Assembly (NCBI GenBank): GCA_964016885.1
Contig: OZ024748.1
Coordinates: 9,486,001 to 9,550,000, forward strand
DNA: 64,000 nucleotides
Direction: 5' to 3'
Source: Eledone cirrhosa
Lineage: Eukaryota
The notes under the pieces are model-generated. The model was not told the DNA's origin. It worked only from the letters and a program-made list of their open reading frames with translations, and made no database searches. A program made the position numbers and the translations under genes. Below, piece by piece: positions 1 through 64,000 of the stretch (position 1 is the first letter of the stretch; each line of letters opens with the position of its first letter).

Positions 1-1713
1 AAATATTTTAATATATAAAAACTATAATCAGGTTATTTTCATTTTATAATCCTATTTAACATCATAATATCCAGCAATTTTAAAGGGGTGGAGGTAAGAT
101 TTTTCTCTCTTAAATTGAGCCCTGTCAACATCTGTGGGGTGGGGTAAGATTCCTCTTAATTTGAACCCTGTTGATATCTAAAATGTGCTATTCTTATTGT
201 ACCAAACCAGATACACTGATTTACACATTGAATTGGTGAATTAGGGTGTCAAGACTTGAAAATGTCTTCATTTGATTTAATTAGGATACAATTTAATTTA
301 TTCTATTATTTGGCATATTTATTCATATCTATAATGTTTATCAAGTAAAGTAAGGAGCCTTTTATATTTGCTTAAATCTCTATACTTCCCTATCAATGTG
401 TTTTAAGAAAACTATGAAAATTTTACTTTAAAATTTAACTATTTATATTATTAAATTAAATCTATTTAAGATTATTATTTATTTTTGTTTTTGCCAATAC
501 TATTTTCATAATTCTTTCTTTGAGTAATGAATAAAGAGTTCTTGGCTCTTTATTTCAAACTCGTTAAGATTATCAATAGGAAATATAATGATCATCATTG
601 TATATTCAGACAAACTGCTAGAAATTAAGAACTTCTGACATCACAGCTATGAAATTACAGCAATAGAAGAGTATTTCAAAAGTATGTTACAATTTCTTTC
701 TTTTTATTCTGCCCACACTGCTGATTCTCCAGGTAGCATGTCAAAATAAGTAAATTACTACTTTGAATATTATCATTTCTCAAAAATATCTTTGTTCAAA
801 CCAGTGATTTAGAGAATGTTCTAGTCTCAATTTATCGACAACATAAACAGTTTTCAACAATGTCTCTCCTTCCTCTACATATTTCTGTGGTTTGCATCAT
901 TCCAATAATTGCCCAACATTATCATAAATGCCACAATTACTGTCATTTCATTTTAAAACTTTGAGTTATTGTTTTGTCCACATTACAAAAATTATTTTCT
1001 CTATCTCTATCTCTCTTAATTTATTCTTCTTAATTTATCAAGTTTCCATTATTGTCTCACTAAATATATTTCATTGGTCAATAACCACCAGTGTTAGCTG
1101 TCCACCATCTAGCAGTTGTGGTTATTGTTTTCTCGTTAGTACTCATCTAAAAGTCTACTAATTCTATTTTATCTCAGGAACATTTTTACATACAGAAGAC
1201 TAGTGAAAACATGTGTCACATGTTACAGATAACGCCTCTCATTCTCATATACACCACTTACACAACAGGAGTGCTACTTAGTATAAAGCTAGGACTTATA
1301 AAGCGTTTCACAAATATATTTCTTCTGAAATATTCCATTGGTCCCAACTACTAATTATTCAGCACCAAAGAATATATAAATTGTCTGCTACAGATAGGGT
1401 TGTCTTTGCTCCATAAACTTGAAAAATGAAAATTTAAAAAAGAACAACTGAAAGGTTTACTTTCAAGTATTTAACAATCTATTTTTGAAGCGATACAGAA
1501 AGAATTTTAACATTCCTAATAAGTTTTTTTTCTTCTTTTTTTTTCTTTTTACTTCTTGTTTATTTTTTTTTTGTTTTTGTTTTTTGTTGTTTTTTTTTAT
1601 TTATTTTTTTATTGTGTTCATTACTTGCCTCCTCTGATTACTTGTCCTGCCTGTTTACATTTATTTTTTATTCAAGCTTTCAAAGGATATATATGTAGGT
1701 ATGTATGTGAGTG

Positions 1714-1746
<33 letters not shown>

Positions 1747-2784
1747 ATATATGTGTGTGTATGTGTGTGTGTGTGTAGTTTAATTCATAACTGTGGCAGT
1801 ACCATTTTGCTAATTTAGGTTTTGTTATTATGTATTCATGTCTGTTAAGAAGTTCACAAAGAAAAGTAATAAACCAAACCAAAACTGGGAGTCAGTCTTT
1901 TTCCTTCACTTCATTTCACATCATTTTTTTTTTTTTTCAAATCTTTCAGTGACTTCGTTTATTTTTAATAAATATTCCAATTTTGCAAACTGAATCATTA
2001 TCTCTTCCTATCAAACCATCGTTTGCAGCAAGCACCATCATACCATTGTGGTTGATAGGACAGCCATCTACTTGAATGAAAGTTACATGTTAAACATTTT
2101 TTTTTTTTTTCAAAAACATTCTATACCGTTAATAAATAGTAAATAAATGAATTTAAATATTTTTCACTTTTTTTTTCTTTCTTTTCATTGATTTCTTCCT
2201 ATCATTGAGACTGTGACATAGATGACTAACTGGTCACACAGCAACATAGACAGGTAATTGGACACACAGCGGCATAGACAGGTAATTGAACATACTAGCT
2301 GAACTAACAACCTCAAATGTAGCCTGCACCACAACATAGATTGGCAAGAAGCAGATAACTGCATTTCATTGTAGTTTATGCCTGAAGCAAATATTGGAAG
2401 ATTTCTTATAAGAATTTACTAACAGGAATAGCAATATTCTGCAAATAGTGTCTTTGAAACATGACGGAAAACCTTTTCAATATATGATATGCAACAGTTT
2501 TAAATTCCTGTAAACCATTTGGGCATAGATTTCATAAAAAACTGGATACTGATCATTGAGACTGAGGAAGGATCCTAAATGGGTTATCAGGATGTACATG
2601 ACAGTTATACAGATGTCTGGAGAATATACACCAAGGATTTCTAATACCATTGCTATATTTTGGCAATCTTCTTCTCAAATTCTTAACAATACTGTCTGAA
2701 AAGTTTGCAGAGGAAGCCTCCACATACTTACTCAACCTCCTAGGCACCTCCTCCCAACGTACTCAATATAAAGGTGATCATGTT

Positions 2785-3075
2785 GGTGAGTTGACATGAC
2801 AAAAAATGCACCAAACCCACCCTGTAAGATGTGTGCGCTGATGACATGACAAAAAACAACCAGTCCACCGTGTAAGTGGTTGTGCTGGTGATACAATAAA
2901 AACCATCCACCCTGTTAGGGGGTCATTTTGGTGCCACGATAAAAAAAATGTTAGGTAGGGGATCCTGCCGTAGAAACTAAACCTAAGTACAAATCCATGT
3001 GAGCAAGCCATGTGTCATAATGTGACAACCCATCAAATCCATGCAAGCGTGGAAAATGGACATTAAAAGATGTTA
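2785..3075 (+). mobile_element. Older RTE-type 3' tail with 3-4 degenerate ~50-bp subrepeats
   Basis: aaaaa...ccaccctgtaa units, then gttagg...gccgtagaaa and ccatgcaagcgtggaaaatggac. Confidence 0.55.
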
Positions 3076-3494
3076 GATAATATAAAGGGAGGTAACTACA
3101 AAAAAAGAGAAGGGAGTGAACTTGTGTTGTCAAAGTAGCTCAAGACTTAAGTTGAAAAGTCGAAGAAAATAAATTCAGAAGGAATTTTGCTTCATGAGGA
3201 CAGGGATTAAAGTAGTTGGGGCTAGTATTTAAGCAGTATTTCTCTGAAGTGCCCTTACCCTTGAATATTCATACCAAATATATAACATCATATGCAAAAG
3301 GTTCTCTCTCTTCTTCCCTGACCTAACATATATGAAATGTATATACACTAAACACATCTAATTGATAATTTGATACAATCATATTCTTTACATATATAAT
3401 TATCCATTTGGAATTCTATAATGGACAAGTAACGTTGTCAGGAACAGATAACTCTATTTCCTTCACTTTCATTACATAGGCGCTGTAAATATAT

Positions 3495-3886
3495 ATTCAT
3501 TTCATTTTACGTCAACTTTTTCCCTGCTTGCAAGGGTGGGACGGGAACTGATTCTGGCTTGATTTCTACAGCCGAATACCCTTCCTAATACCAACCTCAT
3601 TTACAGTGAGTGCTGGGTGCTTTTTTGCCGTGGCAGCTCCACGACCACTTTGCATTCTAGAGCTGAGTAAACTGGAGCAATGTGAAATAAAGTGTCTTGC
3701 TCAAGAAAACAACACATCATCCGGTCTGAGAATTGAAATCGCAACCTTTCAATTGCAAGGCCAATGCTCTAACCACTAAGCTGAGATGATAGGGACTAGG
3801 GTCCATATCATTCCACTGCAAAGTGGTCGTGGAGGTGCCACGGCAAAAAAGCACCAACCCAGCACTCACTGTAAATGAGGTTGGTT
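3495..3886. mobile_element. Rearranged copy of the same SINE: minus-strand copy 3495-3780 abutting a plus-strand tail fragment 3781-3886
   Basis: High similarity to 6287-6660 in both orientations. Confidence 0.75.
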
Positions 3887-4234
3887 AAAAATATAAGCTT
3901 TGTGTATAACGATCAAACAAGGAAATATCACGTTATCAACAGGTATTTCGTTCTGTACCAAATAAGTGAATGACATGGTGGTAAGTTAAACCACGTGTGG
4001 AAATCACAAGGGGAATAACCCCAGATTTTGGCAAAGTAATTCAGTTGGTGTAGATCATGCAAAAAATAGCATAAATAGCACAAATCGAATAAGTTCTCAA
4101 CCGAATAGTTTAAGATAAACTTATACAATTAGCCTGTCAATAGAAATTATTAACAAGTTAATTGTAAGACACAGAAGATTAATATAAATAAAGATTCAGC
4201 TAGAATCGCATTTTCGGCGGGCAGGAAAAGTGAA

Positions 4235-4270
<36 letters not shown>

Positions 4271-4378
4271 AAGGTTAAACAAGGTTCAATGAATAAATCA
4301 AAGAATGAGTTTTACAATAGATTGGAAGCACTCAACAGTCATTGTTTTCCGGGGTCATTAATATTAATTCAGAATAAA

Positions 4379-4565
4379 GGGCGGTAGATTGGCAGTATCG
4401 GTAGAGGTCGGACGCCATGCTTTCCAGCATAGTTACGTCCCTTTACGATCTGAGTTCAAATCCCGCCGAGGTTGACTTTGCCTTTCATCCTTACGGGGTC
4501 GATAAAATAAAGTACCAGTAATGCATTGGGTAATTGCTGGCCTTGTGCCTAAAGTAGAAACAATT
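4379..4565 (+). mobile_element. tRNA-derived SINE family 2 (Nin/Deu-like core) with a 20-bp target-site duplication
   Basis: A box TGGCAGTATCGG, B box GAGTTCAAATCC, GCCTTTCATCCTTACGGGGTCGATAAAA core; TSD attaatattaattcagaata at 4357-4376 and 4563-4582. Confidence 0.85.
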
Positions 4566-4615
4566 AATATTAATTCAGAATATTAACAAAAATAGACATT
4601 TGTGTGATCAAGTAT

Positions 4616-4680
4616 ATTTTATTATACATATTTCAGAAGTACTGAGCTATCCTCAACAGTACGTCCTCATCAGATAAAAT
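4616..4680 (-). ncRNA. Minimal type I hammerhead ribozyme motif
   Basis: ATTTTAT-CTGATGA-stem II (GTACTG/CAGTAC)-GAAA-TATGT-ATA^-ATAAAAT. Confidence 0.7.
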
Positions 4681-4733
4681 AAGATGATGCATGACATACC
4701 TTGACTTATGGTGTATATTTGGTTAAGAGGTGC

Positions 4734-5533
4734 CTATTGACTGTAGGTTTCGCTCTGTATTACTGTGTAGCGCCAAAGGTCTCGGTCCAGTGACATTGTC
4801 TTAGAGAGATGTAAGTGTGTGAGGTCGGAATTTATCAGATCATCCCAGGTTTTTCTGGGTCTACCTACTCCGTAACTACCATCAATTTTGATCACCCTGC
4901 ACTTTTTTATGCAGCTGTCGTCTTTCATGCACATCACGTGACCATACCAACGTAGTCTTCTCTCAAGTAAACAACATCTGATTCCTCTTATTCCTAATTT
5001 CTCATTTAGTTCATTTATGCTTTGCCGTTCACATATATTACTATTACACATCCAACAGAGCATGCATGCTTCATTCCTTTCCAGTCTACGCAGGTCCTCT
5101 GCACGTAATGCCCATGTCTCACTGCCATGTAGCATTGCTGTTCGTATACAGGCATCATACAATCTGCTTTCATTTTTAGAGAGAAACCTTTTGTGTCCAA
5201 CAGCGGTATAAGCTCTGTGAACTTTTTCCATCCCGTTCTGACTCTGGCTACTGTACTTTCAGAACACCCTCTACCACTGCTGATTTCGTCACCCAGGTAA
5301 CGGAAAGTGTCTACTATTTCTATAGAGCCATCTGGGCAATGGAAGGAGCTAGTATCCTTTGGACACTTGCTACTTATTGCACCTGAGCATTGGCCACATA
5401 TAAAGTCTACGTTCTTAGATAGTTTACCTGTGATCCCATTACATCTTTTATGTACCCATACTTTGCATTTGGGACATAAAATGGAATTTCTGCCTACTCC
5501 TTTCCTATACAATGAGCATGACCATTTGCCTGA
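4734..5533 (-). pseudogene. Frameshifted 3' fragment of a related RTE LINE
   Basis: ORFs 5015..5512 and 4734..5231 match the PHD finger and C-terminus of the 1039-aa ORF. Confidence 0.9.
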
Positions 5534-5626
5534 ATAAATATATCTTAACGGTTCAAGTTTTTCCAGAAAAACTTAACTGTTAAGATCTCCTTACTGGATA
5601 TGTCAATATTTATAAAACAAACTTTG

Positions 5627-5687
5627 TATTTTATCTGATGAGAGCGTACCAAAGTTTTGGTACCCTTGAAATATAAATAATAGAATA
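5627..5687 (+). ncRNA. Minimal type I hammerhead ribozyme motif (Penelope pLTR family shared with 32388)
   Basis: TATTTTAT-CTGATGA-(GTACCAAA/TTTGGTAC)-GAAA-TATAA-ATA^-ATAGAATA. Confidence 0.7.
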
Positions 5688-6286
5688 AATATGGTTTTAT
5701 AAATATAGCTTCCATTGATATTATACTCCAGAAAACCTGTCAAGTGCTTCAAATCAGTTATAAATATATATATTTGTTGAATTACCAACAAATTAAATAT
5801 CCCTTTTGCTTATATATAAATATATATATATAGGAAAATGTTTAACCCCAACGGCAGAGCTCTAGCCATTTCGACTCTTTTTTCTGCGTCCAGAAATAGC
5901 CGTCGAAACAGCTTGAACTCTGCTGTCAGGGTTAAACATTTTTCTATTACCCAATCTAGTACCCTAAGTATTGAGTACTCTGGTGCTTTTTGGTCTATCT
6001 GGTTCCTTACCACACTTCTTTCGTTATATATATATATAAGGAAAAAAGATGAAATCGAAAATGCAACTGGAGTCTTATTTTTAAAAATATATATATATTT
6101 ATTTGGTTCCTTTACCGGTTTCGCAGTTCTTCTGTTTTTCAAAAGTAGAGTTGAGATGGAGGGTCTGTGGTTTTTCTCACAGATATATATATTTTCTCAC
6201 ATATATATATATATTTATAAATATATGAATATATATATATATGAATATATATATGAATATATAAATATATATATATAAATATATAA

Positions 6287-6660
6287 ATCATCATCATCAT
6301 CATTTTTACGTCCGCTTTTCCCTGCTTGCAAGGGTAGGACGGGAACTGATTCTGGCTTGATTTCTACAGCTGGATGCCCTTCCTAACACCAACCTCATTT
6401 ACAGTGAGTGCTGGGTGCTTTTTCTCCATGGCGCCTTCCAGTCCACTTTACAGTGTGGGCTGGGTGCTTTTTTGCTGTGGCACCTCCACAACCACTTTGC
6501 AGTGGGGTCCCTATCATCTCATTTCTACAGCTGAGTAAACTGGAGCAATGTGAAATAAAGTGTCTTGCTCAAGGAAACAACACATCACCCGGTCTGAGAA
6601 TTGAACTCACAACCTTTCGATTGCAAGGCCAATGCTCTAACCACTAAGCCATGTGCCTCC
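6287..6660 (-). mobile_element. tRNA-derived SINE with CORE-like middle and RTE-derived 3' tail
   Basis: A box TGGCTTAGTGG, B box GAGTTCAATTC, CCTTGAGCAAGACACTT segment, then sequence matching the LINE 3'UTR at 21555-21710 and a (GAT)n tail. Confidence 0.85.
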
Positions 6661-6855
6661 ATATATAAATATATATATATATATATGCAAAACCCAGCAA
6701 GAAATCTGTAAAAATTGAAGTGTTATTATAAAGTTAATAAACTGTTGACTTTGAAACTTGTGAGAAGATTAGTTACAAATGTTAACTAAACTAATAAAAG
6801 AACACAACGAGGGAGTTGTTGAAGAACAATAAACTACGAAATATTTCTTTCACAT

Positions 6856-6865
6856 TTTATTTATT
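6856..6865 (-). terminator. Polyadenylation signal of paralog A (overlapping AATAAA)
   Basis: About 70 nt after the stop; conserved in paralog B. Confidence 0.7.
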
Positions 6866-6935
6866 TAAACATTAATATAAAACATTTAGTAGAATTTCCC
6901 TGGATGAGATAGAGGCATCTACTATGAATGTCCAG

Positions 6936-17044
<10,109 letters not shown>

Positions 17045-17137
17045 GGTTGAGAAGATTTCTGAAATTTTATTAAAAAAGAGAAATTTTCAAAATTGAGGAA
17101 TTTTTCTTAAATATATTTTCTGGTAATTACTGAATAG

Positions 17138-17176
<39 letters not shown>

Positions 17177-17286
17177 AACAAAAGATGGTTAAAAGAGTTC
17201 CATGTATTTTATTATGCGCATTTCAAAAACAAATATTATGCGCATTTCAAAAACAAGTGTTTTTTAATCTTCATATCATGTCTTCC

Positions 17287-17357
17287 TGTTTTATCTGATG
17301 AAAACACAAATATTATTGCATGATGATATTTGTTTTTGAAATGCGCATAATAAAATA
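17287..17357 (+). ncRNA. Minimal hammerhead motif (second copy at 35368-35438)
   Basis: TGTTTTAT-CTGATGA-(ACAAATATTAT/ATGATATTTGT)-GAAA-TGCGC-ATA^-ATAAAATA; palindrome ATGCGCAT. Confidence 0.75.
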
Positions 17358-17483
17358 CATGGAACTCTTTTAACCATCTTTTGTTCTTATATATTATGTA
17401 TACTCCAGTCCTACAAACTGTAGAGTGCTTCTTATCCAATATCTGCATTGCTTTATTGTACTACAATAAAACTCACCTCCTAC

Positions 17484-17529
<46 letters not shown>

Positions 17530-17689
17530 TGTCTCGAGCTATCTGCCGATTAAACAATTGCAACACACAATAAACTGAGTCCAGATGCATCACTGATTTT
17601 TCGTTTTATATTATATAACACTCTGCTCTGTAAGAACATAGAGTGCTCAACTGGCATACCGCCTATGGAAGCATCATAGCTACCATTAA

Positions 17690-17730
<41 letters not shown>

Positions 17731-20700
17731 ATACCATGCGGTATTCTAATCCTATTGTATCTCTCTCAGTTATTTACCATGCGACCCTCAGTTCCTACCC
17801 CCCCCCCCCCCCTCTATGCACTTCTTTAAGGCTTACTACCCTGTCTTTAACCTAATTCATTCAATCTGAAAATATTGAAGAGATAAGACACTTTGCCATT
17901 CTTCTCTGCTAAAATGTACCACTGAGCTGATTCAAATTTTCCCAGCCAGCCATCCACCTAATCTACGAAGGTATTTTAGCCTACATATTGTCGTTAATAT
18001 TATGATGTTCCCTGCTGTATTAGCGTTAAATTTTCCCTGCTGTATTAGCGATAAATTTTCGAGGGTTTCTCTTAGTAGCTTTTTTCATGACGTTATTATT
18101 GTTAATTTTACTGATGTAGTATTAACTTGGATATTTACCATGCGACCCTCAGTTCCTACCTCACAATTTCCCTCCCCCCCACCCCCACACACCACCATAG
18201 TCTATTCGACCAATCAAACCTAGCATGCCATTTCCACTGCTGCTGCTGCTACTACCTGCCTAACTAACTCTCTCCTCCTCTGGCGCATCCCAACACACCC
18301 TGCCATTACCCCACCACCACTGTCCTTCTAGCCCTCAATTTTCCCACCGTTAGGGATGGATGAGCTGGGAATACACGAGCAACTCTGAATCAATAGATGA
18401 AATATGAATCTGCGAGCTACCAAGCACCCACGTGAAGCGCCAACCCAGAGACCCTCCCCTACGAGTGTCGACAAATGCCCAAAACTCCGAGTTGGTACCA
18501 TCAATGTAGGCTCAATGAAAGGAAGAGCAGGAGAAATCGTAGAAATGCTAGAGCGAAAGGAAGTTGATGTATGCTGTGTGCAAGAGACTAGATGGAGAGG
18601 AGGGTCTGCTAGAGTCCTTGTAGGAAAAAGCCAGTGCTACAAATTTTTCTGGGTGGGAAATGACGATGGGATGGGTGGTGTAGGTATACTATTAGCTGAC
18701 AAGTGGGTAGATAAAGTAATCTCAGTGTACAGGGTAAATGCAAGAATCATTAAACTCAGACTAGTCCTGAATAAGACAATTACCACAATAATATCAGCTT
18801 ACGCACCCCAATCGGGGCTGCCAGACGAACTTAAGGATAGGTTTTACGAGTCCCTAATACACACTACTGCTCTAACAGACGACAAGGACTTCCTAATCAT
18901 TGCAGGAGATTTTAACGGACACGTAGGTAAACACTGCGACGGCTTCAATAGAGTACATGGAGGCCATGGAGTTGGCACAAGGAATGAGGAAGGATTCAGA
19001 CTTCTAGAATTCTGCGACGCCAATGACATGTCGATATGTAACACAAACTTTAAAAAACCCGACAACCACCTGATCACCTATAGATCAGGGGAGCACTCTA
19101 GTCAGTTAGATTTTATCCTCATCAGAGGACGTGACAGATGGACGGTCGTAAACACAAAAGCCTTCCCTAGTGAGGAATGTACATCCCAACATAGCTTAGT
19201 TGTCAGCGACCTCACGGTCAGAACTAGACGAGCCCTGAAACAGAGGCCAACCTGGAGAAGAAAGATCTGGAAGCTGAAAGTCCCCTCAACCAGTAACAGA
19301 TTTAAAGATATTTTACTCAACGCCTACGACAGTAAAGAAGAACAGATAGAGACATTTAACGTAGAAGAGAACTGGGAGTTCCTAAAAAATAACTTACTAG
19401 AGGCGACGGATGAGGTTTGTGGCTGGAGTAAGACCTCAAGCAGGAGGAGAGTGACTTGGTGGTGGAACAATAAGGTAGATGAAGCAGTCAAGGCCAAGAG
19501 ACAGGCATGGAAAGAATGGAAGAACGGGGGGAGCAGGGTACATTACATAGAGACCAAGAGGGAAGCTAGGCGACAAGTATACTTAGCTAGGAGGGAAGCA
19601 GAGGATAGAAAATTCAAGCATGTTTTACAACGTGAGGACCAGAAACAGGAGGTATTCAAGATTGCGAGGCAGTGTGTCAGAGATAGTTGTGATGTCATTG
19701 GAGAGAAGTGTATCCGGAATGATAAAGGTGAGCTTGCCCTCACAAGTGCTGAGAAGAAAGATGCATGGAAGAGTCATTATGATAGATTACTAAATGAGGA
19801 GAATGCATGGGAAGAAGAGACCCTACCCCACGTAGACCCTATAGAGGGACCAGCAGTACAAGTCAGCGGCAGCGTAGTAAGTAAGGCAATCAGAGATATG
19901 AAGATAGGGAAGGCAACCGGTCCATCGGGTATAGCTGCCGAGATGCTGAAGGCATCTGGGTCTGTAGGTCACACTATAACCACACGTATCGTTAACCAGG
20001 TAATACTAGAGGGGGCCATACCAAAAGATTGGTGCAGTAGCATCATTGTCAACTGCTACAAAGGTAAAGGCGATGCACTAGATAGAGGAAACTATAGAGG
20101 TATAAAGTTGATGGACCAGGTCATGAAAGTAACAGAAAGAGTTATAGCACAGCTGATTAGGGACCGGGTGAATATAGACGAGATGCAATTTGGGTTTGTT
20201 CCAGGGAAAGGCACCACTGATGCGCTCTTCCTTGTGAGGCAATTACAGGAAAAGTACCTAGCTAAAAGTAAGCCACTCTACTTGGCATTTGTCGACCTTG
20301 AGAAAGCCTTTGACAGAGTTCCACGTGCAGTAATCTGGTGGGCTCTTAGAAAACTAGGAGTAGATGAATGGCTTGTGAAAGCGGTACAAGCCATGTATAG
20401 GGGAGCAGTCAGCAAAGTTAGGATTGGCAATGAGTATAGCGAGGAATTTAGCGTACAGGTTGGGGTCCACCAGGGCTCTGTTCTTAGCCCTCTCCTGTTC
20501 ATCATAGTCCTGCAGGCAATAACGGAGGAGTTTAAGACCGGATGCCCATGGGAACTCCTGTATGCTGATGACCTCGCACTCATAGCTGAATCTATGGTAG
20601 AACTAGAGAATAAATTCCAAACCTGGAAGCAGGGACTAGAGAGAAAGGGCCTCAAAGTCAACATGACAAAGACTAAGGTCCTTATAAGTAGACGAGAAAA

Positions 20701-21825
20701 CAGAACCCAGATCCCCTCAGGGAAATGGCCTTGCTCAGTATGTAGGAAAGGTGTAGGTAGGAACTCCATTCTTTGCCCCAAATGCAAACAATGGGTACAC
20801 AAGAGATGTAGCGGGATCTCAGGAAGCTTAATTAAGAATGTAGGATTCACATGCAGCAGCTGTGCTGAAACAGCAAGCAAACAGCCACAGGAAACAAGTA
20901 CCACCAATCTCTGGGAGGGCCCTGTAGAAACAGTAGACAGCTTCTGCTACCTAGGTGACCGAATTAGCAACGGAGGTGGGTGCTCAGAAAGTACAATAAC
21001 TAGGGTAAGAACGGGATGGAAGAAGTTTAGGGAACTACTACCACTGCTAGCTGCAAAAGGCTTCTCCCTCAGAATGAAAGGCAGACTGTATGATGCGTGT
21101 ATCCGAACAGCGATGTTGCATGGTAGTGAGACCTGGGCGCTGAAGGTGGAAGACTTACGTAGATTAGAGAGAAACGAAGCCTGCATGCTCCGATGGATGT
21201 GTAACAGTAATATACGTGAACGACAAAGCATAAATGAATTGAGAGAGAGACTGAGCATAAGAGGAATCAAATGCTGCGTGCAGGAGAGGCGGTTACGCTG
21301 GTATGGACATGTGATGCGTATGAAGGATGACAGCTGCATAAAAAGGTGCAGAGCACTAGAAGTTGATGGAAACCGCGGAGTGGGGAGACCCAAGATGACT
21401 TGGGATGAGGTGATAAAAGCCGACCTTACCCAACTACACCTCTCAAAGTCAATGACACACGACCGTGACTTCTGGCGTCACGCAGTAATACAGGGTACCC
21501 GACCTCCCATGGGTACATGCTGAAGCATATAAACAATATGCCCCCCCCCCCCACCGCAAGGTGGTCGTGGAGGTGCCACGGCAAAAAAGCACCCAGCCCA
21601 CACTGTAAAGTGGACGTGTAGGCGCCACGAAAAAGCACCCAGCACTCACTGTAAATGAGGTTGGTGTTAGGAAGGGCATCCAGCTGTAGAAATCAAGCCA
21701 GATCAGTTCCTGTATGAGCAAGGCATGGTCAGCCGACCAGACACTGCCCACAACAGGACAACCCGTCTAACCCATGCTAGCGTGGAAGAACGGACGTAAA
21801 ACGGTGATGATGATGATGATGATGA

Positions 21826-21830
<5 letters not shown>
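17731..21830 (+). mobile_element. Apparently full-length RTE-clade LINE (5' boundary approximate), antisense in intron 1 of paralog A
   Basis: Single long ORF, 3'UTR ending in a (GAT)n tail at about 21805-21830, flanked by (TA)n on both sides. Confidence 0.9.
18404..21523 (+). CDS. RTE LINE ORF: AP endonuclease + reverse transcriptase + PHD-type zinc finger, 1039 aa, uninterrupted
   Basis: APE motifs VQETRW, SAYAPQ, GDFNGHVG, LDFIL, SQHSLV; RT motifs NYRGIKL, FVDLEKAFDRV, GVHQGSVLSP, LLYADD; C-terminal RLRWYGHV and GRPK. Confidence 0.95.
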   Translation: MNLRATKHPREAPTQRPSPTSVDKCPKLRVGTINVGSMKGRAGEIVEMLERKEVDVCCVQETRWRGGSARVLVGKSQCYKFFWVGNDDGMGGVGILLADKWVDKVISVYRVNARIIKLRLVLNKTITTIISAYAPQSGLPDELKDRFYESLIHTTALTDDKDFLIIAGDFNGHVGKHCDGFNRVHGGHGVGTRNEEGFRLLEFCDANDMSICNTNFKKPDNHLITYRSGEHSSQLDFILIRGRDRWTVVNTKAFPSEECTSQHSLVVSDLTVRTRRALKQRPTWRRKIWKLKVPSTSNRFKDILLNAYDSKEEQIETFNVEENWEFLKNNLLEATDEVCGWSKTSSRRRVTWWWNNKVDEAVKAKRQAWKEWKNGGSRVHYIETKREARRQVYLARREAEDRKFKHVLQREDQKQEVFKIARQCVRDSCDVIGEKCIRNDKGELALTSAEKKDAWKSHYDRLLNEENAWEEETLPHVDPIEGPAVQVSGSVVSKAIRDMKIGKATGPSGIAAEMLKASGSVGHTITTRIVNQVILEGAIPKDWCSSIIVNCYKGKGDALDRGNYRGIKLMDQVMKVTERVIAQLIRDRVNIDEMQFGFVPGKGTTDALFLVRQLQEKYLAKSKPLYLAFVDLEKAFDRVPRAVIWWALRKLGVDEWLVKAVQAMYRGAVSKVRIGNEYSEEFSVQVGVHQGSVLSPLLFIIVLQAITEEFKTGCPWELLYADDLALIAESMVELENKFQTWKQGLERKGLKVNMTKTKVLISRRENRTQIPSGKWPCSVCRKGVGRNSILCPKCKQWVHKRCSGISGSLIKNVGFTCSSCAETASKQPQETSTTNLWEGPVETVDSFCYLGDRISNGGGCSESTITRVRTGWKKFRELLPLLAAKGFSLRMKGRLYDACIRTAMLHGSETWALKVEDLRRLERNEACMLRWMCNSNIRERQSINELRERLSIRGIKCCVQERRLRWYGHVMRMKDDSCIKRCRALEVDGNRGVGRPKMTWDEVIKADLTQLHLSKSMTHDRDFWRHAVIQGTRPPMGTC

Positions 21831-21859
<29 letters not shown>

Positions 21860-22344
21860 TACCAGGAAAAACAGGAAACAGTAGTCAGAGGGAGAAATTT
21901 ATTCAATCTTTAACATATGTTTCTCTACAATTACATAACCATCTACATTTACTGACTGCATTATACAATACTCAATCATATGCATTACATTTTAATTATT
22001 GCACTTCATCAGAAAGAAGTTAATACGGAGTAAGAAAACAATTTGTTATACTCTGAGATGTAGATACCATATTTCTGCAATAAACATTACTTACTGCTGA
22101 CTAAGCTAAATTACACAAACATTGGTATAGAGAGAAATTCAGAATCAAAATATGATTTACAAATAACAGAAATAATAAACAAAAAAATAATAATACAATA
22201 ATGTTGCTGATTAACTAAGACATATTTATATATAATACAGGAAGTTATCGGATAGTACCGCTGATCTTCAAACACTTTCCCACCCACTCGATATTTTAAT
22301 TAAGCTAATATCCTTAAAATGCCAACTCAATATAATAATAATAA

Positions 22345-22530
22345 TAATTGTTTCTACTTTTGGCACAAGGCCAGCAATTAACCAGTACATTACTGGTACT
22401 TTATTTTATCGACCCCGTAAGGATGAAAGGCAAAGTTGACCTCGGCGGGATTTGAACTCAGAATGGAAAGGGCCGTAACTCTATGCTAGAAGGCATGATG
22501 TCCGACCCTCTACCGATACTGCCAATCCAA
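22345..22530 (-). mobile_element. SINE family 2 copy
   Basis: Reverse complement of 4379-4565. Confidence 0.85.
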
Positions 22531-22609
22531 TAATTCAATAATAATAAAAAGGATGAGTTGCTAGATCTTCATTACAATCCCTAAACTATATATATATATA
22601 CACACACAC

Positions 22610-24270
22610 ATACATATATGTGTATATATACACACAAATACATGCATACATCAATTATATATACACACATACATATATGTGTATATATACACACAAATAC
22701 ATGCATACATCAATTATATATACACACATACATATATGTGTATATATATACACAAATACATGCATACATCAATTATATATACACACATACATATATGTGT
22801 ATATATATACACACATACATGCATACATCAATTATATATACACACACATACATATATGTGTATATATATACACATATACATCAATTATATATACACACAA
22901 ATACATGCATACATCAATTATATATACACATATACATATATGTGTATATATATATACACACAAATACATGCATACATCAATTATATATACACACATACAT
23001 ATATATGTATATATATATACACACAAATACATGCATACATCAATTATATATACACACATACATATATGTGTATATATACACACAAATACAGGCATACATC
23101 AATTATATATACACACATACATATATGTGTATATATATACACAAATACATGCATACATCAATTATATATACACACATACATATATGTGTATATATATATA
23201 CACACAAATACATGCATACATCAATTATATATACACATATACATATATGTGTATATATATATACACACAAATACATGCATACATCAATTATATATACACA
23301 CATACATATATATGTATATATATATACACACAAATACATGCATACATCAATTATATATACACACATACATATATGTGTATATATACACACAAATACAGGC
23401 ATACATCAATTATATATACACACATACATATATGTGTATATATATACACAAATACATGCATACATCAATTATATATACACACATACATATATGTGTATAT
23501 ATATATACACACAAATACATGCATACATCAATTATATATACACACATACATATATGTGTATATATATACACAAATACATGCATACATCAATTATATATAC
23601 ACACATACATATATGTGTATATATACACACAAATACATGCATACATCAATCATATATACACACACATACATATATGTGTATATATATACACAAATACATG
23701 CATACACCAATTATATATACACACATACATATATGTGTATATATATACACACATACATCAATTATATATACACACAAATACATGCATACATCAATTATAT
23801 ATACACATATACATATATGTGTATATATATATACACACAAATACATGCATACATCAATTATATATACACACATACATATATGTGTATATATATATACACA
23901 AATACATGCATACATCAATTATATATACACACATACATATGTGTATATATACACACAAATACATGCATACATCAATTATATATACACACATACATATATG
24001 TGTATATATATACACAAATACATGCATACATCAATTATATATACACACATACATATATGTGTATATATACACACAAATACATGCATACATCAATTATATA
24101 TACACACATACATATATGTGTATATATATACACAAATACATGCATACATCAATTATATATACACACATACATATATGTGTATATATATATACACACAAAT
24201 ACATGCATACATCAATTATATATACACACATACATATATGTGTATATATATACACACATACATATATGTG
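22610..24270. repeat. ~60-bp minisatellite built from TA/CA repeats
   Basis: Recurring caaatacatgcatacatcaatta anchor, roughly 27 copies. Confidence 0.9.
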
Positions 24271-24362
24271 CGTATACGATTGAAAATTATAGCTACACAA
24301 TATTTTCTCTGAATCTAGTTCACAAGTCTACAGTATTCACACACTCTCTGATTACTGCAGCT

Positions 24363-24473
24363 GTGTAAAATAGGATCAGCGCGATTACCTCCCCTATATA
24401 TTCTAGGAAGATTTTGTGTGAGTTTTTACTGTCGCTGTTTATAGTCATTGTGGTTTGTTATATAAACATACTG

Positions 24474-24558
<85 letters not shown>

Positions 24559-24782
24559 CTTGTGTATATATATATATATATATATATATGATTAAGTTAA
24601 AAATGTACATCCACATATGTATACTGAAATACTAGTATGCATATGAATACACACACGTGTACATATGTAGATGTACCGAGTTTTTCACTGGACACTTTAC
24701 TGTGAGTGTCCAGCTATTCTGTATGTAAACGAAACGAAATTTAATTTCGTTTCGTTATTTGTTTTTATATATATATGTATAC

Positions 24783-24855
<73 letters not shown>

Positions 24856-25234
24856 AAGATATACATATATATACATATATATATGTATATGTATATATAT
24901 GTATAGTAATATATTATATATATATATATATATATACATATATACTCAAGTATATATATATGTGTGTGTATATATATGTGTGTATATATATATATGTGTG
25001 TATATATATATATGTGTGTATATGTATGTATGTGTATATATATATGTGTGTGTGTGTGTGAGTGTATGTGTGTATATATATATATATGTGTGTGTGTGTA
25101 TATATATATATATGTGCGTGTGTGTGTCAGTATGTTTATATAATAAACCACTGACTATAAACACCGACAATAAAAACTGACAAAATCTTCCTAGAATATA
25201 TAGGGGAGGTAATCGCGCTGATCCTATTTTACAC
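24363..25234. repeat. ~115-bp inverted repeats (24363-24480 / 25121-25234) around a microsatellite spacer; MITE- or PLE-like
   Basis: gtgtaaaataggatcagcgcgattacctcccc... and its reverse complement. Confidence 0.8.
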
Positions 25235-25518
25235 ATATGTATATATATATATATTGGTAAACGGAATAGAAAATGCTGACAAATTGTTCACAGCAAACAT
25301 CACGGACACTCTATCTCAAAATTACTTTTGAAAAGCATTTAGAAATGCGCAACCGGTAAAAACTTAAAAACTTAAAACCACAACTGAATACTAACCCATA
25401 CAATCACTAATACTCTTTTATTCCTAATTAAACCATTTTTCAACTGTGAACAATTTGTCAGCATTTTCTATTCCGTTTACCAATATATAATAACTTGTGT
25501 CTTACACCTCTATTCTTT

Positions 25519-25619
<101 letters not shown>

Positions 25620-25679
25620 TATATATATACATAAAAGAAAGACCAACACAGATATATACATATATGTGTTCAAATCGTA

Positions 25680-26880
25680 AGGGACCAGATTCGCTAAGGT
25701 AAAAAGAAACGTGTCCCGAATGTGCAACCCCAAAGAACTAGAGAAACACATACAGCACTTCATCCACTGTATGCAGTTCTCTGGTTACAATCAGAGAGAT
25801 AAAATCAGAGTATATAGAGGAGCCAGAACCAAATGGGAAAAAATGGTAAATAATGATACAAATGGGACCTGCCCCTTGTATAGGAGCAAATTTTGGAATA
25901 GAATAGAAAGAACTAGGAATAAGGTTAATAGAAGAAACTCATGGTATGATAGCAATAAATACCAGAGTGTAATGTTCATCAATACAACCCCTAGAGGTGA
26001 ATTAGCTTACAAATTTAGAAGGGCCCTAGATAAACATAAACTCAATATTAAGATAGTAGAAAGACTAGGTACCTACATAAAAACACTTATTAGCAATACA
26101 TACCCTTTTCAAAGACCTCCCTGTATAGATAAGAAATGTATAATCTGTAAATTAAGCCCTCATATTAACTGTAAAACTAGAAATGTAGTATATAGCATAA
26201 GATGTACTGAAGGACAGTGTAGAGATAAGAATATAGTGTACATATGTAGTATAGGAGAACGGATAAATGAACACTGGCGAGAGCTTCAAGATAGAAAAGA
26301 ATCATCTGTACTCCACCAACATGCTAAAATCGAACATAAGGGTAAATTAGAGAACATAGAAATAAAAATAGAATCTACACACAGAAAAGACGCAATGTTT
26401 AGACAAATCACAGAGGCAATAAACATAAATGAACTCCAACCAAAATTAAATAGAAAACATGAATGGAATAGCAACACCACAACTTACAATTAAGGACAAA
26501 ATGAAAACACACACATAGAATAAAGAACCAACCAGTAACATGTAAATAAACAAATAAATAAACAAATATAAACACACACAGACATCCGGATGTAACACAT
26601 GCGCAAACTAAGCACAAAACACACACAAAAACAAGATGGCGTAGGACAGAACAAAGGAGAGGCACAAAAACAGAGAAAAGAATCCCCAGTCACTGAAGAG
26701 GTCACAGAATGTGTGACGAAAGAACTTTGACAATATATGAACAACCGTCTGGTTGTGGAACCAACCAACCGGAAATTTATAAATTCTTAAATTTATAAGT
26801 TTAATTTATAATAAATAATTTGGAGTGAAAGCAACTGGTGCGTGTGGTTCTTATTGGCAACATGACCCTCCCAAAGCATA
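25680..26880 (+). mobile_element. 5'-truncated Penelope-like element: RT C-terminus + GIY-YIG endonuclease (ORF 25711-26493), followed by a hammerhead-bearing 3' repeat
   Basis: CIICK...CKTRNVVYSIRC...YI(GET missing)...ERINEH...SVLHQH...RQITEAINI..LQPKLNRKHEW. Confidence 0.85.
26689..26731 (+). ncRNA. Hammerhead-like motif downstream of the Penelope GIY-YIG ORF
   Basis: GTCA-CTGAAGA-G-(GTCACA/TGTGAC)-GAAA-GAAC-TT^-TGAC. Confidence 0.6.
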
Positions 26881-26883
26881 CCA

Positions 26884-26884
<1 letters not shown>

Positions 26885-26926
<42 letters not shown>

Positions 26927-27057
26927 CATATATATATATATATACATATATACATATACATATACATATATACATATATATATACATATATACATATATA
27001 TATACATATATATATATACATATATATACATATACATACATATATACATATACATAC

Positions 27058-27110
<53 letters not shown>

Positions 27111-27187
27111 CATATATATATACATATATACATATATATATATATACATATACATACATATATACATATACATACATATATATATAC

Positions 27188-27222
<35 letters not shown>

Positions 27223-27304
27223 CATATATATATAATATATATACATATATATATATATACATATATATATATACATATATATACACATATATACATATAT
27301 ATAC

Positions 27305-27335
<31 letters not shown>

Positions 27336-27553
27336 CATATATATATAATATATATACATATATATATATATACATATATATATACATATATATACACATA
27401 TATACATATATATACATATATATATATACATATATATATATACATATATATACATATACATACATGTATATATATATATATACATATATATACATATATA
27501 CATATATATATATACATATATATACATATACATACATATATACATATACATAC

Positions 27554-27586
<33 letters not shown>

Positions 27587-27663
27587 CATATATATCTACA
27601 TATATACATATATATATATATATACATATATATATACATATATACATATATATATATATATAC

Positions 27664-27718
<55 letters not shown>

Positions 27719-27867
27719 CATATATATATACATATATACATATATATATATACATATATATATACATATATACATATATACATATATACATATATATACA
27801 TATATATACATATATACACATATATACACATATATATACATATATACATATATATATACATATATAC

Positions 27868-27898
<31 letters not shown>

Positions 27899-27939
27899 CA
27901 TATATATACATATATACATATATATATACATATATATAC

Positions 27940-27986
<47 letters not shown>

Positions 27987-28889
27987 CATATATATACATA
28001 TATACATATATATATACATATATACATATATATACATATATATATACATATATATACATATATACATATATATATATACATATATATACATATATACATA
28101 TATATATACATATATACATATATATATACATATATATACATATATATATACATATATATATACATATATACATATATATATACATATATATACATATATA
28201 TATACATATATATACATATATACATATATATATACATATATATACATATATATATATATACATATATATACATATATACATATATATATACATATATACA
28301 TATATATATATACATATATATACATATATACATATATATATACATATATACATATATATATATATACATATATATACATATATACATATATATATACATA
28401 TATATATATACATATATATATATACATATATATATATACATATATATACATATATACATATATATATACATACATATATATATACATATATATATACATA
28501 TATACATATATATATAAACATATATATACATATATACATATATACATATATATATATACATATATACATATATATATATACATATATATATATATACATA
28601 TATATATATACATATATATACATATATACATATATATATACATATATACATATATACATATATATATACATATACATATATACATATAGATATATACATA
28701 TACATATATATATATATATATATATACATATATACATATATATATATACATATATATATATACATATATACATATATATATATACATATATATACATATA
28801 TACATATATATATACATATATACATATATATATACATATATACATATACATATATATATACATATACATATATACATATAGATATATAC

Positions 28890-28926
<37 letters not shown>

Positions 28927-29343
28927 CACATATATATATACATATACATATATACATATATATATACATATACATATATATTTATATATATACATATATA
29001 TATGCACATATATATATACATATTCATATATATATATATACATATATACATATACATATATATATACATATATACATATATATATACATATATATATACA
29101 TATATACATATACATATATATATATATATATATAAACATATATATATATACATATACACATATATATATACATATACATATATACATATATATATACATA
29201 TACATATATATTTATATATATACATATATATATGCACATATATATATACATATACATATATATTTATATATATACATATACATATATATTTATATATATA
29301 CATATATATATACATATATATATATATATACATATATATATAC

Positions 29344-29374
<31 letters not shown>

Positions 29375-29723
29375 CATATATATATACATATATATATACA
29401 TATATATATATATACATATATATATACATATATATATATACACATATATATATACATATATATATATACATATATATATACACATATATATATACATATA
29501 TATATACACATATATATATATACATATATATATATACATATATATATATACATATATACATATATATATACATACATATATATATACATATATACATACA
29601 TATTTATATACATATATACATACATATATACATACATATATACATATATACATACATATATACATATATATACATATATACATACATATAAACATATATA
29701 CATACATATATACATACATATAC

Positions 29724-29768
<45 letters not shown>
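26885..29768. repeat. ~2.9-kb (TA)/(TACA) microsatellite
   Basis: Direct reading. Confidence 0.95.
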
Positions 29769-29771
<3 letters not shown>

Positions 29772-30125
29772 GATATTAAGTAAATGGAAACTATATTTAT
29801 AAAACCATATTTATTTCATTATATATATTTCGGGGATATCATTAAAAATATGGTATGCCTTCATCAGACAAAATGCAATATAAACAGTCTTATAAATAGA
29901 TAGATTTGACATACCTTACACTTCAATTTCCATTTAAAAAGTTGATTTGGTAGTGAAAAATGTTAGGGACAGTTATAGAGAAAAAAAGAAAGAAAGAAAG
30001 AAAACGAAGAAAAAAGAAGAAATGCATGCAACGAAAAACAGAGAGAGATAGATATAGAGAGATAGATAGAGAGAAGAAATTCATGTAAAAAAAAAACAGA
30101 GAGAGATAGATAGAGAGAGAAAAAA

Positions 30126-30163
<38 letters not shown>

Positions 30164-32113
30164 AGAGAGAAAAAGAAAAAATAGAGAGATATAGATAGAG
30201 ATAGAGAGAGAAAATAGGTAGTTGGGCACCAGTTGAATGACGTATCAATGATATATTTATTTATTTATTTATTTAGTTCTAGTATTAAGGTAGAGAGAGA
30301 TATATGTGGTTAGGAGAGAAAGCAGCCGTTACATAGAGAGAAAAGAAAAATATCCAGTGATAAACGAGGCGGATTTAAAACATTATGTTTCATCAATCTA
30401 AAATATCATTTCGTATGAATTAGGTATTATAATGTAAATATAAATAGACATACTATAAAATTAACTTACTGATCCACCAAAAATTTAGCACAAAATATTA
30501 ATAGAATAAATAATAGGAATTTAAAACCTAGCCAAAATACCGATAATAGCCTAAATAATATCCAAGTAAACAAATGTAACTGTAGAGATAGATCTAAATT
30601 TCCGTTAAATAACAATTGCTTAGTTAAAAATATAATATACAACTGTAATGTTAAAACGGACTTAAATTCTTTTAACTATATTGGTTCCACCTCGACAGAA
30701 TTTAAACTTCGCTATAATAACCACAAGAATTCTTTCACGGATCCAAGCAAAAAATCTTCAACATCACTATCAGGCTTACTCTGGCAACTTAAGCATGATA
30801 ACGTTGGATATTCGACGGCTTGGAATATAGTCTCAAGAGGGATTCCTTTTAATTCATCTTCTGAGACATGTGACCTCTGCGCGGAGGAGATATTCTTTAT
30901 ACTAAAATCTAAAAATTCCCTTAATTTACGGACAAATTTATTCAGTTGCTGCAGACATAGATTGAACTCAACTTTTAAATATAAATATAAATTTAAAATG
31001 TAGTATATTTACTTATGATTTGTAATTATTTATGAAACTCGCCGATAAATCTTTCGATTTCTTTTTTTTTTTTTTTTTTTTTTAAACATTCTTCATTAAT
31101 AATTAAACTACCCTAAAAGATGATGCTCCAAATATATCGAATACATTTTACACTAGATAAACTTCTATAATAAATACAAGACCATCTGTAGATCAAATGG
31201 GTATCCTAAACTTTTGGAATGATTTCTGCTAGACAGGATTTGGTGAATAATTTTGGTTTTGTTTGCTTTTGATTCTGATGCTTATAATGAACTTGGCAAT
31301 ATATTGTCAAATAAATTTGATGGGTAGATTTCTGTGGTTGATTTGCGGGGCATACTGTTTTATTTTTTAATTATTTTTTAATATTTTTTATTTTTATTAT
31401 TTTTAATATTTTTATTGATATATTGATATCTGTTGTCTATTTTATGCTTGAACAATAATCATGTAGAGTAAAGACAAGAATATTATTGTTAAAATTAATG
31501 TAGACTCTATATATATTTGTGTGTATGTACACATATATGTATACTAGAATTTTTATAGCACAATGAGAATGTTTTCATGTGAAATGGGAATTTGCAGAGT
31601 TGATCACGTAAATTCACATGGATGTCTATAGTATCGAATCTGGGATAACCTTCTATTTTCTTTTTCTTTTTTCATGAAAGTGCATATATACTTATGTATT
31701 TCAATTTTTTTTTTTTGAAGTTTTTTAACTCAGTTCTGATTATAAACCTACGAATTTTAAACTAGACATATGATCATTATTTTTCACACATTATTGATAC
31801 CTGTCTCATTCAAGAATACTGATATTTACATTATAATACCTAATTCATACGAAATGATATTTTAGATTGATGAAACATAATGTTTTAAATCCGCCTCGTT
31901 TATCACTGGATATTTTTCTTTTCTCTCTATGTAACGGCTGCTTTCTCTCCTAACCACATATATCTCTCTCTACCTTAATACTAGAACTAAATAAATAAAT
32001 AAATAAATAAATATATCATTGATACGTCATTCAACTGGTGCCCAACTACCTATTTTCTCTCTCTATCTCTATCTATATCTATCTCTCTCTATTTTTTCTT
32101 TTTCTCTCTCTTT

Positions 32114-32146
<33 letters not shown>

Positions 32147-32580
32147 CCATCTTTTTTCTCTCTCTATCTATCTCTCTCTGTTTTTTCTTTACATGAATTT
32201 CTTCTCTCTATCTATCTCTCTCTGTTTTTCGTTGCATGCATTTCTTCTTTTTTCTTCGTTTTCTTTCTTTCTTTCTTTTTTTCTCTATAACTGTCCCTAA
32301 CATTTTTCACTACCAAATCAACTTTTTAAATGGAAATTGAAGTGTAAGGTATGTCAAATCTATCTATTTATAAGACTGTTTATATTGTATTTTGTCTGAT
32401 GAAGGCATACCATATTTTTAATATGATATCCCCGAAATATATATAATGAAATAAATATGGTTTTATAAATATAGTTTCCATTTATTTAATATCGTAAATA
32501 TACTCCAAATACTTGTTGAGTGCTTTTATATCAGTTATAAATATTTACTCGTTGTAACCCAACGATCTAAATAAAACTTT
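29769..32580 (+). mobile_element. Penelope-like insertion: truncated GIY-YIG ORF (30443-31003) with ~675-bp inverted arms (29769-30441 / 31822-32496)
   Basis: Frame lacking a start codon: NRHTIKLTY*...KCNCRDRSKFPLNNNCLVKNIIYNCNV...YIGSTSTEFKLRYNNHKNSF...STSLSGLLWQLK...CDLCAEE...SCCRHR. The arms are reverse complements and each carries a hammerhead. Confidence 0.85.
32388..32453 (+). ncRNA. Hammerhead motif in a Penelope pLTR (inverted copy at 29812-29875)
   Basis: TATTTTGT-CTGATGA-(CATATT/AATATG)-GAAA-TATAT-ATA^-ATGAAATA. Confidence 0.7.
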
Positions 32581-32581
32581 G

Positions 32582-37721
<5,140 letters not shown>

Positions 37722-37848
37722 AAATAAAAAAAAATCTAACAGATTAATTAATAATAAAGAAGACGAAATATTAATTAAATATATATGAAAATAAAACAGG
37801 AAAAATCTTAATAAAAGGTGAGCAAATGTGGATGAGAAAAAGTGTTAC

Positions 37849-37932
37849 CTTATACAATGTAGAAGATATACTGTAGTGAATTGAGATATATTTGGAGAGT
37901 CTATTTATAGGAGCGCCTTATCATCTCAGCTG
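37849..37932 (-). promoter_or_regulatory. Putative core promoter and 29-nt non-coding exon 1 of paralog A
   Basis: Minus strand: CAGCTG (37927-32), TGATAA (37918-23), TATAAATA (37902-09), ATTCACT Inr (A at 37877), exon 37877-37849 ending AAG|gtaac. Mirrors the element at 50858-50948. Confidence 0.65.
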
Positions 37933-39264
37933 CAGTTATTCTCACATGCCACCATCATGACCTTCACATAGTAATCACATAGTAATCACATAGTAATTGA
38001 CCCATTTCAATCCTATTACTTCTCTACTTATAACCTCCAATTAGAAAAATAACCTAACTTATGAAAAAATTAATGGGAAGAATTGAACTCTGAAATATAT
38101 GATGTAAGGATCACCACTTGGGTTCCAATTATGCTACATTGTATAAAATAATTAAAACAAAAGAAAACTAATAGAATGCTTTAATGTCTAATTGCCTGAT
38201 AATGATGCTTTATTTTTCTCTTTTTCATCTGTTTTAACAGAATCTTTTAAGCGTCAGATGTTTTGTAGAATTTAGTTATGACTCTATATTCTAGTTTGAA
38301 ATCCTGATATTAATCTTGTCTTGAGCGTCAGATGTTTTGTGGTGTTTAGTTACAACTCTTTAGGTCTTATCTTCAAATCTTGTTGAGTTCAACTTTGGTT
38401 TTCACTCATCCCGAGTTTTAATAAATACCAGTGAAGAATAGGGGCAATTAAATTGACTAATCCTTCCCCCTAGGTTTGCCTAAACTATGTACAACTTCAT
38501 TCCAGTTATATTTCTCATACTCTTAATTAAAATAATTTCAACTTACAGTTTGGTAAACTGATAAACCTAGTTTTTCAGACTTCTTTTCTCTGACCACACA
38601 AATGACTAAGTCTGTATTTTCTACTCTACAGTCCTTGTCATGTGACCAAAACACTGTACGACTTTCTCCAATGTGAATTTGTCCAAAAATTGTATATTTA
38701 ATTTAATTATATGAATTTGAGGGCAAAAGACCACATTGTTTCGTTTGTGGTGAATCCATTCATCTACGAGCCTTTTGTTTTCAGTTAAAGAGGGCCACAA
38801 CCCTCCATTGCTGCCAACGCCAGTGTCGGTGCCTACAATAACCGCAGCACCTACATCGCCCTCTCTCAATACCACCTGATTTTGTTACCCAGAGATTTAA
38901 CCATCTGCATTGATGAGGCTTCCAAAACGATTGTTTTTTAATATATATATATATGGAAGAGGTTATAGTTCACTTGAAGCATTGTATAATGAGGTATAAA
39001 CGTTTGTATATTTATAATAAAGCCAAAACAATGCAGGTATGGACATAGAATAAAGAATGCAAATGCAAAAGATATTGTTGACAATTAGTCTTTTACCTTA
39101 GATTTATTTAAATGTCCTTAATTTTCGAGATAATATCTCTTCTTCGGAGGGAAGTAAAGCGGTTAAACCAGTGTTCTAAATAGCTTGCCAAGTCATTTTG
39201 CATTTGCATTCTTTATTCTATGTCCATACCTGCATTGTTTTGGCTTTATTATACATATACAAAC

Positions 39265-39300
<36 letters not shown>

Positions 39301-40537
39301 CGGCAAAAGCTCAGACATCGGGGTCCCGTCTACTACCCCAAGTATCGAGTACTCTGGTGAGTAATGTTCTAAAACAGGTTTTTACTGCATCCATTTTGAT
39401 TTAGTTATATACATTCATACATAGATGTGTGTGTGTGTGGTTTTATCTCAAGCTTTCTCAAATACACTGGCTCACGTCGCACTTTTACTTATCTCCTCGT
39501 ATTAATTAAGGAAACATATGTTACCATAGATATCTATCGATCAATATCTCATAATTTTACATGTGAATGCTCCAGGCGATAATAAATGTCAAACCATAGA
39601 AAAACATGTTACTGAAGTACGGGAAATTTTCAAATATTTGGGTGTCTAAGTAATTGCAATTAATATAAAATGGTGTGTGACGAACTGTGTTCCGCTACAA
39701 TTCTCAGCTGATGAAATTACACTAAAATCTCAAAGAGCTTTGGTAAACGAGGAGCAAATCCGATAAATACAATCGACAAAAACAAATATGATTGTATATA
39801 ACTGAGCTCTGATATGGTAGGGGGTCATTGGTAGTATATAACTGACCCTGATATGAGGGGGGGGGTCATTGGTAGTATACAACTGACTCTTGATATTGGT
39901 GGGGGGTCGTTGGTAGTTTTCCAATGGTTGTATATAACTGAGCTCTGATATTAACCTGTAACTCCTGGTGGAGTCATAGGGGGGGGGGGGGGGGGGGGGG
40001 CGTAGTGACATACAACGTTTTGGGGGCCATTTTTTAAAACCTAGCAGAATCCATCCTCTCTCCAGGTCCGAACACAGCCAATTTCTTCCACAGAGAGGGG
40101 GGGGGCTATTGTGAAAGAGATATAGAGGAAGATTCGACCCCAGTACTGGTACTTTTTTTATCGACCTCGAACGTTTAAAAGAGAAAGAAGTTGACCTCGG
40201 CGAGAAAATAGTTAACGAAATGCTTGGTGGATGTTTAAAGAAGTTTCTAGCTGGAGATATGGAAGTAGTGAACCTAAAGAGACAATCAATGTTACAACTA
40301 ACTCAAGAATATTCGAGTATGAATATTTTCTATTTAGAGGAAAACCAGATTTCCAGACCGTCCAATCAGATCTAATTCATATATTGTTTAATCCTTAGAA
40401 AAAATCCTTCAATTCTTGGACCATTATCATACTCTGTTCTCGCTCTCTCTCTAAACTCAGCACCAAATATCACACACAGTACGACATTCCAAGAGAAATA
40501 CCTCATTGTTACTCCTTCTCTCGCTTTCTCTCTTCTA

Positions 40538-41740
40538 TCATCGTAATTTTTATCTATTCAACACTACAGCTATTCACAATGTCCATCTTTTCTGAAAGCA
40601 ATGATAAAATAAAATATATATTTCACAAATATTTCTGCTAAATATAGCTACAATGTTATTGTAGGATAATCACCAAACTTTGAAGCTACTAAAAATGGTT
40701 AGTATCGGTAAAAATCAATTAAGTAAAAAGCAAAAGTTTATCAAAAAATATTAAACATATTTTTATTCTTACCTTACTCAAATATATCTAATTTTTTATT
40801 TCTGTTCTTTACGAGATGGAACACAGCTTTGTGTGACACATATTTGTACAAAATATTCTACTAATAACATTATATTATACAAAGATTTATTTCATATGTT
40901 ACATGTATATCGTTGTTTAATATGTGATAAATTTAGCAATTCACCTCAACTTTCTTCTAAACATATCTTCTGTTATAAAGACAAAGAAGACTTCTCAATT
41001 TAATACAGCTCTCATTGTCAAGGAAACTGTTGTATCAGCGCCATGACAGTTGAAATGTAACATTTAAAGTACGAAACACCATTACTAAATGTCACATCCT
41101 ATGTTGAATAACAACTAAAACTACATTTATATATATCACAGCTTAATCCTCAATATATTTTTACTTTTATTTATTGTTTCTCTATAAATCTTCTTCGATC
41201 TACTAAATATTGGAATAAGTTGACTTCAATACACGTTCGTCTCACATGTTTCTGATTCTTCTTATTGTCTGTTCCACTCCTAACTTAAAATATTCCTAGT
41301 TTTCTCTCCGATACTTTTTTTTAAAACATCGTTACTGATCATAGAAACTAAATCTAGTTTGTGTGTTTTTTTTCCACTTTTAATGCTGTAGGAAATCTTC
41401 TCTAAATCTCTACTGTACTTCTCAAACTTATCTTTTGCTTCTTGAAACGTTTTAATACGAGAGAAAAATCAATAGAGATATATAGTAGAATTCAGTAAAA
41501 ATACTTATCCCTTAAAGTATGCAGCTGTTATAATAATATAGTTATTTGGTTTGTATGAGTTGAATAATACAGGTAGGACACATCACCTTTTTATTGATGG
41601 CTGCTTCCCTATTACAGTATGTATACAGCTAATTTACTTAGAAAACACTTCCAGCAAGAAATGTCCAATCCTAGAAGCAAGAGGTGTGTGAAGGATCTCA
41701 TATGTAGGTAACCTATCTAGAATGATCTCCTAGGAAACCC
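40538..41740 (-). repeat. 1.2-kb segment duplicated in inverted orientation at 59391-60601
   Basis: Near-identical reverse complement with few substitutions and one 7-bp indel. Confidence 0.9.
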
Positions 41741-42009
41741 TGTAATCTTCACAGAATGGGTGTATAGCAAAAAAAATGTTGGTTGAGGATAAATTACATA
41801 GCAATAATCGATGGCTTATAGATCTTTTCACTGTGAACTCGATCCGTTCGACCAAAATAAGAAAATTTAACGGGAAGCACATAAAAGTTGGTAACTGTTT
41901 GTTGATGAAGGGAAAGTTGTAGGAAGATATATAAATCTATAAATCCTTACTAAATAAGAGTTATGAGCAGAGAGAATAAATTTGTGAAAGATACGATAAT
42001 GGTTTTTAC

Positions 42010-42145
42010 TATAGGCACAAGGCCAGCAATTTGGGGGGAGGGGAAAGTCGATTAAATCGATCCCAGTGTGTGACTCCGTAAGGATGAAAAGCAAAGTTAA
42101 CCTCGGCGGGATTTGAAATCAGACCGTAAAGGGCCGTAACTCTAT
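42010..42145 (-). mobile_element. SINE family 2 partial copy
   Basis: ggcacaaggccagcaatt ... aacctcggcgggatttgaa. Confidence 0.7.
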
Positions 42146-43254
42146 ACAATAAAATTAAATTAGTGATGTGTGTGTGTGTGTGTGTAAAGAGAGAGCTCAA
42201 GCGCAGAAATGCTATAAAGATAGCTCATAAAATAGGGTGAAGACCCTTAAAAGACGGGAAAAGGATTTTCCAACGACCTGTATGAGGAATTGAACCTAAA
42301 TCTTCCAGATAGCGACTATATAGGAATATAGGGATATGTGTTTTCTTTTAGAATTTCATGATAAAACTCGATAGAAATATTTCTGTAGAACGTCAGGGAA
42401 TAAAGACATATATATAAACAATGAACAGTTCTTGTCGGACCCTTTCTCTATATCTATGGCTGACATAAACTGAACGTTTATAGAAATGTAGTTTGAATAA
42501 TGGCAGCGAAGACTAGAGGCCAGGTATTTAGAATTTGCTCTCAGAGCGTTCGAGTGTTTCTTTTCAGTAAAACATTTTCTCCAGCAAGTAGACTGACAGA
42601 AAGAAAACCAATTATATTGGCTGTCTTCATATTATTAGAGGCAGTTCTGATAAAATCGATAACTTGGTTTAAATTTAATTAAATGAACCCAATGAACATA
42701 AATACGTATCATTTAATTCAAACATTTAGTTGACATTGCATGAGTTTTCCATTGAAATCGTCTTTTAAACCAAGTATGAGCGGCATAACATACATAAACA
42801 AACATACATACATACATGCAAGCATGCATGCATGCATGCATGCATGCATACATACATACATACATACATACATACATACATACATACATACATACATACA
42901 TACATGCACATAGTGAATGTGTATGTACGTGTGTGTGCGTGTGTGAAGAAGACCTGGTATTTGAAATATAAATATATTATTGAAGCTGAAGTAAGTTATT
43001 AGAAAAAAGAAAGAAAATCTTTACATAGATCACAGAATGAACGCTGCTATGAAAAGACTTGGAAATAGAAATATAATTCCGTTTGAATGAAAGGATCCCT
43101 TTGCTTAACAACAACAACTGCAATAACAACAACATCACCAACAACAACTACAATAACAACAGTAGAAATAGTAATTTATTGCTAGTAAGGTGGTGGACTG
43201 CAAGGCAGTTGATTCCATCGGCTGTTAGTATTCTTCTTCGTCCATTTATAAAGT

Positions 43255-43600
43255 TGATCGATCAGACGTGGCTACCTAAGGTCAGACTTGTTTACCCGAG
43301 GTCATATCAAGATAATTAAGGGTCAACTCAAGCTACTTGAGGTCAAAGTTGGTTAACTGACGTCAGATTTGGCTAGCTGAGATTAGACCAAGATACCTAA
43401 GGATTAGACCAAGTTACAAGGAGATCAGACCTGAGGTCAGACGTGTCTACCTGAGGTCAGACGTGTCTACCTGAGGTCAGACGTGTCTATCTAAGAGACT
43501 TTGCTATCTGAGATCAGACGTAGCTACTTGAGGTCAGACGTGGCTATCTGAGGTCTGATTTAGCTAAATGAGGTCAGCCCAGACTACTTGAGCTCTAACC
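43255..43600. repeat. Degenerate 20-bp tandem repeat
   Basis: ctgaggtcagacgtgtctac units. Confidence 0.75.
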
Positions 43601-44549
43601 AGCCAACTATGGCTAATGTCTTAGATTGTGTCACTGAATCTATTTCATGAATATCTTATTTTTTATATTTTTTCCACTTTTTTTAATTTCCCCCAAAATG
43701 TCTATTGAAGTTTGAAGCTTGTTTCACAGTTCAGTGGATTAATGGATGACTTGATAGATAATTGGTACTAAGTCACTTCCGTAAATATCTTATTATGGTC
43801 TTGAAATGACTCCTTAAAATGTCTTCAGATATTATAGCACCAGGAATTTAATAGAAAATGTTTTGATCCCTAAAATAGACAGATATATCAAAGAAGATCT
43901 CCTTAAATAAGAGTTAATCATTTCGGAAATCCAGCTGAGAAAAAGAACGAAAGGGAATAATCGATAAGTATTAGAGTTCTTCTCCAAATATAAACAAAAG
44001 TAATCAGTGATGAAAGAGACCAAAATAGAGATGTACTGGAAATGTAGCTTCATTAGTGGAGCTTTTGAAATATATCGTGTCGAGAGGGAATACTTAAGAT
44101 TGAATAGGGTCCTCTTAAGGAATGATTAGGAGGTTTATAACATTTAACTTATATATATATGTGTGTGTATCCCGGGTTCAATGGGGGTAACCACAGTAAG
44201 TAAGGTACTCAATACATAGCAGAGTATAAATATTTAATATAGAAATTAGCTTCTACAGGACTAGAACTGTTTCATTCGAAGGAAATAAATGAACCTTGAA
44301 TATTAGGAGTGCCTGCATTTGAATCATTCTGTATCACTATATTTTTCTCTAAATATAGTTTATTCAAATAATCCCCATTCTTTAAATCCACCAGCCAATA
44401 ACCTCCACCCATCCCAATCACCACCTTTCCCTACCAACAGAAAATGTATAAATACCACCATATCACATCGACAGTCGGCTTTCCTTCAAATGAAACAGTT
44501 CTATTCCTGTAGAAGCCATTTCTATATTATATACACAGACATACACACA

Positions 44550-44614
<65 letters not shown>

Positions 44615-44683
44615 AAAAAGGGATGAAATCGAAAATGCAACTGAAGTCTTATTTTTTTTTTAAATATATATATTTATTTGGTT

Positions 44684-44721
44684 CCTTTACCGGTTTCGCA
44701 GTTCTTCTGCTTTTCAAAAGG
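44684..44721 (-). ncRNA. Hammerhead variant with U3-A8 core (related copy 6109-6146; element copies 6039-6183 and 44613-44757)
   Basis: CCTT-TTGAAAA-GCAG AAGAA CTGC-GAAA-CCG-GTA^-AAGG; palindrome ACCGGT. Confidence 0.65.
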
Positions 44722-44755
44722 TGAATTGAGATGGAGGGTCTGTGGTTTTTCTCAC

Positions 44756-44787
<32 letters not shown>

Positions 44788-45996
44788 GTGTGTTTTATTG
44801 CTACATAAGTGAGACTAAAGGCAGTTAACGAGAGCTGTAACAGGTGCCAAATAGTTTGTTGAACAGTCTTGATGATCTAGCTTGATCTCACAACGTAGCA
44901 TCTTATCTGATAAATATACGTCAAAAATATAAAATATATTTATCTATGGTTTTATTAGAAAAAGAATCGTTAAATGCGTTGCGGTATTTCTTTCTGGACT
45001 CTGAGTTCAAATCCCACCGAGGTCAATTTTGCCTTCAATCGTTTCATGATCGATAAATGAACTATTAGTCAAAGTCATTGAATTGACGGAATTGGTATCT
45101 GTTCTGACTGAGTGTTCTGGTTTTAATACCCTCTCTTGGTAACGGTAAAATGGTACATGATATGACTGGGGTACCTAGCATTAAAACTACCCAAGAAATT
45201 CATGGGTGTATATGAATTGTAACAACATCAAACAAGAAGTGTAAAGGCCTTGATTGTTTAAGCTTCTCAGAAACTGCCGGGGAAATACGAAGGGAAAAAG
45301 ATAGGTTTCATGGATTGCTTTAGTAAGAGGCAACGTAACTTGATAACCAGAGACCAGAGATGTATAAAGACAGATACTTAGTCTGTCCCCAATAAACCAA
45401 GTTTCACTTGCAAAAGTTGGAGAGGAGGTGGTTTCAAAGAAGACATTTTCAATACAATTTGATTTGATTTGATGCTGAAATAAACCAAAGAAAAGGTCGT
45501 TTTAAGCAATGTTGGTTTTCTCTCCGAAGATTGTAGTATTGTTATATTTATTTTGAAATCCGCCCACAATGAAAACATAAAAAAGAAAACAATTTTGACA
45601 TTTAGCCACAACAGGTTTTTTAGATTAGGTAATAACTAACAAATAAACTTGAAATTCGTTGTATAAAAGAAACTTGCTTTTTAATAGAAAACAAGAACAT
45701 GTTGAATAATGGAGTAAACAACAATAATGGTTTCTGATTTAGGCACAAGGCCAACAATTTTTGGGGGGGGGGGGGGGTCGATGAAATCGACCCCAGTGCA
45801 TTACTGGTACTTTATTTTTTCAGACTACTATATCATCCATACCAAACCCATCCACGATACAGAATTTTACTTTGACTTTGTTGTTTTTCCTGTTTTATCA
45901 CAATTCCGACAATTCCGACATAAGTTGGGTCCTGATAAAAATAATAAAAGTAGCGGCATTTATTTATATATATATTTATATATATATTGTTCATTG

Positions 45997-46028
<32 letters not shown>

Positions 46029-46219
46029 GAATGTGTGTGTGTCTGTGTGAAAGAGTGAGTAAAGGAGTATGAGTCTGCGTGCGTGTATGTGAGAGAGAGT
46101 GAAAGTGTGTGTGTGTGTGTGTTTATCTATTTTCTACACATTGTCACAATGTCACGATTTGGGAGAATTGTCGACAAAGAAATCAATATTTCTACTGTAC
46201 ATTGGATGAACATTGTTCT

Positions 46220-46262
46220 TGTTGTTGTCGCTGCTGCTTCTGCTCCTGCTGCTGCTGCTGTA

Positions 46263-46293
<31 letters not shown>

Positions 46294-46375
46294 AAGTTGT
46301 TGTTGTCGCTGCTGCTACTGTAGTTGTTGTTGTTGCTGCTACTACTACTGCAGATGTTGTTGTTGCAGCTGTTGT
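46220..46375. repeat. (GCT)/(GTT) trinucleotide repeat
   Basis: Direct reading. Confidence 0.85.
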
Positions 46376-46901
46376 TTTATCTCAGATGAGCTCTGATTAA
46401 ACAGAACTCTCATCAAAGTTATTCCATCTATTTTCATCTTATCTTTGTTCCATATTTTATCCAATGTGTCAATCTCTGTTTTAAGATAATCAATTGTTTA
46501 TTTGAGAGGGATTTGGTTATTATTTCTAACACTTTACTTAACTATTATAGGTCACCACATCTTGAGAAATTAGTTCATAATGTTTTGAATTTATCTTCCC
46601 TTTTCTTTGAGATTCACCAACAAAAATTTCGTCTAAGCTTTGTTTTTATTTTCTTTCTGCAACTAAAATTGAAACTGGAATTAACTCATTCAGTAAATAA
46701 CTGCTTTACTTCTTTTTTAAATCTAAATTGAAGTCGTTGATTCACTCAAGTTATTTCTCCGAATATATTTTACATCCTTAAGCTAATGGCTTCGCTGCTT
46801 AAATATTTCGGTTTCAATGACTCGGCCAATTCTTTTCTTTTCTTTCGGGGAAAATCAGTTTTGAAACAGAATGAGTCAGAAGTGAAGAAGCACATGTACC
46901 G

Positions 46902-47047
46902 CCAAGGATGGTTGGTTTAAAACTGGTAGAGCTGCCTTGAAGCACCACAGGACCAAGGATGGTTGGTTTAAAACTGGTAGAGCTGTCTTGAAGCACCACA
47001 GGACCAAGGATGGTTGGTTTAAAACTGGTAGAGCTGTCTTGAAGCAC
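46902..47047. repeat. 51-bp tandem repeat, ~3 copies
   Basis: ccaaggatggttggtttaaaactggtagagctgtcttgaagcaccacagga. Confidence 0.85.
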
Positions 47048-47869
47048 GACAGGGTTTGTGTGTGGTGGGGTGCGGGTGTCAATATATATTGATTAGTTCT
47101 TATAAGGCAGGTATGGCCAGGAAGAATTTAGGTTTCGGGGTGAGAAAAAGGTTAAGTGTACTTGGAGTGTCTGTATGTCAGTCTGGGGGCGGGGGACAAA
47201 CATTTGTACTTTAACAAAACCAGAGATGAAAGTACCTCATCCCTGTTTTTCTGAGCTTATTTATTTATTTCATACATTTATTTATTGATTTTTTTCTGTA
47301 ATTTACCTGAATTTATTTCACACTTTTAATGTCATAAAATATCAAATTACGATTTTAGCTCGACTACGACACGTTTGTATATACTTATTTGTGTGTGTGA
47401 GTGTGTGTACCCAGCCTATAACACCTTTGTAGGTATTAGATAGCAAGTGAAAATAAGTATACAGGTGGACTCAGAGAAAGTTGTATTTAACACGTCTTGT
47501 ATTGAATGAGTGGACATATATAGAAAATAAATAGAAAATAATGAAAATCATTTTTTTTCTTGTAAAAATTTATTTATTTTAGCTTCGTTAATTTATATTA
47601 AGTGGTTTTAAGTGTAAGAAAAGTTTCTACTTGATTTTGGCAACATTACAGAAGAAAGGTATATATTAAGTCTGTGCATTTTGTCCCCCATCTGGGAAAA
47701 TGTCAATCTAATAAAACTGGTTTTTATTCCTCTTTGATATTTGTCTTTTTTAACAACATGGTAACAGATAGATAACATCCCCTCAAAGAAAAATCCAAAT
47801 ATCTCAGAAAATACCAAACAAAAAAAGATTTCGTATCGCATGTTGAAAAACAATGAATCTCTGTTTCTT

Positions 47870-48235
47870 TTCATTGTATCCACGCTAGGTTTTCTCAGTT
47901 CTTTTGCCTATGTCTCCACTGCTACGGGCTCGACCGCAAACCTGTCGGAGAGCGACCGAGAGTTTACCCTCCTCGGCTCGAAGGGCAACAGAGCTTGGGT
48001 TAGTCGCTGGAGAATGTGTCGCTGCAATGTGGCATCCCAGATGATAGGTTTACCACCGCGGAACGGGAAGATGGTCATGCCGTCTGGCCTTTTGCCGGCC
48101 CCTCGGTCCAACACCCCGGAGGCTCGAGCTGGGAGGAGAAACCTGCAGCATCCACGCCATGCTTTATGACCTCGTTGAGAGCAACATGGTGAGGAGGGCT
48201 GCCGGCACTGTAGCTATACTAACATTCAAGTACTG
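47870..48235 (-). pseudogene. Restriction-like endonuclease fragment of a CRE-type non-LTR retrotransposon
   Basis: LDRGAGKRPDGMTIFPFRGGKPIIWDAT ... FAVEPVAVET; GC-rich island in AT-rich DNA. Confidence 0.7.
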
Positions 48236-48244
48236 CCATACTAA

Positions 48245-48375
48245 CGCCCCTTTACGGTCTGAGTTCAAATCCCGTCGAGGTTAACTTTGCCTTTCATCCT
48301 TACGGGGCCGATAAAATAAAGTACCAGTAATGCACTGGATAATTGCTGGTATTGTGCCAAAAATAGAAACAATTA
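48245..48375 (+). mobile_element. SINE family 2, 5'-truncated
   Basis: B box, core and tail present. Confidence 0.75.
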
Positions 48376-48637
48376 TATTACTGTTATACTTATTATTCTA
48401 ATATTATAATTTATCAATCTTATAATGAAAATAAACTGAAATAAATATTTAATGTTTAAACAATGTTTCTGTAGTTTTAGATAACAATTATGAAGGACCA
48501 TTTCAACAGTTCTGTTTAATCTCAGAGATTCTGTGTTAGGAAATCTTGGAATTATCTTTAAAGATTTTTATGTTGCTTTACTTGATGATGATGATAATGT
48601 TATTGGTGGAAAACATGAAGAAAACTCCGCCTAAACA

Positions 48638-48684
<47 letters not shown>

Positions 48685-48702
48685 AATATCTCCGCCTAAA
48701 CA

Positions 48703-48783
<81 letters not shown>

Positions 48784-49201
48784 AATTAGCGAGAATCGTA
48801 TTTCGGCTTTGGAATTAGCGAAAAACAACTTCCGAGATGTGTGGCAAGCGCTCAATAATTCTGACGAACCAGGGCTACAACATACGTTAAAGGCCAAACA
48901 CACTGAGACGATGGTTAAACCGTCATCCGCACAACCATAGAAACGACCAAGTAATTCGGGTCAAACAAATAAAAAAATATGTGATTGAAAAATTTACCCG
49001 GACCCCTGGATGGTTGGTAAAATCCAGCATTTGGGTTTCTGCGACTCCTAAATCAAGTACTGTCCGCTTAGACAAATAATGTTAGGCTTCTGGTAAGATG
49101 ATTGAACATTGAACAAGGAAGTCACTTTCTGAACAGGTTTTAGTTCAAGTGCCAGGCAAGGAATATATACATATCTACCTCTCTCTCTCTCTCTCTCTCT
49201 C

Positions 49202-49313
<112 letters not shown>

Positions 49314-49403
49314 GGGTAAACAGAAATAACAAAAATAACAAAACAAACAGCACAGTACATGGAAGAAATATATTAGTTTAACGCTTGAAATAGCAGGAAG
49401 AGA

Positions 49404-49441
49404 GTCTTAACGTTTCGGACACTAGTCCTTCATCAGAAGAC
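49404..49441 (-). ncRNA. Minimal hammerhead motif
   Basis: GTCTT-CTGATGA-A-GGAC TAGT GTCC-GAAA-CGTT-AAGAC. Confidence 0.65.
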
Positions 49442-49744
49442 AGAATTAGAAATAGAAGATAAATAGAAAGTAAAGAGTGATGAGAGGAACAGGGAAAATG
49501 AGAAAAAAAAGATAGGGAGGAAAATAACACACACGTGCGTATTCAGTCGGCTGCGCATGCGTGCGTGTGTGTAAATGCCATCACTGATTCTAACTGTCTG
49601 TAGTATCATATATTTTAAATTCTATTATTTTTATTCTTTCTCTTAGACTTCAGATATTTTCTTGGATCCCTAAAATTCTACCGTTGATCCCAGGGGCCGC
49701 ACTTACCACCAGGCAAGCTGACAACCTGGTCAATCTACTCCTGA

Positions 49745-49846
49745 TATAATAATAGCTGGGGGGGGGGAGTATATTATATATATAATAATAGCTGGGTGGG
49801 GGGTATATTATATATATATATAATAGCTGGGGCGGGGGGGGGCAGG

Positions 49847-49899
<53 letters not shown>

Positions 49900-50425
49900 A
49901 ATAGCTGGGGGGGGGATATATTATATATATAATAGCTGGAGGGGCGGGGTATATTATATATATAATAATAGCTGGGTGGGGGTATATTATATATATATAA
50001 TAGCTGGGGGCAGGTATATTATATATATATATATATATATAATAGCTGGGATGGGGGGGTATATTATATATATATAATAGCTGGGGGGGATATATTATAT
50101 ATATATATATAATAGCTGGGGTGGGGGTATATTATATATATAATGGGGGGGGGATATTATATATATATATGATGGGGGGGTGTATTATATATATATTTAA
50201 TAGCTGGTGTATAATGTATATATAACTGGGGTGTATAGTGTATATATAATTGGGGTGGATAATGTATATATAATAATAACTGGGGTGTATAGTATATATA
50301 TAACAATAACTGGGGTGTATAGTGTATATATAATACTAACTGGGGTGTATAGTATATAAATAATAATAACTGGGTGTATAGTATATATATAACAATAACT
50401 GGGGTGTATAGTGTATATATATATA
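49745..50425. repeat. G-run/TA minisatellite
   Basis: aatagctgggggg...tatattatatata and aactggggtgtatagt units. Confidence 0.8.
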
Positions 50426-50427
50426 AT

Positions 50428-50603
50428 AATTGTTTCTACTTTTGGCACAAGGCCAGCAATTACCCCAGTACATTACTGGTACTTTATTTCATCGACCCCA
50501 TAAGGATGAAAGGCAAAGTTAACCTCGGCGGGATTTGAACTCAGACATAACTATGCTGGAAAGCATGTCCGACCCTCTACCGATACTGCCAATTCACCGC
50601 CCT
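50428..50603 (-). mobile_element. SINE family 2 copy, about 250 bp upstream of the paralog B promoter
   Basis: Reverse complement of 4379-4565 with a small internal deletion. Confidence 0.8.
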
Positions 50604-50857
50604 TATATAATATAATATATATATAATAATAACTGGGGTATATAACCAACCTCAGACCTGGCGGGATTTGAACACAGAATATAAAAGTGGGTTACTTGAT
50701 GCAGCCCCATTTACTGATTCTACCAATCTTGATAGAAAAAAAATGTTATTAAAACCAAATACATTGTTAAGTAAACATTGGTTTAAAAAGATTGTTAATA
50801 AAATGTTTGACATGTTTAGAAATTAGAAGGTTGGGAATATTAGAATGTGAAAAACAG

Positions 50858-50948
50858 CAGCTGTGTAAATGATAAGTGTCAATAGTCATTATAAATAGAG
50901 TTTAAAGATTTCTTCATTCACTTGAGCAACATTTCGTCCTTCTTCAAG
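50858..50948 (+). promoter_or_regulatory. Putative core promoter and 29-nt non-coding exon 1 of paralog B
   Basis: CAGCTG 50858-63, TGATAA 50870-75, TATAAATA 50890-97, ATTCACT Inr (A at 50920), donor AAG|gtaag at 50949. Confidence 0.7.
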
Positions 50949-51071
50949 GTAAGAATTTTTCTGCTCAATACTTCTTTTCTTTTGTGTATCTCTTCTATAT
51001 ACATATCAATGAGTTTAAAACTAGTTGTTGCAAGAGCAAGAGCTCAGCTGTCGGGGTCCCGACTCTTTCAT

Positions 51072-51148
<77 letters not shown>

Positions 51149-51630
51149 AGTAACAGCTGTACTTTAAGTAACAGCCATACTAAGAGTGGGAAATGAAATA
51201 TCGTTTCATTTTTTCCGTTTATATATATATATATATATCACGATAAATTAACGGAGGTATAGGCCGTCGTTTTTTTCCCTGTATTATTGATAACGCACTA
51301 TATATCTCTCTCTGGTGTGTTACCTTCTCAACATATTATATTTTAAAGGGCTCAGGATCTCTTCCCCTTTGAGCACATTATTTACAGGGAATAACGACGG
51401 CCTATGCCTCCGTTAATTTATCGTGATATTTCGCTCCTAACAACAGTCTTTCCTATCTCTGTTTGGTTGAACACACTTCTCTGAGTGGCTTTGGGCTGCC
51501 CTTTCTAGCAGTTCGTCTCTCAGAGGCCACTGGTTCACTGCCCTTAAACACGCTGTGACTTCTGTCTCTCACGTGTAGCTGGACAGTCAATTGTAAAATT
51601 CTCTTAGTGTTGTCTGAAATGTATGGCCTT

Positions 51631-51711
51631 ACACACGCTGATGAACCGAGACTAGACCATTTCTTTCAACAAATTTTTTGGTGAAACATATCTTTGGATT
51701 TGTACGTGTGT
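51631..51711 (+). ncRNA. Type I hammerhead with all three stems, sense strand in intron 1 of paralog B
   Basis: ACACACG-CTGATGA-(ACCGAGA/TTTTGGT)-GAAA-CATATC TTTG GATTT-GTA^-CGTGTGT. Confidence 0.75.
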
Positions 51712-51870
51712 TATATAGTTATAGAGGTATTTATTTACGCTTTAATTTATATTTTTAATTATCGTGTCTATAGTCTGCCTTTCATAGGTTATAGATTCCA
51801 TACACTGGTGGGTTTTTTCCCTGTATTATTGATAACGCACTATATATCTCTCTCTGGTGTGTTACCTTCT

Positions 51871-51912
<42 letters not shown>

Positions 51913-52062
51913 CAAAGACTACACCAATAATTACTCTAGTAGCACCACCACCCCCACCACCCCCATCTAGGATTTTTCTGCTCAATACTTCTTTTCTTTT
52001 GTGTATCTCTTCTATATACATATCAAGGAGTTTAAAACTAGTTGTCGGGGTCCCGACTCTTT

Positions 52063-52144
<82 letters not shown>

Positions 52145-52281
52145 CGTTATTCCGGGTTGAATCGGAGGTAACCACAGTAAGTAAGGTACTCAATACATAG
52201 CAGAGTATAACAGTTTTAATATAGAAGAGATTCTACAGGACTAGAACTGTTTCATTCATTAGAACTGTTTCATTCATTCAT

Positions 52282-52334
52282 GAGATTCCTGATGATTTCT
52301 AATGAATGAAACAGTTCTAGTCCTGTAGAATCTC
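52282..52334 (+). ncRNA. Type I hammerhead, sense strand in intron 1 of paralog B
   Basis: GAGATTC-CTGATGA-TTTC TAAT GAAT-GAAA-CAG TTCTAGTC CT-GTA^-GAATCTC. Confidence 0.75.
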
Positions 52335-52345
52335 TTCTATATTAA

Positions 52346-52376
<31 letters not shown>

Positions 52377-52504
52377 ACAAAGAAAGTGTCGTAAGGTACC
52401 AGGTGGACCATAACGCACCAGAGTACTCGGCCGGAGCTCAGCCGTCGGGGTCCTGACTCTTTTCCTATATATATATAAATTTGTATATATATGTATATAT
52501 ATAT

Positions 52505-52910
52505 GACTAAGTTGGGTCAAGCTAATATCCCCAAACGCTTCTTCTCTATCCTATCCAAACACTCCCCCCCCCCAACCATAGATATTACAAACTCTTTAAT
52601 AAAAATAACATTAAAATCTCATTCTCCACAACACCTAACCTAGCTAGCCACATCGCGTTCAGTAACCATCATAAGTTGATGGATGTGAATCCGAAATATA
52701 TAGGGACAATTAAATGTCTCCCAAGGTAACTCTCTCTCGTATTGTTATTTTATCCTTTATACTCTTTCCTTCATTCCTCTACACGTCTTATACACGCCAC
52801 GCATCTCAACGTACACCCACTTACATCTCTCTCTCCACCACCGGATCTTGTTACCCGGAGATTTACCCATTTGCATTGTCGAGGCTTCCAAACGACTTAA
52901 AGATATTTAC
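52505..52910 (+). mobile_element. Degenerate Penelope-like fragment
   Basis: ANIPKRFFSILSKH../HRYYKLFNKNNIKISFSTTPNL resembles the PLE RT-EN linker; the 3' part is similar to 38845-38935. Confidence 0.6.
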
Positions 52911-53170
52911 CATATATATATATATAATATAATATATATATATATAATATATATATATAATATAATATATATATATATAATATATATATATAATATAATA
53001 TATATATATATATATAATATATAATATATATATATATATATAATATATATATATATAATATATGTATAATGTATAATATGTATATAATATATATATATAT
53101 ATAATATATATATAATATATGTATAATGTATAATATGTATATAATATATATATATATATAATATATATAT

Positions 53171-53246
<76 letters not shown>

Positions 53247-53459
53247 ATATATATATATATATATAATATATATATATATAATATAAAATATTAAAAAAAT
53301 AATGAATAAAACAATGAAACAGTTCCTTATATTAAACAAAAAAAGTTCATTATTTAACGATCGTTTCTAGGACATATATGTGTTAGAATTGGCATGCATA
53401 TTCAAAAGATCTATGTACAAAATTATACAAAATTATACAAACTATCAAATAGAATATAC

Positions 53460-54180
53460 ATAAGTTACATAATATACTATAAGTTACAAAATATATACCA
53501 TAATCTTATATATATAAAGCTACATAATATACCATAAGTTACATAATATACCATAAGCTACATAATATACCATAACCTACATAATATACCATAAGCTACA
53601 TATGTAAAGCTACATAATATACCATAAGCTACATAATATACCATAAGCTACATAATATACCATAACCTACATAATATACCATAACTTACATAATATACCA
53701 TAAGCTACATAATATACCATAACCTACATAATATACCATAAGCTACATAATATACCATAAGTTACATAATATACCATAAGCTACATAATATACCATAACC
53801 TACATAATATACCATAAGCTACATATGTAAAGCTACATAATATACCATAAGCTACATAATATACCATAAGTTACATAATATACCATAAGCTACATAATAT
53901 ACCATAACCTACATAATATACCATAAGCTACATATGTAAAGCTACATAATATACCATAAGCTACATAATATACCATAAGTTACATAATATACCATAAGCT
54001 ACATAATATACCATAACCTACATAATATACCATAAGCTACATAATATACCATAACTTACATAATATACCATAAGCTACATAATATACCATAAGCTACATA
54101 ATATACCATAAGCTACATAATATACCATAAGCTACATATGTAAAGCTACATAATACACCATAAGTTACATTACATACCAT
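53460..54180. repeat. 19-bp minisatellite in intron 1 of paralog B
   Basis: Unit taccataagctacataata. Confidence 0.9.
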
Positions 54181-54388
54181 ATAATGTCTTCTAGCAAAGA
54201 TATTCTTTTCTGTCCTTAATCGAAGCCTATAATATCTTATATAATCGAAGCCTATAATATCTTATATAATTGTGTCAACACCTACATTCAGTTGTTGCCA
54301 GAAAATATGTTTTAGTTGACAACTTTAAAAAATTCTTCAATATTGAAAATTTTTCTTTTTTAATATAATTTTAGAAATCTTCTCAACC

Positions 54389-54554
54389 ATGAAGTGTGTC
54401 TTCCTTATTGCCTTGTGTGTTGTAGCAGCCAGCGCCATTGTTTGTCTACCAGGTGTCTGTAACTCTGTTAAATGTGCTGCAGTAGAAAACTGTGCTGATG
54501 GAAAACTTCACAAAACTTTTTGTGGATGTTGTGATACTTGTGTAAAGTATTTGA
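54389..54554 (+). CDS. Paralog B coding exon 1 (transcript exon 2, begins 54375)
   Basis: ttttag acceptor at 54373-54374, donor gtaagt at 54555. Confidence 0.9.
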
Positions 54555-54856
54555 GTAAGTTGATTCTTGTCAAAGATTTGATGGAGTGTAGAGCTAAATT
54601 GGGACAGAATCTTCAGTAAATCAGTATTAATGGGTGTCGAAACTGATACAAACATTGTTATTGGGGATTAGCAGAAATATTTTAGTGTCAGGTAAATGTT
54701 TTGCAGTATTTGTTCAGGCTCTTTACTTTCTGAGCTCAAACTTTCCTTTCACTCTTCCAGAGTTAATAAAATAAAATATCAATGAAATATCTCGATTGAT
54801 TTAATCTACTTTGGGTTCCCTCAAAGTCTTATGCTTAAATTAGAAACTACTACTAA

Positions 54857-54910
<54 letters not shown>

Positions 54911-57845
54911 CACCTCTAATGTTTTAGTGTTGTATCTATGTTATTTCTTATTATGACACCTTTCAGAGGAAGGAGACAGCTGTGTTCCTGAAGGATTACT
55001 TGGAATCCTTTTCACCAAGAAATGTGGTCTTGACTTAGTCTGTAGTAAACGTAGTATGACCTGCATCAGTAAGTAACTTTCTTGATGAGATTTTAATATT
55101 AAATGTAATGGTAAAGATGGTGGCTCAATGAACTAAATACTTCCTTCTATTCGTCTTAATTTCTAATTTTAAAACCTGTTACAGTCAAGCTAGCTTTTCA
55201 GCCATTCAAAGTAAATAAAATATATACCAGAGATATACTAAGGTCAACAGAAAGACACCATGCCTCTAACAGTATCTGTGGCTTGATGCCAAAGAGGAAA
55301 TAAACATTCACTCTGCTGATAATACTCTGTAAATTCCTTGTTTATGGGGAATTGGGGAATTGTCATACAAACACGTTTTGTGTCACTAAACACCACATAA
55401 ACACCATACAAACACGTATTTTGGTCACTAAACATCACATAAACACCATATGAACATGACATGTCTTGTGTCACTAAACACCATAGAAACACGACATGTC
55501 TTGTGTCACTAAACACCATAGAAACACGACATGTCTTGTGTCACTAAACACCACATAAACACCATACAAACATGTTTTGTGTCACTAAACGCCAGATAAA
55601 CACCATACAAACACGACATGTTTTGTGTCACTAAACACAACATAAACACCATACAAACATGACATGTCTTGTGTCACTAAACACAACATAAACACCATAC
55701 AAACATGACATGTCTTGTGTCACTAAACACCACATAAACACCATACAAACACGTATTTTGGTCACTAAACACCACATAAACACCATACAAACATGTTTTG
55801 TGTCACTAAACGCCAGATAAACACCATACAAACACATGTTTTGTGTCACTAAACAAAACATAAACACCATACAAACATGACAAGTCTTGTGTCACTAAAC
55901 ACCAGATAAACACCATACAAACACATGTTTTGTGTCACTAAACACCACATAAACACCATACAAACGAGATGTCTTGTGTCACTAAACACCACATAAACAC
56001 CATACAAACATGACATATTTTGTGTCACTAAATACCACATAATCACCATACAAACATGACATATTTTGTGTCACTAAACACCACATAAACACCATAGAAA
56101 CACGACATGTCTTGTGTCACTAAACACCACATAAACACCATACAAACATGACATTTCTTGTGTCACTAAACACCAGATAAACACCATACAAACACGACAT
56201 GTCTTGCGTCACTAAACACCACCTAAACTTTAGATATATTCTTTAACGTCTTTGGTTCAGTATATTTCATGAGACCAACCTCACAAAGTTGTATTTCATT
56301 CTAATTCTTGTTTCTCTTTTTTTTTTTAGAACCTTTAGCTTACACTAAAAAAACTTGTGTGCAACTGAAATCAGATACTGGGGATAAACATTTGCTTGGT
56401 GCCTTTATTCCCCATTGTGATACTGATGGTACCTTCTCACCTGTCCAATGCCATGGATCAAGGTAAGATATAGTTACCATGTTATAAATGTAATGTAATA
56501 GTTATAAATATATTTCTTCCGAATTGGTTCTTCCAGTTACAAGTAAAATCAATTTGATGAGCTTCCATTCAGGTTTTGTCCAGTTTTACTCACAATATTT
56601 CCACTAATTATCCCAATGGTAGACATATTTCAATATAAAACACAGAGTTATCTAGTGTGGAATTAGATAAATGTGAATCAAACTTCTTAATTCTTCCATT
56701 TCTCATGATCTACAGTAAAATATCTTTTAATTAATATATGATACATTTATATTAATTGTAAAACTGTGGGGGGTTTTTTCCTAACTTTGAAGATATCAAA
56801 TGTCCACAAATTATTTTAAATACCAAATTGTGATATGATTCAAAAGATAGTATTTGTATGATTGTCAAATGATATTTAATGACCCCTTTTCTCTTAACTT
56901 CTTAGCAATTAAACTGGCCGTATTCAGCCAGAATTTTCTCACCTCTTCAAACCGGCCGTAACTGGCTGCTCATTCCTATGTTAAGGTATTGTTTTCAAAA
57001 TAAATAAAATCAAAATCTCGTAAATTCGATATTATATAAGATAATTATGTGAAATAAAATGTTTACTATGAAAATACAATAGTAAATATAATGTAAATGC
57101 TAAAGGGTTAATGAAAAATCCCCTATTTTGTGGTATGTTTTATTGTTTTAGAATTATATGTATAACCACTATAGATGCTGTTTGAAGTGGGAAAAACCTA
57201 TATGTTTGTTTATTCCACTTTATATTACAATTTGATATAATTATAGAGAAAAGAGAATCTGTTTATTAACATTTCTTTCCATTTTCTAGGTGTTTCTGTA
57301 CCCACACAGATGGCACTGTTATCAGAGGATTTGGAGCAGCCATTCACAACAGTCAAGGAATGAATTGCAGTAAGTAATATCCTTTTTATGTCCACTTTTC
57401 ATGTTGGCATGGGTTGGACAACGACTTTTCATGGTTGGAAACCAGATATGTTGGAGCAGCCTATCTTGTTCAATATGTTCCACATTAGGAATAGTTTCTA
57501 TGACTGGCATTATATATCATCAAATATGATTGATTATATATATATATATGTGTGTGTGTGTATGTAAATGAAGTTTATTATATGTGTAAATGAAGTACTA
57601 TTACGTTTATGCGCGTGGTTGAGTGTGTGTATGTTTATGTTCTGGATATTTATTTATATATTTTTTCCCCTCAATCTTTTTTGCCCGTTTTTTCAGCCTC
57701 ACTTTCATATTTCCTAAATATTGTTTTCAAATCCATATTTAATAAAAACACCATGTTATTTATTCATTCTGACGACTGAAGACAGACATAACATCTGCCT
57801 TCAAGAAACCACTAGTAAATGAAATAATTATCTTATGTTGTTTAT

Positions 57846-57905
<60 letters not shown>

Positions 57906-58294
57906 GTTAAGTTAAAACAATGAAATAAAAATTCAAGTCATTAGAAATATACTTCACTGCTTTACGATCGTTTCTGGGTGATAATAATACATCGTACGCA
58001 TATTTCGTTATCGATCTATGTAAGGTTAGTTACAAAATATAAGATAAGAAGTATATTTACCTACATATATATCATCAGCCGTTGTCAAAAGCAATGAGAA
58101 TTTTATTCACAATCAATAGTTAATTGAGTTCTATGACTTTATTTGGAGGTAGCTGAAGAACAAACCAATCTAATGTTTTTTTGCCATATGATGTTAAGAT
58201 GAAATATAACTCACTTTAGTTGAGGTAATGACCCTTTGAAAGGAATGGTTGAATGGTGTTAAAAATAGAATTACTATAAGAACCTATGAGGAAA

Positions 58295-58361
<67 letters not shown>

Positions 58362-58678
58362 CAAAGAAAGATAAAATGTATGTTTTTCTGATGAGTTCAG
58401 AATAAGGCTGAAACATGTCCAAAGTTTTATTATTAGCTAAATCTTTGATTTTCTCTACACTCTACATTGTTTTATGTTGTTTTTTTGTTTCAGATTGTGC
58501 CCGCCAAAAGTTTGTATATGAGAAGACTGGTTTGATTGGTAGATTATTCTGGTGTGAACCCAATGGTAATTACAACAAAATTCAATGTACTGGAAGTGCT
58601 TGTTATTGTGTTGACGATATTGGTAAACAAGTAGGTCAAGCAGTTCATATCACCCACAAGGAATCTATAAACTGTTAA
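54389..58678 (+). CDS. Paralog B: secreted 221-aa IGFBP-N/FPI-like + 2x thyroglobulin type-1 protein; coding exons 54389-54554, 54967-55068, 56330-56462, 57290-57369, 58494-58678
   Basis: Same exon sizes (166/102/133/80/185 nt), same phases and all cysteines conserved relative to paralog A. Canonical splice sites; the ORF ends in TAA at 58676-58678. Confidence 0.92.
54967..55068 (+). CDS. Paralog B exon 3
   Basis: tttcag / gtaagt; KEGDSCVPEGLLGILFTKKCGLDLVCSKRSMTCI. Confidence 0.9.
55370..56225. repeat. 33-46-bp minisatellite in intron 3 of paralog B (short version at 13779-13925 in A)
   Basis: Unit gtgtcactaaacaccacataaacaccatacaaacatgacatgtctt. Confidence 0.9.
56330..56462 (+). CDS. Paralog B exon 4 (TY1 N-half)
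   Basis: T-tract AG / gtaag; ...SDTGDKHLLGAFIPHCDTDGTFSPVQCHGSR. Confidence 0.9.
57290..57369 (+). CDS. Paralog B exon 5 (TY1 C-half)
   Basis: ttctag / gtaagt; [26 protein letters not shown]. Confidence 0.9.
57763..57823 (+). ncRNA. Type I hammerhead, sense strand in intron 5 of paralog B
   Basis: TTCATT-CTGACGA-C(TGAAG..CAGA/TCTG..CTTCA)A-GAAA-C CACTA-GTA^-AATGAA. Confidence 0.7.
58494..58678 (+). CDS. Paralog B exon 6 (TY2 and stop)
   Basis: tttcag acceptor; the 3' part of ORF 58415..58678. Confidence 0.9.
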
Positions 58679-58748
58679 CTGGACATTCATAGTAGATGCC
58701 TCTATCTCATCCAGGGAAATTATACTAAATGTTTTATATTAATGTTTA

Positions 58749-58758
58749 AATAAATAAA
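58749..58758 (+). terminator. Polyadenylation signal of paralog B (overlapping AATAAA)
   Basis: About 70 nt after the stop, followed by a GT/T-rich element. Confidence 0.7.
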
Positions 58759-59390
58759 ATGTGAAAGAAATATTTCGTAGTTTATTGTTCTTCAACAACT
58801 CCCTCGTTGTGGTCTTTTATTAATTCAGTTAATATTTGTAACTAATCTTCTCACAAGTTCCAAAGTCAACAGTTTATTAATTTTATAATAACACTTCAAT
58901 TTTTACAGATTTCTGGCTGGGTTTTGCATTCTTTAGAGATCTTTTGCAATGCAACATAAAACCAATTCTCACTATTAAAACTATAAGCTATTTCAGCATT
59001 GAGAAATAATTTGGATAGCTTAAAAGGTGAGGTTCCGCCATGCTTCGTAATGAATATATAGTTGATCATCATAATTTTCTTTCTCTCCTTAACGATCACC
59101 AATATGACTTCCATAGAGCTAGCTTTATGCTTTCCTTATATAGGTTGAGCGCCCGAATAGCGTCTCTCCTGTTGGCTTTTATATAAGAGTGACTCCCTAG
59201 TAGACTTGTAAATCCATCAGGTAAAAAGGTGATGTGTCGTACCTGTATTAATCAATATATTTTGTACATTAAACTAACCAAATAACTCTATTATAATATA
59301 ACTTCCATAGAGCTAGATTTGTTTCCTTATGTCACACAACAGCATAATATTTACAATGTTGTTTTTTTGAAATCAAAGAAGTCATCGGTA

Positions 59391-60601
59391 GGGTTTCATA
59401 GGAGATCATTCTAGATAGGTTACCTACATATGAGATCCTTCACACACCTCTTGCTTCTAGGATTGGACATTTCTTGCTGGAAGTGTTTTCTAAGTAAACT
59501 AGCTGTATACATACTGTAATAGGGAAGCAGCCATCAATAAAAAGGTGATGTGTCCTACCTGTATTATTCAACTCATACAAACCAAATAACTATATTATTA
59601 TAACAGCTGCATACTTTAAGGGATAAGTATTTTTACTGAATTCTACTATATATCTCTATTGATTTTTCTCTCGTATTAAAACGTTTCAAGAAGCAAAAGA
59701 TAAGTTTGAGAAGTACAGTAGAGGTTTAGAGAAGATTTCCTACAGCATTAAAAGTGGAAAAAAAACACACAAACTAGATTTAGTTTCTATGATCAGTAAC
59801 GATGTTTTTAAAAAAAGTATCGGAGAGAAAACTAGGAATATTTTAAGTTAGGAGTGGAACAGACAATAAGAAGAATCAGAAACATGTGAGACGAACGTGT
59901 ATTGAAGTCAACTTATTCCAATATTTAGTAGATCGAAGAAGATTTATAGAGAAACAATAAATAAAAGTAAAAATATATTGAGGATTAAGCTGTGATATAT
60001 ATAAATGTAGTTTTAGTTGTTATTCAACATAGGATGTGACATTTAGTAATGGTGTTTCGTACTTTAAATGTTACATTTCAACTGTCATGGCGCTGATACA
60101 ACAGTTTCCTTGACAATGAGAGCTGTATTAAATTGAGAAGTCTTCTTTGTCTTTATAACAGAAGATATGTTTAGAAGAAAGTTGAGGTGAATTGCTAAAT
60201 TTATCACATATTAAACAACGATATACATGTAACATATGAAATAAATCTTTGTATAATATAATGTTATTAGTAGAATATTTTGTACAAATATGTGTCAGAC
60301 AATAACACAAAGCTGTGTTCCATCTCGTAAAGAACAGAAATAAAAAATTAGATATATTTGAGTAAGGTAAGAATAAAAATATGTTTAATATTTTTTAATA
60401 AACTTTTGCTTTTTACTTAATTGATTTTTACCGATACTAACCATTTTAGTAGCTTCAAATTTTGGTGATTATCCTACAATAACATTGCAGCTATATTTAG
60501 CAGAAATATATGTGGAATATATATTTTATTTTATTATTGCTTTCAGAAAAGATGGACATTGTGAATAGCTGTAGTGTTGAATAGATAAAAGTTACGATGA
60601 T
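59391..60601 (+). repeat. Inverted duplicate of 40538-41740
   Basis: Runs from gggtttcataggagatcattctag to atagataaaagttacgatga. Confidence 0.9.
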
Positions 60602-60689
60602 ATAGAGGTGTAAATGTAAGGGGAATTGTAAAGTGTGAAGTTATTGTACTAATGTAATACACAGGAGGGGAGAGAGGGGGAGAGCAAGA

Positions 60690-60885
60690 TGAGAAAGGGA
60701 AGGAGGGAAAGGAAGAGAGTGAGAAGAGAAAGGGAAGGAGGGAAAGGAAGAGAGTGAGAAGAGAAAGGGAAGGAGGGAAAGGAAGAGAGTGAGAAGAGAA
60801 AGGGAAGGAGGGAAAGGAAGAGAGTGAGAAGAGAAAGGTAAGGAGGGAAAGGAAGAGAGTGAGAAGAGAAAGGGAAGGAGGGAGA
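60690..60885. repeat. 35-bp polypurine tandem repeat
   Basis: gagaagagaaagggaaggagggaaaggaagagagt, ~5.5 copies. Confidence 0.85.
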
Positions 60886-61478
60886 GTGAAGGAATACCAA
60901 TGAAGCATATTCCATGGAATGTATTTCTGTGTGTAATGTTTGTTGTTGAGTTCAAAGGGTGAGGTAAGAGGAAGAGCAGGAGAGAGAGGGTGAGATGGGA
61001 GGAAGAGAGAGAGGGTGAGATGGGAGGAAGAGAGAGAGGGGTGAACCGTCTGCTATTGATATAACACCATATTTTCAGGCTCTCACCGAATCGAATTTTC
61101 TTTCTTCTATTTTTTTCTCTACCTCTTATCTTTCATTACATGTTTGGGTTCAACGTTATCCTGTAACATAATTCTGCAAATAACACCTGATGAGATCGCC
61201 TTGTCTTACATCATAATCAGATGATGGAGCTGGGCCATCGAAATATGTATAATTATTTCACGGAATAACATTTCAAAAGTAAATTTTCCAGTCCGGCCTT
61301 CTATTGTTGCTTTAATGAAAGTGTGTGTGTGTGTGTATATATATATAATATAATATATATATATAATATATATATATATATAATATATATAATATATATA
61401 TATAATATATATATATATAATATATATATATAATATATATATATAATATATATATATTATATATATATATATAATATA

Positions 61479-61511
<33 letters not shown>

Positions 61512-61793
61512 ATATAATATATAATATATATATAATATATATATATATATAATATATATAATATATATAATATATATATAATATAAATATATAATATATA
61601 TATATATATAATATATATATAATATAAATATATAATATATATATATATTAAATTCCACAGAACATTCCATAAAGTATACAGCTAATATCTAATATCTTTA
61701 CTAGTTTAAAATCCTTTTTCTCAAAGGCTTATATATCTTTTAAAAATATACCCATCTTTCTACCTTATTTCAATATTATTTATTATATATTAT

Positions 61794-61985
61794 GGGCGGT
61801 GGATTGGCAGTATCGATAGAGAGTCGGACGCCATGCTTTGAAGCATAGAGTTACGTCCCTTTATGATCTGAGTTCAAATCCCGCCGAGGTTAACTTTGCC
61901 TTTCATCCTTACGGGGTCGATAAAATAAAGTACCAGTAATGTACTGGGTAATTGCTGGCCTTGTGCCTAAAATAGAAACAATTAT
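61794..61985 (+). mobile_element. SINE family 2 copy
   Basis: Full-length match to 4379-4565. Confidence 0.85.
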
Positions 61986-62659
61986 TTATTATATATTATA
62001 TAATACAAGTTACTCACTCTATATTATTCCTCTTTATCACTTTCCTTTCTTCCTCTTTTCTTTTTAATCTATATGTATATATCCCATTTATCACATACCC
62101 ATGTATATATCTCATCACATACCCATGTATATATCCCATTTATCATATGTATATATACCATTTATTACACCAAGCCATTCTTTTCGTCCCTGCAGCTAAA
62201 AATCCTTTGTGTTTTTTCTAGTCAAAATCTGTTACAAAAATACTGCAGCATGCCACGTGTTCTCCTCCTCACCTCCTCCCTACCCCCATCCTCACCTCCT
62301 CCCCACCCCCACCACTATAAATATCCCAACAGTCTGTGATCCCAGCCTCACACCTCTTCAATACAATAACAACACATCAAAGCTTAATCAATACATAATA
62401 CATTCTATGGCAATAAAACCTCTCACAACTAAATTAAAAGACATTTTTATTAAAACTAATGCGAACATCGCTCAGAAAATAAATCATGAAATTAAATTTC
62501 TTTGTGATAGTTACAAAAATTAATTGAATATTTTATTTTTACAATGAGTTTCCGCTGTTTTATCTTCTCTGCGTTACCTAGGAATATCCATACAACTAAA
62601 TCATTTCTTTCCAGTTCATATCTGAATAATATTTCAAAATACCATTATCGAATGCTACA

Positions 62660-63215
62660 ACCCAATCGGTATTATAGACGCCACAACCGGTACTATAGAC
62701 GCCACAAACTAATACTATCGCCAATATTTTCCTATCAACCGGCACTATAGATGCCCCAACTGGTACTATAGACGCCACAGCTTAGTACTATCGCCAATAT
62801 TTTCCTACCAACCGGTACTATAGACGCCACAAACTAGTACTATCGCCAATATTTTCCTACAAACCGGTACTATAGACGCCACACCCGGTACTATAGACGC
62901 CACAGCCTAGTACTATCGCCAATATTTTCCTACAAACCGGTAGTATAAACGCCACACCCGGTACTATAGACGCCACAGCCTAGTACTATCGCCAATATTT
63001 TCCTACCAACCGGTACTATAGACGCCACACCCGGTACTATAGACGCCACAGCCTAGTACTATCGCCAATATTTTCCTACCAACCGGTACTATAGACGCCC
63101 CAGTCTAGTACTATCGCCAATATTTTCCTACCAACCGGTACTATAGATGCCACAGCCTAGTACTATCGCCAATATTTTCCTATCAACCGGCACTATAGAC
63201 GCCCCAACCGGTAAT
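62660..63215. repeat. Composite minisatellite of 21-bp and 52-bp units
   Basis: ccggtactatagacgccacac alternating with ...gcctagtactatcgccaatattttcctaccaa. Confidence 0.85.
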
Positions 63216-63664
63216 ATAGTGCCTTAAGGGAAAGCTGAGAGGATTTCAGATGTTTTATTATAATTCAGTTTCTCACGTTATTGGTCATCGACCAGTAATT
63301 TACAAAATATTGCACATTATTTTAACGATGCCTCCTCTTAACCCTTTCGATTTTTATAGTTTCAAAAATCACATTAGACGGGGGGTTTGGGGGGGGGGGG
63401 GTCTAAGTATTGCATAAAAAAATAATTATATCTAATAACCGAAACACTCGATAGTTTTTAGTAGAAGAGATTTTCTAATTAACGACTGAAAATGCAATCG
63501 TTCGTATTATAAAATATTGGGCGCAGACATGGCTGTATGGTTAAGAAGTTTGCTTCAGTCGCACGAGTTCGATCCCACCGAAAGTCGTATCTTTTCAAAT
63601 GGTTTCGAGTTGACCAATAATTTGTGATTGGAATTTTAGTAGTCGGATACTACGCGGAAGCTAG

Positions 63665-63704
<40 letters not shown>

Positions 63705-64000
63705 ATGTATATATATATACAATGGGTGACTGGGTCTAAAAATATCGGGTGCCAGGAGGTGAAGGGGCCTCACCTACACATAAAACGCTATTATTTAATT
63801 TTGATTTTGAAAGTAGGTTTATAATTATTAACTTTCATTATACTTTCGTAGCTGTCTCGGTGGCCTAGTTGGAGGAATCATAGACTGTGGTGATCCTGGT
63901 CTGAAATTCGATTCTGGTCGGGAGTAGGGTTCCCGGTAAACCTTTTCAGTCTTTTTTCTATGGGATGTAAAATAAAAACTGAAATATATTACATGTACCT

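Follow-up and report, generated by a model that had tools for sequence, protein, structure and literature searches.

A 64-kb window of Eledone cirrhosa DNA (the whole stretch analysed here) carries one gene twice, and the two copies, A and B, encode proteins that are 88% identical. The best explanation of their differences, to which we give a probability of about 55%, is selection toward different target ranges, acting chiefly on the second of two thyroglobulin type-1 (TY) domains, TY2, and on the tip of loop L2 in the first, TY1, amid partial gene conversion. Judged from their sequences, both proteins are likely secreted and likely block papain-like proteases through three-loop wedges, and their specificities likely differ.

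Two copies of a five-exon gene

The window is AT-rich, microsatellite-laden eukaryotic DNA. Gene A lies on the minus strand (17044-6936) and gene B on the plus strand (54389-58678), in inverted, divergent orientation and 37 kb apart; no third copy was found within the 64 kb. Both have five coding exons, GT..AG at every intron, a frame open over 221 codons and all 26 cysteines in common. The introns measure 787/412, 2313/1261, 507/827 and 5836/1124 bp (A/B), and most intron and flanking DNA cannot be aligned between the copies. The domain order is the same in both: a likely signal peptide, a 12-cysteine N-domain (C19-C88) resembling AmFPI-1 and the IGFBPs, then TY1 (C99-C160) and TY2 (C162-C221), each with six cysteines in 1A spacing.

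In B (plus strand), coding exon 1 (54389-54554) encodes the likely signal peptide (about residues 1-16, judged from the sequence and its homologues) and the first half of the N-domain, and exon 2 (54967-55068) its second half. Exon 3 (56330-56462) covers the linker and the helix, L1 and L2 of TY1, exon 4 (57290-57369) the second strand and L3 of TY1, and exon 5 (58494-58678) the whole of TY2 with the stop codon. The exons of A (minus strand) lie, in the same order, at 16879-17044, 15990-16091, 13544-13676, 12957-13036 and 6936-7120, the fourth being identical in the two copies. Single exons of A and B matched the Pfam model PF00086 at 31-33 bits against a gathering score of 20.6 (E 3.5e-8 for exon 3 of B, 3.7e-8 for exon 5 of A). 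The core signature CWCV reads CFCT in TY1 and CYCV in TY2, and the family to which A and B belong mostly has C-[YF]-C. Loop L1 of TY1 keeps G113 and P117 in both copies. In TY2, L1 keeps G176 but is shorter and lacks the Pro of the usual G-x-F-x-P-x-C, so that TY2 may not inhibit. Many TY domains are described in PMC7863939 as having no demonstrated inhibitory role.

Several other features share the window. A stop-free frame of 1040 codons at 18401-21520 (+), about 1.4 kb upstream of gene A, has endonuclease, reverse transcriptase and PHD matches and is, by its sequence, a LINE-type retrotransposon; fragments with reverse transcriptase or PHD matches occur at 8290-8727 (+, in intron 4 of A) and 5018-5572 (-). 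Two further stop-free frames, at 25681-26490 (+) and 30473-31000 (+), of 270 and 176 codons, have no Pfam match and look like retroelement remnants. A tandem repeat of about 44 bp is common to intron 2 of both genes (B 55370-56230, about 860 bp; A 13777-13927, about 150 bp), and in A other tandem arrays lie at 16400-16780 (intron 1) and 14940-15360 (intron 2). Intron 3 of both copies contains a very high-copy genomic repeat (56877-57149 in B; depth up to 4e5).

Clustering and rate excess fall in different exons

A and B differ at 26 residues, through 29 replacement changes over 523 sites as against 4 silent changes over 140 sites (Nei-Gojobori). From coding exon 1 to 5, the replacement/silent counts are 1/1, 4/2, 6/0, 0/0 and 18/1, the last altering 15 residues. 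An earlier note on this DNA had proposed that substitutions cluster in binding loops and that A and B have different targets. The residues that it quoted are all there. In the long N-domain loop, which reads GTPLTTK in A and GILFTKK in B, we confirmed four replacements in codons 69-73 (ILFTK in B, 55005-55019; TPLTT in A, 16053-16039). The contrast of HEAT with HGSR after the QC of TY1 likewise held (codons 131-134, the last split by an intron); codons 132-134 are GSR in B (56455-56462) and EAT in A (13551-13544). The differing residues ascribed to the first TY2 loop are present in codons 169-180, but at 58517-58552, outside the interval 55004-56462 in which the note had placed its finding. 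Six of the 11 residues encoded by codons 170-180 (58520-58552; end of the TY2 helix and loop L1) differ, as do 5/11 in codons 210-220 (58640-58672; the C5-C6 segment of TY2, presumably its L3 region).

Two of the earlier statements needed amendment. Six replacement and no silent changes had been counted in 'exon 4'; the counts are right, but the exon is the third coding one, and as this result is at chance level when taken alone (p 0.22) we dropped it as stand-alone evidence. The four glutamates of A replaced in B (E96K, E105D, E107G and E132G) are real, but the trend does not run in a single direction: A gained E132, and G170E is a change of the opposite sense.

Clustering itself is real in coding exons 2 and 3. 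Among their 10 changes, 8 pairs lie within 2 codons (permutation p 0.0004-0.0009), and 4 changes in 5 codons have a p of 0.018-0.032; for the protein as a whole, permuted so that each exon retains its number of changes, clustering gives p 0.016. These statistics were chosen after the data had been seen. Within the TY2 exon there was no clustering (p 0.34-0.57), which counts against selection. A single multi-base mutation behind the N-loop cluster was ruled out, since the changes there polarise to both lineages.

As a neutral reference we used alignable non-coding DNA, in which 43/1456 sites differ between A and B, or 38/836 (4.5%) without two blocks (620 sites) around exon 4; UTR or intron ends in this reference may be constrained. 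Exons 2 and 3 did not exceed it (pN 5.4% versus 4.5%, p 0.37; omega 1.3-1.5 in a pairwise codon model, p 0.45-0.59). The TY2 exon did, with 18/147 replacement sites differing (12.2%) against 38/836 (p 6.5e-4) or against 9/287 local neutral sites (p 3.4e-4). Its omega was 2.8-3.1 in the codon model with the non-coding clock (p 0.0005-0.0011), which survives correction for five exons, and 4.5-5.3 with silent sites only (p 0.045-0.094). Compared with the 97-bp upstream block alone (12.4% divergence), the TY2 exon showed no excess (p 0.59). Exons 3 and 5 jointly have 24 replacement changes and 1 silent change (p 0.022), exon 1 has an omega of 0.16 with the non-coding clock (p 0.015), and the omega of the whole gene was not significantly above 1 (p 0.12-0.20 with silent sites only). 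The exons flagged in the earlier note thus show clustering without a rate excess, and the rate excess sits in the TY2 exon.

By way of scale, 15/60 TY2 residues differ between A and B, and 12 between the Octopus vulgaris homologue P0001 and P0009 of Argonauta. Eleven of the 26 A/B differences are at positions invariant in five octopod homologues. Family conservation of changed and unchanged positions did not differ in either direction (p 0.85 and 0.44).

Probable gene conversion and changes on both lineages

A tract of 394 bp in B (57156-57549, +), spanning coding exon 4 and flanking intron, is identical to 12777-13170 of A. At 4.5% divergence this has a chance of 1e-8, and the tract is likely the product of gene conversion. 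We ruled out that a distant third copy had converted exon 5, as silent changes would have come with it.

When the differences were polarised against P0001, 11/26 were new in A and 9 new in B, with 6 ambiguous and codon 180 altered in both. With changes on both lineages, neither copy is simply decaying, and one-way decay of either was ruled out. A and B form a supported pair in a quick tree.

We considered the possibility that relaxed constraint combined with patchy conversion accounts for the pattern by near-neutral drift, which would require no useful difference in specificity. Conversion would erase differences in the middle of homologous blocks and leave them piled up beside the non-homologous intron ends, that is, at the 3' end of exon 3 and in the 5' part of exon 5. 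The HEAT/HGSR codons do adjoin the end of A/B homology (56470), and exon 5 starts 11 bp after homology resumes; divergence of non-coding blocks is patchy, from 0 to 12.4%, and the identical tract is present. The whole-gene omega and the neutral rate of exons 2 and 3 fit this explanation too. Yet old, unconverted DNA should hold silent changes, and exons 3 and 5 together have a single one; the 3' flank differs at only 8/251 sites. Purifying selection on exon 1, retention of the cysteines and of the scaffold Gly, Tyr and Gln, and a loop tip in A that matches a recurring natural variant also speak against it. We regard relaxed constraint as unlikely, though it is the alternative that fares best against selection toward different targets.

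The closest homologues are from octopods (O. vulgaris, O. sinensis, O. bimaculoides and Argonauta hians) and have identical exon-sized blocks; gastropods, amphioxus and a crinoid share the layout. Two paralogues are present in each of O. vulgaris and O. sinensis, and neighbouring copies occur in other octopods as well. By their N-domains the pairs (P0001/P0003 versus P0002/P0007) are orthologous, but residue 154 follows species rather than orthology (E, E versus N, N), and within a pair TY1 is near-identical where the N-domains show 21-23 differences, so concerted evolution of the TY1 region likely recurs. The A/B pair may be this old duplication, homogenised, or a separate one. The O. vulgaris and O. 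sinensis paralogues are unlike one another in TY2 L3 and in the N-loop that also varies between A and B. Changes recurring between A/B and these pairs are P70L and V/I213, plus positions 180, 183, 203 and 220; the overlap of variable TY2 sites between A/B and the O. vulgaris pair (5/10) was not significant (p 0.09). A second Argonauta hians protein, P0012, has a signal-like start joined to TY1-TY2 without an N-domain; this may reflect an annotation artefact, a skipped exon or truncation of a paralogue.

Predicted fold and position of the changed residues

Positions of A and B in the fold were read off a model of the homologue P0001, built with a 46-row alignment (mean pLDDT 79; TY domains 82-92, N-domain 62-82). 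The model matched the p41 fragment 1icf_I (TM 0.68; Z 7.7, rmsd 2.5, 63 residues aligned) and, with a moderate score, AmFPI-1 3bt4 (Z 6.7, rmsd 4.5, 76 aligned). That these are TY domains with the wedge fold of p41 is thus supported by the Pfam match and the fold search. The model splits the variable residues. Residues 132-133 are predicted to form the turn between two strands at the tip of TY1 L2, and 173-180 to be TY2 L1, which puts the changes at 132-133 and 174-180 in wedge loops. In contrast, E96, E105 and E107 would lie in the linker and helix, off the loops; residues 105, 107, 165 and 170 are modelled as helical.

In PMC6584486, and also in PMC7863939, thyropin L2 is described as lying over the catalytic Cys and L1 as the likely specificity element; PMC6584486 has L1 entering the S2 pocket and locates Arg250 of p41 in L3. 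By match ranges the counterparts of Arg250 are approximately residue 151 of TY1 and residue 213 of TY2, which would put the changes at 210-220 near L3. With loop limits taken from secondary descriptions and match ranges, enrichment of changes in loops gave p values of 0.027, 0.049, 0.055, 0.057, 0.20, 0.20, 0.27 and 0.28 under eight definitions (p<0.05 in 2/8). Enrichment of the wedge loops is therefore borderline, a lean rather than a result. Three of the six wedge loops (TY1 L1, TY1 L3 and TY2 L2) show no A/B difference, and a third of the TY changes are off the wedge.

In the N-domain, residues 69-73 align through P0014 with residues 62-66 of AmFPI-1, which fall in what we take to be its reactive loop (46-66, with Lys54 presumably as P1). 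In that same alignment V62 stands opposite Lys54 of 3BT4 in both A and B, and no basic P1 residue (Lys or Arg) was found there.

B keeps the family G-S tip in TY1 L2 (G in 18/23 and S in 18/23 non-octopod rows), whereas the tip of A is E-A. We collected 313 short L2 loops from 166 proteins; G-S occurred in 152 of the loops and E-A, the third commonest tip, in 10 against 1.9 expected from independent letters; since the loop rows are related by descent, this excess yields no p-value. In a quick tree of 48 rows the E-A of A had an origin separate from that of the seven others; the tree has 4 changes, and no fewer than 2 origins are forced. In TY2 L1, M/L174, V/I175 and K/R177 are common family alternatives, and T178 and W180 are rare in the family. 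All cysteines and scaffold Gly, Tyr and Gln residues are retained in both proteins.

Selection might be real and the partner something other than a papain-like protease, for instance an insulin-like peptide, a microbial surface or a prey protein, in which case a shift in charge would outweigh the wedge. Net charge is indeed 0 in A and +6 in B (-4 versus +1 for TY1 alone), and the changes off the wedge fit such a partner. The arrangement of N-domain and TY domains recalls IGFBPs, whose N-domains were also among the fold matches, and the O. bimaculoides protein P0004 is named as an IGFBP N-terminal domain protein. PMC9273619 presents GmCP8 as an opsonin and M. sexta CP8 as inhibiting no tested protease. 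Against this, the IGFBP N-domains reached only Z 2.5-2.7, compared with 6.7 for AmFPI-1, and the IGFBP profile PF00219 matched 2/29 homologues where the amfpi-1 profile (PF12190) matched 9/29, at E values up to 0.1. No octopod protein matched PF00219, the best homologue scored 19.9 bits as against a gathering score of 28, and A and B have two TY domains where IGFBPs have one; PF12190 itself matched neither single exons of A and B nor P0001. Moreover, saxiphilin, which inhibits at nanomolar level, has G-x-F-x-P-x-C and Q-C-H-G-S features that are retained in TY1. A non-protease partner thus appears distinctly improbable, more so than drift under relaxed constraint.

Sequencing runs

Contigs of two runs, X1 and X2, from one sample that is possibly the assembly source, match B without a difference. 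Run X4, from a second sample, has depth over exons and repeats only; it carries the joint of exons 3 and 4 at the predicted GT..AG, which was absent from the other three runs. Exon-5 contigs of both types are present in X4 at similar depth (B-type 7.4, A-type 5.8), and the A-type contig departs from B at 12 positions, as many as separate A from B over that stretch. The sole X4 contig of exon 3 is A-type at 56376 and 56381 (E105/E107) with an apparently B-type 3' end, judged from the joint, and may represent a recombinant allele or variants merged into one. The HEAT motif did not appear in X4, which offers this one exon-3 contig, and contigs merge variants.

That A and B are alleles of one locus placed side by side by the assembler, or consensus errors, is very improbable: at about 11-12, the X1/X2 depth of the shared tract comes close to the A-type and B-type exon-5 depths added together, as two haplotypes might also produce, contig depth being no copy number, but the copies are inverted and 37 kb apart with unalignable flanks and unlike introns, B recurs letter for letter in X1/X2, the second sample has both exon-5 forms, and two neighbouring copies exist in other octopods too.

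What different target ranges would mean

If selection has moved A and B toward different target ranges, the change from G-S to E-A would place a carboxylate on the hairpin that in thyropins covers the catalytic Cys. In TY2, contacts at S2 and on the primed side would be remodelled by L/T178 and S/W180 together with the differences in L3, and gene conversion would likely keep the remaining parts of A and B alike.

A broader and rather doubtful proposal is that octopods keep a pair of three-headed inhibitors, each an AmFPI-like head with two thyropin heads, their scaffold kept uniform by conversion and single heads re-tuned by selection in each lineage. The L2 tip would then act as a switch with two states, G-S and E-A, found repeatedly in animal TY domains, and A would have thrown it, altering which proteases (of prey, of pathogens or its own) are blocked, possibly in salivary secretion.

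According to PMC10889554, p41 is the only thyropin solved in complex with a protease, so little is established about the rules that govern thyropin specificity. A and B, naturally occurring and 88% identical, have changes in L1, L2 and L3 that can be separated, which makes them suited to loop swaps as they stand; the E-A tip, being recurrent, is a specific, testable candidate determinant. The analysis also flags an animal family with an AmFPI-like domain and two TY domains whose members go under the wrong names in databases (nidogen, thyroglobulin or spider toxin). Our search of open-licence PMC and bioRxiv texts returned no report of this pair, of selection in thyropin paralogues, or of function or inhibition in this family.

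Comparison with known systems

A and B resemble thyropins (family I31: p41 1ICF, the saxiphilin Thy1 repeats, equistatin and tick IrThy) in their six-cysteine type-1A TY domains and p41-like wedge fold, a likeness drawn from sequence and predicted fold. The L1 and L2 motifs of TY1 match those of saxiphilin, and a tandem TY pair joined by a C-x-C motif is described for IrThy in PMC10889554, as in A and B. Unlike thyropins, A and B have an extra 12-cysteine N-domain, an L2 of 4 residues, shorter than that of p41, and a TY2 L1 without Pro.

The N-domain shares with AmFPI-1/CP8 (PF12190, 3BT4) the 12 cysteines, which PMC9273619 also gives for AmFPI-1, as well as a profile match (E 3.3e-5) and the fold similarity mentioned above. 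In A and B, by contrast, this domain is fused to two TY domains and Val replaces the Lys at the position of Lys54.

The octopod orthologues (CAI9734986-8, XP_029646879, XP_029646721-2, XP_052829860 and the Argonauta hians pair) have the same architecture, with TY2 identity of 70-80%, and also come as two paralogues with signs of conversion. They are labelled nidogen-2-like, thyroglobulin or U24-ctenitoxin-like. Their pairs keep TY1 L2 (HGSV) and TY2 L1 (KTGLIGKLF) identical, whereas A and B have changed exactly these motifs. A secreted TY protein of 227 amino acids (group 375) appears in the O. vulgaris posterior salivary gland proteome (PMC7693380); by its description, it may belong to the A/B family.

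Duplicated inhibitors such as serpins and trappins, as described in PMC3966226 and PMC2831891, likewise show coding change that outpaces introns and flanks, together with conversion. A and B differ from them in having a thyropin-type scaffold with a multi-loop surface, and in offering two sequences only for such tests. Rapid change at the reactive sites of inhibitors has long been known, and A and B would bring it to a thyropin-type family.
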